Shown: positions 1 to 64,000 of the stretch, in pieces | How positions within the stretch are numbered: the stretch's first letter is position 1 | How the letters are laid out: each line of letters begins with the position of its first letter | Notes under the pieces: generated by a model | What the model was told of the DNA's origin: nothing | What the model saw: only the letters and a program-made list of their open reading frames with translations | The model's database searches: none | Position numbers and translations under genes: made by a program | Virus record (IMG/VR): IMGVR_UViG_3300020594_000001 | Coordinates: 45,600 to 109,599 of that record | Reading direction: 5' to 3' (one strand) | DNA length: 64,000 nt | From: a virus | Taxonomy: Duplodnaviria > Heunggongvirae > Uroviricota > Caudoviricetes

Positions 1-116
1 GCGCAGGTTCAACGATTGCAGCGCGGTGCATGGTAAGAGTAGGGCTTTTGATTTGAAGCGCGGTAGCGCTCGATTTAGCGATTGCAGCGCTGAAATTGAA
101 GTTAAGCTTTTGCATG
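1..116 (-). CDS. hypothetical protein; only the N-terminal 38 codons are in the window
   Basis: ATG at 114..116 follows the conserved AGGTAAACATC leader. The N-terminus MQKLNFNFSAAIAK resembles the start of the 190..849 product, so the two may be paralogs. Confidence 0.4.
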
Positions 117-189
117 ATGTTTACCTTGTCGTTTTTGGTTTGTGTGTCGGGTTAGGTAGCGGGTTAGCTGCCCGCTACCTGATGCATGC

Positions 190-849
190 TTAGTTACCTG
201 CCCAGATATCGAACGTTGCATCGCTTGCGCTTTCGATCATGGCAATGAGCGCCCGTGTCGCGGGTGAATCGATAATTTCAGGGGTTTCGCCCTTGCGTGC
301 CATGGTTCCCGTGATACCCAGTGCGGGCAAGATACCGCCCTTGCTGTATGCCACGCTGATTTGCGTCGGGGCAGTTGCGGGGCTCATGTGTTCGCCCCCA
401 TTCAAAGCCCTAACCAGTGAAGTAGCGCGTTCAATAGCGGGCAAGTCATACCCGTTGCCCACAGCGGTTGAATGGGCTTTACGGGTAAGCCCTTGAAATA
501 TGCCCGCACGGTTTTTGGCATGGCACAGCGTGACTGCAAACGCCAGCAAAGCGCATTTAGCTGAGCCCTTAAGGTATGCAGCATCGCCCGACGTCATGAA
601 ACCGAGAAACTGCGACACGCGCAAAACCTTTTTAACGTTTGTGCTGGTTTCAATGTCTTTGGCAAGGGCGTCAAAATCGATGTTAAGGGCTTTTGCAGCG
701 TCGAATTGAGCGCCCGAGAAACCTTCGAGAACTTTGATACCGCGTTCGATATCTTGCTGCATGCCCTCAGCGTTGCGACGCACGTTATAAGCGGTGTTTG
801 CTTTGATCGCTGCGTTAATCAGGGTTTTTTGTGCTTTGATGTTTTGCAT
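190..849 (-). CDS. hypothetical protein, 219 aa (start trimmed to MQNIKAQ)
   Basis: ORF track 190..933. The internal ATG at 849 is directly preceded by the conserved leader AAAGGTAAACACC. Confidence 0.5.
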   Translation of the reverse strand: MQNIKAQKTLINAAIKANTAYNVRRNAEGMQQDIERGIKVLEGFSGAQFDAAKALNIDFDALAKDIETSTNVKKVLRVSQFLGFMTSGDAAYLKGSAKCALLAFAVTLCHAKNRAGIFQGLTRKAHSTAVGNGYDLPAIERATSLVRALNGGEHMSPATAPTQISVAYSKGGILPALGITGTMARKGETPEIIDSPATRALIAMIESASDATFDIWAGN

Positions 850-912
850 GGTGTTTACCTTTGTGTGTAGTGGTTTGTGTGCTGGCTTTGTTTTGAGCCA
901 GTAATGACATTT

Positions 913-947
913 TAATGCAAACGTTTTTTTCAATGCAAACGTTTTTT
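913..947. repeat. tandem direct repeat 2 x AATGCAAACGTTTTTTT upstream of the 849 gene start
   Basis: Two adjacent 17-18 nt copies are visible in the sequence. Each contains the self-complementary core AAACGTTT. Confidence 0.6.
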
Positions 948-1145
948 TAGTGTTTTAACGAAAAAACTTCAAATCTAGGGGTTTTCACTGATACCGGGGC
1001 GCTTTGCTTGCCCGGGCATGCTTGACCCTACGGGGCGCGGTCAGGACGCGCTTTCCCGCCCCGCTGAGCGGTCTAGGATGGGCTCGCCCCGGTGCGGCCC
1101 GGTCGGGCGTGGCGGGGTGCTGCGCCTAAACCGATGACCAGGGTT

Positions 1146-1207
1146 GTCGCCGAACATGCTGACCAGCGAAATGGCCGAATACGTGACCGTTTGGCGAGCC
1201 GAACACA
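1146..1207. repeat. cluster A of GCCGAACA(C/T)(G/A) repeats, 3 copies
   Basis: GCCGAACATG (1149), GCCGAATACG (1174) and GCCGAACACA (1198) match a second cluster at 3279..3377. Confidence 0.55.
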
Positions 1208-1587
1208 AAATGCATTTGGGATCAGGTCGGCGCTAGGCTCATCAACTCGTGGGATAAAAAATAGGCCCGTCAGCGCTTCAGAACTTCAAAGCGCTTCGGG
1301 GCCATAAGGAGGCTCACATCATGCCAATGTGATCGGACAGACATCTTCATTCGGGGGGCAGTTTCTCTTCATGCCCCAGGAAGTTGGAGTCTTCAGCACT
1401 TACCGCTTGCGCCCTTCGCGTTTTGGGTCAGTAGCGCGGGGCAAGCAGCGAATCGAAGAAACCGAAGTATGTGCGCCCGGGGCAGGATGCGCCCTTTCCC
1501 GCCCGTGGCTGCGTTTAAATGGGTCGGTCCATACCCTCATGACCCTGGAGGGTCTAAAACGCGTGGCGGGCGGGGAAAATGCAGGGC

Positions 1588-1707
1588 CTAGCGAAGTTGG
1601 CGAGCGATGCGTTTGTTGTAGGCACGCTCGCGCAGCAACCGCTGCGATCGGATCATCGTCACCTCAGCGTGCTCTTGCATAATTTCGAATCGTTCAATGG
1701 TCGTCAT
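1588..1707 (-). CDS. small hypothetical protein, 39 aa (MTTIERFEIMQEHAEV...)
   Basis: ATG at 1705..1707 is preceded by a GGAAG Shine-Dalgarno. It falls below the 60-aa ORF-track cutoff. Confidence 0.35.
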   Translation of the reverse strand: MTTIERFEIMQEHAEVTMIRSQRLLRERAYNKRIARQLR

Positions 1708-2233
1708 GGTGGGCTTCCTTTCACTTTGGAGTGAGTCATAAAAATTGAAGCTTGAGTGTCAGTTGTTACGGTAGGCACGCCAAACCCCTGTCAACCCCCG
1801 GGGTGGTGCTAGGTCGGTTTGCCTGAACCTGATCGACCGCAACCTCTTCGCTTTGCTGACCCTTGAAAGACCCTAAGACAAAAGACCCCTCGGGCGCGCG
1901 TGCGCGTTATATATATAAAGGAACTTATTTTTAAGAATTAGAAAGTTGTATATATAGAGGGGAAGCCAAAATCGTGCTAAGTCTGAATTTAGAACGCCTA
2001 CAACTTAGAAAATAATGCTGCGGCACAACGACTTACGTTAATTTTTACTAAGAAAGGAGGCGCGGCAAAGGAGCGCCGCTCTTAACCCTTTAAAAGCACT
2101 AAGGATGAAGCCTGCGGGAGTGAAACTGAGTGCGGCTTTTTCTTTTAAAGCACTAAGAGTTGCTTTTCTGGTCCTAAAGGCGGTCCTAAGCTCGCGGGAA
2201 AAGAAAAGCCCCTTTTCAGAGGCTTAGTTCTTT

Positions 2234-2470
2234 TTAATTGGTAAGGAGCTCGTCTGTCACCAACACCAAGTCCATCCAAGGACGCGTTGCGTCAGACTTG
2301 ACCATGAGTTGGTAGTCGAGTTGTTTACCGTCCTGGTAAAACTGGGTGAAATCGTGGTGGTCATCCGCTTCGATGGTGATGATGCGCCCATTGGGTAATT
2401 CCACTCGCAGGTTGTCGCCGGTCTGCATTTTGAGGGTGGTGGTGCCGTTGTTGTGTTCGAAGTAGCGCAT
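2234..2470 (-). CDS. hypothetical protein, 78 aa
   Basis: ATG at 2468..2470 with GGAGA Shine-Dalgarno; start trimmed from ORF 2234..2650. Confidence 0.45.
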   Translation of the reverse strand: MRYFEHNNGTTTLKMQTGDNLRVELPNGRIITIEADDHHDFTQFYQDGKQLDYQLMVKSDATRPWMDLVLVTDELLTN

Positions 2471-2481
2471 GATTGTTCTCC

Positions 2482-2583
2482 TTACCAGGGTTTGCCATGA
2501 ACCAGGGCGTGCAAAAGGATCGTCCCGCACGTCATGACTGCGATGCCGATAACGGTGAAGGCAATCAGTTTCAGGTTTTGCAT
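2482..2583 (-). CDS. small hydrophobic membrane peptide, 33 aa (MQNLKLIAFTVIGIAVMTCGTILLHALVHGKPW)
   Basis: ATG at 2581..2583. The product is a single predicted transmembrane helix. It lies between two minus-strand genes. Confidence 0.4.
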   Translation of the reverse strand: MQNLKLIAFTVIGIAVMTCGTILLHALVHGKPW

Positions 2584-2906
2584 GAGGCCACCCCTTGGTG
2601 AAAAGGCATCGGGGCGATAAACCCAATCTGGAACCCCACCCGCTCAGCATGCGTTAACGCAGCCCACTGCTGCGGACTCATCTGGAACGCTTCGCAAATT
2701 GCATCGACCAGATCAGCGTCACCCAACAACCGCCCGAACTCCAGGCAGATCAAATCACCCTCCACCAGCTTGCTGGGCCAGTAATCGTGCTTACGATCAA
2801 ATGCTAGGAGCTCTTCAACCGCTCGGTCATACGCGGGGTTGTTCAAGTCATAGTCTTTGGTGAAGGCGAGAACCCTCTGCGCGATCACCTTTCGTTGTGC
2901 TTGCAT
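2571..2906 (-). CDS. hypothetical protein, 111 aa
   Basis: Start at 2906 is preceded by the conserved leader ...CACACAAGGTAAACATCATG. Confidence 0.55.
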   Translation of the reverse strand: MQAQRKVIAQRVLAFTKDYDLNNPAYDRAVEELLAFDRKHDYWPSKLVEGDLICLEFGRLLGDADLVDAICEAFQMSPQQWAALTHAERVGFQIGFIAPMPFHQGVASCKT

Positions 2907-2966
2907 GATGTTTACCTTGTGTGCTGTCGTTATGAGGTGTCATCATGAGCGCCCAAAAGAGGCACT

Positions 2967-3097
2967 TTTCCCACTTTCGTTTCTTTACCCCCGGTTTTTC
3001 GGATACTTTTCTAAAAAATTTCCCACTTGAAGCGCCTAAATCCGATAGATATTGGGCGATCTTTCCCACTTTGCTAGGCGCGCAAAACCCACTTTTG
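2967..3097. repeat. four direct iteron-like repeats TTTCCCACTT(T/G)
   Basis: Copies at 2967, 3018, 3062 and 3086 lie inside a 1.1-kb non-coding region. Confidence 0.6.
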
Positions 3098-3278
3098 GGG
3101 CTAAAACGGGGTTTTCGGGGTGTAGGCGGGTCAAACCGAGGGGGGTTCGATTGCCTAAAGAGGGAGATAGGCCCGAGCACCAGGACAGGACGCCCAGCCC
3201 GTTAGGCAGTCTCTGGCGGTTGATACGCCTACACCTCTATACACGCGCAAAGGGGGCCTAATCGCTTACCAGGGATCT

Positions 3279-3377
3279 GGCCGAACACGTAGGCTGGGGG
3301 TGAGCCGAACATGAAAAAGGCTTATGGGCATTGGGGAAGGCGAGCCTTTCTATATACGGAAAGCTGGCCGAACACGA
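3279..3377. repeat. cluster B of GCCGAACA(C/T)G repeats, 3 copies
   Basis: GGCCGAACACG (3279), GAGCCGAACATG (3302) and GGCCGAACACG (3367). Confidence 0.55.
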
Positions 3378-4000
3378 AAGGAACTGGGCGCTAGGACGGC
3401 TTAGGCACGTTGACGTTTAAAGGCTTAGGAAGCGGAAAAATCTCTTATACGTCCGGTTATTGTTGTCATACGTCTGGTCCTATATCCGGTTATGTGGTTG
3501 CTTGTATATTCGGTTTATATGGTGTGTTTAAGCATCCTCTGTTTGTGTTGTTGATGAACCTCTCTATGGATTCCTTTCTCTATTCATTAACCGTCTCTTC
3601 TTTCTATCTGTTGTAGCTGTCGATATTGTTGTTGCTGGTCTTATCCGCACACTTTCTCTTTTCGTCATACGTTCTTTTTGGATTCGAGCTCGCCTGGTCA
3701 GTCTCTGTCTTCTCTTTCCCTCACGTCGAAATAGATTCGTTTTGCTTTGGTTGCTTTGCTTGAATCGCGCTTGCTTGCGCTTTTGGCGATCGACCTATGC
3801 CAGGGTATCGGTTTTGCTGAAAATCGCTTGTAGCGCGTTTAATCGGTTCTCTCGATACAATCGCGGGCGAAATTGCGGGGTTGCCTATGCTTGAAAAACC
3901 CCTTTAAAATCAATAGCTTACAATACGAGATTAACCCTTGCAAAAAAGACCCTTAAAATCAATGGGTTACGAGGGGTTTTCCTATAGGCTTTGCGGGCAT

Positions 4001-4030
4001 AAAAAAGACCCCACCTGTGAGGGGGTGGGG
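4001..4030 (-). terminator. rho-independent terminator for minus-strand transcription
   Basis: On the minus strand the hairpin CCCCACCC..GGGTGGGG is followed by TCTTTTTTAT. It closes the tmRNA-containing transcription unit. Confidence 0.6.
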
Positions 4031-4227
4031 CCGTGAAGAGTCTGTTTCCAGACTTAGGTAAACACCGATGCAAAGCGGTGTCTGGGTGAGGATAGCACAG
4101 CAGCTTTCGCTATAGGCTGATGGTTGCGCAAGGGCCTAGGGTTCCCTTCCGTTGTTCGGTCCCGCATAGTAGCCCGGGCGGGTTTGCAGCCCTTTGTCCC
4201 GGCGTTGCTTTCTGCTAAGAGGCAACC

Positions 4228-4314
4228 ATCATGTCTGCCAACGAGAAGGAATCGAACCTTCGCCTTCGACCTCGCGAGTCGTTGCTCTACCAAACGCGCA
4301 TCGTTGGCAGACAT
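4228..4314 (-). other. tRNA-like element, a degenerate cloverleaf with anticodon GCG (Arg-like), enclosed in a 16-bp inverted repeat
   Basis: On the minus strand: acceptor GCCAACG/CGTTGGC, D-arm GCGC-GTTTGGTA-GAGC, anticodon loop TCGCGAG, T-arm GAAGG-TTCGATT-CCTTC. Defects are C at position 33, one extra nt before the 3' acceptor strand, and no encoded CCA. The stem is extended by ATCATGTCT/AGACATGAT. Confidence 0.4.
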
Positions 4315-4595
4315 GATGATCCTGGTCTTTCTCTTCGCCAGGGCAGAAGCTGATGGTGTCGCACGCTCTACATCAGGGAGGGCCTACGCCATCACCCGGT
4401 ATCGGTCCAACCGCCAGCGGTCGGTGCGAAACTCCGTCAGGTTTTCACCTTCACCATCATGAAAAAGAGCGGTCCTCACCCTTGCACGTCTGGCGCACGT
4501 CCGGCCTTTCGTAATACTCGCCAGCAGGGTTGATACGGTTTTGAACGGGCCGCGCTCTTTCATGATGGCCCCGGGCATTCCCGGGGAACCTTTAC

Positions 4596-4925
4596 TTAGC
4601 AGTATTGTTCCTCTAATTCTTCAGCGAGTTTGGTTGCGCCTTCCAGCAGCGGTTCAAGCGAAACGTGATAATCAGCGATGACGTCGAAGCCGTCGTTGCC
4701 GTAAACGAGATAGACGGTAGCGCCGGGGTCTTTGTCATCTTGGTGGACGATCAAGGTGTCCTCGCAGGTGAGTCCGATGGCCGCCATAATGTCAGCGACA
4801 TTGCGTGAACGCTTGAGCGCGTATGCCTCGCCATCAAAGACCGATATGCTACGACCCGCAGCGATGACGTCTTGGGCGAGTTTTCGAACGATCTTGCGCT
4901 CGATTTGTTCGGTAGTCGGTGACAT
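4596..4925 (-). CDS. hypothetical protein, 109 aa
   Basis: ATG at 4923..4925; trimmed from ORF 4596..5111. Confidence 0.45.
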   Translation of the reverse strand: MSPTTEQIERKIVRKLAQDVIAAGRSISVFDGEAYALKRSRNVADIMAAIGLTCEDTLIVHQDDKDPGATVYLVYGNDGFDVIADYHVSLEPLLEGATKLAEELEEQYC

Positions 4926-4959
4926 GATTGTTTGCCCGTTGTTTGTTGATATGGCTCTA

Positions 4960-5220
4960 TCATGCGCCCGCAGATGAGGATGCGACATCGCGCAACAGCG
5001 CCTTGAATTGCTCTTCAGACAGAGGCTCTCCCGACAGCTCGCCCGGCTCAATGGTTGAATCCATGTAAGACCATCCGTTCCACCAGTCAGCGACATACCA
5101 TTTCGTTCCATCGCCGGGAACCGACCTGTCTAGCTTCACGAGCTCGCCATGCACGTTGCGGAAGATCATGCCCTCTTCGAGCTCGTATCGGCGCTCATAC
5201 CAGTCAATTTCCTTGCTCAT
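4960..5220 (-). CDS. hypothetical protein, 86 aa
   Basis: A strong AGGGGGAA Shine-Dalgarno lies immediately 3' of the tmRNA coding piece. Confidence 0.5.
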   Translation of the reverse strand: MSKEIDWYERRYELEEGMIFRNVHGELVKLDRSVPGDGTKWYVADWWNGWSYMDSTIEPGELSGEPLSEEQFKALLRDVASSSAGA

Positions 5221-5221
5221 G

Positions 5222-5662
5222 TGCTTCCCCCTACGTTGCGCTTCAATGATGGCCCCCGGCTTCTGTTGCCACCTGCCGGGGAAGGCCGTTACCGCTTAAG
5301 CAGCGGCACGGATGTAGTCGTCGTTGGCGTCTACAAGTTTTGCTTGGTTTATACGGCTCCGCTTGCCGAGTAGTTCGATTCGCTTCAGTATGTCTGTCGA
5401 AACCATGTCAGCCCCATCAGGAATTCCCTCGCCACTTTCGTCGGAGCAACCCGACTACTTGCTTCACTCACCAGTCCGTCGTTATGCGCACTTACGATAG
5501 GACTCGTGGGCCGTCTTGCCCCTCTATGGGCAGTCACGGAGGGAATTCCTGGTGGAGCTGGCGGGAGTCGAACCCGCGTCCAGACACCATTCACTGCACG
5601 TCTCGCGCCCCCCTCCGGCTAGAGGAAGTCGCACACTACCATCATCGAAGCGGGCCGGGCTT
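5222..5662 (-). ncRNA. ssrA: circularly permuted two-piece tmRNA gene: acceptor piece about 5550..5662, intervening hairpin 5416..5547, coding piece about 5222..5415
   Basis: The minus strand reads ...GGACGCGGGTTCGACTCCCGCCAGCTCCACCA (T-arm, acceptor 3' strand, CCA), ending at 5550. The tRNA-like 5' end GGGGCTGACATGGTTTCGACAG starts at 5415, after the CCA. A tag frame GCC AAC GAC GAC TAC ATC CGT GCC GCT GCT TAA (ANDDYIRAAA) lies at 5296..5328. A 14-bp complement links the coding-piece 3' end to the acceptor-piece 5' end. Confidence 0.7.
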
Positions 5663-5966
5663 GATACCGGCTTGTGCGTTATTTTGTTTTCGGGGTGGCC
5701 TGCCCCTCAAGCTAAAGGCTCGTATGCCTACGACACCACTGCACACAGTCTCGCGTTTCCTTCAACGCCGCCGCTTCGATGATGGTCCTGGTGCTTGACG
5801 TTTTCACAAGAGGCGCACCAGGAATACCCCTTGCTATGCTTCGGTTACATGACGGTCTCCGGTTCGTTCATTGTTCACCTTAAAGTTGTGTTGTCAGTAT
5901 AGGTATTGTGCGCTTTAGGTCTCGGAACGAACGCTCTTTACAACCACGGTGATCTGATTCTTCACG

Positions 5967-6200
5967 TCAATACCCCTGTTCAAGTGCCCATGCCTCAATG
6001 GCGTCGATGGTTTGTTGATCGACCTTGTGCCATTCACCCCGGACGTTTTCCAGCCCGCCCTCTCCCATCAGCAGCTCCAGGCTCCCGGTGTATTCACCAT
6101 GAACACCCTTCTTGCTGATAAAGCAGGATGGCCCGAACTCTTCGTTGCCCGCCTCGAATTCGACGGTAAAACCGTCAATCACAGTTTTTGCGTCCTTCAT
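5967..6200 (-). CDS. hypothetical protein, 77 aa
   Basis: ATG at 6198..6200 with a GGGGGAAAG Shine-Dalgarno. Confidence 0.5.
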   Translation of the reverse strand: MKDAKTVIDGFTVEFEAGNEEFGPSCFISKKGVHGEYTGSLELLMGEGGLENVRGEWHKVDQQTIDAIEAWALEQGY

Positions 6201-6436
6201 TCACTTTCCCCCAGTGGCCCAACTAAGTCGGTGAACGGATCAACAAGATCGTCGAATCGTTCAGCAAAGTGAGGCTCATCGAAAAGCCCGCAGTAGAACG
6301 CGGTTTCGATCGCCTCGCGCAGCGCTCGCAGCGCCTGCTTTTGGGCTGGGTCAAGATCGCATTCAAATCCGCCACCATTGGGTTGCGACGATACGCTGAC
6401 ATACGTATCGTTTTCTTGGTCATATTGAAGCTGCAT
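6197..6436 (-). CDS. hypothetical acidic protein, 79 aa
   Basis: Start trimmed to MQLQYDQ, ATG at 6434..6436, preceded by the leader GGCACTATGCACATAACTACATCAAAACAGGTAAATACG. Confidence 0.5.
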   Translation of the reverse strand: MQLQYDQENDTYVSVSSQPNGGGFECDLDPAQKQALRALREAIETAFYCGLFDEPHFAERFDDLVDPFTDLVGPLGESE

Positions 6437-6508
6437 CGTATTTACCTGTTTTGATGTAGTTATGTGCATAGTGCCCGCGACAGTCAGGCGCGTTTTGTGC
6501 TAAAACAA

Positions 6509-6528
6509 TACTGTATATTTAAACAGTA
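6509..6528 (+). promoter_or_regulatory. LexA (SOS) box, beta/gamma-proteobacterial type
   Basis: TACTGTATATTTAAACAGTA fits CTGT-N8-ACAG with palindromic flanks. It lies 11 bp upstream of the ATG at 6537. Confidence 0.6.
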
Positions 6529-6536
6529 TCAAGGCC

Positions 6537-6839
6537 ATGCCCAGATGCACTCTACAAACCTCCCACTCGTTCGGCCAACCCCGCATAGCGTGGTCTGCCC
6601 CGGTCGAGGTGCCTATCAAGCTGTCGACGCGAGAGCACGATAGGCTCAAGCGCGTCGTGTCATACCTGCATGTTCCCTACCAGGGCGACGGCAACCTAGA
6701 CGCCAGCCAGAAAATCGCTGCGCTGTATGAGCCTTACGTGCTTGCGTTCAACTCTGACAAAAGCATCGTCTTTGGTGGGTTCGAGGAAATCACCGGCTCA
6801 CGCTTCTACCAAAGCTGGCTTGTGAAATGGCTCGACTAG
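6537..6839 (+). CDS. hypothetical protein, 100 aa, plus-strand, probably SOS-regulated
   Basis: One of very few plus-strand genes. A LexA box overlaps its promoter and RBS region. Confidence 0.5.
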   Translation: MPRCTLQTSHSFGQPRIAWSAPVEVPIKLSTREHDRLKRVVSYLHVPYQGDGNLDASQKIAALYEPYVLAFNSDKSIVFGGFEEITGSRFYQSWLVKWLD

Positions 6840-6986
6840 CGTAGCGATGATATCCAGGTTCGCCTCGATATCCCGCAGGCAGTCAGCCGCTTGGGCGATT
6901 GCGCCAGCGGGCGACTTTGCCCGAAAGTTTCCGACCTCTGTGAGTCGCCCACCGTTCACACGGCACTGCACGATGTAGCTGTTCAT
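6798..6986 (-). CDS. hypothetical protein, 62 aa
   Basis: ATG at 6984..6986 with an AGGGAG Shine-Dalgarno. Confidence 0.4.
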   Translation of the reverse strand: MNSYIVQCRVNGGRLTEVGNFRAKSPAGAIAQAADCLRDIEANLDIIATLVEPFHKPALVEA

Positions 6987-7150
6987 ACCGCAATCTCCCT
7001 TATCCGAGACTCGAACCACTCTGCCCGCCCGTATGGGTCAACGCCAAGGCAAGGGTATAGCATCGCCAGCAGTTCACACATGCCACGTATGTATTCTGCG
7101 TTTGAAAAATCGCCCGCGAGAAGGGCGGCGTTCTTGATCGCGATTTCCAT
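6983..7150 (-). CDS. hypothetical protein, 55 aa
   Basis: ATG at 7148..7150; trimmed from ORF 6983..7231. Confidence 0.35.
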   Translation of the reverse strand: MEIAIKNAALLAGDFSNAEYIRGMCELLAMLYPCLGVDPYGRAEWFESRIREIAV

Positions 7151-7151
7151 G

Positions 7152-7556
7152 TCAGTCCTCAAAAGAAAGCGTTTCAAGCATGGCGATACACTCTTTGTCA
7201 GGCCCGCCATTGGATGCGATGTAAGCGTCATACCTGGCTTGATCCATCCAGTCTGCCTTGTTTATGCCAGCCAAGAAGGACAGATAGCTCGTCATGTGTT
7301 TTGCCAGATCAGGCGTCTCAACTTCCCAATGCTTTAGGTCGTAAGTCCCTTTGTAGGTTTGGCCGTTCTCCCACTCGACGACAAAGTCGGTCTTGTCGTA
7401 GGCACCATTCTTGGGCGCAGTGCCAGACCAAGTTTGAAGCAATGCATTGGCCTGCTTGAAAGTCGGAACGGTCAAAGGCAGGGCATCGCTCTGGTAGGTA
7501 TAACCCTCTTTGTAGGTGAAGGTGATGGCCTTGACTTTGATTTTTTCTGTTTGCAT
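7152..7556 (-). CDS. hypothetical protein, 134 aa
   Basis: Start at 7556 is preceded by the leader GGGCTCACTATAGAACCATCACATAACAAAACAGGTAAACACGA. Confidence 0.55.
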   Translation of the reverse strand: MQTEKIKVKAITFTYKEGYTYQSDALPLTVPTFKQANALLQTWSGTAPKNGAYDKTDFVVEWENGQTYKGTYDLKHWEVETPDLAKHMTSYLSFLAGINKADWMDQARYDAYIASNGGPDKECIAMLETLSFED

Positions 7557-7587
7557 TCGTGTTTACCTGTTTTGTTATGTGATGGTT

Positions 7588-7800
7588 CTATAGTGAGCCC
7601 GCAACGTAGGCGTCGACATAGCGCTCGCCATCCCAGACCTGTAAGCGGCGCGGGTCAATTGGCTGCGACGCGCTTCGTTTTGCCTCTTTCAGCGCGTCGT
7701 CATGGCTTGATGCGCCGATCATGACCCATCCAAAACTGCCTCGGTAGCGGTAGCTGGTCAGTCCCGGCGATGCCATAGGTCTGTCAGTGTGAGCGGCCAC
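7588..7800 (-). CDS. hypothetical protein, 70 aa
   Basis: Minus-strand ORF in the operon array. Confidence 0.4.
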   Translation of the reverse strand: MAAHTDRPMASPGLTSYRYRGSFGWVMIGASSHDDALKEAKRSASQPIDPRRLQVWDGERYVDAYVAGSL

Positions 7801-8114
7801 TACCCCTCGCAGTCGTCAATTTGGACATTGTGGAACTTCAGGCCGTTGATCGTGAAACTGCCACTCACAACAAACAGGATGCACTCATCCACAGACGTCT
7901 TACCGGGGTCAAGAAACTTTCCCGGATTGCCTATCTCCAGGGTCTCGCCGTTGGATGCCCTATAGAGGCCAGTCGAGTAGGCGCAATTGCGCAGCGCCGC
8001 TTCGTTATCCACCGTGAAGTAGCAGCTCAGAACGAGCATCTGACCGATGTTAGTTGACATATCCGATTCCATAAATGAAGTTGCTGCAGAATACAAATTG
8101 CGGACGTCACGCAA
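7800..8114 (-). CDS. hypothetical protein, 104 aa
   Basis: Minus-strand ORF contiguous with its neighbours. Confidence 0.4.
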   Translation of the reverse strand: MRDVRNLYSAATSFMESDMSTNIGQMLVLSCYFTVDNEAALRNCAYSTGLYRASNGETLEIGNPGKFLDPGKTSVDECILFVVSGSFTINGLKFHNVQIDDCEG

Positions 8115-8328
8115 GCTTCAATGGCGCTTGCATAGAATATGTGCCGTCGGGTCTAAGGTAAATTTCCAGCTTCGGATCGCCACCGTCAACGCTCAAGCAC
8201 AGTTCTACCGTCGCGTTCCCGGGCTCGCCATGTCGCACGAAATGATATGGCACCCCGAAGGCATCCATGGAATTTAGAATGTCGTTAAGACAGCCCTTAA
8301 TCTCAACCATCGGCGCTACTTTCATCAT
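8107..8328 (-). CDS. hypothetical protein, 73 aa
   Basis: Start trimmed to MMKVAPM; preceded by the leader GCGCACTATACAACCATCAACACAAGACAAGGGAG. Confidence 0.45.
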   Translation of the reverse strand: MMKVAPMVEIKGCLNDILNSMDAFGVPYHFVRHGEPGNATVELCLSVDGGDPKLEIYLRPDGTYSMQAPLKLA

Positions 8329-8669
8329 GAAACTCCCTTGTCTTGTGTTGATGGTTGTATAGTGCGCCCCAGCGCACGGCGCGCGCAGCAAAGCACTAAG
8401 TAGTCCAAATGAAAAGCCCGGGGTTCTCCCGGGCCTACCAGCTGTTCATAGATTCTTGGCGGGATGACGCTTCCGTCTCAGCAATCACCCCGATTCATCG
8501 GGGCCAGCGCCTTGGCGCAGCGTCTTGCGCAGTTCGGTCGCGCTGTGCTGTTCCATGCCGCTCGCAGACGGGCGCTGGCAAGGACAGACGAAGTGCGACG
8601 ACGATCACGAAAAGGATTGGTATCACTCGATTCCTTGGTGCAGAAGCGTGTCGTGAAGTGGTGCGGCCA

Positions 8670-8921
8670 TTAATCTGTCTCCCGCTCAATTAGATATCGG
8701 ATCAAGTCGCGGTCGTTTTCGATCATGCCTGCGACAGCCTTGTGAACGCTCAGTTCCAGCTGTTGCTGCGCTCGAACCTGTGCCATGGTGCCTAAGTTTG
8801 CCCCCGCATATGTGCAAGCTTTCGCATCAACAAGTATGGCTTCCAGGTTGCCGTCTGTGCACCTGGAAATGAAGCCGAACAGAATTCGGCCCAGCGCTTC
8901 GCTTGAAAGTTGTTTGCTCAT
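8670..8921 (-). CDS. hypothetical protein, 83 aa
   Basis: Minus-strand ORF. Confidence 0.4.
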   Translation of the reverse strand: MSKQLSSEALGRILFGFISRCTDGNLEAILVDAKACTYAGANLGTMAQVRAQQQLELSVHKAVAGMIENDRDLIRYLIERETD

Positions 8922-9112
8922 GATGCTTGCAAGTTCTCCACAATAAAGAAACGCTCTTCTTCACCGCGCCTGGGAACATACCCCTGGGTTGAACGCCCCA
9001 AAAGTCGCCCAGTCCGACAGCACTTCCAGTTCGTTTGGTCGCGCTCGGGGCTAGGATGCACATTCATCTTGCCGACCGTGGCATAGAATTCGTCCTTGGT
9101 AACTTCTCTCAT
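8918..9112 (-). CDS. hypothetical protein, 64 aa
   Basis: Start trimmed to MREVTKDEFY, ATG at 9110..9112. Confidence 0.35.
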   Translation of the reverse strand: MREVTKDEFYATVGKMNVHPSPERDQTNWKCCRTGRLLGRSTQGYVPRRGEEERFFIVENLQAS

Positions 9113-9315
9113 GACTTCTCGCCCTTGACCACGTCCATGACATCGAAGATCAAACCGTTCTTGACTGCGGCAGAACCAGGGTTGTTCTCGCACAAGTTGA
9201 TGATGTAGGCAACGCCGCCCATGTCGGGAATTCTGGCGTTGTGGCAGAGGGTGTCGTAGATTCCGAGCTCTTTGGCACGCTTGATGATTCTGTCGATACG
9301 CTTAACTTTCTGCAT
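9109..9315 (-). CDS. hypothetical protein, 68 aa
   Basis: Start at 9315 is preceded by the leader ...GACAAGCAAGGTAAACATCATG. Confidence 0.5.
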   Translation of the reverse strand: MQKVKRIDRIIKRAKELGIYDTLCHNARIPDMGGVAYIINLCENNPGSAAVKNGLIFDVMDVVKGEKS

Positions 9316-9376
9316 GATGTTTACCTTGCTTGTCGTTCTTGATGGCTCCCATTGTGCTCACGGGAAACAGGCGTGC

Positions 9377-9622
9377 TCAGTCGATACGCTTGCTATTACC
9401 TAAGATCGCTGCGTTGATGCACTCGCGCTCGTTAGGCCCACGCACGATGCGTCGACCAGATACGCCGTCAGGAGACCCACGCTCGCTTTCCCAGAAGGTA
9501 AGCCACATGCCGTTTCGATCGAAGTCGAATTCGGCGCTTCGGTGCATAATCAGCCACTCCAGGCGCTCAGATTCGGTAACCTCGCGAGTAACCATCATCG
9601 CTTCCCTTTTCGGAACATCCAC
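9377..9622 (-). CDS. hypothetical protein, 81 aa
   Basis: Minus-strand ORF. Confidence 0.4.
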   Translation of the reverse strand: MDVPKREAMMVTREVTESERLEWLIMHRSAEFDFDRNGMWLTFWESERGSPDGVSGRRIVRGPNERECINAAILGNSKRID

Positions 9623-10131
9623 GCTTCAGTCGAAAGCGTCGGGATCACTTCATCGTCGACGTAGGGCTCAAGGACAATCGACTTATCAGTGAAAGTCTTG
9701 TATTCGTCGAACAGCACGACCGCGCCTTTGGCAAAGATGATCGAGTGGATTTCATCGCTTTGCATGCCATAGTGTGTGCCCGCCTTATAGACCCGGGATT
9801 GTGAGAAGCATCGGCGCACCCCTGCTTTCTCCTTGTTGTAGTGCCCCTGCTTGCCCTCATAATGAATGGCGGAAGCCATATAGGCGTCACCCGCACCACT
9901 TTCACCACTTTCATACCAAAGAATCTGATTCACCTCGCCCTGCAAGACCTTACATTTGAAGGCAAAGCGATGCGAGTGGGGTGTGATCAGCGTGTCCTGG
10001 TTGCGCGTCATTTCAAAGAGGCGCACGCAGCTGCCATCCGCAGCAGGGTCGCGCACCATCCACGACACCAAGCCAGGAACGATGTAGTTGTAGATGGGCG
10101 AATGCAGATCGTCGAGTCGTAAATCAATCAT
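9595..10131 (-). CDS. hypothetical protein, 178 aa
   Basis: Start trimmed to MIDLRLDD, ATG at 10129..10131. Confidence 0.45.
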   Translation of the reverse strand: MIDLRLDDLHSPIYNYIVPGLVSWMVRDPAADGSCVRLFEMTRNQDTLITPHSHRFAFKCKVLQGEVNQILWYESGESGAGDAYMASAIHYEGKQGHYNKEKAGVRRCFSQSRVYKAGTHYGMQSDEIHSIIFAKGAVVLFDEYKTFTDKSIVLEPYVDDEVIPTLSTEAWMFRKGKR

Positions 10132-10441
10132 GGGCGCTCCGAAGGGCTTCGAGCATCTGGCGCTTTTCAGCTTCGAGCTTGTTCTGGTCGATGCCAAAGA
10201 AGCCCGCGATCAGGTCTTCCTTGGATTTATAGATGGGGAAGAGCGCATCGCCCTCGCCCCATTTGGAAAGGATGACGTTGTCTTCTTCCAGCCATTCCAA
10301 GAATTCGCCCACCGTTTGGTTTGCGCCTTTTAGCGCCTGGAGTTTTTCGTGTTCTGGATATTGCACGGTCAATCCCCTTTTGCTTCGAACTCTTTGATAA
10401 GCGAATTCATCCAGGCGTGACGTCCCGGTTGAAAGCTGCAA
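10124..10441 (-). CDS. hypothetical protein, 105 aa
   Basis: Minus-strand ORF. Confidence 0.4.
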   Translation of the reverse strand: MQLSTGTSRLDEFAYQRVRSKRGLTVQYPEHEKLQALKGANQTVGEFLEWLEEDNVILSKWGEGDALFPIYKSKEDLIAGFFGIDQNKLEAEKRQMLEALRSAHD

Positions 10442-10689
10442 TCCGCCTGTCTGACGCTTCGGAAGAAATCGCGATGATGGGAAAGCAGCCAGTCTTCATA
10501 AAAGTTGAAGCGGCCAAGCCGACACCCAATGAGTCGACGCAATCTGTGTCCGAGTTCGACCTGCTTCGCCTCCTGCGCCGCAGCTGCGATTGCGAAGCAG
10601 ATAAATTTTTGAGAATCGCCGCGTTCATGTTGCTTGCGCGTATGAGCCAGTCTTTTCTTGGCACGCCGCAATAGCTCTGATGATTTCAT
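10369..10689 (-). CDS. hypothetical basic protein, 106 aa
   Basis: Minus-strand ORF. Confidence 0.35.
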   Translation of the reverse strand: MKSSELLRRAKKRLAHTRKQHERGDSQKFICFAIAAAAQEAKQVELGHRLRRLIGCRLGRFNFYEDWLLSHHRDFFRSVRQADCSFQPGRHAWMNSLIKEFEAKGD

Positions 10690-10943
10690 GCGGATATCTC
10701 CTGCTCGGGCTTACGCTGCCTCTTAACAGTCAGCGCCGCCACGAACTCGCTCGGGTTTGCGACCATATAGTCGATCAAACCCATAGAGGCCATTTCATCG
10801 ACATATCGCTCGTCAAACTGTTCGTTCAGGAGCGCGTATAGCTGCCCGGTGATGATCACCTTGTCGTCGTAGGCTTTTGCCTCAGCTTTGGACCTGAAGA
10901 CGGTGCCGTCGTGGCCCAGATATGCGGTAATTCGTTGTGCCAT
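10686..10943 (-). CDS. hypothetical protein, 85 aa
   Basis: Start trimmed to MAQRITAYL, ATG at 10941..10943. Confidence 0.4.
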   Translation of the reverse strand: MAQRITAYLGHDGTVFRSKAEAKAYDDKVIITGQLYALLNEQFDERYVDEMASMGLIDYMVANPSEFVAALTVKRQRKPEQEISA

Positions 10944-10954
10944 GGTTTTCTCTG

Positions 10955-11296
10955 CTACCTTTTGAGCGGTGGTAATGAACCGTGATGGTCTCGAAACTGC
11001 ATCGGCGTAGCGAATACCGAATCGGTATCGCGTGGAAGCCTGAACTGGTCGAACCGGGGCGACTTTGCTACGTTTGCACGGTAGATGGCAGCACCCGCGC
11101 AGTGAGCGCCGTTGATGGTGTGGCATGGCATTTCGTGGTCGCCATGCGCGGTAAATATCCAATCGTCGATAGACGCGCCGCCCAGCCAGCCATTCAGTGC
11201 TTTGCGCGACCACGGGCAGTCACTGCAAGGCGTTGTGTGCTGGCACTTTGCCTCGACCGCTTCGTCGCTGGTGATCAGTTGGCGCATGGGGTTCAT
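10955..11296 (-). CDS. Cys/His-rich, probably zinc-binding hypothetical protein
   Basis: Start trimmed to MNPMRQ. Motifs visible: CQHTTPCSDCPW, HGDHEMPCH, NGAHCAG. Confidence 0.4.
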   Translation of the reverse strand: MNPMRQLITSDEAVEAKCQHTTPCSDCPWSRKALNGWLGGASIDDWIFTAHGDHEMPCHTINGAHCAGAAIYRANVAKSPRFDQFRLPRDTDSVFATPMQFRDHHGSLPPLKR

Positions 11297-11433
11297 CCGA
11301 CGTGGTGTAGAGTCTTGAACATGCGCAGGATGCGCTCGGCTCCCACGGTCTGGATGATCTTGCGAATCGCTGCGACCTCGGCTTCCAGTTTGACCAGCTG
11401 TTCTTGAGCTTGGGTTCTGTTCATGAATTTCCT

Positions 11434-11661
11434 CTACTTGTTGAACCAAACGATGTGCGTGGCCCATTTGGGCCGTTCGCCAAAGCAGTCGTGGCTTCGG
11501 TGGTAACCGATTTGCCCATCCTCATAGACGCTGCAGGCCCAATAGCCAGAGCCATCGTCAGGAGTAATTGCGCCGACCTTCACATGGGCATGGAACTCGC
11601 CTGGAGTAAATAGCTCGCCATAGTCGGGGAGCGGCCAGAAGTTGCACGGGTTCAGGTTCAT
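11434..11661 (-). CDS. hypothetical protein, 75 aa
   Basis: Minus-strand ORF. Confidence 0.4.
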   Translation of the reverse strand: MNLNPCNFWPLPDYGELFTPGEFHAHVKVGAITPDDGSGYWACSVYEDGQIGYHRSHDCFGERPKWATHIVWFNK

Positions 11662-11673
11662 GACTCGGATACC

Positions 11674-12171
11674 TCAGTGGAACTTGACGAAGCCGCCCTT
11701 ACTGGCGAGCAGGAACGCTTGCTTGAACGAGCGGTATGTGTCATGGAAGTATTCACTTTCTCGCAAACTGGCAGGCCCGTATGTAAGAAAGTCGTTGTGC
11801 AGCTTCGCACTGGTGTCGGGGCCGACTAGACCTTCGCAGTCGCTGAAGTTGATCAACTCCCAGAAAGGCCCACCATTCGCTTCCCACGCGCCCCTGTCAT
11901 GTCTGCCATTGCTCGGCGCTGGATAGCCTGCAATTCTGGCCAGATCGTTGCGCCAAGCGTTGTAGCCGCTATACGAGCCAGCGCGGAAGCGAGTCTTTTC
12001 GCAGTCATCGACAACCCTGTATGCGCCTGTCTTGATGCCATCAGATTGATTCGAAGATTCAGGCTTGTGGACGAACAGGAATATGAACCCGCCCTCGTCT
12101 TCCATTTCTTCGGAAACCTCTGGAGCAACAAATTCGCCTAACTTCGAGTGCGCAGTGATACTCAGCCCCAT
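11674..12171 (-). CDS. hypothetical protein, 165 aa
   Basis: Minus-strand ORF. Confidence 0.45.
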   Translation of the reverse strand: MGLSITAHSKLGEFVAPEVSEEMEDEGGFIFLFVHKPESSNQSDGIKTGAYRVVDDCEKTRFRAGSYSGYNAWRNDLARIAGYPAPSNGRHDRGAWEANGGPFWELINFSDCEGLVGPDTSAKLHNDFLTYGPASLRESEYFHDTYRSFKQAFLLASKGGFVKFH

Positions 12172-12178
12172 GATTCCC

Positions 12179-12427
12179 TCAGATGCTGATGGTTTCGATA
12201 CCGTCGTCCGCTTGCGTAGCGGGCGCTGGCGCTTGTTTCTTGGCGTGACGCTTACTCAGGTTCACGTTCAGCGAGAAGCTCATGCCGGGGCGTTCCTCGA
12301 TCTTCTCGAAGCCCTCGCTGGATGCGATCACAAAACTGCGGCCCGTCGATGACTCGCCAAAGTTTTGGTTCAGATCGATTTCAAGGATGAGCTTGTCACC
12401 CTCAACGCGCTTGTTAACGCCTTTCAT
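12179..12427 (-). CDS. hypothetical protein, 82 aa
   Basis: Minus-strand ORF. Confidence 0.4.
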   Translation of the reverse strand: MKGVNKRVEGDKLILEIDLNQNFGESSTGRSFVIASSEGFEKIEERPGMSFSLNVNLSKRHAKKQAPAPATQADDGIETISI

Positions 12428-12660
12428 AGTTGTTCCTTTGGGTCAGATCCCGGTTTGTAGAAGTGCCCACCCGTCGTCCTACGGAACAGATCGACATCGC
12501 CAATGACGTGGTAGGTTTCAGCGCACAGAATGTTCGCTTTGCTGCGGCCCGTCACCATCACCGCGTCCATCGCTTCTTTGATCGCTTCGTCGAGCGTTTC
12601 GGCGCGCATGCGGCGACAGATACCGTCGCAAAACGAAATAATGAAAGGGCCGGTTTTCAT
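12424..12660 (-). CDS. hypothetical protein, 78 aa
   Basis: Minus-strand ORF with ATGA overlap to its neighbour. Confidence 0.4.
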   Translation of the reverse strand: MKTGPFIISFCDGICRRMRAETLDEAIKEAMDAVMVTGRSKANILCAETYHVIGDVDLFRRTTGGHFYKPGSDPKEQL

Positions 12661-13190
12661 GCAGCCACCTCTTCGCCCCTGCGCAGCAGGTTTTCCAGAC
12701 CCTCTTTGACCTGCCGCGAAGTCATGCGAAAAATCGCACCATCAGGCAGTCGCGAAGCCATCCAGCCCCGCCTTGCCAGGTCACGGGTCAGTCGATAGCT
12801 GTGCGGGCCGTAGGGCACGACGAGACCTGCCTTTGCAGGGCTGTCTTTGAGCTTCCGCTTCCATTCGTGGTGGGCAATAACTCGCTTGCGCCATTCGGCA
12901 GACGAGTCGTTCTGTGCGGGGTGCGCCGCGTTCAGAAGTGACATCGGGCAGTCGTAGTAATGCGGGTGCGCGGTCTCGTTCACGCCTTTGTAGCCCCAGC
13001 CATGACGCCCGCCCGAGCTCATGAGACACAGCCCGATCAGGCGGGTGCCGTCAGGACGGCTGAAAAGCTGCCAGAGGTGGTTGCCGACTACAGAGTGCTT
13101 GATAAGCGTGTAGCCTGGTGAGAGCGAAGTGTTCAGATACGCGACAAGTTGCGCCTTTGTGCGCCATTCGCTGCAGAACGTGGTGCCCAT
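12657..13190 (-). CDS. hypothetical protein, 177 aa
   Basis: Start at 13190 is preceded by the leader GCGCATCATTACACCATCGATAACGACACAAGGTAAACATCATG. Confidence 0.55.
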   Translation of the reverse strand: MGTTFCSEWRTKAQLVAYLNTSLSPGYTLIKHSVVGNHLWQLFSRPDGTRLIGLCLMSSGGRHGWGYKGVNETAHPHYYDCPMSLLNAAHPAQNDSSAEWRKRVIAHHEWKRKLKDSPAKAGLVVPYGPHSYRLTRDLARRGWMASRLPDGAIFRMTSRQVKEGLENLLRRGEEVAA

Positions 13191-13195
13191 GATGT

Positions 13196-13465
13196 TTACC
13201 TTGTGTCGTTATCGATGGTGTAATGATGCGCGTTCGATGCAGGCGCTACTGGCCCAGCGAACGGCACCACCTTCTCGTTCAAGCGCTGCCACGCGATGCG
13301 AGCGTTGCCTATCGCGAGCACAGGCGGTATCACTACCGCTTTGAGCAATCGAATCCCCATGCTGTCCAGAACCTGTTCCATCGCCTCTTGCAGGGTGTTG
13401 CCCTGCACCTGCGCGACCCCACGGTCTTGGAATCCGAATAAATACGTGTTCATGACGCCCCTCAT
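13196..13465 (-). CDS. hypothetical protein, 89 aa
   Basis: Minus-strand ORF. Confidence 0.4.
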   Translation of the reverse strand: MRGVMNTYLFGFQDRGVAQVQGNTLQEAMEQVLDSMGIRLLKAVVIPPVLAIGNARIAWQRLNEKVVPFAGPVAPASNAHHYTIDNDTR

Positions 13466-13554
13466 TGCAGTAAGTGCTTACTACAAGTATCATCCAAAGA
13501 AAGAGGCGCAACTGCGCCCCTTGCCTTGAATTTATAGTGCCGAGCGACTTAGTG

Positions 13555-13704
13555 CTATTGGCGTTCTGCTCGCTGCTGCTCGTAGTAGGGCCGTGCCCAC
13601 ACAACGTCGATGAACGCGCACACGATCATGGCAACCGCCATGAACCAGCCGCTGCCCGTGATGCCCAGAATTACGCCAAAGACAATCAGAAGAAACCAAA
13701 TCAT
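13555..13704 (-). CDS. small membrane protein, 49 aa (MIWFLLIVFGVILGITGSGWFMAVAMIVCAF...)
   Basis: ATG at 13702..13704; two hydrophobic segments; trimmed from ORF 13555..14022. Confidence 0.4.
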   Translation of the reverse strand: MIWFLLIVFGVILGITGSGWFMAVAMIVCAFIDVVWARPYYEQQRAERQ

Positions 13705-13711
13705 GGGTGAG

Positions 13712-14047
13712 TCAGTCCTGGGGAAAGAAGTCGCGAGGGGTGAAGCTTGCCTTTGGTTCGAGAATGATCGGTGCTGGCTGGCTCTGCGCAGGCACAGAGT
13801 ATCCATACCCCTGGCCCCGCCCGCTAAATGTCGGGTCGGGCGCAACATAGGGCGCTGGCTTGCGTGCTTCGCGCTCAATCCTCGATAGGATTTTATTGTT
13901 CTGCTTGACCATGGCGCATGATGCGCTGTTATCATGGCACACGAAACGCCCGCCTCCGACGTAGCGCGCGCCCCCATCTGCATATACGGGCAGTCCCGCT
14001 GCCGCCAACATCGCAGCGGCAATAGCCCTGTTAAGTGCTCTGTTCAT
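13712..14047 (-). CDS. secreted or lipoprotein-like hypothetical protein, 111 aa
   Basis: N-terminal signal-peptide-like segment MNRALNRAIAAAMLAAAGLPVYA. Confidence 0.4.
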   Translation of the reverse strand: MNRALNRAIAAAMLAAAGLPVYADGGARYVGGGRFVCHDNSASCAMVKQNNKILSRIEREARKPAPYVAPDPTFSGRGQGYGYSVPAQSQPAPIILEPKASFTPRDFFPQD

Positions 14048-14652
14048 TTTCGTGCGCCCCCTACAATAATGGCAAAGATTTGCTTTGCCTGTTCATAGTC
14101 TACCTCTGTTTCTATCCTGATCGTGTGGTTCGAATTCACTCGGGCATCCACGAATCTTCCGTCGCTATAGCAGTAGGCGGTGAACTCGTCGTTGTGACGC
14201 GTGCGGTGGACAAGCCCTGCATCGGTCAGAATGTCGCGCAGCCCTTCGGCAATGTCAGTTCTGGCCCGCGTGGCATTGTCGGTTTCCTCTACTGCCACTT
14301 CCATCGCCTGAAGCCATTCGAGGTAACCGGGCAGCAAACGCCGCTGAATGTCGCGGGCGATATGCTCAGGCTTCTTCTGAGCGGACACCTTGATTTCGCC
14401 ATTCAAGGTCAGGTGACTTTGCCCGCGCGGCAGAAAGTAGTTATTGAGCGCTTTTGTGTGCGCAAAACTGATGCCGAACTTGCCCTCCAGGCGGTATTGC
14501 CCAAAGCGCATCATGATGCCCGCCCACTTGTGCAGGCCGGGAAGCGCGATCACGCGATGCCCCCTTGACTCGGGGCCATAAAACTCGCTGACAGGCTGGG
14601 GCTCACCCCCGAGAATTTCCGCCACTTTTACGATTTTATCGTCGTAGTTCAT
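14044..14652 (-). CDS. hypothetical protein, 202 aa
   Basis: Start at 14652 is preceded by the leader ...ACACCATAGCAAATCTAGGTAAACAGCG. Confidence 0.5.
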   Translation of the reverse strand: MNYDDKIVKVAEILGGEPQPVSEFYGPESRGHRVIALPGLHKWAGIMMRFGQYRLEGKFGISFAHTKALNNYFLPRGQSHLTLNGEIKVSAQKKPEHIARDIQRRLLPGYLEWLQAMEVAVEETDNATRARTDIAEGLRDILTDAGLVHRTRHNDEFTAYCYSDGRFVDARVNSNHTIRIETEVDYEQAKQIFAIIVGGARK

Positions 14653-14658
14653 CGCTGT

Positions 14659-14949
14659 TTACCTAGATTTGCTATGGTGTATGCATTGTGTTCGACCCTT
14701 GACGGCACAAATCACGTCATGAAGATCAGCTTCCTTACCATCGTCTTCAAGGCCAATAAGTTCAATAAAAACGTCAAACGCCTGTTCATTGGTAAGTTCA
14801 ACATCTGTGTAGAAATACATGCCGAAGTCTTCGATCGGAATTCCGGGGTCATCGCCAACAGGGTCGACCCAGCCGTCTTCAGTAATTTCGGCCCAGCGAC
14901 AATGTGGTCTTATGCTGTTGTGCCCCATAGCCCAAAGAAACTTTTTCAC
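14659..14949 (-). CDS. hypothetical protein, 96 aa
   Basis: Minus-strand ORF. Confidence 0.4.
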   Translation of the reverse strand: MKKFLWAMGHNSIRPHCRWAEITEDGWVDPVGDDPGIPIEDFGMYFYTDVELTNEQAFDVFIELIGLEDDGKEADLHDVICAVKGRTQCIHHSKSR

Positions 14950-15266
14950 TTGATTACCCCCGCTGCGCGAAGCGCCTTACCCCAATATCGCTGACTACGC
15001 GCATCTTTACCCGGGTGTAAGCTGTCACTGATGACGTCGCCCGTCGACGGATCGGCGTAGGGACCATTCGATACCCAGCGCGGCACGCCACTTGGCTCAG
15101 ACGGGTATACGTAGCCGTCCCACTTAAGCTTGTGGACGAGCTCTTTGAAGGTGATTTCGGCATCCTCGAAAACAAAACCCCGCTCTTCGGCTTCGCCCGC
15201 CTCGATGCTCTCTTCGGTGTAAACCTCATAGGTTTGGCTGATGATTATTGGCATTGCGCGGGCCAT
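14946..15266 (-). CDS. hypothetical protein, 106 aa
   Basis: Minus-strand ORF. Confidence 0.4.
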   Translation of the reverse strand: MARAMPIIISQTYEVYTEESIEAGEAEERGFVFEDAEITFKELVHKLKWDGYVYPSEPSGVPRWVSNGPYADPSTGDVISDSLHPGKDARSQRYWGKALRAAGVIK

Positions 15267-15580
15267 TACTCGACGATTTCATAACCAAAGACTGCAGGCC
15301 ACTTGTCAACGGGCGTTGTCGACGATGCAAGGTAGAAGTCACCCGATATGTTTTGAACTTCCAGGCGCATGGTGGCCGCCCATACTTCGTCCTTGACAAT
15401 GGCGACATCCAGCCCGTAGCCCATCTGCGGCAGACCGAACTGGCCGCAGAGCATTGAGGCGGTGCGCTTGGATACCTTGCGCATGTGGTCCTTGCCATAG
15501 CTCCAGTGATTACCAACTGGGGGCAGGCCCGTCTGCTTGATCTTCATAGCCATGGCGTCACCTAGGCGTTCTTTGCACAC
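15266..15580 (-). CDS. hypothetical protein, about 95-104 aa
   Basis: Minus-strand ORF. A possible 49-aa gene (about 15562..15711, ATG after the leader GCGCGCACCATACAGGTATCAACAACGAAACAGGTAAACACA) lies just upstream. Confidence 0.4.
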   Translation of the reverse strand: MCKERLGDAMAMKIKQTGLPPVGNHWSYGKDHMRKVSKRTASMLCGQFGLPQMGYGLDVAIVKDEVWAATMRLEVQNISGDFYLASSTTPVDKWPAVFGYEIVE

Positions 15581-15753
15581 CAGCGGTATGCACGAATTAG
15601 CGGGCCTGATATGGATAGATCCCTCACTGCCGCAGCCAGGATTACTTCTTGGTCAGCACGCGACTGCAAAATGAAGTGCGCAAGTAGCCTGCGCTCATGC
15701 GATGTAAGCATTGTGTTTACCTGTTTCGTTGTTGATACCTGTATGGTGCGCGC

Positions 15754-16011
15754 TCAGGTGCGGCGCTCATAAAGCATCTTCCAGACGCGACCTTGCACAG
15801 CCTTAATATCCCGTTGTGCCCGCTCCAGGTCTTCCGTAAGTGCCATCAACTCCAAGTCTGTAGGCTTAACACCGGGCGTGGCAACCTTGCTTCCCACAGC
15901 CTCAAGCGAAGTCGCGACATAGACGCTCAGGAAATGCGCGAGCCTATCGAACTCGGCCTCAAGCGCCTTCCAGTCGTCGTCGTTCATGTCTTGCATTTCT
16001 TCAAGCGTCAA
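15754..16011 (-). CDS. hypothetical protein, 85 aa
   Basis: Minus-strand ORF. Confidence 0.4.
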   Translation of the reverse strand: MTLEEMQDMNDDDWKALEAEFDRLAHFLSVYVATSLEAVGSKVATPGVKPTDLELMALTEDLERAQRDIKAVQGRVWKMLYERRT

Positions 16012-16087
16012 AGCGGTCTCCTGTGCCAGGAAACCGCCCCTGGCGCGTTAAAATGGTGATGGGTATGCTTGGGTATGGGTAAGCCCG

Positions 16088-16444
16088 CTATGCGCCCAGA
16101 TTCGCTTCCTTGAGCGCGCTCAGCGCGTCGCGAAGTTCGCTTGCGCCATACTCAGCACTCTGGCGTGCCTCCGACACTTCCTCGTCAAGCAACTCGACCA
16201 GTCCGAGTAGTTCGTCTTTTGTCGCACTTGCACGCATCGCCTTGACCAGGGCCCTGAGCGCGTTCAGATGCTCAGAAAGAAAGTCTTCGCCGATAAAGCA
16301 GCCTTTTGCCTCCTTGATCTTGACGTCGACATGCTCCAGCTTTGTGAGCGATTGGCGTCCGTCAAGTAGCGACTCGATGACCCGACTTGGCAGCGTGCCA
16401 TGGATTCGGAACTGCTCTTCTGGCGTCAGTGAAGTCTGAAACAT
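16088..16444 (-). CDS. hypothetical protein, 118 aa
   Basis: Minus-strand ORF. Confidence 0.4.
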   Translation of the reverse strand: MFQTSLTPEEQFRIHGTLPSRVIESLLDGRQSLTKLEHVDVKIKEAKGCFIGEDFLSEHLNALRALVKAMRASATKDELLGLVELLDEEVSEARQSAEYGASELRDALSALKEANLGA

Positions 16445-16453
16445 GTCGCGCCC

Positions 16454-16678
16454 TTAGCAAGCGTAGAACTCTGGAAGGCCGTAGCCGCGATCTTGCGAAA
16501 GCTTGTGTTCAGCCCATGATTGCAGGACGGGCATGGAGAAACTGCCGTCCAGGGCGCGAATTTCGATGACGTCGCGTCCTGCCCAGTCTTTGCTGGGTGG
16601 CATTGCGACCGCATCGAGCTCACCACGCACGGTGACAAGGATGCAGCGACGCGCGGGGTCAATTTGTTGTGTTTGCAT
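16454..16678 (-). CDS. hypothetical protein, 74 aa
   Basis: Start at 16678 is preceded by the leader GGGCGCATCATAACCATACCGACATCAGAACAGGTAAACATCATG. Confidence 0.5.
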   Translation of the reverse strand: MQTQQIDPARRCILVTVRGELDAVAMPPSKDWAGRDVIEIRALDGSFSMPVLQSWAEHKLSQDRGYGLPEFYAC

Positions 16679-16741
16679 GATGTTTACCTGTTCTGATGTC
16701 GGTATGGTTATGATGCGCCCGTCGGTGAGGCGTTTTGCGCT

Positions 16742-16924
16742 TCAGAAAGCGTCCGGGTGGAATGCATCGGCAATCTGCTTACACATTTCGATCAACCGAT
16801 CGGCAGCACGGGCTTCTTCCTTGGACAGTTCTGCCAGATTGCCTTCGATGTTCTCAAGCTCGTCGCCACAGTCGCGCAACGCCGCGAGGGTGTTCTGGAA
16901 TCGGCAGTAGCTCATGTTCGCCAT
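16742..16924 (-). CDS. hypothetical protein, 60 aa
   Basis: Minus-strand ORF. Confidence 0.35.
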   Translation of the reverse strand: MANMSYCRFQNTLAALRDCGDELENIEGNLAELSKEEARAADRLIEMCKQIADAFHPDAF

Positions 16925-16935
16925 ATCTTTCTCCG

Positions 16936-17160
16936 TTAATTGGGGAGTTTGTCGAGCCAGCTTTCAAACCGGCCCCAAAGTTCGGGCCTGCGTTCGATGT
17001 TGCGGGCAAGCTCAGAGCGGGTGAGCCCGTCCTTCACGAGCTCTAAAAACAGCTCGGCCACACCAGCGACTTTTGCGTGCTCTTCGTAAAACATCTGCAT
17101 CTGGGTTTTCATGCTTCCTCGCTCCGAGCGCCGATTCGCTCCAGGTGCATGGCCTTGCAC
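16936..17160 (-). CDS. hypothetical protein, 74 aa
   Basis: Minus-strand ORF. Confidence 0.4.
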   Translation of the reverse strand: MQGHAPGANRRSERGSMKTQMQMFYEEHAKVAGVAELFLELVKDGLTRSELARNIERRPELWGRFESWLDKLPN

Positions 17161-17345
17161 TGGTCGCGATGAGCCTGGTAAAACTCCACGAGTGAGGGAT
17201 AAACCGGGCTGATTGCCTTGAGCTCTCCAGTTTTCTGCCAGTGCTCGGTATCAAACAGAAAGCAGCCTGTTTGGCCCGAGGTCACGTCGAGGCACTGAGT
17301 TGTGTAATTCGACACGCAGTATCCTGATTTCATGCGTAGCTCCAT
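17109..17345 (-). CDS. hypothetical protein, 78 aa
   Basis: Minus-strand ORF. Confidence 0.35.
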   Translation of the reverse strand: MELRMKSGYCVSNYTTQCLDVTSGQTGCFLFDTEHWQKTGELKAISPVYPSLVEFYQAHRDQCKAMHLERIGARSEEA

Positions 17346-17863
17346 GCACTAGGCTGAACCGCTTCGATCGCCGCTTTTTCCAGCGCCTGCAGCGCGACGA
17401 ATGCGTTCAGCGGGTGGTTTGTGTAGGGCAGAGCCTCAGTAATGCTTCCTGAAAACCCCCTGGCGAACCTCTCATTGATGAAGAAGTGCTTCACGCCCGC
17501 CGCTTCAAGAACCCGGATGGCATAGCGGGCGAATCCATTCGATTCGTCGACGTAGCCACCATCGCCGAGCTTCTTGTTGATCTTGCGCATGACTTTTACC
17601 GCCTGCTCCATTTCGCGCAGTGTCATCATGTCGCTGTGATTGCCCGACATGCCATGCCTGAACGCGTAGAGCTTTGGAGTCGCTTGGGTTTTGCAAACAC
17701 TATCGCCGCCACCTTGGCTGGTAATCTCCAGCTTGAGCCGGTCGAAATAGTCAGTCCCGAGATTGAAAACCCGCACATATACATGCGAGTATTCGCCCGA
17801 CTTCTCGCCCCAAATGTAGGCGTAGACATCTTTGTCTTGATCGAAATTGTCTGGCTTTTGCAT
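17330..17863 (-). CDS. hypothetical protein, 177 aa
   Basis: Start at 17863 is preceded by the leader ...CATTGATTACATAACGGGTAAACC. Confidence 0.5.
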   Translation of the reverse strand: MQKPDNFDQDKDVYAYIWGEKSGEYSHVYVRVFNLGTDYFDRLKLEITSQGGGDSVCKTQATPKLYAFRHGMSGNHSDMMTLREMEQAVKVMRKINKKLGDGGYVDESNGFARYAIRVLEAAGVKHFFINERFARGFSGSITEALPYTNHPLNAFVALQALEKAAIEAVQPSAWSYA

Positions 17864-17922
17864 GGTTTACCCGTTATGTAATCAATGACTCTATTGTGGG
17901 CGTTAGAATGCGGCGCGTGTCG

Positions 17923-18138
17923 TCATTCGCATTCGTCGCTCTGCGGGTTCGGATGGAGTCGCCCGCCCTGCCAAGCCTTTATCCAAGCTTTGACACGTCG
18001 GTAATCCTGCTCGCTGTAGCCCTGTTCCGCCATGACTTCTGCGACACGCGCCAGCCCTTGAACGAGCGGGCCGCGCTTGTTGCGCCACGCCCACCTGCGA
18101 AGCTGTCGCGCGTATTTGTAGGCGTCGTTCGCAGTCAT
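17923..18138 (-). CDS. hypothetical protein, 71 aa
   Basis: Start trimmed to MTANDAYKYA, ATG at 18136..18138. Confidence 0.35.
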   Translation of the reverse strand: MTANDAYKYARQLRRWAWRNKRGPLVQGLARVAEVMAEQGYSEQDYRRVKAWIKAWQGGRLHPNPQSDECE

Positions 18139-18140
18139 GC

Positions 18141-18371
18141 TCAACTGACGAAGCTCCAGCAAGTCCAGCCTTTGTCGTCGCTCATGACTTCGATTGTTTT
18201 GCCGACGTCGCGGTGGGTGAACTGGCAAGTTTTGTGGTTCTTACCGCCCCAGTGAGGCTTTCTGGTGTTGATGTCCTCTGTTGTGACTTCAAACCGCTGC
18301 ACGTAAATGTCATCGCAGCCGCCCCAAGCGTTGTTGCGCCTTGTAAGTTGCTTTTCAGTCAGTTTTCTCAT
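18141..18371 (-). CDS. hypothetical protein, 76 aa
   Basis: Minus-strand ORF. Confidence 0.4.
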   Translation of the reverse strand: MRKLTEKQLTRRNNAWGGCDDIYVQRFEVTTEDINTRKPHWGGKNHKTCQFTHRDVGKTIEVMSDDKGWTCWSFVS

Positions 18372-18553
18372 TTTTCACCCACTATCTTGATGCCCAGTTC
18401 CTTCGCAAGGGCAAGCGCTTGGCCCTTTGTGTTGCTCCACGGCTGAACCATATCCACGCAGTATTCGTCCACAATGCGCCACGCATTGACGAACCAGCCT
18501 CGCTTCATGTTGAAGCGCTCTTGGCGGTCTTTCTTGATGTATCCGACCTTCAT
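18368..18553 (-). CDS. hypothetical protein, 61 aa
   Basis: Start trimmed to MKVGYIKK. Confidence 0.35.
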   Translation of the reverse strand: MKVGYIKKDRQERFNMKRGWFVNAWRIVDEYCVDMVQPWSNTKGQALALAKELGIKIVGEK

Positions 18554-18765
18554 TACTCGCCCCCGTTGTATGCACGATTCATATAGGCATAGAAATACCT
18601 GGCCCGGGAGCCGTTCGCGTTCATGGGCTTGCGATACTTCCACTCGTCTGCAGCCGCGATGATGCGCTCGACCATCACAATGCCCAGCGTATGGAAGTCA
18701 GCGTTCAGGATGATGCGGTAGCGAGAGGCCAGATCGCTGGCTTGGCCCTTTGTCATGTGTGCCAT
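18553..18765 (-). CDS. hypothetical protein, 70 aa
   Basis: ATG at 18763..18765. The palindrome AATTGACTGATATGTCAATT (18781..18800) lies just upstream. Confidence 0.4.
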   Translation of the reverse strand: MAHMTKGQASDLASRYRIILNADFHTLGIVMVERIIAAADEWKYRKPMNANGSRARYFYAYMNRAYNGGE

Positions 18766-18774
18766 GGTTCGCCC

Positions 18775-19110
18775 TTACAGAATTGACTGATATGTCAATT
18801 GGACGCCCAGCGCGTCGGACAGGTCTTTGGTAATGGCGTGATGCGCATCAAACCCCAGGCCGTGATAGATCAAGGAATACCCACGCTCCCGGTTCGACAG
18901 CTTATGGCGGGTTGCTTTCGCAGCAGGCGCTGTAATCTCGACCAATTGGCGGTTGGCAGCGTCAAACAAAAACACGGCCAGATAGCGCGTGGTTCCTGGC
19001 GGACTGACCCACCGTGTCATGACATAGACGCGGCAAAACCCGTCGTATTGGGCGATCAGGTTTTTGATATCCTCTATCGCCCCTTCGCGGGCGCGGTCGG
19101 TCTGGCTCAT
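18775..19110 (-). CDS. hypothetical protein, 111 aa
   Basis: Start at 19110 is preceded by the leader GACGCGCACTATACACCTATTGAAAGCAAACCAATAGGTAAACCC. Confidence 0.5.
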   Translation of the reverse strand: MSQTDRAREGAIEDIKNLIAQYDGFCRVYVMTRWVSPPGTTRYLAVFLFDAANRQLVEITAPAAKATRHKLSNRERGYSLIYHGLGFDAHHAITKDLSDALGVQLTYQSIL

Positions 19111-19168
19111 GGGTTTACCTATTGGTTTGCTTTCAATAGGTGTATAGTGCGCGTCGAGCTACGGCGTG

Positions 19169-19381
19169 TTAGTGAAAAGCCCTAAGAACCTTTACGGTGC
19201 ATAGTTCGCGGTAGAGCGCGCTATTCAATACGGCGAACAAACTGAAATGCTCCCTTCTGCCGTCAGCATGCTCAATCTCCAGGCGACAAGAGCAATGACC
19301 GTCGCACAGGCGCGCCAAGAAACACACCCACGCGACGTAGCCTTCGCTGGGCTGAACGATGGGAATCTCGCTCAGCTTCAT
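19169..19381 (-). CDS. hypothetical protein, 70 aa
   Basis: Minus-strand ORF. Confidence 0.35.
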   Translation of the reverse strand: MKLSEIPIVQPSEGYVAWVCFLARLCDGHCSCRLEIEHADGRREHFSLFAVLNSALYRELCTVKVLRAFH

Positions 19382-20037
19382 TTGGATAGGCGCTCCAACA
19401 GCACGCTGTCGGGATTGGGATAGAACGTGTGCGGTTCCCTGCCCTCAACCATATCGAGCACTTTGAACGCCGCGACCGTGTTACCCGCCATTGTTCGGGC
19501 AGTTGCTGGGGTTTTGCCGCCCGCGACCAGCGCTTTAACCAAGTTACCATCGTTGCCCGTAGTCAGCTTTCCGTCAGCTTTGAGCACGTCGAGCGCGGTC
19601 TGCATCACGTTATTGAGCTTGGCAGTCTTGCCCTGGGCATACTCGATGAGGAACGTCACCCGGTTTTGCACCTTCACGCCCACGCCTTTGATGCGCTTGG
19701 CGGTCTCGAATTGCTTGTCAGCCCGGGCTTTACCTTGCAGCTTGAGGTCTGCCTTGCTCAAAAGCATGGCGTCGTCAAACCCATCAGCGAGGGTGTCGCG
19801 CAGCCGGTCGACCTTATTCGCGTAATGGCGACGAGGTTTCGCTACCCGCTTCTCGATAGGCTTGGCGGTTTCGTCGCCCGCTTCTTTACCCGGTGCATCC
19901 TCGATAACGACTTGCTCAAGGGGGGCAGCGCTGGCCTGGCTCATTAGGTCGGTCAGTTCGTCGCCATCGACGCCCAATGACCGCATCAGTTCGGTGAGGG
20001 TCGAATCCTCGATATTCTCGGTGGTGTTCAGTTGCAT
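19378..20037 (-). CDS. hypothetical protein, 219 aa
   Basis: Minus-strand ORF. Confidence 0.45.
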   Translation of the reverse strand: MQLNTTENIEDSTLTELMRSLGVDGDELTDLMSQASAAPLEQVVIEDAPGKEAGDETAKPIEKRVAKPRRHYANKVDRLRDTLADGFDDAMLLSKADLKLQGKARADKQFETAKRIKGVGVKVQNRVTFLIEYAQGKTAKLNNVMQTALDVLKADGKLTTGNDGNLVKALVAGGKTPATARTMAGNTVAAFKVLDMVEGREPHTFYPNPDSVLLERLSK

Positions 20038-20090
20038 CGTTTGCCCCTAAAAGTTCAATTTGACTGGAGTTTGCACCCCCGCTGTCGGCG

Positions 20091-20531
20091 CTACCACGAG
20101 CCCGCAATCTCGCTCGCTGCGCTACCCTGCTCTATAACAGGCACATCTGGATCGGGCGGGGTAAGCTGATTGCCAATTTCTTTGATCAGTGCCCCATCGC
20201 CCGTGGCCGCGCCATTGGCAAGCAAGAATCGCGAATAGCCAGCGACGCCTTCTTCAATCGTTCTGAAGTGTCGGGTCTCGGTGATGTCCTCAATTTGCTG
20301 TGGCTTGATTGGGTTGCCTTCAGGGTCAGTCGCTACATGGTTGAACACCCGAAGAACCACAGGCTTTGCAACCGAGTCTGGCGCTTCTTCCGCTATCTCG
20401 ACGCTGACTTTGACGCGCAGTTCGACCACAAAGCGATCATTCGCGAACTGCTTCAATGTGCGTTCAGTGTCAGCCATAGCCTCTACCATTTCGCAGGGGA
20501 TTGCTTTGCCGTTAAAGTAAAGTGTTTTCAT
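20091..20531 (-). CDS. hypothetical protein, about 146 aa
   Basis: Start trimmed to MKTLYF, ATG at 20529..20531. Confidence 0.4.
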   Translation of the reverse strand: MKTLYFNGKAIPCEMVEAMADTERTLKQFANDRFVVELRVKVSVEIAEEAPDSVAKPVVLRVFNHVATDPEGNPIKPQQIEDITETRHFRTIEEGVAGYSRFLLANGAATGDGALIKEIGNQLTPPDPDVPVIEQGSAASEIAGSW

Positions 20532-21198
20532 ATGCCTTATTTGCATCCGGTAATTCACGTCTGAATAGCTGCGTGACAGGATCGTTAAACACAACCTGCT
20601 GCCCGCGCAGCATGAAATTATTACGCTTCAAATCAAGGCGATACCCGCTTTTCTCAATGAACTCGGCAAGGTAAAACAGCGCCTCACAAATCGGGGTATA
20701 GTCGTCGATCGCCGCCAGCGACCGTAGGATGCGCGCCTCTAATAGCCAGCCTTGCAGGTAGGCGACGTCGGAGCGCGGCTGGCGTGCCGCTATCTCGTTG
20801 GCGCAGGCCATCAGCCTACCCACCCAGTCGGATTGCTCTACGCCAATACCCTGCCGAACACAAAAATCCCCTACGCCAGGGGCTTGCCGAATAGAAATTG
20901 CTGGGCGCTTGCCAGTAGCTGGCCGAATATCAGTCAGTCGCTCACAGCGCAGCAAGTAGCTATCACCAGAAATCTTGCCGTATGCGTCCAGCAGCACGGG
21001 AAAGAAGTCGAACCGCCCGTCGCACAACTCATTGAAGAACCTGTATTGGGCGATGTCGCAGGTGATCTTGTAGACACTGGCTTCGTCGCACTCGAACGTT
21101 GCCCCCATCAGCCCCCTGCCCACCATGCGTCGCCCCTTGAGCAAGGGGTGCTGCAATAGCTGGCGGTCGGGGTTGCTCCGAAAGTTGTAGAACGACAT
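20512..21198 (-). CDS. putative protein-kinase-like protein, 228 aa
   Basis: N-terminal Gly-rich GRGLMGATFECDEASVYKI, and LDLKRNNFML resembling the HRDLKxxN catalytic loop. The resemblance is weak and needs profile confirmation. Confidence 0.35.
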   Translation of the reverse strand: MSFYNFRSNPDRQLLQHPLLKGRRMVGRGLMGATFECDEASVYKITCDIAQYRFFNELCDGRFDFFPVLLDAYGKISGDSYLLRCERLTDIRPATGKRPAISIRQAPGVGDFCVRQGIGVEQSDWVGRLMACANEIAARQPRSDVAYLQGWLLEARILRSLAAIDDYTPICEALFYLAEFIEKSGYRLDLKRNNFMLRGQQVVFNDPVTQLFRRELPDANKAYENTLL

Positions 21199-21521
21199 TA
21201 AAACGTCCCTGTGACGCCAAATGTGTGCAGCGCTTCCTTAATAGTTCCGCACTCAGATGCTTTCAGAGAAAGAAACAAATCCAGCACGTCTTGAGGTAGC
21301 TCCTTGTAATATCCAGAGCCCCACAGAATTGAGCCACCAATGCCTTCAGTTGTTGACCAGTATTGGACAACCTTCGTGGCCCCAAGCTTATGAAGTTCTG
21401 GTATCGGCCAATAATTACCTCTGAAGAGCTCAGTTTCGTCTTCGTATTCACAGAAGTCGCTTCTGCCCGGACATTCCCTAACCGCTTCTATGCAAGATCG
21501 ATTGATGTATTTCGCGTCCAT
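21198..21521 (-). CDS. hypothetical protein, 107 aa
   Basis: Start trimmed to MDAKYINRS. Confidence 0.4.
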   Translation of the reverse strand: MDAKYINRSCIEAVRECPGRSDFCEYEDETELFRGNYWPIPELHKLGATKVVQYWSTTEGIGGSILWGSGYYKELPQDVLDLFLSLKASECGTIKEALHTFGVTGTF

Positions 21522-21552
21522 CACTGGTTCGCCTCGAAAAGAAAGACCTGGG

Positions 21553-21951
21553 TTATTCGTCGACCGAGAACATGGTGAAGCGCGGAAACATGAACTCGTA
21601 TTCTGCGACCGAGCCAAACGTGCCACCGTCCGTGCGCTGTCGCGATTTCATCCTTTCGAACACCTTCTGAATCTGCTCGCGCTCCGCTGCTTCCCGCGTC
21701 GTGTTCGGGATCGGACCGCCCTGGGCCCGGCGCTGCTTTGTCATAAGTGCACCGCACTTCACCGTGCTCAGGGACTTAATCTGCTCTGCGCACAAAGACA
21801 TTGTCGTTGCGCCCAGATACTTGGCATTTGCGGCGTCAACCATAAGCTTCGTGAGCCAGCCAGGGCGTGAAGCATTCTGATAAAGATGTTCGTCAGCGAG
21901 GGCGCTGACACGCTCGATTTCGCTAATGCTGATGGTGCTGTATGCATTCAT
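21553..21951 (-). CDS. hypothetical protein, 132 aa
   Basis: Minus-strand ORF. Confidence 0.45.
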   Translation of the reverse strand: MNAYSTISISEIERVSALADEHLYQNASRPGWLTKLMVDAANAKYLGATTMSLCAEQIKSLSTVKCGALMTKQRRAQGGPIPNTTREAAEREQIQKVFERMKSRQRTDGGTFGSVAEYEFMFPRFTMFSVDE

Positions 21952-21960
21952 TGCGCGTCC

Positions 21961-22197
21961 TTAAGTGGCAATAATTAAAACTTTGTGCTCTTCGTCAAGG
22001 TGAAAGACCAGACCACTTGACGGGCTCGGGGTAACTTCGTCGGTGGTCAAGGTGCATTTGCCACCAAGCTTCTTCACCAATGCCCAGATGATCTGCGAGT
22101 TATCATCCCAGTCCAGTCCCTGGATTGTTATTTCATTCGGCGGAATGCTCACGCTGCGTCGACCTCCCGATGAGTTATTGACTGGAAGTATCCCCAC
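21961..22197 (-). CDS. hypothetical protein, 78 aa
   Basis: Minus-strand ORF. Confidence 0.4.
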   Translation of the reverse strand: MGILPVNNSSGGRRSVSIPPNEITIQGLDWDDNSQIIWALVKKLGGKCTLTTDEVTPSPSSGLVFHLDEEHKVLIIAT

Positions 22198-22715
22198 TTT
22201 CTGGCGGCGAAGAATGCCTGCATCATCACGTCGACGTCATAGTCTGCCGCGTGGGCAGCGCCGGGGTCGTAGCTCACTTCAGTCGCAAAACAAAGCTCGC
22301 CCAGGTTTGGCAGCTTGCCCATGGGTGTCGCCCAGCGACCGTCGACCATCGTGTCGTAGCAATGATGCAGGCAACTTGGTAGCGAAAGACCCTCTCGCTT
22401 GAACTCGTGCGCCAAAAATGGCACGTCGAACCCAATACCGTTGTGAGCAACCACTTGATCACAGCGCGAAAGAACCGCATGCAGCTTGGGCGCAATCTCG
22501 CTCCATTTTGGCTCCATCGCCAAGTCCTCGAAACTGATCCCGTGAACCGCATGTGCCTTGGGGTCGATTGCGCGCTCAGGGTTGATGCGCTTGACGAACC
22601 CGCCCATCTTGGTGCCGTCATCGCTATAAAGAATTGCGGCGACTTCGATTATTCGGTGCCCAGTCGCCCAATCCAGCCCCGTAGTTTCCAGGTCAAGGCC
22701 CGCAATGATCGTCAT
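22149..22715 (-). CDS. DEDDh-family 3'-5' exonuclease (DnaQ-like)
   Basis: Exo I motif IIAGLDLETTGLD, Exo II HNGIGFDVPFL, Exo III HAADYDVD. Confidence 0.65.
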   Translation of the reverse strand: MTIIAGLDLETTGLDWATGHRIIEVAAILYSDDGTKMGGFVKRINPERAIDPKAHAVHGISFEDLAMEPKWSEIAPKLHAVLSRCDQVVAHNGIGFDVPFLAHEFKREGLSLPSCLHHCYDTMVDGRWATPMGKLPNLGELCFATEVSYDPGAAHAADYDVDVMMQAFFAARKWGYFQSITHREVDAA

Positions 22716-23113
22716 TTCAGATTGCCCTCTTTGTCGTATTTGCTCGATGGCATGCCGCGCATTGCGCCATACTTGTCAATGACGTCAGAAGCTGCTGCGC
22801 TGAACTCGTCGCAAATCTTTTCTGCAGGGTCTTCCTTGCAGTGGTCACCAGCGCGGTCCACGAACCTAAGTGCGACTTTGGCAAGCTCAGCGTCGCATGC
22901 TGAACGCCGTCGAGTTTCTGCCTCTTGTCGCAGCAGTGCCTTCGTTTCAGACAACAACGGGTCAGCACCGATATAGCACTCGATTGGCGCTTCGGGCCAT
23001 TCACGACGGCATACTTCGAAGCTGCCCTCGTTCCAAAGACGAAGCCAGACCTCGCCCTCATCGATGTCATGGCGCAGGGCAAACTGGATCGCATGAACTG
23101 CTGCATCGGTCAT
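22712..23113 (-). CDS. hypothetical protein, 133 aa
   Basis: Minus-strand ORF. Confidence 0.4.
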   Translation of the reverse strand: MTDAAVHAIQFALRHDIDEGEVWLRLWNEGSFEVCRREWPEAPIECYIGADPLLSETKALLRQEAETRRRSACDAELAKVALRFVDRAGDHCKEDPAEKICDEFSAAASDVIDKYGAMRGMPSSKYDKEGNLK

Positions 23114-23517
23114 TCTATTTTCTCCAAGAATTTGCGTTCGCCCGCCCTCATTGCTGCTTTCAGCAACCGTATATCGACAGGCATACCCTTGGACGCAAAG
23201 AAGCCAACAACACCCCTTGCTTCCCAGAGCGTGACGTGCTTACGCCCCATTTCCAGCGACGAAAGCTCAGCAGGCGTCATACCAAGCTCCCGTGACATTT
23301 CCATCAAGGTGGTGCCAGCGATGCAGCGTAACGCCCTGATAAGCAGCCCGATGGGTGCTAGTGGGCTTTTCATCCGCTCCAGGGGCTCTTGCGCCTTCGT
23401 GTAGCCCGCGATGAAAAATTGATCAACGCTCATATCAATGTATTCGTTCGACTCGGTGTCGTATCCGCTACTCCACTCTTTGAACGCTTCGTTCGCAAGC
23501 TTAGTCAGTTCATGCAT
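23110..23517 (-). CDS. putative helix-turn-helix DNA-binding protein
   Basis: Start trimmed to MHELTKL. The segment TLMEMSRELGMTPAELSSLEMGRK resembles an XRE-type HTH. Confidence 0.4.
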   Translation of the reverse strand: MHELTKLANEAFKEWSSGYDTESNEYIDMSVDQFFIAGYTKAQEPLERMKSPLAPIGLLIRALRCIAGTTLMEMSRELGMTPAELSSLEMGRKHVTLWEARGVVGFFASKGMPVDIRLLKAAMRAGERKFLEKIE

Positions 23518-23519
23518 TG

Positions 23520-25037
23520 CTATTCCTTCTCTTTGACCGCAACGGGCAACGGGCTGTATTTCGGTTTCGCTGCCTGCTTTGCCCGGATCACCTCGATCTT
23601 CGTCCACACCCTGGCAAGTTCAGCGTCGCCAGCATCGTGCATATTCAACGCATTGGCGAGGCACAGCGCTGCCAGCGTTGTCATAACCCCGCCAACCTCT
23701 TGGAAGGGCTCTCCCTTTGGGCGTCCGTAGACGTAATCGACCAGGGCGTGGGCGTCCTGGGCGGTGCAGCCCAGCGCTTGCACGAGCTCAAGAGACTCTT
23801 CGAGAAAGCGATGGTTACGCTCTTCACGATCGCCCGCGACAACTGGCCCAAAGCACTCCATGAGCCAGGGCTGAACGCGATTCTGGAAGGGTTCGCCAGT
23901 CTCCCAGATTGGCGAGCCCGCAGCCTTGTGCGCACAGCCTTCTGCGCGACAGTGGTCGCCGCGATCCTCGCAAACTTGATCGGATTTCAGCTTTAGCGCC
24001 ACACAATCATCCTGGGCTCTATACTCATACGCTGAGAAGCGTTCACGCCAAGCCTGCACTTCGCCAGAGGGCTGTGCGGCAACGGGGGCGATGTAGAGTT
24101 TTGACCCAGCCGGAACATGCTTGGCGTCGAACACGCAGTGAGTAAACGCGCCCGCAGTGACATTCGGCTCAAATGGCTGCGCCTCTCCCACCGGATCGAC
24201 GGGTTGTAGGCACGCCTCTTTAAATTGACGGATACCTTCGGCCTGATCGGCGAATGGAACACCGCCCTTGGTTACGACCAATTCAGGCACGGGTTTCACC
24301 GGCTCGGCAGTTTTCACAGCATCTTTGAACGCATCGCGGGTCTTGGCCATCCAATCATGCACTTCGTCTAAAGACGTCATTCCTCGACGTTTAGCAAATT
24401 CCCATTTCAACGGGTGGCTGGTCAGCGTTCCACGCTCAAGCTCCTCTTTACAAATAGCGAGAAAGTCAGCAGACATCGAATGTGACTTCACCGGCTCGGC
24501 GGGTTGTTGAAAAACAGGATCAGTAGAAACTGACACATGCCAATCTACCAATGCCTTTACCGCTTCTTTAGCATTTGGAAAACTATCAGCCGTGGAGTGT
24601 ATGTTTGTCAGCTCACGGTCTACAGCGTCTTTCCATTCGTTTGGCTCGGCGGGCTGTGGGGTGGTGTAAACCCTCACCGGCGACATAGAAGGTTGCAGCA
24701 TTGCGCCGTTATGGACTTCCACCTCAATGTCCGGGTATGTGTCGGTTGATGTGATATGTAGGGTTGCGCAAGCCTCCCCGCGCTGCTTAACCAGTTCACG
24801 GTATTTCTCAGCATCTTCCTTATCCAAAGCGTTGCGGGATCGAGCAAAATCAAACCCGTGCTTGAATGTTGCACGCTGCTGCCGGGCGTGGGCGATGAGA
24901 CGTAATACCGTGCTCTTGCGATACGCGGGTTCTTGGTCAATGAATCCGCTATCGTTGGTGGTCTCATACAAGCAGTCATGTTCAGGCAGTTCTATTTGCG
25001 CCTCGAACTCGGCGCGGTCTTTGTCTTGTTGGGTCAT
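23520..25037 (-). CDS. large hypothetical protein, 505 aa, with PAEP-type internal repeats and an all-alpha NTP-pyrophosphohydrolase-like C-terminus
   Basis: Repeated QPAEP/AEPVKP segments. The C-terminal FLEESLELVQAL...YGRPKGEPFQE is MazG/dUTPase-like; this is a weak call. Confidence 0.4.
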   Translation of the reverse strand: MTQQDKDRAEFEAQIELPEHDCLYETTNDSGFIDQEPAYRKSTVLRLIAHARQQRATFKHGFDFARSRNALDKEDAEKYRELVKQRGEACATLHITSTDTYPDIEVEVHNGAMLQPSMSPVRVYTTPQPAEPNEWKDAVDRELTNIHSTADSFPNAKEAVKALVDWHVSVSTDPVFQQPAEPVKSHSMSADFLAICKEELERGTLTSHPLKWEFAKRRGMTSLDEVHDWMAKTRDAFKDAVKTAEPVKPVPELVVTKGGVPFADQAEGIRQFKEACLQPVDPVGEAQPFEPNVTAGAFTHCVFDAKHVPAGSKLYIAPVAAQPSGEVQAWRERFSAYEYRAQDDCVALKLKSDQVCEDRGDHCRAEGCAHKAAGSPIWETGEPFQNRVQPWLMECFGPVVAGDREERNHRFLEESLELVQALGCTAQDAHALVDYVYGRPKGEPFQEVGGVMTTLAALCLANALNMHDAGDAELARVWTKIEVIRAKQAAKPKYSPLPVAVKEKE

Positions 25038-25213
25038 CAACCTTCCTTTAAATCACGAAGTTGCCCTTGCCAATCACAACCCATGCAGCAGCATTCGGCA
25101 TCGTCATCATGGGCTTTGCTGGAGTGGCAATAAAAACTGCCCGTGTTCACGTCATACGCAGTTCGCTCGTAGACCAGCAAATTGTCCGATCCGCAGTTAG
25201 GACATGTTTTCAT
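25037..25213 (-). CDS. zinc-ribbon protein, 58 aa (CPNCG...CHSS...CCCMGC)
   Basis: ATG at 25211..25213. Its TGA stop overlaps the downstream ATG, suggesting translational coupling. Confidence 0.4.
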   Translation of the reverse strand: MKTCPNCGSDNLLVYERTAYDVNTGSFYCHSSKAHDDDAECCCMGCDWQGQLRDLKEG

Positions 25214-25670
25214 GACTCCCCTCGATACGGCGGCGGGTAACTTCCCAGATCTCTACCGGGCCGTCCTGCGAATACACGGCGGCGTAATGCTGGATTTCCT
25301 CCCACGCCCGGTCACGCGTGCCTTCTGCCGCTGCCACAATGATTCCGTCTTGGGTAATCTGAAATTCAGCGTCCGCAGACATGGCGGTCTGGCAATCCGC
25401 AGACTCATACGTCGCTGCGAAGATTTCAGGCTTGCAGGGGTAGTGCTCGCCCTTAACACCGCGAATGATCCAATCACCGATACTGGCAACCATAAGACCC
25501 TCCAGCGTGCCTATCTCGACGTAAGAGCCTTTTACCCATCCGTCTGCTGCGTGTGCATGACCGTTGTGAAGGAACGCCTGCACCTCGTCAGCATTCTCGC
25601 CAGTCCACTGAATGGCTTCGATCACTACAGGCTTCTTGCGAAAGCGAACGGGTGCGTTATCCGTTGTCAA
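25197..25670 (-). CDS. hypothetical protein, 157 aa, probable TTG start
   Basis: A strong AAGGAG Shine-Dalgarno lies 7 nt upstream of TTG at 25668..25670. Confidence 0.45.
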   Translation of the reverse strand: MTTDNAPVRFRKKPVVIEAIQWTGENADEVQAFLHNGHAHAADGWVKGSYVEIGTLEGLMVASIGDWIIRGVKGEHYPCKPEIFAATYESADCQTAMSADAEFQITQDGIIVAAAEGTRDRAWEEIQHYAAVYSQDGPVEIWEVTRRRIEGSHENMS

Positions 25671-25935
25671 CGATCTTCTCCTTTACAGTGCCCACAGGGC
25701 CAGCCAACTCCAATCCGAGCAGGTCTTCAACGCGGGCGTCGCGCCATCGCATGTAGGTTCGCGAATAAAAGTTGTAAGGGTCGGGCGAGAACTGAGTAGT
25801 TTCCTCTTGGACCTGGAGCACGAGGGTGACCCGCTTATGAATGAGGCCGCGCACGTCAGGGCGATATCGCGTTTCGCCAGTGAGCTTGTCAGTCATCGCC
25901 TTTATCTCCGTTGTCGCCCCAGAACATGTAACCAA
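25657..25935 (-). CDS. hypothetical protein, 92 aa
   Basis: Minus-strand ORF. Confidence 0.4.
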   Translation of the reverse strand: MVTCSGATTEIKAMTDKLTGETRYRPDVRGLIHKRVTLVLQVQEETTQFSPDPYNFYSRTYMRWRDARVEDLLGLELAGPVGTVKEKIVDNG

Positions 25936-25980
25936 TGAGAATTCCCATGAACAGCGCGACCACCACCGACAGATCGCTCA

Positions 25981-26421
25981 TTACTGCACCTCAACCTTCG
26001 CGCAATACTTACCCTTCCAGCTGCGGTAAGCTTCCCGAAGTGCGGTCGGCGGCTTCGGGTTCGACTCTTTGTAGTCTCGACGGCGACGTGCAGCCACGGC
26101 GATCTTCTCCGAGACACACATGATGATCACTATCAGTGCATACGCGACTGCTAACAACGCAGCCACCCCAAGTGGTGGAATCAGAAATGCCCCGAGAATT
26201 GGGTATGGGAAGCCATCCGTCGAAAGCGCCATATAGAGAGAGAATGTAATCCCGCTATACATCGCCAGGAATAACCCAGCCAACAAGAGCACCTTGAACC
26301 CGCCCCAGATCAGCGCGCGGGTGAACGCGCAGATATCAGGCTTGGCGATGTATCTCCAATTTCCCCAACTCACAGCGAAGCGAAACGTCTTAGAGTTGCG
26401 GTCAATTTTGATGGTCTTCAT
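25981..26421 (-). CDS. integral membrane protein, 146 aa
   Basis: Several hydrophobic helices, for example LLLAGLFLAMYSGITFSLYMAL and LGAFLIPPLGVAALLAVAYALIVIIM. Confidence 0.45.
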   Translation of the reverse strand: MKTIKIDRNSKTFRFAVSWGNWRYIAKPDICAFTRALIWGGFKVLLLAGLFLAMYSGITFSLYMALSTDGFPYPILGAFLIPPLGVAALLAVAYALIVIIMCVSEKIAVAARRRRDYKESNPKPPTALREAYRSWKGKYCAKVEVQ

Positions 26422-26436
26422 GGTGTCCCTTGTTGA

Positions 26437-26850
26437 TTATTTGAATTGTGCAGCCCGCATGTCGGCTTGGTAATGAGTGCGCCAGTTTTTGGGCAAGTTC
26501 CCTGCTTCGACCAGATAGCGCAGCACCTCGCTATCGTCGTATTCGGTGTAAGGCGTGCCCCACTGGATCAGGTGTGCGTCTTTGTGAATCTTTCGTAGAA
26601 TGAACGTGTATCGACGCTTTTCATTGATCCACGGCGCGCGCTCCCAGCTTTGAGGCCGGGGTTCTTTGGCGCTGGAGCCCTTGGGCCACTTAAATGGCGT
26701 GCCACCGCGATTACCGCCGATCGCGACTTCGTGCCAGCGCTCGCCATCCCAGTAGCGGTTCGTCGTGTATCTGGAGTAGCCACGCCGGGTTACGTAAACG
26801 TCGGGCTTCGGTGGCGTTTCGGAATGCCAGTCGTATCGAATGGTGCTCAT
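26437..26850 (-). CDS. hypothetical protein, 137 aa
   Basis: Minus-strand ORF. Confidence 0.45.
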   Translation of the reverse strand: MSTIRYDWHSETPPKPDVYVTRRGYSRYTTNRYWDGERWHEVAIGGNRGGTPFKWPKGSSAKEPRPQSWERAPWINEKRRYTFILRKIHKDAHLIQWGTPYTEYDDSEVLRYLVEAGNLPKNWRTHYQADMRAAQFK

Positions 26851-27077
26851 GGTGTCTCGGGCTGCTTTGATGGGAACGGAAGAACGTCGTCGTGAAGGAT
26901 CTTTGCTTGGCTGAGGTTGTCGAGCGCCTTGATGACGTGGTCATCACCAAAGCGACCGCATTCATCAGCCAGAATCCCCACAACCTGATAGGCTTCAGCG
27001 CAGATTCGCTCCAGTTCAGCGATGCGTTTCAAAGCGCTGCCAGAGACGTAGCCCTTAACCTTTCGGGTTATCTTCAT
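26847..27077 (-). CDS. hypothetical protein, 76 aa
   Basis: Minus-strand ORF. Confidence 0.4.
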   Translation of the reverse strand: MKITRKVKGYVSGSALKRIAELERICAEAYQVVGILADECGRFGDDHVIKALDNLSQAKILHDDVLPFPSKQPETP

Positions 27078-27283
27078 TTCAACGCCCTCACCCGCTCGAC
27101 AAACTCTTCGGGCTGAACAGGAAATCCCCCTTCGCCCGTGAAGCTCAGTTGGCCCGCTTCGAACAGTTTGTCGAATTCGCGCTTGGCCTTGGCTTTGTTG
27201 AAGCCCATTTCTTCAGCGAAGATTTGCACCGCTTTCTGGTAGTCCAGCGCGGTAAGAAGCTGTTTCTCGTAGTTCATAGTCAA
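27074..27283 (-). CDS. hypothetical protein, 69 aa
   Basis: The palindromic motif at 27309..27327 lies upstream. Confidence 0.4.
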   Translation of the reverse strand: MTMNYEKQLLTALDYQKAVQIFAEEMGFNKAKAKREFDKLFEAGQLSFTGEGGFPVQPEEFVERVRALK

Positions 27284-27308
27284 GTAGAAAGAGTGGTGTC
27301 CAAGCCAG

Positions 27309-27327
27309 TATAGTGAGCGCTTACTTT
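27309..27327 (-). promoter_or_regulatory. palindromic phage motif AGTAAGCGCTCACTATA
   Basis: The minus strand reads AAGTAAGCGCTCACTATACTGG. Intergenic. Confidence 0.5.
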
Positions 27328-27682
27328 AGTTTTGGCGCAAATATTCATAAGCGAGTTTGCGAATTTCCCAATAGTGATCGGGGGCCGCTGGCCCGGTGCT
27401 CACGTCGTGGGCAAGATCACCGATGTTGCGCAACACTTCTTGCATCCGCTCATTCTCTTTCTTGAGCTTAGTCACGTAGTTGCCGTAACCATCCAGCACA
27501 TGGCGGCAGTCAGGGTTATCACAAATGTGGTCGGCGGTCTCCCAAAGCACACCCATCAGATAGACGTCCTTACGGCGCAGATTGCGCTTGCCCAGCTGGT
27601 GGGCAAGGTCGCTGGGCGCTGAGATAACTGCCTGGACTTGCATACGCATGGAATACCCACACTTGGGGCAGGAATAGGTCAT
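27326..27682 (-). CDS. Cys-rich hypothetical protein, 118 aa (CPKCG ... CDNPDC)
   Basis: Start trimmed to MTYSCPKCG. Confidence 0.4.
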   Translation of the reverse strand: MTYSCPKCGYSMRMQVQAVISAPSDLAHQLGKRNLRRKDVYLMGVLWETADHICDNPDCRHVLDGYGNYVTKLKKENERMQEVLRNIGDLAHDVSTGPAAPDHYWEIRKLAYEYLRQN

Positions 27683-27695
27683 CGGCAGTATCTCG

Positions 27696-28004
27696 TCAAT
27701 CCAGCCCGGTTTCGGGCGGTGCCACGCGGTAAAGGCGCGCAATTTCTTCGAACGCCAGCGCCATCTGCTCGCGACGCGCTTGCGACCTCGGAAGCCAGAA
27801 CGTAATGGCTGAGCGGTCATCATCCATGGGGGGGTGATGCAGTCGCTCAGACGAATGCAGGATCAGCTGAACCCCGTGGTAATCGATACCTGTGTTCGAG
27901 CGCTTCACGGTCGTGAGCACTTCACTGGTTTGCTCTTGGCTGTAAACGTTTATACGCATGGTTTGATCCCTTTCACCACGATTCAGTGACGACTTCACTG
28001 CCAC
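27696..28004 (-). CDS. hypothetical protein, 102 aa
   Basis: Minus-strand ORF. Confidence 0.4.
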   Translation of the reverse strand: MAVKSSLNRGERDQTMRINVYSQEQTSEVLTTVKRSNTGIDYHGVQLILHSSERLHHPPMDDDRSAITFWLPRSQARREQMALAFEEIARLYRVAPPETGLD

Positions 28005-28167
28005 ACTGAGCGCAGTTAAAGCCCTTCGTTACTTCGGTGCTGCCCGAAATGTCTTTGCCCTGGTAAAGCACCCGCACCTCATGCGGCATGTATTCGTTTA
28101 CACCGCCACAGTTTCGACACGTAATGCGTTTTGCAAGACTCATATCTTGCGCTACGATTTTCGGCAT
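27973..28167 (-). CDS. zinc-ribbon protein, 64 aa (CRNCG ... CAQCG)
   Basis: Two CxxC pairs; lies immediately downstream of rtcB. Confidence 0.45.
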   Translation of the reverse strand: MPKIVAQDMSLAKRITCRNCGGVNEYMPHEVRVLYQGKDISGSTEVTKGFNCAQCGSEVVTESW

Positions 28168-29367
28168 CTATGCCCCCTTCACGCAAAGAATCTGCTTCAG
28201 GACGTGAACCACTTCAACCAGGTCGCGCTGGTTTTCCATCACTACGTCGATGTCTTTGTAGCTACTGGGAATTTCATCCAGAACCGCATCATCTTTTCGG
28301 CACTCGACGCCACGCGTTTGCTCTTCGAGGTCAGCGACGCTGAAAAGCTTGCGTGCTTTACTGCGCGACATCTTCCGCCCTGCCCCGTGTGAACATGAGC
28401 AATACGAATCCAGATTGCCCTTTCCACGCACGATATAGCTCTTCTGGCCCATCGAACCAGGAATGATGCCCAGATCACCCTCACGAGCTCGAATCGCACC
28501 CTTGCGAGTCACCCAAAGGTTCTTGCCGAAGTGGTTTTCGCGTGCCACGTAGTTGTGATGGCAGTTGATCGCTTCCTGGGTAATGGTGAACTCAACGGGA
28601 ATGTGTCGTCGCAGGGCTGCGATTACCGCTACCATCATTTCAGCCCGATTTTCCAAGGCGTATGCTTGGGCCCACTCAACTGCCTCCATGTAATCGTTGA
28701 AGTCGTCGGTGTCTTCAGGAAGGTATGCCAAATCGCCATCAGGCAAGTGAATAAAGAACCGCTCCATCGTGCGCTTAGCCTTTGCGATGTAGTGGTTACC
28801 GATCATGTTGCCGATACCACGCGAGCCCGAGTGCAGCATGATCCAGACATCGTCATTCTCGTCAATGCAGAGCTCAACGAAGTGGTTGCCGCTACCCAGA
28901 GTGCCAAGCTGCGCGGTAGCTTTCTTCGCAGCTTTGTGGGCGCTTTCGCTGCCCCGCTCGCCGAAAACTTCCTGAACACTTGGAGGGACATCAAGTATCG
29001 TGGCTGGCCCCCTGCCCTGCTTGTGCGCGCCACCGGCACCCAGCGGCACGTCGCGCTCAATCTGATGACGAATGCTCACCAGTGAATCGGGCAGATCAGA
29101 CGCCTTCAGAGACAGGCGCACAGCGTTCATGCCGCAGCCGATGTCAACACCGACAGCGGCGGGGATAATTGCCTTATCAGTGGCAATAACCGAACCAATC
29201 GTCGAGCCCTTCCCTGCATGAACATCGGGCATCAACGCAACGCCATTGCCAGCGATGAACGGGAGCCGCGCGAGGTTCTTGGCTTGGTTCAGCGCTTCTT
29301 CCTCGATATCGTCGGTCCATACTTTAATGGGGCGAGGCAGGGTCTCGTCGTGAATCACTTTCATCAA
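28168..29367 (-). CDS. rtcB: RtcB-family RNA 3'-phosphate ligase
   Basis: Family motifs MPDVHAGKGSTIGSV, CHHNYV and SHGAGR; 399 aa. Confidence 0.8.
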   Translation of the reverse strand: MMKVIHDETLPRPIKVWTDDIEEEALNQAKNLARLPFIAGNGVALMPDVHAGKGSTIGSVIATDKAIIPAAVGVDIGCGMNAVRLSLKASDLPDSLVSIRHQIERDVPLGAGGAHKQGRGPATILDVPPSVQEVFGERGSESAHKAAKKATAQLGTLGSGNHFVELCIDENDDVWIMLHSGSRGIGNMIGNHYIAKAKRTMERFFIHLPDGDLAYLPEDTDDFNDYMEAVEWAQAYALENRAEMMVAVIAALRRHIPVEFTITQEAINCHHNYVARENHFGKNLWVTRKGAIRAREGDLGIIPGSMGQKSYIVRGKGNLDSYCSCSHGAGRKMSRSKARKLFSVADLEEQTRGVECRKDDAVLDEIPSSYKDIDVVMENQRDLVEVVHVLKQILCVKGA

Positions 29368-29539
29368 TTATTTCTCCATGAATTGCGTCATACCACTGTC
29401 TATGCTCATCATATTGAGCACACCAAGGCATATGCGGGTGCGACTCAGGGCGACCGTTTAGCGACCACGCATGACCGCCGCAATTGCAAAAGTTCTTAAA
29501 CGTCCGCAGCTTTAATGCGTCATCCCTGGTCATTACCAA
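29324..29539 (-). CDS. hypothetical protein, 71 aa; overlaps the rtcB start so its own start is uncertain
   Basis: ORF track only. Confidence 0.25.
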   Translation of the reverse strand: MVMTRDDALKLRTFKNFCNCGGHAWSLNGRPESHPHMPWCAQYDEHRQWYDAIHGEIIDESDSRRDPASPH

Positions 29540-29874
29540 GCGCCCCAGTTTGGATCGGAAGCTGATTCGTGCACACGAATATCAACGAGTATTTCGGCAT
29601 CGTTATCATCCACGTCAACACGCGCTATTCGCTGAACAAGATAGGGTTTCAACCCCGAGCCCACGAAAAAGCGAAATACGAATCCGCAGAACACCATGTC
29701 GATATAGTCAGCATGCTTCCAGTCTGCGTCCGAGGCGATGAACGTTGCGCGCCCTGATTCATCTGCTTGTCGTAGGTAATCAAGCGCTTCGTGGATCAGA
29801 CCGAAACACGTAATCGATCTTATGTCATCAGGCCAGTCGAAAAGTTGCTTCGCTAGATGCACCCGAAACGTCAC
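29533..29874 (-). CDS. hypothetical protein, 113 aa
   Basis: Minus-strand ORF. Confidence 0.4.
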   Translation of the reverse strand: MTFRVHLAKQLFDWPDDIRSITCFGLIHEALDYLRQADESGRATFIASDADWKHADYIDMVFCGFVFRFFVGSGLKPYLVQRIARVDVDDNDAEILVDIRVHESASDPNWGAW

Positions 29875-30161
29875 TGTGTCGCTCCGTCGCCTCGGTAAAC
29901 AATCTGGCTGTTCTTGGCGGGAAACTCAATCTCGTCTGCTGTCTTGAGTATGGCTTGCGCCAAGAGGCGCATGTATGGCGCAGGGTGAGAAATGCGGACT
30001 TCGCCAAACCACTCTTTAGAAGCAGAGTCTGTGGTGCGAATAATGACGCTACCCGGAAAATCAGGACAAGGCCCTACGTCGATCGACACATCTTCCTTAT
30101 CGACATAGACCTTTCGAACCACTTCAATTACATAGTCGCTTTTGCTCATGCCTGCCACCAC
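29871..30161 (-). CDS. hypothetical protein, 96 aa
   Basis: Minus-strand ORF. Confidence 0.4.
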   Translation of the reverse strand: MVAGMSKSDYVIEVVRKVYVDKEDVSIDVGPCPDFPGSVIIRTTDSASKEWFGEVRISHPAPYMRLLAQAILKTADEIEFPAKNSQIVYRGDGATQ

Positions 30162-30586
30162 TCGACTTTCTTCATCCGTTTGGTCATTCCGTTCTCCAGC
30201 ATCAGGTGTGATCCATAGTCATGACACACAAGCTTGCCATTGAGTAACCCGTAGTTCTGACGTTTGAAATCAGTTAAGAACACGGGCATCTTTTCTGGAT
30301 ATTGACGGTCTTGGGCAGGCACTGTGCGCTTCATAATTAGCACCGAGCCACACGGGCTAATCTGCTCGCATGGCGCAAACCAGCGCTCGAACTCGGTGCC
30401 CTGAACTCGGTGCCATGTCTCCCATTCGACGACGTTCTGAAAGTTTCCCGCGCTGTCTTCGACCTTGATGACGCTGTTAGGCAGCAAGCGACTGCTGAAC
30501 GTCGTCCTGCTCATGCCTGAGCCTAGCTCCTGGTCGCACAGAAGACGAAACGCCTCTTTGTGTATAAAGCTGTTCTCACTCACCAC
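30146..30586 (-). CDS. hypothetical protein, 146 aa
   Basis: Minus-strand ORF. Confidence 0.4.
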   Translation of the reverse strand: MVSENSFIHKEAFRLLCDQELGSGMSRTTFSSRLLPNSVIKVEDSAGNFQNVVEWETWHRVQGTEFERWFAPCEQISPCGSVLIMKRTVPAQDRQYPEKMPVFLTDFKRQNYGLLNGKLVCHDYGSHLMLENGMTKRMKKVEWWQA

Positions 30587-30855
30587 AAATCCTCCGAGAA
30601 CAAACAGTGTTCGGGGCCAGTTTTGACTTTAATCTGGCCCGCAGCTTTGGCAATCTGGCCTCCCTCGTATCGGTCGACAAATCGCCCATAGCTTGTTAGA
30701 AAGCCCTGGTCTGCAGCGTTCTCGCTGCTCTCGCCATTGCGCCCGTTATCTTCATGCATCATCCAAATGACATGGTGATGGCGGTTTGGCGCGGGAAGCG
30801 CATAGAGTTCGCCGTCTGGGTGCCTGATTGCGGCAGCGACGATCACCTCAGCCAT
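30580..30855 (-). CDS. hypothetical protein, 91 aa
   Basis: Minus-strand ORF. Confidence 0.4.
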   Translation of the reverse strand: MAEVIVAAAIRHPDGELYALPAPNRHHHVIWMMHEDNGRNGESSENAADQGFLTSYGRFVDRYEGGQIAKAAGQIKVKTGPEHCLFSEDLW

Positions 30856-31072
30856 AGAAGAACCCCATCAAGAACATTGCGACAACCCCGCCTCCAATCC
30901 ACGCAGGAACCACCGCGAAGGGAATGCGGTCTTTCAAAATCGCGAGGTGCATCACCAGAAAACCGCCCGCGACCCAAGTGAGCCACATTATTGGGAAAAC
31001 AGCGTGCGCCATTTCAGACATACCTCGTTTTGGACAAAAGATACCAGCGACGCCCATCAGCGTCCTTGCCAT
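30848..31072 (-). CDS. small membrane protein, 74 aa
   Basis: Hydrophobic segments GFLVMHLAIL and VVPAWIGGGVVAMFLMGFFYG. Confidence 0.4.
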   Translation of the reverse strand: MARTLMGVAGIFCPKRGMSEMAHAVFPIMWLTWVAGGFLVMHLAILKDRIPFAVVPAWIGGGVVAMFLMGFFYG

Positions 31073-31475
31073 TGCCGTTCTGGGAATGCAACGCCAAATA
31101 AGCGCTTACTTTCCACCCGTCGGTTGCGTGGCCCTGCTCGGTGGCTGCAGCAATAAGCATCGCTTCTGCCGCCTCTTCCCCTCCCTTGCTCCACCTGGGT
31201 GGCAGGTCAACTTCGGTGTAAAACTTGAACAACTCTCGCTCCATGGTTTTGCCAACGCGATCAAGACCACGCACCGTGCATTCGATAGCGGGGCGAGCCT
31301 GAAGCGCCGAAAGCGCCCGAGAAAACTCCTTATGGCTGATACGCAGTTCCACGAACTCGGTTCTACTACTTCTGTCTTCAATTCTGATGGTTACGCCGTC
31401 TTCACCGTCTTCGCACCCACCGATCTTCGGATAACTAATACTTAGGGTTGCATCTATTTCTTTGCTAAAAGACAC
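31014..31475 (-). CDS. hypothetical protein, 153 aa
   Basis: Minus-strand ORF. Confidence 0.4.
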   Translation of the reverse strand: MSFSKEIDATLSISYPKIGGCEDGEDGVTIRIEDRSSRTEFVELRISHKEFSRALSALQARPAIECTVRGLDRVGKTMERELFKFYTEVDLPPRWSKGGEEAAEAMLIAAATEQGHATDGWKVSAYLALHSQNGNGKDADGRRWYLLSKTRYV

Positions 31476-31695
31476 CGTAGCTCTCCTGTGTTTTCTTTGC
31501 TTGAAACTCGCGCTCTTGCTCGATCATTTCGCAAGCTGCGGTATTCATCATTTCATCAACCGTGTCCAGGCTGAACGAGTGGTGTCTACGCTCACCACCC
31601 CAGCCCATACCACCGCTAATAAGCGATGCGGCCTTTTCCACCGCGCTCATGCGCTCCGACATGATCAGCTCTTCGAGCTCTGCCAGGGCGTCCAT
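31465..31695 (-). CDS. hypothetical protein, 76 aa
   Basis: Minus-strand ORF. Confidence 0.4.
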   Translation of the reverse strand: MDALAELEELIMSERMSAVEKAASLISGGMGWGGERRHHSFSLDTVDEMMNTAACEMIEQEREFQAKKTQESYGVF

Positions 31696-31922
31696 CAGTC
31701 TGCTTCTCCGACAATGCAGCCCATTCCGGTCTTGAAACCTAACTCGTTCTCGACCCCGAAGATGATTACGCGGTCACAAACAATTTTCTTTTTAATGGGC
31801 TCGCTGTATAGCAACTTGCCGTTATACGAGACGTTCAGGGTGTCATTCAGGCGCAGGTGTATGGGCCCCACCTGCGCGTCCCTGAGTATCTTGAAGCCCC
31901 TGCTTTCGAGAAGAGAAACCAT
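31695..31922 (-). CDS. hypothetical protein, 75 aa
   Basis: Minus-strand ORF. Confidence 0.4.
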   Translation of the reverse strand: MVSLLESRGFKILRDAQVGPIHLRLNDTLNVSYNGKLLYSEPIKKKIVCDRVIIFGVENELGFKTGMGCIVGEAD

Positions 31923-31963
31923 GCCTGCACCTCATGAAGCCCGGGCGAACCCGGGTTTGATCG

Positions 31964-32821
31964 CTACCTTACGTTGACAAAGGGCAGTGCCGACCCAGGG
32001 ACCATGGTTGCGGGCAATTTTCCGTCCCACTTATCGACCGCGTTCAGGCTGACCAGATTGGTGTTTGCCGCCAATGCTTTCGCCCGCGCTTCGATTGCAT
32101 ACGCTTCAGCGTCGCCCATAACCTTGATTGCCTCCGCTTCTGCATTTGCTTCTTTAAGTCGGGATGTGGCGCGTCCCTCTGCTTGGGCTACCGCAATCTG
32201 GGCATTCACCAATTCACTCTGGAGGTTCTGGTTCTTGGTGGCGATTTGGACTTCTGCCAACATGCGCTGCTCGACCGAATCTTCGTATGCTTGAGAAAAA
32301 GCGATTTCCTCAATCTGAACTCCCGCTAGTTGAATGGCGGGCACCGACTTAAAATCAGCCTTGAGTGCTTCAAGCACCTGTCGCCCGAAGCTTTCTCGCT
32401 CCTTAATCGCGTTCATGGCCGTGAATTTGCCAAAGACGTTTTTAACCACGTCATAGGTCTTCGGTTCGACCACCCGCGCTTGTAAGTTCCCAGCGGTGCC
32501 ATACTTCGTGTAGACATCGGCAACATGCGCGTCGATCACACTCCACGTAACCGACACGCGCATGGTCGCAGGCTGTTGGTCAGCACTGTAACCTTCGAGA
32601 TCTGTGAAGGTCAGCTTGGTGTCTCGTGTTGAAATGAACTTGACGTCTTCGATGAATGGCGTCTTGAAGTGCAAGCCCGGGTCGGCTACGTCGGTTACCT
32701 TGCCATAGCGTAGCTGCACCGCCCTTTCACCCTGGTCGACGGTGTAGAAGCTCCCGAACGATGCTGCTGCGATGATTAGACCTGCCAGAATGGCGAAGCC
32801 TGCGATCAGATGTGCTCTCAT
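31964..32821 (-). CDS. SPFH/band-7 family membrane protein (HflC/prohibitin-like)
   Basis: N-terminal transmembrane segment, then the SPFH core (YTVDQGERAVQLRYGKV ... ) and a C-terminal coiled-coil-like region. Confidence 0.65.
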   Translation of the reverse strand: MRAHLIAGFAILAGLIIAAASFGSFYTVDQGERAVQLRYGKVTDVADPGLHFKTPFIEDVKFISTRDTKLTFTDLEGYSADQQPATMRVSVTWSVIDAHVADVYTKYGTAGNLQARVVEPKTYDVVKNVFGKFTAMNAIKERESFGRQVLEALKADFKSVPAIQLAGVQIEEIAFSQAYEDSVEQRMLAEVQIATKNQNLQSELVNAQIAVAQAEGRATSRLKEANAEAEAIKVMGDAEAYAIEARAKALAANTNLVSLNAVDKWDGKLPATMVPGSALPFVNVR

Positions 32822-32823
32822 TT

Positions 32824-32937
32824 ACGTTTTGTTCCCTTATTACGGTTGTTGAATAGACCAATGACGCGCACCGCACCCACGACAAGTAGCGCCGTGAATA
32901 CAGCGAGCCCGATGATTTGAAGAATGACTCCCATAAC
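32824..32937 (-). CDS. small membrane peptide, 37 aa (MGVILQIIGLAVFTALLVVGAVRVIGLFNNRNKGTKR), probably coupled to the SPFH gene
   Basis: Its TAA stop overlaps the SPFH ATG in a TAAATGA arrangement. Confidence 0.4.
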
Positions 32938-32955
32938 TCACCTTATAGTAAGTGC

Positions 32956-33534
32956 TTACTCTAATTCGGAGACGAAAAGATCGCTGGTTTTGTCGAGGGC
33001 TTCCCCGCAGAACGTCGCCAGCTTGCCAAGCTTTATAGTCTCGTCTTTGTTAAGGAAGTATGCAGACCTATTGATGACCAGCTTTGTCACCAATTTGCCC
33101 TCAATAAGCACCAAGCTGGCTTCAATCTGGACTCCCCCTGGCGCGTCACTGACGACTTCAAGTGGGGCTACTTCGGACTGAATGGGCTTTGAAGGTGGCT
33201 TCGTGGGTGCGTTCTTGGTGTAACCACCGTTGATACTCCCGAGCGGAAATTCGTGCTTAACCGCTTCTGTCACGAACGCCTCCAGACTGTCCTCGCTGAC
33301 GTAGACAGCCCCATCGGGCAGCTTCGTAGTGGTCATCTTGGCCCATGCGGGCGTGTTCGTTCGTGTTGACCGTTTGCCGCGTGAGTAGTTGTGTATGAAC
33401 GCGGTCCAGTAACCCTGGGGTAGGTCGCTATCGAGCGTGGACTTGATCAGCGTGGCGCTTTCAACAACGGTATACCAGCGCTTGCCATCCTTGTCAGTAA
33501 TCATGATTGGAACTCGGGTTGGGTCAGCATCCAA
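32956..33534 (-). CDS. hypothetical protein, 192 aa
   Basis: The palindromic motif at 32945..32961 lies in the short gap after its stop (towards the SPFH operon), not upstream of its start. Confidence 0.45.
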   Translation of the reverse strand: MDADPTRVPIMITDKDGKRWYTVVESATLIKSTLDSDLPQGYWTAFIHNYSRGKRSTRTNTPAWAKMTTTKLPDGAVYVSEDSLEAFVTEAVKHEFPLGSINGGYTKNAPTKPPSKPIQSEVAPLEVVSDAPGGVQIEASLVLIEGKLVTKLVINRSAYFLNKDETIKLGKLATFCGEALDKTSDLFVSELE

Positions 33535-33860
33535 TCAATCCAGCGCAGACGCACTGCCCTGAAGTCGACCTCATACTCATTCGCCCACACTTCATCATGG
33601 CGCACATACCCCTGATCCGCTATCCACCTCTCCAGGGTATTGACCCGGGGCCAACCAAGCAGGCCATTAATGAAACCCCTGACGCTATCTTTAGCCGCCC
33701 TGGTTTTAACCTGATTGTCCAAAGAAGTTTGCGGATGCCCCAAATACTTGGAGACGACCGCTTCAGCTGCGAGACATATGTAGCGCTCGCGTCCGCTTTC
33801 GATTAGCTTTCGCGCGCGAAGCAGAATTTCGCGCTTGGTTAATGGTCGACCACGACTCAT
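33501..33860 (-). CDS. hypothetical protein, 119 aa
   Basis: Minus-strand ORF. Confidence 0.4.
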   Translation of the reverse strand: MSRGRPLTKREILLRARKLIESGRERYICLAAEAVVSKYLGHPQTSLDNQVKTRAAKDSVRGFINGLLGWPRVNTLERWIADQGYVRHDEVWANEYEVDFRAVRLRWIDWMLTQPEFQS

Positions 33861-34174
33861 TGCGTTACTCCTTTCTCGACTTGCGATGCCATGAAGCTCA
33901 AAAGCTCTTTGGCGCTCATTTGGCCTGATTCGAATTCGTCGGGTATCGGGCCAGCGTATTTGATTCGAACGGCAGTGCCACCCCGCGTAATGCCCTTGAT
34001 CAGCGCGATGCTTTTGCGCGGATGAAGCTCGTAAGTGATGGTGGTGCCGTTAAGCGTAACGACGTCGTAGCTACCGTCACCATTGTCAGTTTCGACCCGA
34101 AACGCAATCGACAGCACATTGGTTTCGGGGGAGCCACCCCCGATGACTTGGCCTACCTTGAAGTCTGTCAGCAT
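33857..34174 (-). CDS. hypothetical protein, 105 aa
   Basis: Minus-strand ORF. Confidence 0.4.
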   Translation of the reverse strand: MLTDFKVGQVIGGGSPETNVLSIAFRVETDNGDGSYDVVTLNGTTITYELHPRKSIALIKGITRGGTAVRIKYAGPIPDEFESGQMSAKELLSFMASQVEKGVTQ

Positions 34175-34183
34175 GACGCCCTC

Positions 34184-34882
34184 TTACGCTGCGTCAGCAA
34201 CCGATTCGGGCGTGTCTTCGTCGTTCGCAGCGCCCTTGGGTGGCAGACCTGCTTTCTTCAGTTCTGCAAGAATGTTTGTCGTTACCGGAACGAGCGCGAA
34301 GCCACGCACGTCGTCATTCAGATCGCTGATGCCGACGATTTCCTTCAGTTCGGGGATTGCGATGTAGAAGTCGCGAAGCGTTTTAGCGGCATGAAGGTTC
34401 GACCGCATTTGGCTGATGAACTCTGGCAGGCTGTCACATATCTCTTTCAGCCGACGTTCCAGCGCTTTAAGACGACGCCCCTCGTTGGCGGTCAGGGTGA
34501 CAGGAAGGAGTTTGCTGTAACTGCCTGACGGTCCCGAAACCTCAATGTAGTCTCGATACCCGCATGTGAGCTTAATATTCAGTTGTGCGCCCGACCGCTC
34601 AAACCGCAAGGTGGGAAACTCAAGCTCTTCAGATTGACGTTCCTTCGCGGTGCGGTAGGTGAAGGTCGCAACGGTGTCGCTCACGAGATACTTCTGTATC
34701 GCTTCGTCTTTTCGCGCTTCGAAGTAGGCTGCGTGGTGCTTGGCAACCATTTCTTGCGCAAAAGTCCGGAATTGCGCTTGCAGGTCTTCAATACGCTTCT
34801 GGAAAGTGGTTCGGACCACTTTCTCAAGAATGCTGTTGCGCAACTCAGCGGACATCCGCTTCAGGGATTCTTTGACTGCCAT
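34184..34882 (-). CDS. hypothetical protein, 232 aa
   Basis: Minus-strand ORF. Confidence 0.45.
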   Translation of the reverse strand: MAVKESLKRMSAELRNSILEKVVRTTFQKRIEDLQAQFRTFAQEMVAKHHAAYFEARKDEAIQKYLVSDTVATFTYRTAKERQSEELEFPTLRFERSGAQLNIKLTCGYRDYIEVSGPSGSYSKLLPVTLTANEGRRLKALERRLKEICDSLPEFISQMRSNLHAAKTLRDFYIAIPELKEIVGISDLNDDVRGFALVPVTTNILAELKKAGLPPKGAANDEDTPESVADAA

Positions 34883-34906
34883 GCTTGCTCCTGGTGTGAA
34901 GATGGA

Positions 34907-35341
34907 TTACGCGCCGCGACGCAGCTTTGTCACGGTGTCGATCAGTTGGGCGGTGCCCATTTCTTTAAGTCTGACGTGTCGCTCCCGGCCCCCGTCAAAC
35001 AGCGCAAACGAGTCGTTGACCGTCATCGTTGCAGCTTTGATTTCACGTATGAGGTCGATACGAAGGAGCATCAGGTTCCAACGCGAATCGAATATCGACG
35101 TGGCGACATACAGCGAGGTGATCGAGTCCTCTTTGCTGCCCGCAACGTATTCAATGACCTTGCCTGGGAAAGCGTGGTGCCCGAACAGGCAAACATGCCC
35201 GCCCTCGTAGCTACGAACCCAGAAGCCCTCCTGGGCAGCGTCAGGCACCTCAACCAGGTAGCGCAACATCGACTCGACGGTCTTTTCGTCGCTCAAGGGC
35301 TTGATGTCGCGGTTAGCGCGAATCAACAGATTTTCAACCAT
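34907..35341 (-). CDS. hypothetical protein, 144 aa
   Basis: The motif at 35343..35365 lies upstream. Confidence 0.45.
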   Translation of the reverse strand: MVENLLIRANRDIKPLSDEKTVESMLRYLVEVPDAAQEGFWVRSYEGGHVCLFGHHAFPGKVIEYVAGSKEDSITSLYVATSIFDSRWNLMLLRIDLIREIKAATMTVNDSFALFDGGRERHVRLKEMGTAQLIDTVTKLRRGA

Positions 35342-35365
35342 TGTAAGTAAGCTCTCACTACAAGT

Positions 35366-35791
35366 TTAGAGTAAAGAAAAGCCCTTTGAATTCAGGGTTT
35401 TGATGATTTCGCGCAACTTTGCGCGCACCGCTTCGAGCGGGTTTACCTCGTCTTTATAGTCAAAGACATGGTTGATTGCGTTCTGGCCAGACCTAAACAT
35501 GGTGTAGGTAAGCCTGCCGGCATGATTGTTCACCAAGCGAACAAGCGCCCCGCTCGTTTCGTGCCAGAACACGATCTTGGTTTCTGGCGCTCGGCGGTTC
35601 TCGTTCATCTGCTCAATGGCAACCAGAAAGTCGCCGTCGACCAGACCGCCTACAGCTGACCATAGGGTGTCAATCCCGCACCCATACTGCGCGGCGGTGA
35701 TCTTCCCAGAGGTGCGATCGAGCTCCAAGCGCTCAATCGTTTCATAGGTCTTGCGCACGATTTCCTCGTGCAGGGTCGGGGTTTCGCTCAT
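35366..35791 (-). CDS. hypothetical protein, 141 aa
   Basis: Minus-strand ORF. Confidence 0.4.
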   Translation of the reverse strand: MSETPTLHEEIVRKTYETIERLELDRTSGKITAAQYGCGIDTLWSAVGGLVDGDFLVAIEQMNENRRAPETKIVFWHETSGALVRLVNNHAGRLTYTMFRSGQNAINHVFDYKDEVNPLEAVRAKLREIIKTLNSKGFSLL

Positions 35792-36432
35792 CAGTGATAA
35801 ATAACGGGTTGCCCCGTGTATTCCTCGGTAAGTTTCATCTTCGCAGCATGCTCAACCGCACGCTTCTCGACAATGCTGCATAGTGACTCCACCCGATCGG
35901 CAATGTCGACCTGGAAGCGCGGAATTCGGTAGACCTTGGGCGCGACCTGGGGCATGAGGCATAGCCCCTCAATGACCAGGGCCAGATGGTCGATGAACGG
36001 GCGCGACAGCGAAGCCTTGCCCTCTTCTGCGATCAGAGGGATTGCTGGGCTAACCAGCACCACCGTAGAGAAGTGGCGATTCAGCACCTGCATACAGTCG
36101 TCGGTATAGTCGTAAAGCGCGCGCTCGTCCTTGGGGGTGAGCATCGCTTGACCAATCTCGACCATGGTGTAGGCCATCAGGTCGATGGGGGTTCTATCTG
36201 TAACGAACAGCTGCGCGCCAGCATTGCTGTATAAGCGGTCAAATTCGTCAAGAATTCGACGCTGAACCTCCAGTCGCTTGCCCATGGGCAAGGTTTCGCT
36301 TGGGGAAACCCCCATGGCTTTAAAAACCGCAGACGCGGTAGTTTGCACAAAGGGAATGCCCTCGTATTCTGCAAACGCCCGCGCCAGGGTGGATTTGCCT
36401 GTGCGATGCGAACCTGACAAGCCAAGACTCAT
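35791..36432 (-). CDS. P-loop NTPase, putative nucleotide or nucleoside kinase-like
   Basis: Walker A motif GSHRTGKSTLA near the N-terminus. Confidence 0.5.
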   Translation of the reverse strand: MSLGLSGSHRTGKSTLARAFAEYEGIPFVQTTASAVFKAMGVSPSETLPMGKRLEVQRRILDEFDRLYSNAGAQLFVTDRTPIDLMAYTMVEIGQAMLTPKDERALYDYTDDCMQVLNRHFSTVVLVSPAIPLIAEEGKASLSRPFIDHLALVIEGLCLMPQVAPKVYRIPRFQVDIADRVESLCSIVEKRAVEHAAKMKLTEEYTGQPVIYH

Positions 36433-36851
36433 TTTGCAGCCACTTCCTCGCCAGTCCAGCCGTGCTCACGCAGCACCCGAGCAATGTCGGGTTTGCGGTA
36501 GCCCTCGGGCTTGAGAATCTTCCCATCTTCGCGACGAATGACCTTGCCGTCGACCACTTTGCTCATGTTCGAGCGGTGAACCTCGTCCCATAGCTCTTGC
36601 ATGGGAAAGCCACAGCTTTCGCCATACTCGGTAATGACCTTGATCATGTCGATCAAGCCATCAGCAACCTCGACAATGTCGCCCGCTTCGCGCGCAAGAC
36701 GCGTTTCTTTAAACTCTTCCTTGATCAGTTCCCACTGCATTTCCTCGCTTGGATAGACCAAGGTAGGTGAATCAGGGAACGGCTTGTCGCACGCCTCCAT
36801 GAATTCGATGTTGTCTTCGAAGGGGTTGTTAGCGTAGTGTTCGCTGCCCAT
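36429..36851 (-). CDS. mazG: MazG-like nucleotide pyrophosphohydrolase
   Basis: The EExxE...D array EEFKETRLAREAGDIVEVADGLIDMI is typical of all-alpha NTP-PPases. Confidence 0.6.
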   Translation of the reverse strand: MGSEHYANNPFEDNIEFMEACDKPFPDSPTLVYPSEEMQWELIKEEFKETRLAREAGDIVEVADGLIDMIKVITEYGESCGFPMQELWDEVHRSNMSKVVDGKVIRREDGKILKPEGYRKPDIARVLREHGWTGEEVAAK

Positions 36852-37696
36852 TATTTGTTCCAGTGAATGATTTCAAGCTCTTTTCGATGTTGTATCCACC
36901 CTTCCAGATTTCCGTGCAGGTGGGGGTTGCACCATGAACCGTCGGGGTTCTTTCGGTCGGGGGTTGCAACGTGTTCAGCGGGTGATGCGTGCAGCGGGCG
37001 CGAGCCCACAAGACGGTCGTAAAGCGCCATGTCCTTGTCGGCGCTAGGCGTCTTTCCGTCGTGGGTCATATATGAGACCCGTGCGTTGCGAGCGGTCGAA
37101 ATGCCCTTAAGCGTCGCGATGTCATGTTCTAGCTGAACTCGCTCACGGGCGCTTACGTAGGGCAGGTGCCACTGTCCCGGTTTCAGTAACTTAGGCTTGC
37201 TGGCGGCCAATGCTTCGCGAAAACTGCGCGCCTCTACCTGGATTTCGGGCTGGGCGTCGGAGTGGTCCCGAAGCTCAAAAAAGTTATCCCAATTGGTGGA
37301 TGAAACCACCACGCAAATGTTCGAGAACCACTCAGTTGGTCGATTCGCCCATTGCTTGTGCAGACCTAGCTCTGCGAGCTCCTGGCAACCCCGCATCACA
37401 TACTCAGCCATGTCGTGCCAGATGAAGCGGGCGCGTTCCAGAGCCTCCCCAGTCAAACACTCTTCTGAAGCCTGCATCCCGGGCTGGTTAAGTCCATACC
37501 GAATGGGCTCCACAATCGCCTCTTTAGCCCGTCTTATCTGTCGCGCCACTGGGATCGCTCGCGACGAAGATGCATTTCTGCTGAACACCCGATGGGTCAT
37601 AAAGTCAGCATGCACGAACCGTGGGTGTTCCGTTTCCAGAGTCGTCATACGGTGACCGTATTCTGAGACGCTGTCCTCGATAACTTTCACATACAT
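36851..37696 (-). CDS. thyX: flavin-dependent thymidylate synthase ThyX
   Basis: ThyX signature RHRxxxxxxS is present as THRVFSRNASSSR; 281 aa. Confidence 0.7.
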   Translation of the reverse strand: MYVKVIEDSVSEYGHRMTTLETEHPRFVHADFMTHRVFSRNASSSRAIPVARQIRRAKEAIVEPIRYGLNQPGMQASEECLTGEALERARFIWHDMAEYVMRGCQELAELGLHKQWANRPTEWFSNICVVVSSTNWDNFFELRDHSDAQPEIQVEARSFREALAASKPKLLKPGQWHLPYVSARERVQLEHDIATLKGISTARNARVSYMTHDGKTPSADKDMALYDRLVGSRPLHASPAEHVATPDRKNPDGSWCNPHLHGNLEGWIQHRKELEIIHWNK

Positions 37697-37980
37697 TACG
37701 CAGCCACCTCGTCACGAACCTGCTTGGCGGGCTTGAAGGTGATAACCTTCTTCTCGGCGATTTCAACAGCTTCACCCGTGCGGGGGTTGCGCCCGGTGCG
37801 GGCAGCACGGGTCTTTTGCTCGAACTTGCCAAAGCCCTGAAGGTTCACGAGATTGCCCTGAGCGACCTCGACGCGAATGCGGTCGCACAGATCGCCCACC
37901 AGCTTCTCGGCAAACGCTCGATTGGTGCCACTTACGCTCGCAAGATACGCTGCAAGCTCCTTCTTGGTAATGACTGCCAT
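37696..37980 (-). CDS. HU/IHF-family DNA-binding protein, phage-encoded
   Basis: Motifs [14 protein letters not shown] and FKPAK are HU-family arm sequences. Confidence 0.7.
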   Translation of the reverse strand: MAVITKKELAAYLASVSGTNRAFAEKLVGDLCDRIRVEVAQGNLVNLQGFGKFEQKTRAARTGRNPRTGEAVEIAEKKVITFKPAKQVRDEVAA

Positions 37981-38000
37981 TGTTGGTCCTTTCAAGTGTT

Positions 38001-38024
38001 AAAAAAGCCAGCCAAAGGGCTGGC
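38001..38024 (-). terminator. rho-independent terminator after nrdB
   Basis: On the minus strand the hairpin GCCAGCCCTTTGGCTGGC is followed by TTTTTT. Confidence 0.6.
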
Positions 38025-38075
38025 GTTACGGGATTTATAGTTAGCGACGACTATCGCCCTTCGCACAAGGCATCG

Positions 38076-39071
38076 TCACCACTGCAGAGCGCCCACCTGA
38101 TACGTCTTGACCTTGCCTTCGAAGAAATTGGTCTCGTTCTTGTTGACCTTGGCGAACTCTTCGACCCACTCGCACGGGTGTTTCACGCCCGGGTAGATTG
38201 GCGACATCCCAATGAGGCCCGCGCAGGTATTCGCGCGCACCTTGATGTAGTCACTGACAATCTGGTCTGTCAGCCCCAGAACCCCGCCCTTGATCGTGTA
38301 GCAGCCCCAGGTCGTTTCGAGCTCGACCGCAGCTTTGAATAGCTCGACCGCGTCTCGATAGAACTGCATATCGAAGATTTCGGGGCACTCTTGCTTAAGC
38401 CCATGGAACATCGCGGCGAAAAAATGAAGGTGGCAGACTTCGTCCTTTTGGATGAACTTGATCATGTCCGAGCTGCCCAGCATCTTGCCGCGCTTGGCCA
38501 GGGTGTAGAAGTCCAGAAAGCCCGAGTAGAAATACACCCCTTCGAGGATGACGTTGGCCACTACTGCCAAAGCAAAGTTTCGGGGGGAATACTCTTCACG
38601 CAAGATGCGCGACTGGCGCATGATGTATTCGTTCTTCGCTGCCAGCACCCCGTCGCGCTCGAACGTCATGTAGACAGCCATAGGATCAAGACTCACCGTC
38701 TCGATGAGTGTTGCGTAGCTGTTGACGTGGTTCACTTCTTCGAACGCTTGGCGAGCAAGCCCCATCGACACTTCGGGGCTCGTGATCACTGCGCCGATGT
38801 TGTTGGAAAGGTTGTTGAACTGAATGCCATCCAGGTTCGACAGGAACGCCAGCGCCTTGTCATACATGTTGCGCTCAGCTTCGGTCAGGTCGTTGTTGTA
38901 GCACTGGCGCTCTTTGGACAGATCGACCTCTGCGGGGAACCATGTGTTCGCGCACATCTGATCGTAGTAGTCCTTCGCCCACGCATGCTTCAGGGGTGAA
39001 ACCATCATCAGGTCAGACCGTGGGCCATCGATGATGCGTCGGGCGTTTACGATGTCTTGATACTTGTTCAC
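38076..39071 (-). CDS. nrdB: ribonucleotide reductase small subunit (class I, NrdB-like)
   Basis: Iron-ligand ExxH motifs and EGVYFYSGF; 331 aa; adjacent to nrdA. Confidence 0.8.
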   Translation of the reverse strand: MNKYQDIVNARRIIDGPRSDLMMVSPLKHAWAKDYYDQMCANTWFPAEVDLSKERQCYNNDLTEAERNMYDKALAFLSNLDGIQFNNLSNNIGAVITSPEVSMGLARQAFEEVNHVNSYATLIETVSLDPMAVYMTFERDGVLAAKNEYIMRQSRILREEYSPRNFALAVVANVILEGVYFYSGFLDFYTLAKRGKMLGSSDMIKFIQKDEVCHLHFFAAMFHGLKQECPEIFDMQFYRDAVELFKAAVELETTWGCYTIKGGVLGLTDQIVSDYIKVRANTCAGLIGMSPIYPGVKHPCEWVEEFAKVNKNETNFFEGKVKTYQVGALQW

Positions 39072-39075
39072 CTCG

Positions 39076-39333
39076 CTACTCTCCCGGTCGGGCTACGGCG
39101 CGCACAAGGGCCATGAAGCCAGTTTGGATGTCAGTCTTGGCGATTGCTGCCCAACGGTAGGGCTCGCCATTCAACACTCCACCTGATTGTGCTGCCGTCT
39201 CGCGAAGATGGTCGAGCACACGTTCGTGCAGTGCCAGAATCTCCGCTTCCTTCTGCTTGACTTCGTTCATCAGGTCGATTTCAGCCTGAGTCAACTCGCG
39301 ATACCCATTGATTTGTCGGTGCTGGTTGTCCAC
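39076..39333 (-). CDS. hypothetical protein, 85 aa
   Basis: Lies between nrdA and nrdB. Confidence 0.4.
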   Translation of the reverse strand: MDNQHRQINGYRELTQAEIDLMNEVKQKEAEILALHERVLDHLRETAAQSGGVLNGEPYRWAAIAKTDIQTGFMALVRAVARPGE

Positions 39334-39337
39334 TGCG

Positions 39338-39553
39338 TTACTCCATGAATGCGCTGACGCGCTCGTTTAAGCACTGAACGAGCAGCGCCATAAGAAAGTG
39401 CTGACGCGCAAGGCGCATCTGTTCTGGTATAGGAACGCTGTCAAACTCGTCACTCTCGACGAATGCATTCAAGCTGTGCAGCCGGCAGCTGGCTTCGCTA
39501 AGCTCAGCAACAACCCTCTGTTGATATGGGGCTAAGTCTTTGTATGACTTCAT
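39338..39553 (-). CDS. hypothetical protein, 71 aa
   Basis: Minus-strand ORF. Confidence 0.4.
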   Translation of the reverse strand: MKSYKDLAPYQQRVVAELSEASCRLHSLNAFVESDEFDSVPIPEQMRLARQHFLMALLVQCLNERVSAFME

Positions 39554-39572
39554 GTATTCCTCAGTAAGAAAC

Positions 39573-39613
39573 GGGGCGTCATACGCCCCTTTATAGTGAG
39601 TGCTTACTTACGT
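39573..39613 (-). promoter_or_regulatory. phage motif (AAGTAAGCACTCACTATAAAGG) followed by hairpin GGGGCGTATGACGCCCC
   Basis: It lies between the nrdA stop and the next gene. The motif-plus-hairpin arrangement recurs at 43098..43140. Confidence 0.5.
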
Positions 39614-39614
39614 T

Positions 39615-41900
39615 TCACTGACAAGATTCGCAATCAGGATCGGAGATAGAGCAAAACTTCGCTTCTTCCTGAACAGGCTTTTCAGCCTTTGCAGCAACCT
39701 CGTCGACGTCGACCACCTTCCTACGCAAGTAGTAGGTCGTTTTCAGACCACTACGCCATGCATCCAAGTAGATATCCGACAAATCACGCCCGCGCATGTC
39801 GTTGCCCACGAAGATGTTCACGCTCTGCGACTGATCGATCCATTTCTGGCGCTTTGCGGCAGTTGCGATTACCCACTTGGCAGCAACTTCGAACGCGTGC
39901 TTGACGAGAAAGCCATGCAGCGCGCTGGGCGCGATGACGGTGAAGTCGCCCGACAGGTTCTCTTTCGTGTATTCGAGCTCGTAAGGCGGCTCGATGCTGG
40001 GAGTTACGCCCGCGATGTTGGCAATGGTCGCGGTCGGAGCAATCGCCATGACGTTGCTGTTACGCATGCCATTGCGCATCACTTTAGATCGCAGCCGAGC
40101 CCAGTCAAGACGTTGGGTATCATCGCGCGCGGTATTGATCGGAAGAATACCAAGCGACCACTTGCTACCCTCGAAAGTCTCGTATGCACCTCGCTCCAGG
40201 GCGAGGTCGCAAGACGCTTCAATTGCGTAATATGAAATTCGCTCAAAGAGCGCGTCTTGCAACTCGACGTTCTCAGCACTTTCCCAGTCGATCTTCAGCT
40301 TAGCAAGCATGTCGGAAAGACCCATCACGCCCAAACCAATGGGGCGATGCTTCAGGTTCGACGTGCGCGCCCGCTCACTCGGGTAAAAGTTCAGGTCAAC
40401 CACGTTGTCGAGCATTCGCACTGCAGTGCGAGTTGTCTCGCGAAGCTTTTCGTAGTCGATCATGCCGTGCGCGACATGCCTGGACAGATTGATGGAGCCC
40501 AGGTTGCACACCGCGCTTTCTTCATCGCTGGTGTTCAGCGTGATTTCGGTGCACAGGTTTGAATTGTGGACTACGCCGACGTGTGATTGGGGATTGCGAC
40601 GGTTCGACTCGTCTTTGAAGGTGACCCAGGGGTGCCCCGTTTCCCATAAGCTGGTGATGACCTTGCGCCATACCTCTGCAGCGGGCAGCTGGTTCACATA
40701 CGCGCCTTTCTGCTCCAATTCCACGTAGCGCGCCTCGAACGCGTCGCCATATAGTTCGTGAAGCTCGGGATAGAGGTTTGGCGAGAAGAATGACCACATG
40801 CCGCCCTCTTCGACCCGCTTGAAGAACAGGTCAGGCATCCACCCAGCAGGGAAGATGTCATGGGCGCGCCGACGTTCGTCACCAGAATTCTTCTTGATAT
40901 CGCAGAAGTCCATGAAGTCAGGGTGCCAGGGCTCAAGGTAAGCTGCGAATGCGCCATTGCGCTTGCCGCCCTGGTTGACGGCTACCGCTGTGTCATTGAA
41001 GATTTTCAGGTAAGGAACGACGCCCGCTGACTTACCGTTGGTGCCCTTGATGACGTCGCCCGCGCCACGAACGCGGGTCCAGTCGGTGCCAATACCGCCC
41101 GCCCACTTGGAGAAGATCGCGCACTCGGTGATGGTTCCGAAGATCGATGCGTATTCGTTCTGCCCGTGCTCAGCCACCAGGGTGTCGCTCACGGTATTTA
41201 GGTAGCACGAGCTCATTTGGCTGTGTGGCGTGCCCGAGTTGAACAACGTAGGGGTCGAGCTCAGAAAATCGAACTTCGAAAGAACGTTGTAGAACTCGAT
41301 TGCCTGCTCGGTTACTGACGAACAATTGAATGGCGTATCGGGCGTGCGATGCAGGGGGTCACGAAGCGCCAAGCCCATCGCCACACGCATGAGAAAGTGC
41401 TGCGGCATTTCGATAATGGGGGCTTTCTTCTGGCCGGGCTTCTGTGCAGCGCGAATAAGGTAACGGTCAGCAACGGTTTGGAGGCCCAGGTAGTCAAACT
41501 GGTAGTCCCGGCCAGGAACAATCGCACCATTCAAAGCATCTAGGTCGAAAAATGCGAGCGTGCTGTTCAGCCTGCCTTCTCGAATGCCTTTGGCGATGTA
41601 ATCGCGCAGGTGGGGGTATTCGACCGCTCCACCCGTGACTTCTTTGTAGACTTTCATCAGCAGCAATCGCGCTGCGACGTAGGTGTAATCGGGTTGCGCC
41701 CGGGAAATGAGCGAAGCAGCAGAAATAATCTGTGCGTCGTGGATGTCGCTTGTTTTGATGCCATCGAAGAACTGGGTGCTGATCTTGACTTCAAGCTCGC
41801 TTTGCGAGACATCCAGACCCTCGCAGGCAAAGGCGCTTAGGCGCTGAATCTTTGCGATATCCAGCGGCTGCGTGCTGCCATCGCGCTTAGTGACGTGCAT
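39615..41900 (-). CDS. nrdA: ribonucleotide reductase large subunit (class I, NrdA-like) with N-terminal ATP-cone
   Basis: ATP-cone VTKRDGSTQPLDIAKI, the RNR catalytic core, and a C-terminal CESC pair; 761 aa. Confidence 0.85.
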   Translation of the reverse strand: MHVTKRDGSTQPLDIAKIQRLSAFACEGLDVSQSELEVKISTQFFDGIKTSDIHDAQIISAASLISRAQPDYTYVAARLLLMKVYKEVTGGAVEYPHLRDYIAKGIREGRLNSTLAFFDLDALNGAIVPGRDYQFDYLGLQTVADRYLIRAAQKPGQKKAPIIEMPQHFLMRVAMGLALRDPLHRTPDTPFNCSSVTEQAIEFYNVLSKFDFLSSTPTLFNSGTPHSQMSSCYLNTVSDTLVAEHGQNEYASIFGTITECAIFSKWAGGIGTDWTRVRGAGDVIKGTNGKSAGVVPYLKIFNDTAVAVNQGGKRNGAFAAYLEPWHPDFMDFCDIKKNSGDERRRAHDIFPAGWMPDLFFKRVEEGGMWSFFSPNLYPELHELYGDAFEARYVELEQKGAYVNQLPAAEVWRKVITSLWETGHPWVTFKDESNRRNPQSHVGVVHNSNLCTEITLNTSDEESAVCNLGSINLSRHVAHGMIDYEKLRETTRTAVRMLDNVVDLNFYPSERARTSNLKHRPIGLGVMGLSDMLAKLKIDWESAENVELQDALFERISYYAIEASCDLALERGAYETFEGSKWSLGILPINTARDDTQRLDWARLRSKVMRNGMRNSNVMAIAPTATIANIAGVTPSIEPPYELEYTKENLSGDFTVIAPSALHGFLVKHAFEVAAKWVIATAAKRQKWIDQSQSVNIFVGNDMRGRDLSDIYLDAWRSGLKTTYYLRRKVVDVDEVAAKAEKPVQEEAKFCSISDPDCESCQ

Positions 41901-41977
41901 TTTGTTCCTTCTTAAACGTGGAGGTGTGTCGGTCGATTGTAAGTAAGCGCTCGCTTACACTTCAAACCAAAAGATTG

Positions 41978-42493
41978 CTACCAGATGCCAGCGTTGTCTC
42001 CGTGCGGGACACACAAGTCATCGTCTTTCTCAGACAGCGGTGACCCTGGATCGTCGCATGCCTCGTCGAAAATCATTGTGGTGAATTCTCCTCCAGTTAA
42101 AGCGGCGTCGTGGCGAAACTTGACTCGCCCACCACATTCACAAATCTTTCGAAGAAGTTCTGCCGATCCTTTATCTGTGATTAAGTTCAGAGTGACCTCT
42201 ATTTCGCCGCCAGCATTTCTGACGGAACATTCAGAACGCATAATAACGGCACTAGCTTCGGCGCTAGACGCAGCTATCAAGCCCGGTAACACAGACTTTC
42301 CCATTCTTCTTGCAGTGTAGGTGCTACCAGAAATGGCGTGAAATTCTTTAGGCTTTGTGGAGGAAAGATCCAACCACGACGGAAACGGCTCATGTCGCGG
42401 TGACGGCGAATAATAAGTCAATTCATCATCTTCCTTCGCGCTCCCCAGGATACTCTCGATCGAGCCATCAAAGATGCTAGGTTTCTTGATCAT
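41978..42493 (-). CDS. hypothetical protein, 171 aa
   Basis: Minus-strand ORF. Confidence 0.4.
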   Translation of the reverse strand: MIKKPSIFDGSIESILGSAKEDDELTYYSPSPRHEPFPSWLDLSSTKPKEFHAISGSTYTARRMGKSVLPGLIAASSAEASAVIMRSECSVRNAGGEIEVTLNLITDKGSAELLRKICECGGRVKFRHDAALTGGEFTTMIFDEACDDPGSPLSEKDDDLCVPHGDNAGIW

Positions 42494-42495
42494 AG

Positions 42496-43071
42496 TTAAG
42501 CTGTCACTCTCATTGCGCGATACATGGCGATCGCAGCCTTGAATTGCTCGGTTTGGATTCCTGCGTTAATGACTGCAACCGCGTCCGCAAGGTGTTCGTT
42601 CGCCTTGGTGGGCACCATCTTCCCGCCCCGCTTAGTCATCAGCCAGGGCGCTGCCGGAAAGCGAGTCATGGCTTCCTCGATCATTTCTTCTTTGGCAGCG
42701 TGGCGTGATCCGCAAAATAGTTGCTTTACGTCTTGGGGAAATACTTGGATGAGCGGGACCGGGCAGTTGGTTAGCACACCCGTAACAAGCCCTGAGTTGA
42801 AGTTCGCGCTCGCGTAGCCCTTGGGGTCGCAGAATGGGATTTCACTGATTACGAACGACGCGCCTTCGCATGCTTTCACAAAGCCATTTCGCACAATATT
42901 TGCCCTGCGAAGGTCGTCGGAGTCTTTGCGCACCCCTTTCTTGGTTTCGGGCTCAGTCTTGATCAGAATCAAGTCTTCCACGTCGTAACTCTCACTGGCA
43001 ATATCGACCTGGGCGATGGCAATGCCAAAGTTGGCCGTCGACGGGTCAACACCCACAACTCGAATCTTCAA
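42496..43071 (-). CDS. RuvC-like Holliday junction resolvase
   Basis: N-terminal RVVGVDPSTANFGIAIA matches the RuvC catalytic Asp motif. Confidence 0.55.
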   Translation of the reverse strand: MKIRVVGVDPSTANFGIAIAQVDIASESYDVEDLILIKTEPETKKGVRKDSDDLRRANIVRNGFVKACEGASFVISEIPFCDPKGYASANFNSGLVTGVLTNCPVPLIQVFPQDVKQLFCGSRHAAKEEMIEEAMTRFPAAPWLMTKRGGKMVPTKANEHLADAVAVINAGIQTEQFKAAIAMYRAMRVTA

Positions 43072-43087
43072 AACAATCTCCGTTAAG

Positions 43088-43531
43088 TTACCAACTGCCC
43101 CAATTGGGGTTTTCCTTATTTATAGTGAGCGCATCACTCGCTTGTGCCTCGGACTCAGCGCGCTCACGCTCCAGGGAAGCGCCAAGGTGTTCGCGAGATT
43201 CAAAGCTGTTAATCGCTTGGAGCAGAACGTCTTTTAGACTGGAATCGAAGATGTCCAGCGCATTGTTCGGCCCAACCCATATAGTCGACCCATCCGAGTA
43301 ATCGGCAAAGCAAAGCCTCCACCCGACTATCGATGCGTCAAGCTCGGCACTCTGTAGATCGAGAGCTTCTTCCCCAATGTATGAATGAAGGGTAGTTGCG
43401 CCATACCTTGTCGTCGCCGAAAGACGACAAGGGCAGGCAAGGCGAAATTTAAACGGTTTGGCGTCGAGAAGCCTGGTTATTTCACCGACCCATTGTTCTG
43501 GCGTTAATGCCCCAAGAATTTCGTCACGCAA
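43088..43531 (-). CDS. hypothetical protein, 147 aa
   Basis: The motif at 43121..43140 lies just 3' of its stop. Confidence 0.4.
   Translation of the reverse strand: MRDEILGALTPEQWVGEITRLLDAKPFKFRLACPCRLSATTRYGATTLHSYIGEEALDLQSAELDASIVGWRLCFADYSDGSTIWVGPNNALDIFDSSLKDVLLQAINSFESREHLGASLERERAESEAQASDALTINKENPNWGSW
43098..43140 (-). promoter_or_regulatory. phage motif (GCGCTCACTATAAATAAGG) followed by hairpin CCCCAATTGGGG
   Basis: Intergenic, between 43088..43531 and the RuvC-like gene. Confidence 0.5.
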
Positions 43532-45491
43532 CGAGCGCCCCTTCTGCGTATGAGCCGTCAGCTTCCTTTGTCATTGTGGCTACTGTATCTATCCAGTCGC
43601 GCAAATCGTGGTGCGATATGACCAGCACCGTGCCTTTTTCCCGCGCGCGACGCTCCAGCACCACCATCAATCGCTCCAACCCCGCCACGTCCAGGGCTTG
43701 GTCGATTTCGTCACCAATGAAGAGGTTGATGGGCTTAACCGCCCGCGAAGCCTGCAAGTCTTGCAGCGCCATCACAGTCGCCAGTCTGGTTCTACGCTTT
43801 TCACCGCCAGACAAGAGCCCGAATGTGCCCCCGCCATTGATATGGCTCACCGCGATGTTGAACTTCTCGCGAACCTCGCCCTTAGCAGTCTCGCCCAGCG
43901 TCGACCAGACTGCGTTGATCTCGCCGTCAGACATGATCGACAGGTAATCTTGCGTGCGCTCGTTCAGGAAGGGTGTCACCGTGTCAAGAATCTGGGCGCG
44001 CACCCCTGCAGGGCTAAAGACCTGCGCGACACATTTCGCCACCTCCAGCTTTGCTTCGAGCGCCCCGGTGGCGACGTCTGCCTTGCTAATGTTTTCCAGC
44101 GTCTTCGCAATTCGCTTTTCGAGCATTTCGAGCGCTGTGGTGCCAGGGTTTGCCTCGGTCATGAATGTCTCGGCCTGCGCGACCATACCCTTATATCGCG
44201 TCATATGCGAGCCAAGGGTCGCTTTCATGTCACCCGCTTGGCGAAGCAGCGCACTGATGCGCGAATACTCAGCGGACACCTCTGAGACGTCAGGAATCGC
44301 CCGCTGCGCCACCGCAACGCCCTCTTCAAGCGCAACCACCTCATTGGCGATCTGGGCGTGCTCCTCGCGTTTTACGCGCACCTGCTCAAGCTGCGCTTTC
44401 AATCGTGTGGTCGCGTGTGCCACGTATTCGCCAAGCTCTTCCTCGGTGTGGGGCTTGCCACACTCTGGGCAGGGCTTCTTCATTTCTTCAGGCGCATTCT
44501 TAACCTGCTCTTGTGTGCGCTTGGCTTGCTCAGCGTGCTGGCGAAGACTGTTAGTGACGTTCGATAGTCGTATCTGTGCGTTGTGCAGCGCTTTCTGAGC
44601 GTCCTGGTATGCTTGCTGCGCGGGCTTTGCGCCCTCCAGGGCCAGCGAGCATTCCTGCAGCTTGTCATTGAGCTCATCGACATTGATGGCTTTATATTGA
44701 GCGCCCAGGGTTGTGATTGTTATCTTGAGAGTTTCTGCCTCCCTTAATGCCTCTGCTTTGCGCGTCGCCCTTCCCTTTTCGAATTCGTCGACCTCTGCCT
44801 TAATCGACTCAAGCGATCGCTCGTCACTACGCAGGGAGGTCACATTGGCTTCCTTCGACGATTGAACGACGTCCATTTCCCGCTTGACGTCATTCAGTTC
44901 ATCGCGCGCCAACTCATACGCCTGTTCAAAGCGGTTTATGCCTGCCGCCTCTTCGATGATCGCCTTCAGAGCCTTGTCAGTCATGTTGGGCAGGTCAGGG
45001 GTAGCCTCCTGGCCCGCGTAAATTGCCGCCACGAAGACCTCGCGCGAGCACCCAAGAATTTCCTCGATGAGGCCCTGGGTATCTTTGTCTGTCGCCAGGG
45101 TGATGTCTGCCCAGCCATCAGCACCAAATTTCTCGACACGCACCGCGTTCTTGTGGACTTTGTGCTTGCGGTAGCGACTCACGCGGTAAAGTTGTCCGCC
45201 GTCATCCAGCTCGACAACCACCTCGCAGTTTTTCTTGGCTTTGTTGTTGATGACTGAGTCGCCCGTTTCACCCCGCGCGGTCGCGTTGAACAGACACCAG
45301 CTGAGCGCGTCGACGATGCTGGACTTGCCCGCGCCGTTCGGGCCTTCGATAAGCACAAGCCCGCGCTCGCACAGATTCAGGGGCGGACATTTCCCGCCAA
45401 TCGCGAGAAAGTTCTTTATTATCAGAGTATTAATGTTCATTCGAGCGGGCTTCCCCAGATTGTTTTTGCCACCATAGCCACCTGTCGACAT
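43524..45491 (-). CDS. sbcC: SbcC/Rad50-like recombination ATPase
   Basis: N-terminal Walker A GPNGAGKSS, a long coiled-coil middle, and a C-terminal Walker B/D-loop LFIGDEIDQALD. Confidence 0.75.
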   Translation of the reverse strand: MSTGGYGGKNNLGKPARMNINTLIIKNFLAIGGKCPPLNLCERGLVLIEGPNGAGKSSIVDALSWCLFNATARGETGDSVINNKAKKNCEVVVELDDGGQLYRVSRYRKHKVHKNAVRVEKFGADGWADITLATDKDTQGLIEEILGCSREVFVAAIYAGQEATPDLPNMTDKALKAIIEEAAGINRFEQAYELARDELNDVKREMDVVQSSKEANVTSLRSDERSLESIKAEVDEFEKGRATRKAEALREAETLKITITTLGAQYKAINVDELNDKLQECSLALEGAKPAQQAYQDAQKALHNAQIRLSNVTNSLRQHAEQAKRTQEQVKNAPEEMKKPCPECGKPHTEEELGEYVAHATTRLKAQLEQVRVKREEHAQIANEVVALEEGVAVAQRAIPDVSEVSAEYSRISALLRQAGDMKATLGSHMTRYKGMVAQAETFMTEANPGTTALEMLEKRIAKTLENISKADVATGALEAKLEVAKCVAQVFSPAGVRAQILDTVTPFLNERTQDYLSIMSDGEINAVWSTLGETAKGEVREKFNIAVSHINGGGTFGLLSGGEKRRTRLATVMALQDLQASRAVKPINLFIGDEIDQALDVAGLERLMVVLERRAREKGTVLVISHHDLRDWIDTVATMTKEADGSYAEGALVA

Positions 45492-45820
45492 GTCTCAACA
45501 TCGAACATACCTATGTGACAATCGGATTTTGGAATGTTCAGCTTCTGTGCCAGTAGCTCATATGCCCGGCTGCGGGTGAATGCGCCCGTCTTCCAGAGTG
45601 GGTCGAACGCAGCATGCGCCCGCATCTTTGCACTTCGCAGAGCCCCGTTTGCCAGTCGACCCAAGGGCTTATCAGTGCCTTTATGGCAACCGACATACGC
45701 ATCGCACGGCGCGCACAGATAGAAAAGTTGCTCGAACAAGTCTGGACGATGCGGGTATATCTTGCGCCCCGTCACAAGGCTGCTTGGCCCCCTGCAGTAT
45801 GAGCACTGAACAATTCTCAT
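45437..45820 (-). CDS. zinc-finger protein, 127 aa
   Basis: Start trimmed to MRIVQCSYC. Cys clusters CSYC ... CAPC. Confidence 0.4.
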   Translation of the reverse strand: MRIVQCSYCRGPSSLVTGRKIYPHRPDLFEQLFYLCAPCDAYVGCHKGTDKPLGRLANGALRSAKMRAHAAFDPLWKTGAFTRSRAYELLAQKLNIPKSDCHIGMFDVETCRQVAMVAKTIWGSPLE

Positions 45821-46026
45821 AGTTGGACCTTCATCAGCGCAATTGCGCCCGCCAGTGGGCAACAAACATGAAACAGCACGACGAGCATTTCTCTCGTGCT
45901 TCCCGGGGGTGCTTCCACCCACAATTGCAAGTCAAAGAAGGCGAATGCAAAAAGCGATAAGAGCGGAAGCGCGATGAACACCAAGGCGAAGCCGTTGATA
46001 ACTCCCTCTTTAAACGCATTGCTCAT
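45817..46026 (-). CDS. small membrane protein, 69 aa
   Basis: Hydrophobic segment GFALVFIALPLLSLFAFAFF. Confidence 0.35.
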   Translation of the reverse strand: MSNAFKEGVINGFALVFIALPLLSLFAFAFFDLQLWVEAPPGSTREMLVVLFHVCCPLAGAIALMKVQL

Positions 46027-47105
46027 AGCGATACCCCCGCGACTGAAAGAATTCGAGCGCACGCATCATTGACAGCCTTCTTGTCACTGAATGCCTGTGC
46101 CGCAATGTAGTGTTCTACGCTCTTGAAGATCGATGCTCCACCGCTGACGGATGCGCTGACCCCGCCCTCACGCGTCACCCTCGCTTTTGGCATTGATCGA
46201 ATCAGAACGCCCTTGGCTCCCCAGGAGATAAGTTCTGCACGAATTGCCTCGATTTCGCTATGGGCAGACTTTTCAGTCTTTACCCTCACGTAGTTGCCGT
46301 CGACCATCAGAGGGACGTCCTCTGACTCGAACTCAGCCAGCTGATCGAGGTCGAGAAACTCGGGAAGGTGCGATTTGAAGAACTTGACCGTATCGTCATG
46401 CACTAGCAGAAAGCCCGCCTTAGTGCCCACGTCGGACCAGGTGTGATGCGCCAGCGCACCAATCGAATAGACCTCGCCGGGGAATTGTTTGTAGTTGTGG
46501 TAATGACCTGACAGAATACGCTTGAAGCCGCGCTCTGCAAGCCAAGCGGGGTCAATTCCGGTGTCAGGCAAGCCCTGGATCACTCCGTTTACCGGAGCGT
46601 GAATGATCAGCGTATATTCGCCAACGTTTGGCCCCAGAAGCTCTGCGACACGAACAATTTCAGCGTGTAACGAAGACACCTTGTCATACCAGGGAATCAT
46701 CGCAACCTTGTCGTCGGTAAAGACTTCGGTCGCATTGACGATTTCGACCGCTTCAGTCTCCAATGCAGTCACCGCACTGGAAAGGCGCTCTGAGTCACGG
46801 CGCGCAAGGTCATGGTTGCCCGAGATAATTCGAAACTCGAAACCCCGCTCCGTCAATTCGGTAAGCGTGTCGAGCACCGGGTTGAGCACCAAAGGTGACA
46901 CCTGGCCGCGAGTGTGGAATACATCGCCACCACAGTAGATGCGGTTTCCCCCCGCCTTGCGAGTTTCTTCCGCGCAGCGCTTGAGCTCGCCAAGCAACCC
47001 ACGCAGGCGCAGACTCACCCCATCAGGGTCATCCTCACTGAAGCTACTCCAAGCGTGGAAGTGCGGGTCAGAGAACAGGCCAAATGGCTTTTTCATAGTA
47101 AGCAC
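46023..47105 (-). CDS. sbcD: SbcD/Mre11-like nuclease
   Basis: Calcineurin-like phosphoesterase motifs DPHF, GGDVFH and GNHD; adjacent to sbcC. Confidence 0.75.
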   Translation of the reverse strand: MLTMKKPFGLFSDPHFHAWSSFSEDDPDGVSLRLRGLLGELKRCAEETRKAGGNRIYCGGDVFHTRGQVSPLVLNPVLDTLTELTERGFEFRIISGNHDLARRDSERLSSAVTALETEAVEIVNATEVFTDDKVAMIPWYDKVSSLHAEIVRVAELLGPNVGEYTLIIHAPVNGVIQGLPDTGIDPAWLAERGFKRILSGHYHNYKQFPGEVYSIGALAHHTWSDVGTKAGFLLVHDDTVKFFKSHLPEFLDLDQLAEFESEDVPLMVDGNYVRVKTEKSAHSEIEAIRAELISWGAKGVLIRSMPKARVTREGGVSASVSGGASIFKSVEHYIAAQAFSDKKAVNDACARILSVAGVSL

Positions 47106-47115
47106 TTACTCCAAA

Positions 47116-47517
47116 TCACTTGTAAAAAATATGACCGCCATGGGTCGCTACCACCGTATAGTGACTCGCCCAATAAGGACGCACATTCTGCGCATGGAAG
47201 TGCGTCGCACCTCCGACCACGCGGGGCAGCAAACCCCAAAGCGCCAACTGGGCGAGAACCAAAGACCTGCCCCACGCTTCGGGCTCTTTGCGTAGATGTT
47301 TCTTATTGACCCATGCGCCCCGCTCTGTTGCCCTTACGCGCGTCACAGTCCATGAGAACTGCTTTCGCTTCAAGACCACCGCGCACACTTGATCAGGGCG
47401 GTATTGCGCTCGATTCAAAGTGACATTTGCCACTGCAATTTGGCCGACCAGAGGTTCGCCCCGGCTTTCAAAGAATAGATTGCTTGCCAAACACAGCAGC
47501 GCGCTTGTTAAGAACAT
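47116..47517 (-). CDS. SleB-type cell-wall hydrolase (Hydrolase_2 family), possible lysis or peptidoglycan-remodelling enzyme
   Basis: ESRGEPLVGQIAVANVTLNR and THFH resemble the SleB/CwlJ family. Confidence 0.5.
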   Translation of the reverse strand: MFLTSALLCLASNLFFESRGEPLVGQIAVANVTLNRAQYRPDQVCAVVLKRKQFSWTVTRVRATERGAWVNKKHLRKEPEAWGRSLVLAQLALWGLLPRVVGGATHFHAQNVRPYWASHYTVVATHGGHIFYK

Positions 47518-47559
47518 TGTGGTTCGCCCGTTGTTTTGGTTAGTTATAGTGTCCCGCGA

Positions 47560-48033
47560 CTAAGTCGGAACCCTAAGCATCCACTCCAGGCGCTCTTTCT
47601 CAGTCAATCGGTCGATCGTCTGCATAAACATTGGATCGATCAACCATTGGCGCGAACCGCCCTTGCGCTTTGCGCCGCTATGGCCTGTGAAATCCCAGGG
47701 GTCTTTTCTGCGGTGGGCGAAGTAGTCGTTGACGCTAATTAGGTAATACATTGCGACGTTCTTAGGGTCGATATTGCGGCTTTCCCGCTTCGACACCGCA
47801 ACCCCTAGAAACTCAGCGCCCAGCATCTTGAGCCAGCCATCTAACACAGCGTCAAGCGCCCAAGCGCCTTGCATCTTGTGAACTTGTTCATCGGGTAAGC
47901 GAGCGGCAAAATAGACTTTCTTGCCGCTCGCATATACCCGAAACTCCCCGTAGAATGCGCCACGATTGGTCATTCTCTTGGACTTGTAAGCACCTGATTT
48001 GTGCGTTTTGTAGTCAGCGGAGAGCTTATACAT
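47560..48033 (-). CDS. hypothetical protein, 157 aa
   Basis: Minus-strand ORF. Confidence 0.4.
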   Translation of the reverse strand: MYKLSADYKTHKSGAYKSKRMTNRGAFYGEFRVYASGKKVYFAARLPDEQVHKMQGAWALDAVLDGWLKMLGAEFLGVAVSKRESRNIDPKNVAMYYLISVNDYFAHRRKDPWDFTGHSGAKRKGGSRQWLIDPMFMQTIDRLTEKERLEWMLRVPT

Positions 48034-48036
48034 GCC

Positions 48037-48381
48037 TTACCAGCTTCCCCACGCAGGATGCTGGGACGAGGCGGGCGGGCGAGCTACTGGCGCATGCGCT
48101 TTGGCTGGCCCTGTTCCAGACACTTCGCCCAACTCCTTCTGGCGCTTATGTCGGGCCTTCTCGCCAGAGAGAATTGCCCGCTCAGCGTCTTCATGGTTGT
48201 CAGCAACCCAGGCGGCGATCAGTTCCTCCACCTTCTCGTCGACCGAAACAACGTTGGCAGCGACGCACCAGACCAGATAGCCCGGGTCTTTCTTTGCAAG
48301 CTGCGCGCCAGACAATCGCTCGCTCTTGTATTTCCCGAAAGAAACGATCCCATCGCTCAGTATGCGGTTAAACGGGCGCAT
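48037..48381 (-). CDS. hypothetical protein, 114 aa
   Basis: Minus-strand ORF. Confidence 0.4.
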   Translation of the reverse strand: MRPFNRILSDGIVSFGKYKSERLSGAQLAKKDPGYLVWCVAANVVSVDEKVEELIAAWVADNHEDAERAILSGEKARHKRQKELGEVSGTGPAKAHAPVARPPASSQHPAWGSW

Positions 48382-48730
48382 GCTCGATAATCTCCAAATA
48401 TATGACAGTCACCTTAGAATCTTCGCTGCACTTGTGCGGCCCGTAGCGCTTGATCATGCTTTGCGTTATGCGCTGGGCTGCAATGTCGGGGCTAAACTCT
48501 GAATGATTGTGGTTTTGACTGCCGTGCTTGATTGCCATATCGCGAAGTGAGCCAGAGTCGACGTCGGTGATTCTTGCCCTTGCTATGACCAGCGACCGAG
48601 CGGTATTGACCATTAGCACACGGTCGCCCGCCTTTACACGCTTAGTCCAAGCGACGCCCAGGCGAAATGTGTTGAAATTGCCGGTGAACCCAATCAGTGG
48701 CGGCGAGAAATCCAAAGCATACTTTTCCAT
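48368..48730 (-). CDS. hypothetical protein, 120 aa
   Basis: Minus-strand ORF. Confidence 0.4.
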   Translation of the reverse strand: MEKYALDFSPPLIGFTGNFNTFRLGVAWTKRVKAGDRVLMVNTARSLVIARARITDVDSGSLRDMAIKHGSQNHNHSEFSPDIAAQRITQSMIKRYGPHKCSEDSKVTVIYLEIIEHAPV

Positions 48731-48783
48731 AGCTCCTCCTAGAGTAAAAAAGAAGTGCGCCCAAACGACGGGCGCACTCTATG

Positions 48784-49791
48784 CTACGGGGTTGCCAAAG
48801 CTTTCAATTCGCTTAACAGACCTTCACTTTCTATGTGCTTTATCAACGGCTTGCGGTGATACCTCTTGCCATCCGTCCATGTCAGGTAAGCGCCGCCCTG
48901 CTCGATCCGGCCAAGAGCGATCGCAGAATCCAATAGAGCACCCGTTACGTCGAAGTATGCAACCCCATCCTCTTCGAACATCATGTTCAGCTTGAACTCT
49001 TGAAACGGTCGAGTAAGCTTGTTCTTTACCGTCTTGATAGTGATGGTCTGGCCCACGAACTCTTTGCCTCCCTTAACCACCTCCATGATCTTGGAGCGCG
49101 TCAGCGACAGCCGGGTCGTTGCGTAGAACTCCATGCTAGAGCCCCCGGGCGTCGTAGTCGGGTCGCCATAGACCACACCGGGCTTCTGGCGAACTTGGTT
49201 CAGATACAGCACTGTGAAGTTGTATTGCTCAGCCAGCGCTGCCATCGACTTGAGCGTGGTCGAGGTGATCCGCGCCAGCGCGGTCGTGTCGTTCATGTTC
49301 AATTCGTCGAGGTCTTTACCGATAGTGCTTTCGGTATTGCACGAAGCAATAGAGTCCAAAACGAACAGAATGGGTGCGGTGGGCGGGATTGCCTTGCTGT
49401 TTCGAATAGCCTGTGCCGCCTTCGCAATGCCAGTATTGGACTTCTCCCAGGTCGTGGGCTGCTTGTAGATCCAGTAAGGAAATTCGTCTGACAACCCCAC
49501 GTTCTTTGCAAGGCGCAGATCGAACGTTTTTTCGTGATCGTGGAAGCCCGCGACACCGCCCGCTTTCTGAGCTTGTGCCATGATGTGCGTGGCGATTGCA
49601 GTTTTTCCCGCTGAGCTTGGGGCAAAGATTTCCATCAGCCTGCCTTGGGGGATTCCCCCCTCAGCTTTACCACTGATGATTTGGTTTAGCAAGGGGATGC
49701 CCATATCGATGTAATGGGTAACCCCCTGGTTCTCGTGGTTCTCACCTACCGCGCCAAGCAGGGCCTTGGCGAGGTCTTCGACTGCTGTCAT
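48784..49791 (-). CDS. RecA-superfamily ATPase (phage UvsX/RadA/Sak4-like recombinase)
   Basis: Walker A APSSAGKTA and Walker B ILFVLDS; 335 aa. Confidence 0.55.
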   Translation of the reverse strand: MTAVEDLAKALLGAVGENHENQGVTHYIDMGIPLLNQIISGKAEGGIPQGRLMEIFAPSSAGKTAIATHIMAQAQKAGGVAGFHDHEKTFDLRLAKNVGLSDEFPYWIYKQPTTWEKSNTGIAKAAQAIRNSKAIPPTAPILFVLDSIASCNTESTIGKDLDELNMNDTTALARITSTTLKSMAALAEQYNFTVLYLNQVRQKPGVVYGDPTTTPGGSSMEFYATTRLSLTRSKIMEVVKGGKEFVGQTITIKTVKNKLTRPFQEFKLNMMFEEDGVAYFDVTGALLDSAIALGRIEQGGAYLTWTDGKRYHRKPLIKHIESEGLLSELKALATP

Positions 49792-50063
49792 GCTTTATCC
49801 TTTTCAGGGGGTTGTTGGTGATTCAATGTCACCGCGTTCTTGGGCGAGTAGGTCATACTCTGCGTGTTGATGACGCACCCACTGAACTGAGGTTGCTCAC
49901 GAAGCGCGACCAGAATGTCGTGCAGCTTCATGTAGATCATCGTCACCGAAAAGCCAACTACGCCCGCCCCTGTAGTTATAGGATCAAGATCGGTCAGCTT
50001 CGCCACGATGACGTATGCCGCCATCATGAACACCACATAGTGATCGTCGAACAGTTTCTTCAT
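49788..50063 (-). CDS. small membrane protein, 91 aa
   Basis: Hydrophobic segments VVFMMAAYVIVA and GVVGFSVTMIYM. Confidence 0.4.
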   Translation of the reverse strand: MKKLFDDHYVVFMMAAYVIVAKLTDLDPITTGAGVVGFSVTMIYMKLHDILVALREQPQFSGCVINTQSMTYSPKNAVTLNHQQPPEKDKA

Positions 50064-50986
50064 TCTTTTCCTTCTAACCGTTTTTCAAGAGGCGCGAACC
50101 ACTCGTCGAAATCGCGTAATATGCTTTGAAAATTCAGCTTCTCGCACAACGCCCGGAAGTTGTGCTTGTTGAGCTCTGGCTTGAGCACTCTTACGTTGGC
50201 AGGAGGCGGTGCCTTGACGTCCTGCAGGCTCATCAGCTTCATGTTGCGCGCAAAGGTCGCCCTGCCCTCCGGTGACGCGAGATTCTTGTGCTTGACATAC
50301 TTCGGAACAAATATCCCTTCGTCAACCTGCCGAAAGAACTCGTCAACGGAGCCGAACTCAGCGAGAATTTCGGGTGCAGTCTTCTTACCTATCTTGGGCA
50401 CTCCATCGATGGAATCACTTTCATCGCCTATTAGCGCCTTGCCCTGGATGTAGGACATGCCATCTTTGTAGCCCGTCATTTCGAAGTAATTCAGGGGGGT
50501 GAATTTCTTGTCGTTGATGGGGTCGACCCACTGACAGTCCGGCCCAACCAGCTGCGACCAGTCAGTGTCTGACGACACGAGGCGCACCAGCGAACCACCA
50601 CTTGTGATGCGACGTGTAAAGTAACCCGCTAGGTCATCTGCTTCTTGGCAGGTCGCGTAAACTTGGTGAATGCCCATCCAGGTCAATGCCTTTCGCAGGT
50701 ATGGAATCTGCGCTTCGCGGGTTCGCTTGCGCTCTGCCGATTCGGGGTCGTCCAGCGCCTTCTTCTCCCTCCCCGATTTGTATTCAGGAAACAGGTCATA
50801 GCGCCACTGTGCACGCCCGTCCCATAACACCAGGGGCGACCATCCGGGATTACGAGTTACCAGCGCATGCACCTCTTTGGCAAAACCAAAGATCGCCTGA
50901 ACCTGGAAGTGCCCAGCGGTGAGTTTATTTGCGCTGTGATGAGCATAGACGCGGTTGCTTGCGTCTACGATGATCGTGTTCGTCAT
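50060..50986 (-). CDS. 5'-3' exonuclease / flap endonuclease (FEN-like)
   Basis: N-terminal PIN-like region with acidic residues, plus H3TH DGVPKIGKKTAPEIL. Confidence 0.65.
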   Translation of the reverse strand: MTNTIIVDASNRVYAHHSANKLTAGHFQVQAIFGFAKEVHALVTRNPGWSPLVLWDGRAQWRYDLFPEYKSGREKKALDDPESAERKRTREAQIPYLRKALTWMGIHQVYATCQEADDLAGYFTRRITSGGSLVRLVSSDTDWSQLVGPDCQWVDPINDKKFTPLNYFEMTGYKDGMSYIQGKALIGDESDSIDGVPKIGKKTAPEILAEFGSVDEFFRQVDEGIFVPKYVKHKNLASPEGRATFARNMKLMSLQDVKAPPPANVRVLKPELNKHNFRALCEKLNFQSILRDFDEWFAPLEKRLEGKE

Positions 50987-51041
50987 TCAAGTTCCGATAG
51001 AAATGGGCGGGCTTTCGCCCGCCCGGTTGCCCAGAGGGCGA

Positions 51042-51890
51042 TTACAGCCCTTCTATTTCCTTCAGCAGTTCGTCCATGCCCGATGCGTCGCTGTCAGCAG
51101 CGGTCGTTGCCGCCGCAGGCGCGTCCACCTTCGTTTCGGTCACCGTCTCGGGGATGTCATTGGTGCCGTCAGCACCCATGTCGTCCAGTTCAGCGGCAAC
51201 CGAAGCCAGGTCAGGCTTGGAGCTTGCGGGGCCAGACAGCAGACCCGCAACTTGCTTGAGATTCGCCAGCGCGCGGCGCTCTTGCTCGACGCTTTCTTGC
51301 TTCACGTAGTCGTCGAGGTCGGTCGCTTGCTTCATGATCGCTTCGGGAAGATCAGTCTTGCGACTGGAAGCCTGCAGCGAATACTTGGTCTGCAGACCCT
51401 TGCCCGTGCGTTCGATGGTGATCGCGCGGCCCTGCTTGAGCGCCAGAATCTCTTCGGTTCCCCACTCGCCCATGATGCTGAGCAACTGCGAGAACACATT
51501 GGGCGAAAGCTCCAGAATGGCAGCTTCGATCTTTTCGCCGCCCAGGTTGACCGCGTTCAGCAGAACACGACCAGCCGCCTTCGCGCCCTCGATGGTCTGC
51601 TTCACTTCGTCATTGGGCGAGGTCATGATGCCGTGCTGGATGGCATCACACACTTGGCAGGGTTGACCGAAGGTCTTGTCGGTGCAGACGTAGACCGCCT
51701 TCAGCTGGCCCTTCGTGTCTTTGATGAAGTGTTGGCCGAAGTCGTGCCAGAATTCGCCATCGGTATTGCCATCCCAACGGGGCAGAATGCGCCACGTCGA
51801 GGTGCCCTCGGGCGGTTTGACCGTGCGGCCACGGTTGTTGGACTGAATGGCTTGCTTCTTTTGGTTGATAAGGTCGAGCAGTTTGGACAT
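51042..51890 (-). CDS. putative single-stranded DNA-binding protein with acidic C-terminal tail
   Basis: CQVC Zn-like pair and acidic C-terminus DSDASGMDELLKEIEGL, in a replication-gene context. This is an inference only. Confidence 0.3.
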   Translation of the reverse strand: MSKLLDLINQKKQAIQSNNRGRTVKPPEGTSTWRILPRWDGNTDGEFWHDFGQHFIKDTKGQLKAVYVCTDKTFGQPCQVCDAIQHGIMTSPNDEVKQTIEGAKAAGRVLLNAVNLGGEKIEAAILELSPNVFSQLLSIMGEWGTEEILALKQGRAITIERTGKGLQTKYSLQASSRKTDLPEAIMKQATDLDDYVKQESVEQERRALANLKQVAGLLSGPASSKPDLASVAAELDDMGADGTNDIPETVTETKVDAPAAATTAADSDASGMDELLKEIEGL

Positions 51891-51932
51891 AGAGTGTTCT
51901 CCGTTCTGTGTCTTTTGGCGTGTTGTGCATCG

Positions 51933-51978
51933 TCGAAAGTGAGTGCTTACGAAGTATAGTAAGCACTCACTACGATAC
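51933..51978. promoter_or_regulatory. double (inverted) copy of the phage motif: AGTGAGTGCTTAC-N8-GTAAGCACTCACT
   Basis: A 13-bp inverted repeat in the intergenic gap upstream of the SSB-like gene. Confidence 0.5.
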
Positions 51979-51987
51979 AGACGCCCG

Positions 51988-52758
51988 CTAGGCTGCGCGC
52001 TGACGCATCGCTTCCATGATTGCCTCTTTCTGCGCCTTCAGTTCGAGCACTCGCACCTGCCCTTCTTTCTCTTTGCGGCGATCGCGCGCCACTTCAAGCA
52101 GCATGTCTTTGCGCTGATCCATGGCGCGCTCAGCGATATCGGCCAGTTTCCAGATGCTGTGCGCGTCGATCAGCTTTTGCTGCGCTGCAGCGTAGCGCGG
52201 GTCGGAGGTTACTTGGCTTTTCAGCTGGGCTTCGGTAGTCTTCTTGCCCTCGTCGTTCGCCTTGTTGCGGTAGTGCGCGTCCAGCTGTGCCTCAAGAATC
52301 TCGACCTGGCTCTTAACCCGGTCATACTGGCGACGCGCATTGACCGTCTGCTCTGCATAGTGCACGTAGAGGGCGGCGTGCTTGATCATGTCGTTGTCCA
52401 GGTCTGTCGGGCTGATCGCTACGTCCCGCTTAAGCTCGCTGGCATCGACGTAGGATTTCAGAGCGGTGCCATCCTTCTGCTCGACAGCTTTGCCGGTGTG
52501 GATGGTGGGCTCTTCAGCAGTTGCCTTTTCCCGCTCTTGCTGGGCAGCAAGTTTGGCTTTCTCCTGCAGCAGTTCCTCTTCGCGCTCTCGGGCTTTCACC
52601 TCTGCAGCAACTTCGAGCGCTTTCGCGTCTTCTGCCGGAGGCACTTCGACTGCCGCAGCCGTGGGCGTTTCCGCAGTGGTGTCGCTGCCCTTTATATGGG
52701 CGTCAACGCTGGACAGAAATTCGTCCAGTTCCATGTCAATATCCAGATTCTCGCTCAT
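51988..52758 (-). CDS. acidic coiled-coil protein, 256 aa
   Basis: Glu/Lys/Ala-rich heptad-like sequence. Confidence 0.4.
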   Translation of the reverse strand: MSENLDIDMELDEFLSSVDAHIKGSDTTAETPTAAAVEVPPAEDAKALEVAAEVKAREREEELLQEKAKLAAQQEREKATAEEPTIHTGKAVEQKDGTALKSYVDASELKRDVAISPTDLDNDMIKHAALYVHYAEQTVNARRQYDRVKSQVEILEAQLDAHYRNKANDEGKKTTEAQLKSQVTSDPRYAAAQQKLIDAHSIWKLADIAERAMDQRKDMLLEVARDRRKEKEGQVRVLELKAQKEAIMEAMRQRAA

Positions 52759-52766
52759 GCGATTCC

Positions 52767-55700
52767 TCAGTTGGTTAGTTCTGCGATTTGGGCGCAGGTT
52801 TGTTGAAGCAGCTTGATCTTGCTCGCGTCGAAGTAGATGGTGCTCGGATTCATTCCAAAGACGATGCTGGCGTCCAAGGCGGGATCGAAGATTGTCTTGC
52901 CCACTAACTCTGTGGGGTTACCCTTGGTCGACGGGGCAAAGTAGCGAATGGCATTACCACCCATGGCGACAATGACGGCGGGCTTGAGAATTTCAATTTC
53001 CCGAGCCAGATACTTTGAGCAACCATTGATTTGCTCTGTCGAAAGCACCTTCTGCTCTTTTGGTTTTACTGACTTCACCAGGGAAGTGTAGTAACCGTCG
53101 TTAGGACTGAGACCCGCGTCTTTGAGCGCCGCGCGAACCGCGTCACCAACGTCGCCCGACAGCATTTTTCCGTCTTGCGCTTCCTTCCAGTTGGGGGAGT
53201 CGAACACCATCATGAAGCGTGGCTTCTTACCCATGCTGGGCGTGGGGTGCTGCCCGCCAGACAACGAGCAACCGTCGCAAACACGCATTTCTCCGATGAT
53301 TTCTGCAATCTTCAGCTGAGCGATACGGTCGGCATTGAGCCCACGGTCCGCCTTCACTGCGTCAACGGTGTATCCCGGCATGAGTTCCAGGCGGTCTTTC
53401 AGTCGGTCAGGGTGCAGCGCAGGCAAGCCGTCGCCAAGCGATGCAAAAGCGCCCACCTTGCGTAGCACCTCTTTGTGGCGCACGTTGATTTTGCCCGCGA
53501 CGGTGCTCTTGGCGACCTCTTCAAACTGATCGAACGACTCGAAGGGTTTACCCTGGGCAGCGCGCACCTCAAGAATCTTCGCAGCCACGTTTACGCTGAT
53601 ACCCTTGATGGCCTGGAATGGCGCATAGAGTGTGCGTTCACCATCGATTGTGATTGTGTCGGACGACTTATTGATATCCGGTGGCAGCACGTCGATCCCG
53701 TGCGTCTTGGCGTCCATCATGATGGGCGCAAGCTTGTCGTCATCGTCGACCACCGACATAGACGCCGCATAGAACTCAGCTGGGTAATAGACCTTGAGCC
53801 ACATCATCTGATAGGAAATCAAGGTGTATGCGAACGCGTGGGACTTATTAAAGCAATACGCGGCAAAGCCCTCGATGTCGTTCCAAAGTGCCTGCGCATC
53901 AAGCTCACTCATGCCACTGGCGACTGCGCCATCGATGAACTGTTGGCCCATCGTTGCCATCTTGTCCTTGTCTTTCTTACCGATCGCTTTACGAAGCCCG
54001 TCAGCTTCTGCGCCGGTAAACCCGCAAAGGTCGACCGCGATTCGGGATACCTGCTCTTGGTAGACCGTAACCCCGAATGTTTCGCGCAGCGCGGGTTCGA
54101 CCAGCGGACTGATGTAGCTGGGCAGTTTCTTGCCTTGCTTAACTGCGATGTATTGATCCATCAGCCCCGCGTCGATTGGACCCGGACGAAACAGTGCTGT
54201 CGCGGCGGCGATATCCTCGAACGTCAGAGGCTCTAACACCGCCAAATCTTTCAGCAGCTTGCGCATGCCCGAGCCAGAAAACTGAAACACGCCCACCGTA
54301 TCGCCTCGACCAAATGCTTCAAGCACCTTACGATCGTCCAGCGGCAGCGCCAGCAGGTTGATCGTCTTATGATGGCGCTCTTTGATATAGCGACGGGCAT
54401 GCGCAAGCACGTCGAGCGTAGACAGACCCAGAATGTCCATCTTGACGAGGCCGAAGTCTTCAACCACGCTTTTATCCCAGTTCACCACCGGCAGCGCACC
54501 CTCTTGACGCTGCATCACCACCGCGCGGGTGTTGATGTCATCGTGCGCGACAATGACGCCCGCTGCGTGCTGCCCCAGGTTACGCATGTTCCCTTCGAGC
54601 GTCGTCGCATGGTTCCATATGACGGGATGCTCAGCCTTGAACTTTGCAATATCTGGCACGCTCGCCGCAGACTCTTCGAGCGGAAGCGAAACCCCGTGCT
54701 CCTTCTCCATTTGCTTGGAACACGAATATTCGTAGGGCTTCAGACCATGCACACGGGAGACGTCCCGAAGTGACGAAGCGGAGCCCAGGGTCGAATAGTT
54801 CGAAATGCCCGCGACTTTGGCGCGACCAAACCTGCCCACGATATACTCGACGACTTCGCCTCGTCGTGAGCTCATGAAGTCCATGTCCACGTCAGGCAGG
54901 TCGATACGGTCGGGATTGATGAAGCGTTCGAACAGAAGGCCAAACCGAATCGGGTCTAAGTCTGTAATGCCAAGCAGGTATGACACCAATGAGCCCGCAG
55001 CTGAACCGCGACCAGGGCCAACGATGACGTCTTGCGCTTTTGACCAACCGACAATCTCTTGAACAAGCAAGAAGTAGTTCGAGAACCCGAGGCGTCGCAG
55101 CACGCCAAGCTCATACGCCAAGCGCTCCTTATACCTCTGCATATCTTCGGGCGCGGGCTTGTGGCCCAGCACTTCACTACCAAAGCGTTTTACCCAGCCT
55201 TCTTTGCAGCGCTCTAGCAACGTCTTGAATGCGTCTTCAGCCATATGGGGCAGCGACGCAGGCATCTTCTCGAAGCGATAGAAGCACTGCTCGACAATCT
55301 GATCCATGGACGCGAAACTTTGCTTAACTTCATCGCCATTCATTCCGATACGGCGGGCGGTCGAAATCATTCGCGTCGCGAGCTCTTTGGGGTCATCGAA
55401 GCACCAATCCCGGGTAGCTGGCACAGGCAGCTGGGGAGAGCCCATGGTGTATGTTCCAGAGCTTGTGATGGCCCTGAGAACATCATGGCTTGCAGCTTGG
55501 TCGCTTGATGCATAAAAGCGCGGGTAGCCCGCAATCAGCGGTAGCCCACGACTGCGGGCGCATGCCAGCGCTTTGCGGTTGAGCGTGTCGAACAACATGC
55601 TCTGAACCGGCGTAATCTCGATATAGAGCGGGTGTTTCTCCGACAGCGCTTGGACGATTTCGCCTGCCTTGGGGTGATGAAACAGGCAGAATAGGTCACC

Positions 55701-56135
55701 CGTTGTGACAATCACGTCTTCAAGCGCCAGCACCTGTGAAAGCTCGGTGCGGGCATGGTAGTAAAACTGGTCAGCGCTGTTTGCCTTAGACAGCAAGCCC
55801 ATCAGCGACCGCAAACCCGTCTCGGTCTTTACGTAAACCTTGATTTGAAAAGAGTGGTTTCGAACCTCAACCGCGCCCTCTTTCTTCTTTTGCTGAGCGG
55901 TGGGCGGGCGATAAGTTGCGCTGTCATATACACGAAGCGTGCACCCAAGAACAGGGGTAATGTCGTGCTTCTTGCAAGCAGACGAGAATGCGGGCAAGCC
56001 CGATATCGTCATGGTGTCTGTGAGCGCGATCGATTTGAAGCCCAACTCTTTGGCGCGCTCAACCATCGGCACCACCTGCAAGATTGACTCCCCGACAGAG
56101 TGATCAGACCGAACAGACAGTGCATGTTGTAACAC
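52767..56135 (-). CDS. dnaE: DNA polymerase III alpha subunit (DnaE-type)
   Basis: N-terminal PHP domain and the palm region GPGRGSAAGSLVSYLLGITDLDPIRFGLLFERFINPDR; 1122 aa. Confidence 0.85.
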   Translation of the reverse strand: MLQHALSVRSDHSVGESILQVVPMVERAKELGFKSIALTDTMTISGLPAFSSACKKHDITPVLGCTLRVYDSATYRPPTAQQKKKEGAVEVRNHSFQIKVYVKTETGLRSLMGLLSKANSADQFYYHARTELSQVLALEDVIVTTGDLFCLFHHPKAGEIVQALSEKHPLYIEITPVQSMLFDTLNRKALACARSRGLPLIAGYPRFYASSDQAASHDVLRAITSSGTYTMGSPQLPVPATRDWCFDDPKELATRMISTARRIGMNGDEVKQSFASMDQIVEQCFYRFEKMPASLPHMAEDAFKTLLERCKEGWVKRFGSEVLGHKPAPEDMQRYKERLAYELGVLRRLGFSNYFLLVQEIVGWSKAQDVIVGPGRGSAAGSLVSYLLGITDLDPIRFGLLFERFINPDRIDLPDVDMDFMSSRRGEVVEYIVGRFGRAKVAGISNYSTLGSASSLRDVSRVHGLKPYEYSCSKQMEKEHGVSLPLEESAASVPDIAKFKAEHPVIWNHATTLEGNMRNLGQHAAGVIVAHDDINTRAVVMQRQEGALPVVNWDKSVVEDFGLVKMDILGLSTLDVLAHARRYIKERHHKTINLLALPLDDRKVLEAFGRGDTVGVFQFSGSGMRKLLKDLAVLEPLTFEDIAAATALFRPGPIDAGLMDQYIAVKQGKKLPSYISPLVEPALRETFGVTVYQEQVSRIAVDLCGFTGAEADGLRKAIGKKDKDKMATMGQQFIDGAVASGMSELDAQALWNDIEGFAAYCFNKSHAFAYTLISYQMMWLKVYYPAEFYAASMSVVDDDDKLAPIMMDAKTHGIDVLPPDINKSSDTITIDGERTLYAPFQAIKGISVNVAAKILEVRAAQGKPFESFDQFEEVAKSTVAGKINVRHKEVLRKVGAFASLGDGLPALHPDRLKDRLELMPGYTVDAVKADRGLNADRIAQLKIAEIIGEMRVCDGCSLSGGQHPTPSMGKKPRFMMVFDSPNWKEAQDGKMLSGDVGDAVRAALKDAGLSPNDGYYTSLVKSVKPKEQKVLSTEQINGCSKYLAREIEILKPAVIVAMGGNAIRYFAPSTKGNPTELVGKTIFDPALDASIVFGMNPSTIYFDASKIKLLQQTCAQIAELTN

Positions 56136-56145
56136 CTATAACCCC

Positions 56146-56772
56146 TTATGATTCGTTGTGGTAATACAGCTTTGTAGTATTGCTATCGATGCGAGGATTG
56201 AGCGTCATCAAGCCCGCAGCGTCTTCGACGCCTATCCCAAGCTCTTTGAAAACGCGCCAGATCAATGACGCCTGGACCGACGCTGAGCTCGATGCCCAGC
56301 CTAGGGCAGATTGGAGCGCTGCCTTCGCTTGTGCCTTGGAAACAGGAACACGGTTGGACAGCAGCAGATACATCGTGCTGGCGGTGCGTTGGCTGTCATT
56401 TGGGAATGGGTTCTCGCCATTGGCAAGCGCCTGGGCAATGAAAGTCTCTTTCCTGAACATTGCCCGCATCATCTTGCCCACCGCTGCAGGAACGCTGTCG
56501 ATCAGCGCTTTCTGTGTGGGCGTCGGTGCCCAGCGCGCGCGGGTCGCCCGCTCGACTTTCACCTCAAGAGGTCTGGGCTGCGCAACGCGTTCGACCGGGT
56601 CATTAACCGCGACCATTGTGCTGAAGGTCAGAATGAGCTCTGGATCGCCAATCCTCGATAGGACGGTGCGAGACACCGACACACACGCATTTGCGCTGGC
56701 GCATGTGTTGCATTTGGGCGACCGCACGCTAAACACGCTGGGAATGCCAAAGCACCCCGGTTGCCTAAGCAT
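56146..56772 (-). CDS. hypothetical protein with N-terminal Cys cluster; candidate anti-sigma partner
   Basis: Cys cluster CFG...KCNTCASANAC. It overlaps the sigma factor stop by 8 nt, suggesting translational coupling. Confidence 0.3.
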   Translation of the reverse strand: MLRQPGCFGIPSVFSVRSPKCNTCASANACVSVSRTVLSRIGDPELILTFSTMVAVNDPVERVAQPRPLEVKVERATRARWAPTPTQKALIDSVPAAVGKMMRAMFRKETFIAQALANGENPFPNDSQRTASTMYLLLSNRVPVSKAQAKAALQSALGWASSSASVQASLIWRVFKELGIGVEDAAGLMTLNPRIDSNTTKLYYHNES

Positions 56773-57448
56773 GAATCTTCACCCCCAACACGGTGTCGAA
56801 CTCCTGCGCGATGCCGCGCATTTGCTCGCGGGAATAGCCTAGGTAACGCCCGATAAGACGAACCGACAGCTTTTCGCTCGGATTGCGACGCTTAGCGCCA
56901 CCCGCAATGTGCTTGTGAATGGCAGCGAGATATTCTTCGTGCGCGTCCATAACCGCCTGGGTCGGGGCCATGATTTCACGAATGATGCGCCGGGCCTCTG
57001 CCGATAGGCACCTAATTCGCTCTGAAATTTCGACGCTACGCACTGCCAACTGCTCGACGCTCAGCGTGGTGTCGGCCAGGTATTGCTCGGGGGAAAACTC
57101 GTCTTCGTCGTCCTCCCCAGACATTTCGCTAAAAAGCATCACCCCATGCAGGGCTCGCTCTTCGATGCGCTTGTTGACATAGCGGTTCACGTTGTTAAGC
57201 ACCGCCCGCCCCATGTAAGCGCTGAATGTGATGCCCAGGCCAGGCTTATAGGTGCGCAGTGCCTCAGCGTAAGAAAGACACGCCTCTTGGAACAAGTCTT
57301 CGTATTGAATGTTGGTCTTTGTCGCAAGAACCCGCGTGTGGATGGTCCTGGCGAGCTTGTGGATTAAGCCTTTCTGGGCTTCGAAGCTGGTGTCAAAACC
57401 ACGCCCCACCCCGGGGCGTGATCCTGATTGTTGAAGTTGAGTGCTCAT
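56765..57448 (-). CDS. sigma-70 family RNA polymerase sigma factor (regions 2 and 4)
   Basis: Region 2-like EDLFQEACLSYAEALRTYKPGLGITFSAYMGRAVLNNV and a C-terminal HTH LSVRLIGRYLGYSREQMRGIAQ. Confidence 0.5.
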   Translation of the reverse strand: MSTQLQQSGSRPGVGRGFDTSFEAQKGLIHKLARTIHTRVLATKTNIQYEDLFQEACLSYAEALRTYKPGLGITFSAYMGRAVLNNVNRYVNKRIEERALHGVMLFSEMSGEDDEDEFSPEQYLADTTLSVEQLAVRSVEISERIRCLSAEARRIIREIMAPTQAVMDAHEEYLAAIHKHIAGGAKRRNPSEKLSVRLIGRYLGYSREQMRGIAQEFDTVLGVKIHA

Positions 57449-57465
57449 GAGGGCTCGATGAAGGG

Positions 57466-58629
57466 TTAGCCAAAAATGCGCGCAGCGACAGCGTCGACAG
57501 CTTCCTTATCCACGCGGGACAGTTTGTTGGCAAAGCAGACCGCGAGTCCTGCGCGGTAGCTACCCTTCATGAGACCGATACGCGATGCTGCGATCAGCGT
57601 GCGCGGGCTAATCGGGGCGCTGATCTTTGCGCCTTCGAACTGCTCGCGAACCCGGTTAGCGAAATCGACCATCTTCTTGGCGTCCGCCAGGGCGATGCCG
57701 CCCTGCTTGACCAGAATCTGCTCTTCGCGATCGGGGGCCATATACTTCATTTCCAGCACCATATGGAAACGGTCGTAGTTGGCGGCGTTCTGGATATTGG
57801 TGCCCTGATACAGCCCGGTTTCGTCGCCCGAGCCGTTGGTGTTGCCGGTCGCCACGAAGCGAAAGTTCGGGTGTGGGCGAATGATCCGGTTGGCAGCGTC
57901 CGCCTCTTTGATGACCAGGGGCTTTCCCTCAAGCACGGGCTGATACACTGCCAGCACCGATGGCAACGCGAAATCGTATTCGTCTGCCAGATACACCCAG
58001 CCGTTTTTCATGGCTACCGCCAAGGGGCCAAGCTCGAAGATTGTTTCGCCAGCGCGAGCGGTCCATTGGCCGACGATATGGGATTCTTCGGTGTTCAAGG
58101 TATGCTGAACACGAATCAGCGGTCGCTGGGTGCGGGCCGCGACTTGCTCGACCGCTGCAGTCTTGCCTACGCCCGCGTGGCCCCACGAATAGAGGGGGAT
58201 GCCAATTTCGAACGCCATCAGCATGTTGCGCAGCGTTTCGTTGTCGAACACGTAGTTCTTGTCGATGTCCGGTATCATTTCTGCGTCGTCGCCTCGATCG
58301 AAGACGGTGACAGGAATGGGCTCGCCGCGCTTGTTCAGAGCAGTCTTGTCGTCGCCCAGGTCAAACAGCACATGCATGGGCTGGCGGGTTACACCGCCCA
58401 CACTGGTCGTCATTTCCGTAACGGTGCTGGCCGCGCCCTCTTCCTTTGTCGCCCCGTCTTTAAGCGCTTGGCGACGTGCAATCTCTTCTTGCGCCTCACT
58501 GCTGAGCAATTCAGCGCCCGGGTAGGTGTCTTTGTATTCCTGCAGTGAGACCTCGGGATGCTCCTTCCTCAAGTGCGCCGAAATGACGTGGACCTTGGCA
58601 CCACAGATTTTGCAATCGATTTGAGACAT
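57466..58629 (-). CDS. MoxR/CobS-like AAA+ ATPase with N-terminal zinc ribbon
   Basis: Walker A GHAGVGKTAA and Walker B WVYLADE; N-terminal CKICG...H..H. Confidence 0.6.
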   Translation of the reverse strand: MSQIDCKICGAKVHVISAHLRKEHPEVSLQEYKDTYPGAELLSSEAQEEIARRQALKDGATKEEGAASTVTEMTTSVGGVTRQPMHVLFDLGDDKTALNKRGEPIPVTVFDRGDDAEMIPDIDKNYVFDNETLRNMLMAFEIGIPLYSWGHAGVGKTAAVEQVAARTQRPLIRVQHTLNTEESHIVGQWTARAGETIFELGPLAVAMKNGWVYLADEYDFALPSVLAVYQPVLEGKPLVIKEADAANRIIRPHPNFRFVATGNTNGSGDETGLYQGTNIQNAANYDRFHMVLEMKYMAPDREEQILVKQGGIALADAKKMVDFANRVREQFEGAKISAPISPRTLIAASRIGLMKGSYRAGLAVCFANKLSRVDKEAVDAVAARIFG

Positions 58630-58754
58630 GTTTGCTCCGTAAAAATAGCGTGAGCGCTCACTTACAATCTTTCTTATAGTAAACGCTTACTTCAAGACGT
58701 GGATATTATGCAGCAAAACCGAATTTGGAGATAGTGCTTACTCCAAATATTGGG

Positions 58755-60683
58755 CTAATTTTTCACAAGCAGCTTTTTGATTTCCCGTATCACTGTCCCG
58801 GGGAGGTCACTAACGTTATTTAACGTCACGCACTTCGGATAGTATTTCTTGGGGTCGCTGGTCTGAATGCCGATGCCCAAGACCTCGATTCCACCCTTCT
58901 CTGCATCCTTGACGGCACCCTTGAGGTGGGCGTGTAAAAGACCACTGTCATGGGCGCATGCGGGCTTGCCATCAGAAAGAACCATCAGTATCTTTCGTTT
59001 CTCGCGGCGCTGCGATAAGCGGGTTGCCGCAATCTGCACGCACTCGCCATCGACGTTATTGCGCAACAGTCCGTGCTGGTAAGAACGGTTGCCCAGATAA
59101 GCCAGCCGGTTCTTCACTGTTGGCGTCACACGCTCGGCAAAACCCTTAATAATGGGCATATTCAACGCTTCATACCGCGCATACGTAACGCCCAAGCGTC
59201 GGGCTTCCGAATGGGCTTCAGCACTAAAATCCCGCCCCGTGCTGAAGCCCAACACCTCAGTCGAGATTCTTATTCGTTCCAGCACAGAAGCCAGCGCATA
59301 AGCGGTTTCCGAAGCAACTCGAATGCGGTTGTTAGACGTCATCGAGCCAGAGCAATCGATCAACAGCGTCACCGCGACATCGTTTGCGGTGTGTTCATGC
59401 TTGCGTCGAAACGCTCGCTCATCGTTGAACGAGGTCAGGCGCGCCAGAGCGGTGGCGTTGATGCGCCCTGAGCGATGGCCTGCAGTCCAGATTGACTTGC
59501 TCATAGAGGCAATGGCGCGCTCCAGGTCTTTTTGCAGCGGACCCACCATATGGTCAACCCGATCCTGCATGTCTTTGACGCTCGCCTCGTGGAACTCGCC
59601 CGCATCAAGCGGCTCGATTTTGTCGTGATCGGTCGTCCACACTAGATACTTCGCATCACGCGCAGCGCGCGCGCTGACATTGCTCAGCACTTCGTCCAGC
59701 TTCTTATCAAAGCCTGAAAGCTCTGATGAGTCGGACAGTTTTTTCTTTGGCTTCTCTGACGGTTTTTCATCTTCGCCCGGCTTCTCGTCACCTTCAGAGC
59801 CTTCGTCGTCGTCGTCAGTGCTTTCGTCGCTTTCGTCAGAATCGTCGCTTTCGTCGCTTTCGTCAGAATCGTCAGAGTTGTCTTCCCCGTCCGTTGACTC
59901 CGCTTCTTCAGATTCCAAGTCTTCAGATTCCAAGTCTTCAGATTCCGGGGCCTCCTTTTCGCGCTCTTTCTCGCCACCCTTGGCAGATTTTTTCTTAGAC
60001 TTGTTGCCCTTGGCCGTCTTCTTGCTCTCGCTGGGCGAATCGCCATCAGCGTCGCCCTCTTCAGAGTCTTGATCGAGAAGCTTTGCTGCGTGCTTGGCTA
60101 CCCGTAAAGCATCGGCGCTGGAAGCGATCTTTGGAAGCTCGCGGGTCAAGTATTCGCCTACCTTGGACATCGGCTCTTCTACAATCGACCACTTGTCCTC
60201 CATGTAGTCTTTATAGATGGCCTGCCCCGCCAGCGCACGCACAGCAGGGACCATCACCGCCCCCACGACATCTTCGCCGCCTTCTGCAATTTTCTTGTCT
60301 GTATAGTTTTGCAGAAAGAAGCGACCGACGCTGGAAAGGTGATTTCCACTACCAGGGAATACCTCAGCCATCCTCCGCTCTACGAAGGTGTCTTCGATCA
60401 GGTTGTGTAAACCAGCAACACCCTGCTTACTGGCTTGATCAATAACGCTTACGTCTGAAAAGAGCGCGTGACCGACCTCATGGTCTAAGAACCCTTCGAT
60501 GGCATCCAAGAATTCTTGCGACGCGTCATCAGGGATATAGGGAATATTGATAAGCTCAATTTCCCCCGACCTTGTGTATTTTGTATATGCTTTACTACCT
60601 TGCTGCGTTACCTTTATTTTTTTCCGCGCCAGCATAGCCACTACCGCACTGACTTTTTCACGCACCAAGATAGATTTTTTCAT
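58755..60683 (-). CDS. CobT-like vWA-domain protein with long acidic Ser/Asp/Glu repeat linker
   Basis: C-terminal vWA MIDAS VTLLIDCSGSM, and a DSDESDESDDSDESDES / LESEDLESEDLESEE low-complexity region. Confidence 0.55.
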   Translation of the reverse strand: MKKSILVREKVSAVVAMLARKKIKVTQQGSKAYTKYTRSGEIELINIPYIPDDASQEFLDAIEGFLDHEVGHALFSDVSVIDQASKQGVAGLHNLIEDTFVERRMAEVFPGSGNHLSSVGRFFLQNYTDKKIAEGGEDVVGAVMVPAVRALAGQAIYKDYMEDKWSIVEEPMSKVGEYLTRELPKIASSADALRVAKHAAKLLDQDSEEGDADGDSPSESKKTAKGNKSKKKSAKGGEKEREKEAPESEDLESEDLESEEAESTDGEDNSDDSDESDESDDSDESDESTDDDDEGSEGDEKPGEDEKPSEKPKKKLSDSSELSGFDKKLDEVLSNVSARAARDAKYLVWTTDHDKIEPLDAGEFHEASVKDMQDRVDHMVGPLQKDLERAIASMSKSIWTAGHRSGRINATALARLTSFNDERAFRRKHEHTANDVAVTLLIDCSGSMTSNNRIRVASETAYALASVLERIRISTEVLGFSTGRDFSAEAHSEARRLGVTYARYEALNMPIIKGFAERVTPTVKNRLAYLGNRSYQHGLLRNNVDGECVQIAATRLSQRREKRKILMVLSDGKPACAHDSGLLHAHLKGAVKDAEKGGIEVLGIGIQTSDPKKYYPKCVTLNNVSDLPGTVIREIKKLLVKN

Positions 60684-60719
60684 TGTGAACTCAAAGCTTG
60701 ATTAACGAATAAACGTAGT

Positions 60720-60935
60720 CTATGAGTTAAGTGTAGGAACATCCCACTTACTAATAATGGCTGCAGAACCTAACGCGTCGAACATTACATAGAAGTCTTC
60801 GTTGGCGGCGGTTCGACACGGAACGAAGGCAGTGGAACCCGCATACACGGGTTGCCTGCTGCTGTCTTCGAACGCTTGAACAAACTCTGCCGCTACATCA
60901 TGGCTAACTGCTTGAATAAACACAAATGACTCCAA
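60720..60935 (-). CDS. hypothetical protein, 71 aa
   Basis: It is the last gene of the minus-strand array. A divergent motif pair lies upstream. Confidence 0.4.
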   Translation of the reverse strand: MESFVFIQAVSHDVAAEFVQAFEDSSRQPVYAGSTAFVPCRTAANEDFYVMFDALGSAAIISKWDVPTLNS

Positions 60936-61003
60936 AGGTTAAAGGGACTGCTGAAAGTGTAGTAAGACAAAATTAACAATTCTTTGGCAAATATGTTGGA
61001 CAA

Positions 61004-61046
61004 TTTATAGTTAGCGCTTGCTTTATCAAGTAAGCACTAACTATAC
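61004..61046. promoter_or_regulatory. divergent pair of the phage motif (TATAGTTAGCGCTTGC / GTAAGCACTAACTATA)
   Basis: It sits between the divergently transcribed genes 60720..60935 (-) and 61091..61420 (+). Confidence 0.5.
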
Positions 61047-61090
61047 TTCTACTACGTCATTCGACATGACTTTTTTATGGGAAGCCACCC

Positions 61091-61420
61091 ATGGCTTCCA
61101 GGGGAGCGCTTATGGCAAGTAAGAAAGGGGCTAACGTCCCGACCGCCGCTGACATCCTCAGCGAGGCGATAAAAAACTCGGGCGATAAGCTCAGCAGTGT
61201 GGGCCAAGCAATGGGCTTCAAAAGCCACTCTGCCATCTGGCAATATTGCAAGGGCACAACCGGCATACCGATATCAACAGCTATCAAACTTGGGCTCGCA
61301 GCCGGTATGACGCATGAGCAAGCCCAGGAATTCTTTCTCATCAACATGCGGGAACGTGACCCAGAATTATATGCAGCTGTAACAACTGTAATAAATTCTG
61401 CCATCGCGGCGCGGGGCTGA
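61091..61420 (+). CDS. helix-turn-helix transcriptional regulator (Cro/CI-like)
   Basis: LSSVGQAMGFKSHSAIWQYCKG resembles an XRE-type HTH. It is plus-strand, next to the int/xis module. Confidence 0.5.
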   Translation: MASRGALMASKKGANVPTAADILSEAIKNSGDKLSSVGQAMGFKSHSAIWQYCKGTTGIPISTAIKLGLAAGMTHEQAQEFFLINMRERDPELYAAVTTVINSAIAARG

Positions 61421-61425
61421 TTATA

Positions 61426-62073
61426 GTGCCAGTGGAGCCGCACATGAACATAAATCAGCTTCCAGGCAAGTGGCGTTGCACACTTTTACAACAATCTCCG
61501 ATCTGGGGCAGGCCGGTCGACAGCATTTCCCACCTCGATTTGCGCATTTTTCTGCGCCAACACTGGGGCACGCAGTCGTATAACCACGCTCTTGCCGAGG
61601 TGGGAGACCTTATCAGCGTGGTTTGGGACGCTATGCTTGCGGGCGCTATAGAGGGTGCCCCGAAGATCATTTATTTCGAGCCGCCCTCGCCCAGGTTGAC
61701 CGTCGACGAACTTATCGCATGGCTGAGCAATGCATCGATTGAGCGGCGTAGGGCAATTTTGTTCGCCCTGGAAGCAAAGCGCTCGATTAAAGAAACGGTG
61801 GAGCTTTGTCACGATGACCTGCGTTCAATGAAATTAAGCCCGTTGGCAAGTGACATAGTGCGCTCGATGGTTAGGAACCTGCATCTGGACTACGTCTTTT
61901 GGGAACGCTCGGCGCTTACGGGCAAGCCAATGCCTCTGATCGGGCTGGCAGATTCAGTCACCGACGTAAGCCAGGGGATCGGGTTTGATGCCCTACGACG
62001 CCTTTACGACGATCTTCTGGTTGTGGATCGGCATGCAGACCTTCGTAGCTTCGCCACGCTCGTATATCACTAA
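61426..62073 (+). CDS. hypothetical protein, 215 aa
   Basis: Plus-strand ORF 6 nt after the regulator. Confidence 0.4.
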   Translation: MPVEPHMNINQLPGKWRCTLLQQSPIWGRPVDSISHLDLRIFLRQHWGTQSYNHALAEVGDLISVVWDAMLAGAIEGAPKIIYFEPPSPRLTVDELIAWLSNASIERRRAILFALEAKRSIKETVELCHDDLRSMKLSPLASDIVRSMVRNLHLDYVFWERSALTGKPMPLIGLADSVTDVSQGIGFDALRRLYDDLLVVDRHADLRSFATLVYH

Positions 62074-62098
62074 AAGTAAGCACTTACTATAAATTGGG
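62073..62098 (+). promoter_or_regulatory. phage motif AAGTAAGCACTTACTATAAATTGGG in plus orientation upstream of the excisionase gene
   Basis: Intergenic, 21 bp before the ATG at 62119. Confidence 0.45.
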
Positions 62099-62118
62099 AT
62101 GTCCTGATTGGAGTCCCA

Positions 62119-62412
62119 ATGAGCCCTACCGAAATTGTTCTGAAGCAGTTCCCCAATCGTGTTTCTTTGTCTGTGGCAGAAGCGGGCGCGGCCCTGGGCT
62201 ACGCTCGCCAAACCACCTACAACCTGAAAGCGAAAGGGAAATTTCCCGTCAGGATCAGCTTCGCGGGCAAGACTCCGATCGTCCATCTGCACGACCTCAT
62301 CAGCTTCCTAGAGGGCTTTCCCGCTTCGAACGATTCCAACTTCACCCCAGCACCCAAGAAGAAAGGGCGTCCCTCGAAAGCGGACGCCCTTCGCAAAGCA
62401 GGGGTGATCTAA
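62119..62412 (+). CDS. AlpA/Xis-family excisionase or DNA-binding protein
   Basis: LSVAEAGAALGYARQTTYNLKAKGKFP is a MerR-like winged HTH of the AlpA type. It overlaps the int stop. Confidence 0.6.
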   Translation: MSPTEIVLKQFPNRVSLSVAEAGAALGYARQTTYNLKAKGKFPVRISFAGKTPIVHLHDLISFLEGFPASNDSNFTPAPKKKGRPSKADALRKAGVI

Positions 62413-63506
62413 GCGACTTTCGTTGCTTCGCTGCGGTTGGCGGCGACTCGCTCCGCCATCTTCTGAGCCAAGAATTTGGCGTTCAAATGAGTGTATCGCC
62501 TCAGCTGACGGTAGTCACGGTGCCCAGTAACTGCCGCTGCCTCCACTAAGCTCATACCCAAGTCTTCGAAAAGTCTGCTCGTCGCTTCATGGCGCGCGTC
62601 ATGCAGACGCAAATCTTTGAATAGTTGTGGGTCGGGGGCGATGCCCTGCTCCAGACACTCTTTCTCATAGATTTCTCGGGCACGCTTTCGCGCACGACCA
62701 AATGCCTGGGTAAGCGAGTCAGCTGCCACACCAAAAACCCTTCCTTCCTTGCGATCCCCGATAACTTCGCGTAGCACTTCTGCAACACCGGGCAGGATCG
62801 GAATCGTTCGATCATCGCCATTCTTGGTGTCGGGCAAAAACACTGTCGCGTCTCGTAGGTTAACGTGCGGGATTTCCATTTCAGCAGCTTCACCTCGGCG
62901 CATCGCGCTATTAACCGCCACATAGAGAAACGCTTTGAGCGCTGGTGAATTGCTTGCCTCGACGATCTTTGTATATTCATAGTCCGCCTCGTTCATTTCA
63001 CAAACGAAACGCCTGGTTCGCCCCTTTGGGGCGGCGGGGCGTTTAAGACCTTCTATGGGATTCTTGAGGCCCTTGAAGTCGTTGCATTCCGATATGGCGA
63101 AGTTATAGAACGACGAAATCATCCCTAACTCGCGAATGACTGTCCCTTTGGACACCGTCAGCAGTCGAGTGTTTCGGTATTCGCGAAAATCGGACAATCC
63201 ACAATCGAGCAACTCTTTGCGCGCCAAGGGCAATCTCTTCAGCCGCAAGATGAAGTTGAGCTCCTGCTTTGCACCCTTTTTGGACGGCACGGCCTTCTCC
63301 TGGCAATAGTCCAAAAGGTCGTAGAGCCGCTTTCCCTTAAGGTGCCGCATGTCGACAAAGGTCTTTTCCTTAATCGCCTTCTCAGTCTGTTCCGCCCATT
63401 CTTCTGCTTCGCGGCGGGTGGGGAAGGTTTCTGATAACGACGGGGTGCCCTTAACCCGCACCTTTGCCCTGAACTGGTATGGGCCACGCTCTTCAATGAC
63501 AGCCAT
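62409..63506 (-). CDS. int: tyrosine-type phage integrase
   Basis: C-terminal catalytic motifs LHDARHEA and TGHRDYRQLRRYTHL (R..H..R..Y); adjacent to a tRNA. Confidence 0.85.
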   Translation of the reverse strand: MAVIEERGPYQFRAKVRVKGTPSLSETFPTRREAEEWAEQTEKAIKEKTFVDMRHLKGKRLYDLLDYCQEKAVPSKKGAKQELNFILRLKRLPLARKELLDCGLSDFREYRNTRLLTVSKGTVIRELGMISSFYNFAISECNDFKGLKNPIEGLKRPAAPKGRTRRFVCEMNEADYEYTKIVEASNSPALKAFLYVAVNSAMRRGEAAEMEIPHVNLRDATVFLPDTKNGDDRTIPILPGVAEVLREVIGDRKEGRVFGVAADSLTQAFGRARKRAREIYEKECLEQGIAPDPQLFKDLRLHDARHEATSRLFEDLGMSLVEAAAVTGHRDYRQLRRYTHLNAKFLAQKMAERVAANRSEATKVA

Positions 63507-63590
63507 AGCTCAATCTCCGATAAAAAAGTCTTCGCTTTGTTATAGGAGTCGCTGTCCCAAAAGTGTCCCAAATAATGTGCTAACTGGCTC

Positions 63591-63630
63591 TAAAAGCAAA
63601 AATGCACTTAGGGGAATTAACCCTAAGTGC
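63591..63630 (-). terminator. rho-independent terminator downstream of tRNA-Val
   Basis: On the minus strand the perfect 10-bp hairpin GCACTTAGGG-TTAATTC-CCCTAAGTGC is followed by ATTTTTGCTTTTA. Confidence 0.55.
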
Positions 63631-63652
63631 ATGATTTTGCGTAACTTCTAAG

Positions 63653-63728
63653 TGGTGGGTGCTACAGGGGTCGAACCTGTGACCTACGCCTTGTAAGGGC
63701 GCCGCTCTACCAACTGAGCTAAGCACCC
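63653..63728 (-). tRNA. tRNA-Val (anticodon TAC)
   Basis: Manual cloverleaf on the minus strand, GGGTGCTTAGCTCAGTTGGTAGAGCGGCGCCCTTACAAGGCGTAGGTCACAGGTTCGACCCCTGTAGCACCCACCA, with an encoded CCA. Confidence 0.85.
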
Positions 63729-63887
63729 CGGGGCCATCTGCAGCGGGCAAACACGCAACGTGCCTGCCCGGCGATATTGCCATGCGAACCTGCCAAGGTT
63801 TACCCCGTTCAGGTTCGCCTTTTTGGGGCCACTTCGTGCCAAAAAAGCCTAAGGATTATAGCCCGCTGGCCCTAGGCACGCAAACGC

Positions 63888-64000
63888 TTAGTTGACGGCG
63901 TCTTTCAGGGCCTTGCCAGGACGGAACTTGGGCACGCGAGCCTTCTTGATCTTGATGGCTTCGCCGGTGCGCGGGTTGCGGCCGGTGCGGGCGGCGCGCT
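63888..64000 (-). CDS. host HU/IHF-family DNA-binding protein, C-terminal part (gene continues beyond the window)
   Basis: Translation ...[33 protein letters not shown] in a GC-rich, host-like flank. Confidence 0.6.

Follow-up and report, generated by a model that had tools for sequence, protein, structure and literature searches.

The window, by which we mean the whole stretch of 64,000 nucleotides analysed here, carries on its minus strand a circularly permuted two-piece tmRNA gene, recognized far beyond chance. The gene is intact, has every tmRNA hallmark and has been kept by compensatory changes across several unrelated phage lineages. It is very probably a phage-borne, beta-type permuted ssrA, located ~58 kb into a prophage (64 kb or more) whose integration site is a tRNA-Val(tac) gene next to hupB in a Pusillimonas-like host of the family Alcaligenaceae, and it probably yields a processed two-piece tmRNA for trans-translation.

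Identification and structure of the permuted tmRNA gene

ARAGORN called a permuted tmRNA on the minus strand at ~5640..5250 with the tag ANDDYIRAAA. An Rfam covariance search matched family RF04321 over model positions 1-213 of 213, with a score of 106.1 bits (E 1.1e-19) against the curated gathering score of 47 bits. The next-best family and best subtype match, RF01850 (beta_tmRNA), scored 53.9 bits (E 1.6e-15, search of 851 nt), with several helices marked non-canonical. Because this score lies below the RF01850 gathering score of 84 bits, structural details of the beta type may not transfer to the tmRNA of the window. The permuted two-piece arrangement had been proposed in an earlier note made by reading the DNA, which suggested covariance models and ARAGORN as a check; both recovered the permuted gene, and the consensus structure of seven homologs agreed. 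All sequence features listed in that note were found, with coordinates off by just 1-4 nt. The parts of the gene are as follows.

5550..5640, minus: acceptor piece (RF04321 alignment, ARAGORN, consensus structure)
5640..5635, minus: GGUAGU, the 5' strand of the outer P2 helix, at the start of the acceptor piece
5581..5550, minus: T-arm, acceptor 3' strand and encoded CCA, GGACGCGGGTTCGACTCCCGCCAGCTCCACCA
5416..5549, minus: intervening spacer, 134 nt (fold z)
5250..5415, minus: coding piece (ARAGORN, RF04321, consensus structure)
from 5415, minus: 5' acceptor strand GGGGCTGA (GGGGCUG), downstream of the CCA
5374..5369, minus: P2 strand ACUACU within the coding piece
5296..5328, minus: tag frame GCC AAC GAC GAC TAC ATC CGT GCC GCT GCT TAA (ANDDYIRAAA*; ARAGORN)
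5281..5254, minus: P5 hairpin, then GCCA

The gene order on the minus strand is acceptor piece, CCA, 134-nt spacer hairpin and coding piece, with the encoded CCA ending at 5550 and GGGGCUG beginning at 5415 on the same strand. The tRNA-like 5' end thus follows the CCA at the position claimed earlier, and the T-arm, acceptor strand and CCA, previously placed at 5579..5548, were found at 5581..5550. The acceptor piece consists of GGUAGU, a variable hairpin, the P2 3' strand, the T-arm, the acceptor 3' strand and CCA, and the coding piece holds the acceptor 5' strand, P2 strands, PK1, the tag frame, a stop-codon hairpin and P5. PK1 precedes the tag frame, which opens with the alanine resume codon GCC at 5328, encodes an Ala-Ala C-terminus and closes with an in-frame TAA at 5296; ARAGORN agreed with the earlier reading of this tag.

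The RNAalifold consensus of the seven homologs contained 55 pairs, with compensatory changes in 24 of them. GGGGCUG pairs with CAGCUCC in the acceptor stem, where G3·U70 is present, and the U·G pair at acceptor position 3 (alignment columns 86/99) was invariant in 7/7 sequences. Compensatory changes were observed in the T-arm and in the P5 stem (G-C to A-U in the Achromobacter phages Axy11 and JWDelta), and the PK1 stem GGC/GCC was conserved. The outer helix covaried from GGUAGU:ACUACU to GGUUGU:ACAACC in classical members. The conserved TGGTAGTGT had been considered as an extended -10 promoter, an idea prompted by the promoter-like appearance of RF01850 positions 1-49; it was rejected because its GGUAGU pairs with the invariant ACUACU.

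The spacer was confirmed to form a hairpin, as the earlier note had it, with a base of GGAAUUCCCUC and GAGGGAAUUCC (arms 5549..5539 and 5430..5420). Its fold had an energy of -55.8 kcal/mol and a z of -3.95, and none of 200 shuffles was as good. The hairpin base has another sequence in Bordetella phage PHB04, contig L006 and JWDelta, with complementarity kept. The spacer is presumed to be excised.

The prophage and its host

One end of the prophage lies at the right of the window.

62409..63728, minus: prophage end, comprising integrase and tRNA-Val(tac)
62409..63506, minus: tyrosine integrase (PHROG 1, E 2e-42)
63653..63728, minus: tRNA-Val(tac) (ARAGORN)
63888..64000: 3' end of hupB, the host-side flank

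Homology to Pusillimonas noertemannii (94%) covered 63652..64000 only. It stopped exactly at the 3' end of the tRNA gene, which the tyrosine integrase adjoins, as in a prophage. The integrase, tRNA-Val, and host-homology junction bear out the earlier view that the phage rather than the host core genome carries the tmRNA; more precisely, the carrier is an integrated prophage. The same integrase/tRNA-Val/HU arrangement was also found on a matching 93-kb ENA contig, ERZ27256356 k141_101577. The C-terminal tail of HU was confined to the Castellaniella/Pusillimonas clade, and the sequence supports a Pusillimonas-like betaproteobacterium of the family Alcaligenaceae as the host. The ssrA gene that Alcaligenaceae themselves carry is generally known to be one-piece; ssrA was absent from the 62 hupB loci examined.

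The window has phage genes for replication and nucleotide metabolism that match PHROG families, and its DnaE shares 43% identity with the DnaE of Rhizobium and Pseudomonas phages of 110-120 kb. No capsid, terminase or tail genes were found among the ORFs scanned within the 64-kb window, and ORFs further left on the contig had no family match in one look-up. The element is called a prophage on the strength of its integrase/att junction, replication module and PHROG matches. Against a phage collection, essentially nothing was returned by a megablast search with 24 kb of the window or by a blastn search with 3900..5100.

The tmRNA gene lies in a run of small ORFs on the same strand, between the following sites.

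6505..6532, minus: promoter-like TTGATA-16-TATTGT, upstream of the tmRNA (9/12 consensus match)
6511..6526: LexA-type palindrome CTGT-N8-ACAG, CTGTATATTTAAACAG, inside the promoter-like site
3998..4032, minus: first strong intrinsic terminator downstream of the tmRNA, GGCCCCACCCCCUCACAGGUGGGGUC then UUUUUU

The site at 6505..6532 is a candidate SOS-controlled start of the tmRNA transcription unit. The LexA palindrome has one perfect match in the window where 0.72 are expected by chance, which is not significant by itself. The earlier note had deduced a beta- or gamma-proteobacterial host from this box; a betaproteobacterial host did emerge.

Related tmRNAs in other phages

Two-piece tmRNA of betaproteobacteria was reportedly the subject of work by Sharkady and Williams in 2004. 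The covariance scores of the PHB04, Axy11 and JWDelta tmRNAs were 96-105 bits, and those of the viral or metagenome contigs L006, L013/14/17, L015, L016 and L019 also exceeded the cut-off; ARAGORN called the tmRNAs of Alcaligenes phage QDWS595 and of JGB6 permuted. The tag was ANDDYIRAAA in PHB04 and L006, ANDDYIRVAA in Axy11 and ANDDYIRLAA in JWDelta. Clade members occur in unrelated Alcaligenaceae phages: Bordetella phage PHB04, Axy11 and JWDelta of Achromobacter, and a number of viral contigs. L013/14/17, whose PK1 signature is as in the window, pass RF01850 with 92-98 bits. Judged by sequence, the tmRNA of the window is part of a divergent beta-type clade. The PK1 signature of the clade had no match in 185,579 bacterial and archaeal species genomes and three matches in a metagenome scan. 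The clade remains small and appears to circulate only among Alcaligenaceae phages. The tmRNA was unannotated or mis-annotated in all GenBank relatives, where hypothetical CDSs overlie the gene, and ARAGORN misses the tmRNA of Axy11 and mis-reads the tag of JWDelta.

A phage permuted tmRNA of this kind is already known: Table S1 of Buchholz et al. 2022 (PMC9004378) gives that of PHB04 (vB_BbrM_PHB04, MF663786) as 'Permuted', although the GenBank record carries no annotation for it. The PHB04 tmRNA has the identical tag, ~89% identity in conserved parts and a similar RF04321 score (104.5 vs 106.1 bits), and shares the GGUAGU:ACUACU outer helix, PK1 and the P5 loop with that of the window. However, PHB04 is a 94-kb lytic myovirus with its tmRNA in a tRNA cluster beside RtcB, as opposed to a prophage, and its spacer is 72 nt rather than 134 nt. 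Its 5' helix also differs in sequence, and the X-X' hairpin, upstream of the acceptor piece in the window, follows the coding piece in PHB04.

The permuted tmRNAs of JWDelta and Axy11 (N4-like) and of QDWS595 (Schitoviridae) are unannotated in their records. JWDelta and Axy11 resemble the window in clade and in the architecture of the cis 5' helix. The hosts of these three phages belong to the same bacterial family as that of the window, whereas their backbones are those of podoviruses, and the 5' helix in this group, unlike that of the window, starts at the CCA of a tRNA-like element lying upstream. QDWS595 further differs in its classical GGUUGU:ACAACC outer helix and its tag ANDNVYAAAA.

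The beta_tmRNA of RF01850 shares the permuted order, tRNA-like domain, outer P2 position, PK1 and P5 with the window. The spacer, however, is 134 nt in the window, 4 nt in L013/14/17 and a ~25-position unaligned insert in the RF01850 consensus. The window also has additional long-range flanking helices and lacks a promoter-like sequence where the first 49 positions of RF01850, in our reading of the consensus, appear to have one; its gene lies in a phage, as opposed to a bacterial chromosome.

Other phage tmRNAs include alpha-type two-piece forms in Caulobacter phiCbK-like phages and in the marine myophages Melnitz and Mosig, and one-piece forms in cluster C mycobacteriophages and Bacillus phage G. 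Permuted forms account for 53 of 133 unique phage tmRNAs (PMC9004378), and a 2025 tmRNA database holds 79 phage tmRNAs (PMC11915505). The concept is the one proposed for the window, with the phage supplying the trans-translation RNA and the host the SmpB, but lineages, tags and hosts differ. In Melnitz, a gene form that mismatches the host class has been taken as a host switch. The mismatch in the window, between a two-piece gene and a host whose own gene is generally known to be one-piece, is instead common to several unrelated phages.

Fragments of ssrA are commonly picked up by elements that integrate into ssrA, and phages often carry 3' ssrA fragments at attP. Such fragments at phage attP sites are mentioned in PMC9004378. 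The T-arm region of the window's tmRNA also matches other phages when taken alone. It nevertheless seems exceedingly unlikely that the gene is a non-functional passenger, that is, a host ssrA fragment or pseudogene left by imprecise excision or an old attachment site. Both pieces of the tmRNA are there, as are the tag frame, PK1 and P5, making the gene complete, and the att junction, 58 kb away, is at tRNA-Val rather than ssrA. Its helices are maintained by compensatory substitutions across lytic and temperate phages, and the absence of the PK1 signature from all bacterial species genomes scanned leaves no evident recent bacterial donor.

Long-range helices and a repeat around the gene

The motif GGRYCATCAT occurs in four copies (0.5 expected), all within 1.5 kb and on the tmRNA strand. 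It is associated with the following elements.

5638..5786, minus: hp1, long-range helix directly 5' of the acceptor piece (duplex dG, MFE fold)
5786..5771 and 5653..5638, minus: hp1 arms ACCAUCAUCGAAGCGG and CCGCUUCGAUGAUGGU, enclosing a 117-nt structured loop
5787..5822, minus: small hairpin CCUGGUGC...GCACCAGG, then ACCA, then the hp1 5' arm (direct reading)
5239..5255, minus: downstream repeat copy GGGCCAUCAUUGAAGCG, immediately after P5
4453..4571, minus: hp2, second long-range helix with the same base motif, CCAUCAUGAAAGAGCG / CGCUCUUUUUCAUGAUGG (dG -31.1)
4225..4322, minus: tRNA-like element in the stem AUCAUCAUGUCU / AGACAUGAUGGU (Rfam tRNA, 36.6 bits)
4571..4562 (hairpin) and 4322..4313 (tRNA-like element): GGRYCATCAT copies away from the tmRNA

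The hp1 duplex had a dG of -32.9, which none of 300 shuffles equalled, and was present in the MFE fold of the precursor (z = -3.75); it ends in GGU, three bases that also belong to the outer P2 helix. The cis 5' helix was significant in 5/5 close relatives and covaried, with differing arm sequences: helices equivalent to hp1 but of other sequence were found in PHB04, L006, Axy11 and JWDelta. No cis helix was found at the same position in L016 or L013. Helices based on CCAU...AUGG adjoin the tmRNA in most relatives, compared with ~0.05 in shuffles. The hairpin at 5787..5822 parallels the layout of P5, GCCA and downstream repeat, and past this arrangement it showed no sequence similarity to P5.

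Counted from the base, hp2 has 18 pairs, and hp1 and hp2 have just the ~10-nt base in common. We considered and rejected the two as copies of one MITE-like element, their interiors being dissimilar (135/500 and 446/500 shuffles as good). The tRNA-like element proper spans 4307..4237 and was called by ARAGORN as tRNA-Arg(gcg) in relaxed mode only; its stem bears the GGRYCAUCAU...AUGAUGGU base motif common to the tmRNA flanks.

Stems of the form CCAUCAU...AUGAUGG flank not only the tmRNA but also the tRNA-like element that lies 1 kb downstream, and in other phages they border the homologous genes. The reading that fits best is one of structured spacers, or processing stems, that would separate the stable RNAs of a polycistronic transcript, and not of relics of an unpermuted gene. 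Alternatively, these inverted repeats could act as DNA, as cassette ends or recombination sites that move the tmRNA module, with the direct copies at 5788..5771 and 5255..5239 marking an insertion. Direct repeats do bracket the whole gene, and nearly alike tmRNA genes occur in the unrelated backbones of a myovirus, N4-like podoviruses and the prophage of the window. In addition, L013 and L014 have identical tmRNAs but differing interiors between conserved inverted-repeat ends, and a hairpin that PHB04 has on one side of the gene is found on the other side in the window. We nonetheless consider such DNA-level mobility improbable. No recombinase or endonuclease gene adjoins the module, whose flanking ORFs are all without family match. 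The arm sequences vary among phages with complementarity kept, as expected of a secondary structure under selection, in RNA or DNA, more than of a fixed recognition site. Furthermore, in Axy11 and L016 a tRNA or tRNA-like gene lies upstream and its CCA is where the 5' arm starts, which points to RNA processing.

The region upstream of the acceptor piece

The earlier note had seen in this region, which is that of hp1, a fossil of an unpermuted ancestor. Two features had been named there.

5786..5771, minus: second repeat copy ACCATCATCGAAGCGG
5727..5707, minus: short frame GCA TAC GAG CCT TTA GCT TGA (pseudo-tag)

Both are present, whereas the fossil is not supported by the sequence comparisons. 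With the 17-nt repeat included, 11 of 500 shuffles scored as well as the upstream region against the coding piece. Without the repeat, no similarity to the coding piece was detectable (214/500), nor was any found for the loop that holds the pseudo-tag (330/500). The proposal that the permutation arose by tandem duplication and partial deletion, with a visible relic, therefore fails, as similarity to the coding piece is absent outside the repeat. The six-codon frame is not significant alone; it follows the repeat, within the loop of the helix, an order that a relic would not have. No second tmRNA-like covariance match was found in the tmRNA region even at E <= 10. The repeat itself is not specific to tmRNA ends, as two of the four GGRYCATCAT copies lie at unrelated structures 0.7-1.5 kb off.

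The note had also claimed a 14-bp pairing between the two pieces. CCATCATTGAAGCG (5252..5239) and CGCTTCGATGATGG (5652..5639) can indeed form 15 bp, including 2 G·U, with a dG of -25.2, which is unusual for such a segment pair (1/300 shuffles as good). The downstream repeat copy has no local partner and can pair with 5653..5638. This complementarity is real but confined to the window: it was not significant in PHB04 (37/300), L006, Axy11 or JWDelta, and the acceptor-side arm has in hp1 a better, perfect cis partner that is used in the precursor fold.

We thus regard it as unlikely that this trans helix joins the two RNAs and that 5800..5663 is the decaying remnant of an unpermuted, tandemly duplicated ancestor. 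The upstream region does repeat the 'hairpin + RCCA + CCAUCAUYGAAGCG' layout of the coding-piece end. The 3' half of its hairpin is homologous to the PHB04 hairpin downstream of the coding piece (score 53, 0/500 shuffles), and the downstream repeat copy to the 5' arm of that PHB04 3' hairpin (score 34, 0/500 shuffles). The homology of the hairpins means that some rearrangement or duplication at the gene ends occurred. However, the relatives, classical beta-type genes included, are all permuted alike, so that the permutation long predates anything still visible in the window, and the source of any relic would be a permuted gene that had been duplicated rather than an unpermuted gene. In PHB04 and L006, the sequence that follows the coding piece was searched for a remnant of an acceptor piece, and the alignments were not significant (482/500 and 160/500 shuffles).

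Proposed function

For the intact phage-borne tmRNA, we infer mature ends, charging and tagging from established tmRNA biology. The minus-strand precursor would be cut by RNase P at G5415, and the tRNA 3'-end machinery would cut after the encoded CCA (5550), thereby removing the spacer. The pieces would be held together by the acceptor stem and the P2 helices GUGUCU:AGACAU and GGUAGU:ACUACU. AlaRS would charge the tmRNA via G3·U70. No SmpB homolog was found in the window (tblastn best E 0.49), and host SmpB is assumed for this reason; with it, the tmRNA would enter stalled ribosomes, and translation would resume at GCC. AANDDYIRAAA would be appended, freeing ribosomes and marking the products for proteolysis during SOS-induced or lytic growth.

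A more elaborate model gives the flanking elements a role of their own. The 'small hairpin + RYCA + CCAUCAU...AUGAUGGU stem' would be a phage-specific RNA punctuation that releases the tmRNA pieces and the tRNA-like RNA from an SOS-induced polycistronic transcript. Once the 5' leader is removed, the acceptor-side arm would, in the prophage of the window, take the orphan downstream copy as its partner; this would close the mRNA-like domain or even let the phage RtcB ligase rejoin the pieces into a one-piece tmRNA. We hold this model to be quite improbable.

Implications

Phage tmRNAs have been catalogued but are functionally unexplored. The locus described here adds a temperate, possibly SOS-controlled member to the beta-type two-piece clade, in phages of a family that includes the Bordetella and Achromobacter pathogens. 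With a lysogen, one could conveniently study the benefit to a phage of having a ribosome-rescue RNA of its own and a variant degron (…YIRAAA vs …ALAA). The conserved flanking stems may provide a small lead on how stable RNAs are excised from phage polycistronic transcripts.

Identification and anatomy of the permuted tmRNA gene

A two-piece, circularly permuted tmRNA had been proposed for the minus strand in an earlier note. We read 5100..5950 directly and found all of its listed sequence elements on that strand, with positions shifted by 1-4 nt. ARAGORN called a permuted tmRNA at 5205..5642 (-) with the tag ANDDYIRAAA*, and the Rfam permuted tmRNA model RF04321 aligned end to end with 5612..5296 (106.1 bits, E 1.1e-19). 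Chance would not give a match of this strength, and the identification is correct and robust.

Elements of the tmRNA locus from direct reading
5581..5550, minus: T-arm, acceptor 3' strand and CCA
from 5415, after the CCA, minus: 5' acceptor strand GGGGCUGA
5549..5539 and 5430..5420, minus: arms of the spacer hairpin
5328..5296, minus: tag frame
5252..5239, minus: CCATCATTGAAGCG, complementary to 5652..5639
5786..5771, minus: second copy, ACCATCATCGAAGCGG
5727..5707, minus: six-codon frame (pseudo-tag)

A consensus fold was computed with RNAalifold from the joined acceptor and coding pieces of 7 homologs, each spacer being replaced by AAAA. It contained 55 pairs, 24 of which had at least one compensatory double change. 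The 7-bp acceptor stem carried an invariant G·U at position 3, which is the AlaRS identity element, and the T-arm, the PK1 stem, a hairpin spanning the stop codon and P5 (5281..5254; G-C to A-U changes in N4-like phages) were also present. Inner P2 was GUGUCU:AGACAU in the window, GCGUUC:GGGCGC in PHB04 and GUGUCAA:UUGGCAU in Axy11, and outer P2 paired GGUAGU (5640..5635) with ACUACU (5374..5369), corresponding to GGUUGU:ACAACC in classical members. The 134-nt spacer formed a strong hairpin (z = -3.95), whose base varied in sequence with the pairing kept (CUGGCAGCAUUGG/CCAGUGCUGCCAG in PHB04 versus CUGGCGGCAUUGG/CCAGUGCCGCCAG in the viral/metagenome contig L006). The tmRNA gene is intact and under selection rather than a fragment.

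Related tmRNAs in phages

The tmRNA region showed 83-89% identity to unannotated DNA of the Bordetella phage PHB04, a myovirus, and of the N4-like Achromobacter phages Axy11 and JWDelta. RF04321 scored 96-105 bits in these phages, with the tags ANDDYIRAAA, ANDDYIRVAA and ANDDYIRLAA, respectively. Pattern scans added the viral/metagenome contigs L006 (tag as in the window), L016 (ANDSQFRAAA), L015 and L019, as well as a compact group (L013, L014 and L017) with the tag ANDSSYLKVA that scored above the cut-off of the beta_tmRNA model (RF01850). Permuted genes were also found in Alcaligenes phage QDWS595 and Xanthomonas phage JGB6. The window reached 53.9 bits on RF01850, below the cut-off of 84, and its tmRNA is beta-type but divergent.

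The PK1 signature common to the window, PHB04, L006, L013/L014 and L015 had no match in 185,579 bacterial and archaeal species (one genome each), and therefore these genomes contain no chromosomal counterpart, an outcome that answers one of the refuting conditions named in the earlier note. Of the 133 unique phage tmRNAs counted by Buchholz et al. 2022, 53 were permuted, and PHB04 appears as 'Permuted' in their Table S1 (PMC9004378); the 2025 tmRNA database, from which RF04321 originates, holds 79 phage sequences (PMC11915505). Since PHB04 and other permuted phage tmRNAs are already catalogued, the kind is known and the window gene is an additional member.

None of the permuted genes of the GenBank relatives Axy11 (2870..3103), JWDelta (2775..3460) and JGB6 (1498..1662) is annotated, and those of Axy11 and JGB6 are overlapped by a CDS labelled 'hypothetical protein'. 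ARAGORN made no call at all for the Axy11 gene and gave a wrong tag for JWDelta (27 aa from the 3' hairpin region), where the Rfam alignment gave ANDDYIRLAA. Two Logan contigs of this phage, L084 and L085, are independent short-read assemblies that break at one and the same base inside the T-arm, their first base corresponding to window ~5579. This break suggests a second sequence with common T-arm/acceptor k-mers in the samples, which might be the ssrA of the host or the tmRNA of another phage.

Helices flanking the tmRNA gene

The upstream copy paired perfectly with 5653..5638 (dG -32.9, 0/300 shuffles), forming a long-range helix, hp1, that ended directly at GGUAGU. Equivalent 5' helices with other sequences occupied the same place in four relatives, each significant against shuffles.

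5' helices in the relatives (arms; shuffles)
PHB04: AUCCUCAAGaCGUGGUG / CACCACGcCUUGAGGAU; 4/300
L006: AUCAAGaGAGGCGG / CCGCCUCcCUUGAU; 2/300
Axy11: CCAUUUGAUAGCGACUCUC / GAGAGUUGCUUUCAAAUGG; 0/300
JWDelta: CCAUUUGAUAGAAGCUCU / GAGAGCUUCUUUCAAAUGG; 0/300

The same acceptor-side arm had been proposed to pair over 14 bp in trans with the tail of the coding piece. This pairing was significant in the window (1/300 shuffles) but not in PHB04 (37/300), L006, Axy11 or JWDelta, and the whole-precursor MFE fold formed the cis helix instead.

The 10-mer GGRYCATCAT occurred four times in the 64 kb versus 0.5 expected (none of 100 shuffles reached four), always on the tmRNA strand and within 4313..5788. 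Three of the four copies had a downstream AUGAUGGU partner.

Partnered copies of the 10-mer
5' of the tmRNA, minus: hp1
4571..4453, minus: second long-range helix, hp2
around 4307..4237, minus: clamp around a tRNA-like element

Given this clustering and partnering, the 'second copy' is a member of a local stem family, two members of which are unrelated to the tmRNA. Preceded by a small hairpin (CCCCGGGaaugCCCGGGG), hp2 had a dG of about -31 kcal/mol and the base CCAUCAU...AUGAUGG; an ORF at 4384..4578 is mechanically callable across it and may be spurious. The Rfam tRNA model gave the tRNA-like element (4307..4237 (-), within 4225..4322) a score of 36.6 bits, and ARAGORN called it in relaxed mode only, assigning tRNA-Arg and an unusual anticodon, GCG. 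The element lacked an encoded CCA, and a 12-bp clamp (AUCAUCAUGUCU / AGACAUGAUGGU) with the base motif of the tmRNA-flanking stems carried it at its tip. The 5' arm of Axy11 and that of L016 started at the CCA of a tRNA or tRNA-like gene lying upstream, and each repeat copy in the window was preceded by a small GC hairpin and RYCA, resembling a minihelix-CCA end. In our reading, the flanking stems separate stable RNAs, either as structured spacers or as sites of processing.

An odd tRNA-like gene lay directly upstream of the Axy11 tmRNA, about 90-170 nt from the acceptor piece, with the acceptor stem GGAAGGG/CCCUUCC, a T-arm, an encoded ACCA and an atypical 45-nt middle; the 5' helix opened with its CCA. 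No tRNA finder called it, and JWDelta was similar. The tmRNAs of L013 and L014 were identical. In both contigs an inverted repeat lay upstream, about 190-300 nt from the T-arm; its ends (GGGGCCAUCAAC...GUUGAUGGCCUGAACC) were conserved and its inner arms and loops wholly different, as in a variable cassette framed by constant ends.

Origin of the upstream repeat

The second copy and the pseudo-tag had been taken for a fossil of an unpermuted ancestor. Local alignment of the upstream 345 nt with the coding piece returned only a 17-nt repeat (score 24, 11/500 shuffles). There was no similarity to the coding piece in the upstream region without this repeat (214/500) or in the pseudo-tag loop (330/500), and a permissive Rfam search gave no second tmRNA-like signal in 5100..5950. 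A relic of this kind is implausible because all relatives, the classical beta-type included, are permuted alike; this evolutionary embellishment is not supported.

The 3' half of hp1 was homologous to the PHB04 hairpin after P5 (score 53, 0/500 shuffles), and an orphan downstream copy in the window was homologous to the 5' arm of that hairpin (score 34, 0/500). The hairpin after P5 was strong in PHB04 (z = -4.7), JWDelta (z = -5.0) and L006 (z = -2.9) and absent from the window (z = 0.0), because an ORF begins at 5220. The hp1/PHB04 homology thus reads as one genuine rearrangement trace, and a plausible source is duplication or recombination involving the ends of genes that were permuted already.

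Host context of the likely prophage

At its right end, the window consists of bacterial chromosome.

Features at the right end
62409..63506: tyrosine integrase, at the prophage end, adjoining tRNA-Val(tac)
63653..63728: tRNA-Val(tac), between the integrase and the hupB 3' end
63888..63998, minus: HU C-terminus …KALKDAVN*, the hupB 3' end

A degenerate pattern of the last 22 HU codons matched only in Alcaligenaceae, in the Castellaniella/Pusillimonas/Pollutimonas group. The best flank match was Pusillimonas noertemannii DSM 10065, with 94% over 63652..64000, which places the host within the Pusillimonas/Castellaniella clade. The ssrA of Alcaligenaceae hosts is reportedly of the standard one-piece form (tmRNA database; Felden et al. 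2001). The P. noertemannii homology stopped exactly at the tRNA 3' end (63652), and therefore all DNA to the left is an insertion. Its integrase recurred in an unchanged arrangement on a 93-kb ENA metagenome contig, and its DnaE shared 43% identity with the DnaE of Rhizobium and Pseudomonas phages of 110-120 kb. The insertion also encoded RNR large and small subunits, ThyX, SbcCD, a UvsX-like recombinase, a flap endonuclease, an RNase T-like exonuclease, RtcB and CobT/CobS-like proteins, together with long runs of small same-strand ORFs without family match. No capsid, terminase or tail genes were present among the window ORFs scanned, so the element is very likely a prophage, though not completely established as one.

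A repeated AAGGUAAACAUCAUG translation-start region, the 'leader motif', lay on both sides of the tmRNA locus and supports a single element. Its 27-nt minus-strand form (CAAGGUAAACAUCAUGCAAAAG...) was common to several small minus-strand ORFs, at 102..128, 836..862, 2893..2919 and 9302..9328 (+ coordinates). The claim that the phage itself encodes the tmRNA stands, now specified as an integrated phage.

The prophage RtcB RNA ligase (28168..29367 (-)) matched PHROG 1075 (E 2e-154); the RtcB gene of PHB04 is a few kb away from its cluster of tmRNA and tRNA genes. The product of the DnaE-type polymerase (52767..56135 (-)) has a UDG domain match on the source contig.

Transcription signals and proposed mechanism

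A promoter-like TTGATA-16-TATTGT at 6505..6532 (-) contained a perfect LexA-type palindrome (CTGTATATTTAAACAG, 6511..6526). The site lay in the gap that separates the minus-strand operon enclosing the tmRNA from a divergently oriented plus-strand ORF (6537..6839) with no family match. The first strong terminator on the tmRNA strand was at 4032..4007, and the transcription unit likely runs from 6532..6505 to this terminator. If it starts at the LexA-type site, tmRNA expression might be SOS-inducible, which is a hint only because about one such palindrome is expected by chance (1 in the window versus 0.72). Just past the terminator, two 28-nt direct repeats 49 nt apart (3894..3921, AAAAACCCCTTTAAAATCAATAGCTTAC; 3943..3970, AAAAAGACCCTTAAAATCAATGGGTTAC) each overlap a plus-strand promoter-like site and may be operator- or iteron-like.

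Beyond the directly observed anatomy, conservation and context, we infer the following steps from established tmRNA biology. The gene would be transcribed from the minus strand, and an RNase P cut at G5415 with tRNA-type 3' maturation at the encoded CCA (5550) would remove the spacer. The acceptor stem and P2 would keep the acceptor and coding pieces together, and the tmRNA would be alanylated via G3·U70. Since the window encodes no SmpB, the partner would be host SmpB. Translation would resume at GCC, giving the tag AANDDYIRAAA. Compared to E. coli AANDENYALAA, AAND and the terminal AA are kept, with RAAA in place of ALAA. This replacement should alter rather than abolish recognition by ClpX, ClpA and SspB, an expectation based on what Flynn et al. 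2001 reportedly found. The interest of this additional permuted tmRNA is raised slightly by its apparently phage-restricted clade, its temperate and possibly SOS-controlled setting, and its conserved flanking stems.

What the first reader, a model, noticed from the sequence alone, without database searches (positions are those of the whole stretch)
6436..6839. Consensus LexA box overlapping the promoter/RBS of a small plus-strand gene transcribed divergently from the minus-strand array
TACTGTATATTTAAACAGTA at 6509..6528 is a near-perfect CTGT-N8-ACAG SOS box of the beta/gamma-proteobacterial LexA type. It sits 11 bp before the ATG at 6537 of a 100-aa protein of unknown function. It also lies within the 100-bp gap shared with the leader of the divergent gene 6197..6436. 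Putting host LexA in direct control of a phage gene is a classic induction or anti-repressor switch, as with the tum or antirepressor genes of lambdoid and P2-like phages. This could be how the prophage senses DNA damage. The box also constrains host taxonomy, which matters for the tmRNA finding.
Basis: partly seen in the sequence, partly recalled or inferred. Interest (0 to 1): 0.55.

Follow-up and report, generated by a model that had tools for sequence, protein, structure and literature searches.

The report
LexA-repressed small gene in a prophage
A near-consensus SOS (LexA) operator sits on the promoter of a 100-aa phage gene from a widespread uncharacterised family that carries the same operator in over 100 other prophages and genomes; it is very probably DNA-damage induced, but it is probably not the prophage's induction switch.

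Summary
TACTGTATATTTAAACAGTA lies at 6509..6528, 8 nt before the ATG at 6537, and is the only LexA-type site in the 64 kb window. A matrix built from relatives' sites scores it 31.7 bits; the next best site scores 7.0.

The 100-aa ORF is a real gene. It belongs to a ~100-aa family with 173 profile hits, mostly Achromobacter, Bordetella and other Alcaligenaceae. Relatives match phrog_5560 (unknown function); there is no Pfam or NCBIfam model.

In 113 of 128 related loci a CTGT-N8-ACAG box ends 2-18 nt before the homologue's start codon. The background rate is about 0.0009 per equivalent stretch. Two homologues in other lineages carry a GAAC-N4-GTTC palindrome at the same place. LexA control of this gene family is therefore strongly supported.

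The antirepressor reading is not supported:
- Relatives coexist with self-cleaving S24-type CI repressors.
- Family identity does not track CI identity.
- Some copies look chromosomal.
- 89 of 124 loci have an SRAP (SOS-response-associated peptidase) gene adjacent on the same strand.

The AlphaFold model (pLDDT 88) is an all-beta, weakly PH-like fold unlike DinI or Tum.

Best reading: an SOS-induced accessory cassette whose product acts on a conserved DNA-damage-related target. Its function is unknown.

The parts
6509..6528 (.). LexA (SOS) operator TACTGTATATTTAAACAGTA; CTGT-N8-ACAG core at 6511..6526
   Evidence: Scores 31.7 bits with a matrix from relatives' sites and is the only site above 7 bits in 64 kb. 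An equivalent box lies upstream of homologues in 113/128 loci.
6498..6506 (+). Probable extended -10 element TGcTAAAAC of the rightward promoter. It would put the transcription start near 6513, inside the operator.
   Evidence: Sequence. The closest relatives carry TGgTAAAAA, TGgTACAAA, TGcTACAAC, TATGAT or TAGAAT abutting the box at the same position. Inferred; no transcript data.
6531..6534 (+). Weak Shine-Dalgarno-like AAGG, only 2 nt before the ATG
   Evidence: Sequence. Several close relatives have no SD at all and a similarly short distance from box to ATG.
6537..6839 (+). 100-aa gene, a divergent member of an uncharacterised ~100-aa family. Relatives match phrog_5560. Motif MPxC...H..G ... 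GFEEIxGxR(F/Y)YQxW.
   Evidence: Codon score. Exhaustive phmmer gave 24 hits and the profile search 173. Alignments A1-A3. 49/56 relatives hit phrog_5560. AF2 model pLDDT 88, all-beta.
6505..6532 (-). Leftward sigma-70-like promoter candidate: TTGATA, 16 nt, TATTGT. Its spacer is the LexA box.
   Evidence: Promoter scan. Not significant on its own: 2 hits against 1.6 expected in 3 kb. Not conserved in relatives.
6197..6436 (-). Divergent 79-aa ORF with a good RBS (AGGT 8 nt upstream). Possible second target of the operator.
   Evidence: No Pfam or PHROG hit.
5967..6200 (-). 77-aa ORF following the 79-aa ORF with a 4-nt overlap. It would be co-transcribed with it.
6798..6986 (-). Convergent 62-aa ORF whose 3' end overlaps the 100-aa gene by 42 nt
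   Evidence: called as a 62-aa gene in the public assemblies.

Best explanation
The box is a functional LexA operator on the core promoter and transcription start of the rightward 100-aa gene.

Proposed sequence of events:
1. In an undamaged lysogen, host LexA occupies 6509..6528 and blocks RNA polymerase at the extended -10 promoter (TGcTAAAAC, 6498..6506).
2. After DNA damage, RecA-stimulated LexA self-cleavage frees the promoter.
3. A short-leader mRNA is made and the 100-aa all-beta protein accumulates.

Box plus gene form a self-contained, horizontally mobile SOS cassette (a 'moron'). The same cassette occurs in more than 100 Alcaligenaceae/Burkholderiales prophages and some chromosomal sites, usually next to an SRAP (YedK-like) gene.

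The product most likely acts on a conserved target linked to DNA-damage processing. Candidates are SRAP or its DNA-protein crosslinks, RecA/LexA, or another host protein. A phage-specific repressor is the less likely target.

Shown: the operator, its uniqueness in the window, gene reality, family membership, conservation of the operator-gene pairing, SRAP linkage, and lack of co-variation with CI.
Inferred: promoter position, LexA binding, damage induction, and the class of target.
For: Operator:
- 2 mismatches from the 20-mer consensus, with no comparable match in 100 shuffles.
- 31.7 bits against 7.0 for the next best site in the window.

Pairing with the gene:
- 113/128 loci have a box ending 2-18 nt before the homologue's start (modes 14-17 and 5-10 nt; here 8). 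Only 19 other boxes occur in 903 kb of the same loci.
- Of the 15 loci without one, 4 are start-codon miscalls that do carry a box and 4 carry symmetric CTGG-N8-CCAG variants.
- The closest homologue (44% identity) and the P0113 loci also carry the box 5-6 nt before the ATG.
- Acidovorax phage Aval has a box 16 nt before the first gene of an operon containing a distant family member.
- L056 and L058 carry TTGACA-17-GAA(C/T)AT with a GAAC-N4-GTTC-type palindrome instead. That is the LexA motif reported for Gallionellales (PMC4951493).

Promoter: -10-like hexamers abut or overlap the left arm of the box in relatives and in the window.

Target class:
- SRAP is adjacent on the same strand in 89/124 loci.
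- In Pseudomonas phage pAN the SRAP and family genes are 2 nt apart.
- S24-type CI is present in PHB09 and at least 3 family-bearing proviruses.
- L101 and L134 share 95% family identity but only 44% CI identity. PHB09 and L102 share 54% family identity but 82% CI identity.
- A chromosomal-looking locus has SRAP twice and Pyr_excise.
Against: - There is no experimental evidence of LexA binding or induction, and no transcript map.
- The rightward promoter has no recognisable -35, and the SD spacing is poor.
- This phage has no SRAP gene in the 64 kb window, so the SRAP link is by association only.
- The window member is divergent: R8, T9, G25 and P61 of the family consensus are replaced. It does not reach phrog_5560 on its own.
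- The P. stutzeri phage homologues have no LexA box within 3.5 kb, so LexA control is not universal for the wider family.
- The co-variation test rests on only four phages.
- No self-cleaving repressor was found in this window, which leaves room for an induction role here.
Confidence: 0.6

Rival explanations
1. Tum/Gifsy/N15-type switch. The 100-aa protein is a LexA-controlled antirepressor that binds this phage's non-cleavable repressor, so LexA cleavage is how the prophage senses DNA damage.
For: - A LexA-controlled small phage gene is the architecture of Tum, GfoA/GftA and AntC (PMC3121763).
- No Peptidase_S24 domain was found in any window ORF scanned.
- The only repressor candidate by position is a 102-aa ORF (61112..61420) next to xis/int and facing the early operon. 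It is too small to carry a cleavage domain.
- This is the only LexA site in 64 kb.
Against: - No similarity to Tum, DinI or Gifsy antirepressors; the fold is PH-like and all-beta.
- Homologues coexist with HTH+S24 CI repressors.
- No co-variation with CI.
- Strongly conserved motifs across phages of different immunity, and chromosomal copies, argue for a conserved target.
- The dominant neighbour is SRAP.
- The 102-aa 'repressor' is an ORFan with no detected HTH model.
- About 45 kb of the phage lies outside the window and was not searched.
Confidence: 0.17
2. The operator mainly, or additionally, represses the leftward promoter TTGATA-16-TATTGT (6532..6505). The SOS response would then switch on the 79-aa and 77-aa ORFs and possibly read through into the phage tmRNA gene (5296..5612, minus strand).
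For: - It is the only sigma-70-like match (9/12) found in the gap by the scan, and the box fills its spacer exactly.
- The 79-aa ORF has a good RBS and a ~60-nt leader from such a start.
- Overlapping divergent promoters sharing one operator are common (general knowledge).
Against: - The promoter match is not above chance: 2 found against 1.6 expected in 3 kb. It is partly created by the TA ends of the box itself.
- Nothing equivalent is conserved in relatives, where the box always travels with the rightward gene whatever lies on the other side.
- The leftward ORFs have no detectable homologues in Pfam, PHROGs or IMG/VR to test.
- The tmRNA has its own promoter-like site at 5897..5870.
Confidence: 0.15
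3. The palindrome is a chance or relic sequence with no regulatory role, and/or the 100-aa ORF is not expressed.
For: The bare CTGT-N8-ACAG core is expected about 0.7 times by chance in 64 kb.
Against: - The full 20-mer match never occurred in 100 shuffles.
- 31.7 bits against 7.0 for the next best site.
- The gene-operator pairing is conserved in more than 110 loci.
- The ORF has 173 homologues with conserved motifs and a confident fold prediction.
Confidence: 0.03

Closest known systems
LexA-controlled prophage antirepressors: Tum of coliphage 186, GfoA/GftA/GfhA of Salmonella Gifsy prophages, AntC of N15
   Same: A small phage gene sits directly behind a consensus LexA box and apart from the immunity region. 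It is expressed only after LexA cleavage. In some relatives the cassette is preceded by a terminator-like hairpin (L015, L044), as described for the Gifsy dinI-ant operons (PMC3121763).
   Different: - No sequence or fold relationship, and no DinI-like part.
- Relatives occur with self-cleaving S24 CI repressors and do not co-vary with them.
- Some copies are chromosomal.
- Antirepressor activity was not testable here.
SRAP / YedK / YoqW (PF02586) SOS-associated genes in prophages (Aravind et al. 2013, PMC3765255)
   Same: Same genomic niche and theme. 89/124 family loci have SRAP next to the gene on the same strand, including Bordetella phage PHB09 and Pseudomonas phage pAN. SRAP in proteobacterial prophages is already noted in the literature.
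   Different: - The 100-aa protein is not an SRAP domain protein.
- The paper does not describe this partner family.
- In most loci the LexA box lies between SRAP and the family gene, so only the latter is LexA-controlled.
- This window has no SRAP.
phrog_5560 (PHROGs v4, unknown function)
   Same: 49 of 56 family members match it, with a best E-value of 2.7e-12. The window protein matches the family profile at E = 2.7e-28.
   Different: The window protein does not reach phrog_5560 at E <= 0.001 on its own. The PHROG carries no functional annotation, so membership adds no mechanism.
Canonical chromosomal SOS genes with CTGT-N8-ACAG operators overlapping the promoter (for example recA, sulA, dinI in E. 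coli)
   Same: Same operator type and consensus. The matrix built from relatives' sites has exactly the E. coli consensus TACTGTATATATATACAGTA. The operator is placed over the -10 and start region.
   Different: The gene is carried on mobile prophage DNA as a single-gene cassette. Its product belongs to no known SOS function.

Membership tests
LexA (SOS) regulon, CTGT-N8-ACAG operator class | 16-bp palindrome CTGT-(AT-rich N8)-ACAG with TA flanks, close to the consensus | tested here: met
   2 mismatches to the 20-mer consensus, with no such match in 100 shuffles. 31.7 bits with an independent matrix.
LexA (SOS) regulon, CTGT-N8-ACAG operator class | Operator overlaps the promoter core or transcription start of the regulated gene | tested here: inconclusive
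   The box ends 8 nt before the ATG. An extended -10-like TGcTAAAAC lies 2 nt upstream of the box, and homologous elements occur in close relatives. There is no -35 and no transcript data.
LexA (SOS) regulon, CTGT-N8-ACAG operator class | Site conserved upstream of orthologues (phylogenetic footprint) | tested here: met
   113/128 loci, against a background of ~0.0009 per 41-nt stretch. The operator type is switched to GAAC-N4-GTTC in two homologues.
LexA (SOS) regulon, CTGT-N8-ACAG operator class | LexA binds the site; transcription is induced by DNA damage in a RecA/LexA-dependent way | not testable with these tools
   Needs EMSA or footprinting, and qRT-PCR or RNA-seq after mitomycin C.
LexA-controlled antirepressors (Tum / Gifsy GfoA-GftA / N15 AntC) | Gene under direct LexA control | tested here: met
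   As above. This rests on sequence and comparative evidence only.
LexA-controlled antirepressors (Tum / Gifsy GfoA-GftA / N15 AntC) | Sequence or structural relationship to a known antirepressor or to DinI | tested here: not met
LexA-controlled antirepressors (Tum / Gifsy GfoA-GftA / N15 AntC) | Cognate phage repressor lacks a self-cleavage domain | tested here: inconclusive
   In relatives: not met. HTH+Peptidase_S24 CI is present in PHB09 and at least 3 family-bearing proviruses. In this phage: no S24 in the window, but the repressor is unidentified and ~45 kb of the phage is unseen.
LexA-controlled antirepressors (Tum / Gifsy GfoA-GftA / N15 AntC) | Specificity for, and co-variation with, the cognate repressor | tested here: not met
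   L101 and L134 share 95% family identity but 44% CI identity. PHB09 and L102 share 54% family identity but 82% CI identity. Only four phages were compared.
LexA-controlled antirepressors (Tum / Gifsy GfoA-GftA / N15 AntC) | Protein binds the repressor, and its expression alone induces the prophage | not testable with these tools
   Needs genetics or biochemistry.
The ~100-aa family (phrog_5560-like) | Full-length profile match and conserved motifs (C4, H10, G13; L63; G81-F-E-E-I; R89, Y91, Q92, W94, W98) | tested here: met
   E = 2.7e-28 to the family profile. Full-length phmmer hits. These motifs are present in the window protein, but R8, T9, G25, P61 and G93 are replaced.
The ~100-aa family (phrog_5560-like) | Direct match to the PHROG model | tested here: not met
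   The window protein has no PHROG hit at E <= 0.01. 49/56 relatives do. Membership is therefore through the family profile, not the PHROG model.
SRAP-linked SOS cassette | SRAP (PF02586) gene adjacent on the same strand | tested here: not met
   An SRAP profile built from relatives finds nothing in the 64 kb window. 89/124 relatives have it.

The most novel reading that the evidence does not exclude
The family is a previously unrecognised SOS effector that works with SRAP/YedK-type abasic-site crosslinking proteins, or on RecA/LexA/S24 proteins generally. Prophages of Burkholderiales would then carry a portable, LexA-gated module that alters how the damaged host cell handles DNA lesions or how quickly S24 repressors are inactivated. 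The module has tracked changes of host LexA specificity (CTGT-N8-ACAG to GAAC-N4-GTTC).
Probability: 0.3. Interest if true: 0.7.

Novelty: new member of a known kind. Interest (0 to 1): 0.5.

Why it matters
- Regulation by LexA is textbook. The product, however, belongs to a conserved family with no described function. That family now has three concrete handles: a conserved LexA operator in more than 110 loci, a strong genomic link to SRAP, and a confident all-beta model.
- This makes it a testable candidate for a new SOS-induced function carried by prophages of Achromobacter and Bordetella, which are clinically relevant hosts.
- For this window, the result supports a beta-proteobacterial (Burkholderiales-type) LexA in the host. 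That bears on interpreting the phage's permuted tmRNA.
- It also cautions against reading every LexA box in a prophage as an induction switch.

Tried and rejected
- DNA similarity of 5800..7600 to 50,697 phage records: no match.
- Pfam, PHROG, NCBIfam and PADLOC scans on the window protein: nothing.
- Word-indexed protein search with the single sequence: only itself. The three public contigs carrying it are 100% identical to the window, so they give no diversity.
- Relatives of the flanking 134-aa, 77-aa and 171-aa genes in IMG/VR and JGI metagenomes: none usable. I therefore could not test whether the cassette is an insertion relative to sister phages, or whether the leftward promoter is conserved.
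- Single-sequence AlphaFold: poor, pLDDT 48. It was replaced by the alignment-based model.
- The afdb50 fold library was unavailable. BFVD and PDB Foldseek gave nothing significant.
- The profile hit to clostridial toxin CROP and choline-binding repeats was rejected as a short beta-hairpin motif resemblance summed over many repeats; no single matched stretch passed for the top hits.
- The 102-aa ORF by the integrase looked helix-turn-helix-like by eye. It has no Pfam, PDB or database homologue, so calling it the repressor is unproven.
- Extending the contig leftward gave only unannotated small ORFs.
- The Sanchez-Alberola 2015 paper on the GAAC-type beta-proteobacterial LexA motif is not held. 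The motif statement is taken from PMC4951493.

Full report
**1. The observation**

The sequence TACTGTATATTTAAACAGTA is at 6509..6528, with the CTGT-N8-ACAG core at 6511..6526. The ATG is at 6537, and the gap to the divergent minus-strand ORF (6197..6436) is exactly 100 bp.

The bare core is not significant on its own: 1 found against 0.72 expected. The 20-mer is significant. It has 2 mismatches to TACTGTATATATATACAGTA, and no match with <=3 mismatches occurred in 100 dinucleotide-preserving shuffles.

I built a position weight matrix from 62 distinct boxes found upstream of homologues elsewhere, excluding this one. Its consensus is exactly the E. coli consensus. It scores the window site at 31.7 bits, against 19.7-34.8 for those sites. 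The next best site in all 64 kb scores 7.0 bits. This is therefore the only LexA-type site in the window.

**2. The gene is real**

- ORF 6537..6839 has a positive codon-usage score (16.6 in all, 0.165 per codon), while every overlapping frame is negative.
- A word-indexed search found only the protein itself. The public contigs carrying it are identical to the window.
- An exhaustive phmmer scan of 1.84 billion representatives found 24 relatives. Most are ~100 aa and aligned end to end.
- A profile search then found 173 proteins, named only 'hypothetical', from Achromobacter, Bordetella and other Alcaligenaceae.
- Alignments A1-A3 show a conserved N-terminus (MPxCxVxRTHxxG) and a strongly conserved C-terminus (IPxLxEPxLLTFxSDRGMMVxGFEEIDGxRYYQGWW).
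- Homologues align from residue 1, so the ATG at 6537 is the start.
- The window protein is a divergent member. C4, H10, G13, L63, G81-F-E-E-I, R89, Y91, Q92, W94 and W98 are kept. R8, T9, G25, P61 and G93 are replaced.
- No Pfam, NCBIfam or PADLOC model matches. 49 of 56 relatives match phrog_5560, which has unknown function.

**3. The operator travels with the gene**

I fetched 54 genomic loci and 80 IMG/VR proviral loci encoding homologues. I located each gene with the family profile and scanned upstream.

- Of 128 loci with at least 60 nt of upstream sequence, 113 have a LexA-type box ending 2-18 nt before the start codon. The modes are 14-17 nt and 5-10 nt; the window has 8.
- Elsewhere in the same 903 kb there are only 19 such boxes, about 0.0009 per equivalent stretch.
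- Of the 15 exceptions, four are my start-codon miscalls and do carry a box. Four carry symmetric CTGG-N8-CCAG variants.
- Two exceptions (L056, L058; MAGs labelled Gammaproteobacteria) carry TTGACA-17-GAA(C/T)AT with a GAAC-N4-GTTC-type palindrome instead. That is the LexA motif reported for Firmicutes, Actinobacteria and Gallionellales (PMC4951493).
- The closest homologue (P0002, 44% identity) and the P0113 loci also carry a box 5-6 nt before the ATG.
- Acidovorax phage Aval has a box 16 nt before the first gene of a three-gene operon that contains a distant family member.
- The more distant homologues in two Pseudomonas stutzeri phages have no box within 3.5 kb.

LexA control is thus a conserved, selected property of this family in Burkholderiales. 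The rightward gene is the operator's primary partner.

**4. Promoter anatomy (inferred)**

In most relatives a -35-like TTGCGC/TTGCAC is followed after 17 nt by TA(A/T)ACT, which overlaps the left arm of the box. In the subgroup closest to the window a -10-like element abuts the box: TGgTAAAAA, TGgTACAAA, TGcTACAAC, TATGAT or TAGAAT.

The window has TGcTAAAAC at 6498..6506, 2 nt before the box. This would be an extended -10 promoter with no recognisable -35. The predicted start is near 6513, inside the operator, so LexA would occlude the start region.

The SD is poor: AAGG lies only 2 nt from the ATG. Several close relatives also lack one.

The generic scan reports only a leftward promoter, TTGATA-16-TATTGT (6532..6505), whose spacer is the box. 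That match is not above chance (2 found, 1.6 expected) and is not conserved. It could make the operator bidirectional, also controlling the 79-aa and 77-aa ORFs.

**5. What relatives say about function**

Position:
- In the lambdoid Bordetella phage PHB09 the homologue (QEA10915) lies at the right end of the genome. It follows the lysis genes and is on the opposite strand to them.
- Most IMG/VR copies lie within a few kb of a provirus end.

SRAP linkage:
- The PHB09 upstream neighbour is an SRAP (PF02586) protein.
- With an SRAP profile, 84 of 124 non-identical loci have SRAP immediately upstream on the same strand. Five more have it immediately downstream. These five include the loci closest to the window protein, where the order is box, family gene, then SRAP.
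- In Pseudomonas phage pAN the SRAP and family genes are separated by 2 nt.

Repressors:
- PHB09 CI has HTH plus Peptidase_S24. At least three family-bearing proviruses also encode full-length relatives of that CI.
- Family identity does not follow CI identity. L101 and L134 share 95% family identity but 44% CI identity. PHB09 and L102 share 54% family identity but 82% CI identity.

Chromosomal context:
- One set of loci (L145-L147) looks chromosomal. The cassette lies between a sensor kinase gene and a cluster with two SRAP genes and a pyrimidine-dimer glycosylase.

Together these argue that the protein acts on something conserved and related to DNA damage, not on each phage's own repressor.

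**6. Structure**

A profile hit to clostridial CROP and choline-binding repeats reflects a short GF.EIDG..YYF-like hairpin motif. I do not take it as homology. Nothing resembles DinI or any described antirepressor.

**7. This phage**

The window is almost entirely minus-strand genes of a large temperate phage; public contigs are 93-110 kb. It contains:
- an integrase (62409..63506) beside tRNA-Val (63653..63728);
- an Xis-like ORF;
- a DnaE-UDG fusion, gp32, RecA, SbcCD-like proteins, RNR, CobS/CobT-like proteins and RtcB;
- a sigma factor, an HU protein and an Acb2/Tad1-hairpin protein;
- a permuted tmRNA.

The right flank jumps to 62-66% GC, against 54% for the phage, and encodes an HU C-terminus. 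This is consistent with integration in a higher-GC host.

No Peptidase_S24 domain was found in any ORF scanned. The only repressor candidate by position is the 102-aa ORF at 61112..61420. It is an ORFan with no HTH model hit. About 45 kb of the phage is outside the window. An induction role in this phage cannot be excluded, but nothing positive supports it.

**8. Verdict**

The functional label of antirepressor or induction switch is not supported (about 0.17).

I commit to this reading: a LexA-gated, horizontally mobile single-gene cassette encoding an SOS-induced effector with a conserved, DNA-damage-related target, most plausibly linked to SRAP. Overall confidence is 0.6, of which the target class is the weak part.

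It is a new member of a known kind (an SOS-regulated prophage accessory gene). The product family is uncharacterised.

Noticed in passing
window 5296..5612 (-) (ARAGORN 5205..5642): Phage-borne permuted (two-piece) tmRNA. Rfam RF04321 scores 106 bits; the tag peptide is ANDDYIRAAA. It lies about 350 nt downstream (leftward) of the 77-aa ORF and has its own promoter-like site at 5897..5870.
   Followed up: partly
window 4237..4307 (-): tRNA-like element found by Rfam (RF00005, 36.6 bits) but not called by ARAGORN.
   Followed up: no
L056 3760..3830 and L058 1975..2045: Homologues of the 100-aa gene in two MAGs carry TTGACA-17-GAA(C/T)AT with a GAAC-N4-GTTC-type palindrome in place of the CTGT-N8-ACAG box. 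The operator type appears to have switched with host LexA specificity.
   Followed up: partly
Related loci L005-L138; L139 168..827; L195 2767..3468: An SRAP (SOS-response-associated peptidase) gene is adjacent on the same strand in 89/124 loci. The LexA box usually lies between SRAP and the family gene, so SRAP itself is mostly not behind a box.
   Followed up: yes
window 61006..61045: 18-nt imperfect inverted repeat TATAGTTAGCGCTTGCTT / AAGTAAGCACTAACTATA. It lies in the 430-bp gap between the leftward early operon and the rightward 102-aa ORF next to xis/int. It is a candidate phage operator or terminator.
   Followed up: no
window 63729..64000: GC content rises to 0.62-0.66, against 0.54 for the phage. 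The C-terminus of an HU-type DNA-binding protein is encoded on the minus strand just beyond tRNA-Val. Several public assemblies break here, as expected at a prophage/host junction.
   Followed up: partly
window 52767..56135 (-): DNA polymerase III alpha (PHP, NTPase, finger and HHH domains) is fused to a C-terminal uracil-DNA-glycosylase-superfamily domain.
   Followed up: no
window, one of the 67 small ORFs scanned together (not located): One ORF matches the Acb2/Tad1 hairpin domain of the anti-CBASS/anti-Thoeris sponges (E = 1.1e-18). Others match Sigma70_r2, HU, ThyX and RNase_T. The public annotation places the sigma-like gene at about 56765..57448.
   Followed up: no
window 7110..7128: GC-rich hairpin that scores as terminator-like on both strands. 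It has a T-run on the minus strand, yet lies inside the small minus-strand ORF 6983..7150.
   Followed up: no
window 6798..6839: The 100-aa gene and the convergent 62-aa minus-strand gene overlap by 42 nt at their 3' ends. SOS-induced rightward transcription would run antisense into the minus-strand genes 6798..7556.
   Followed up: no
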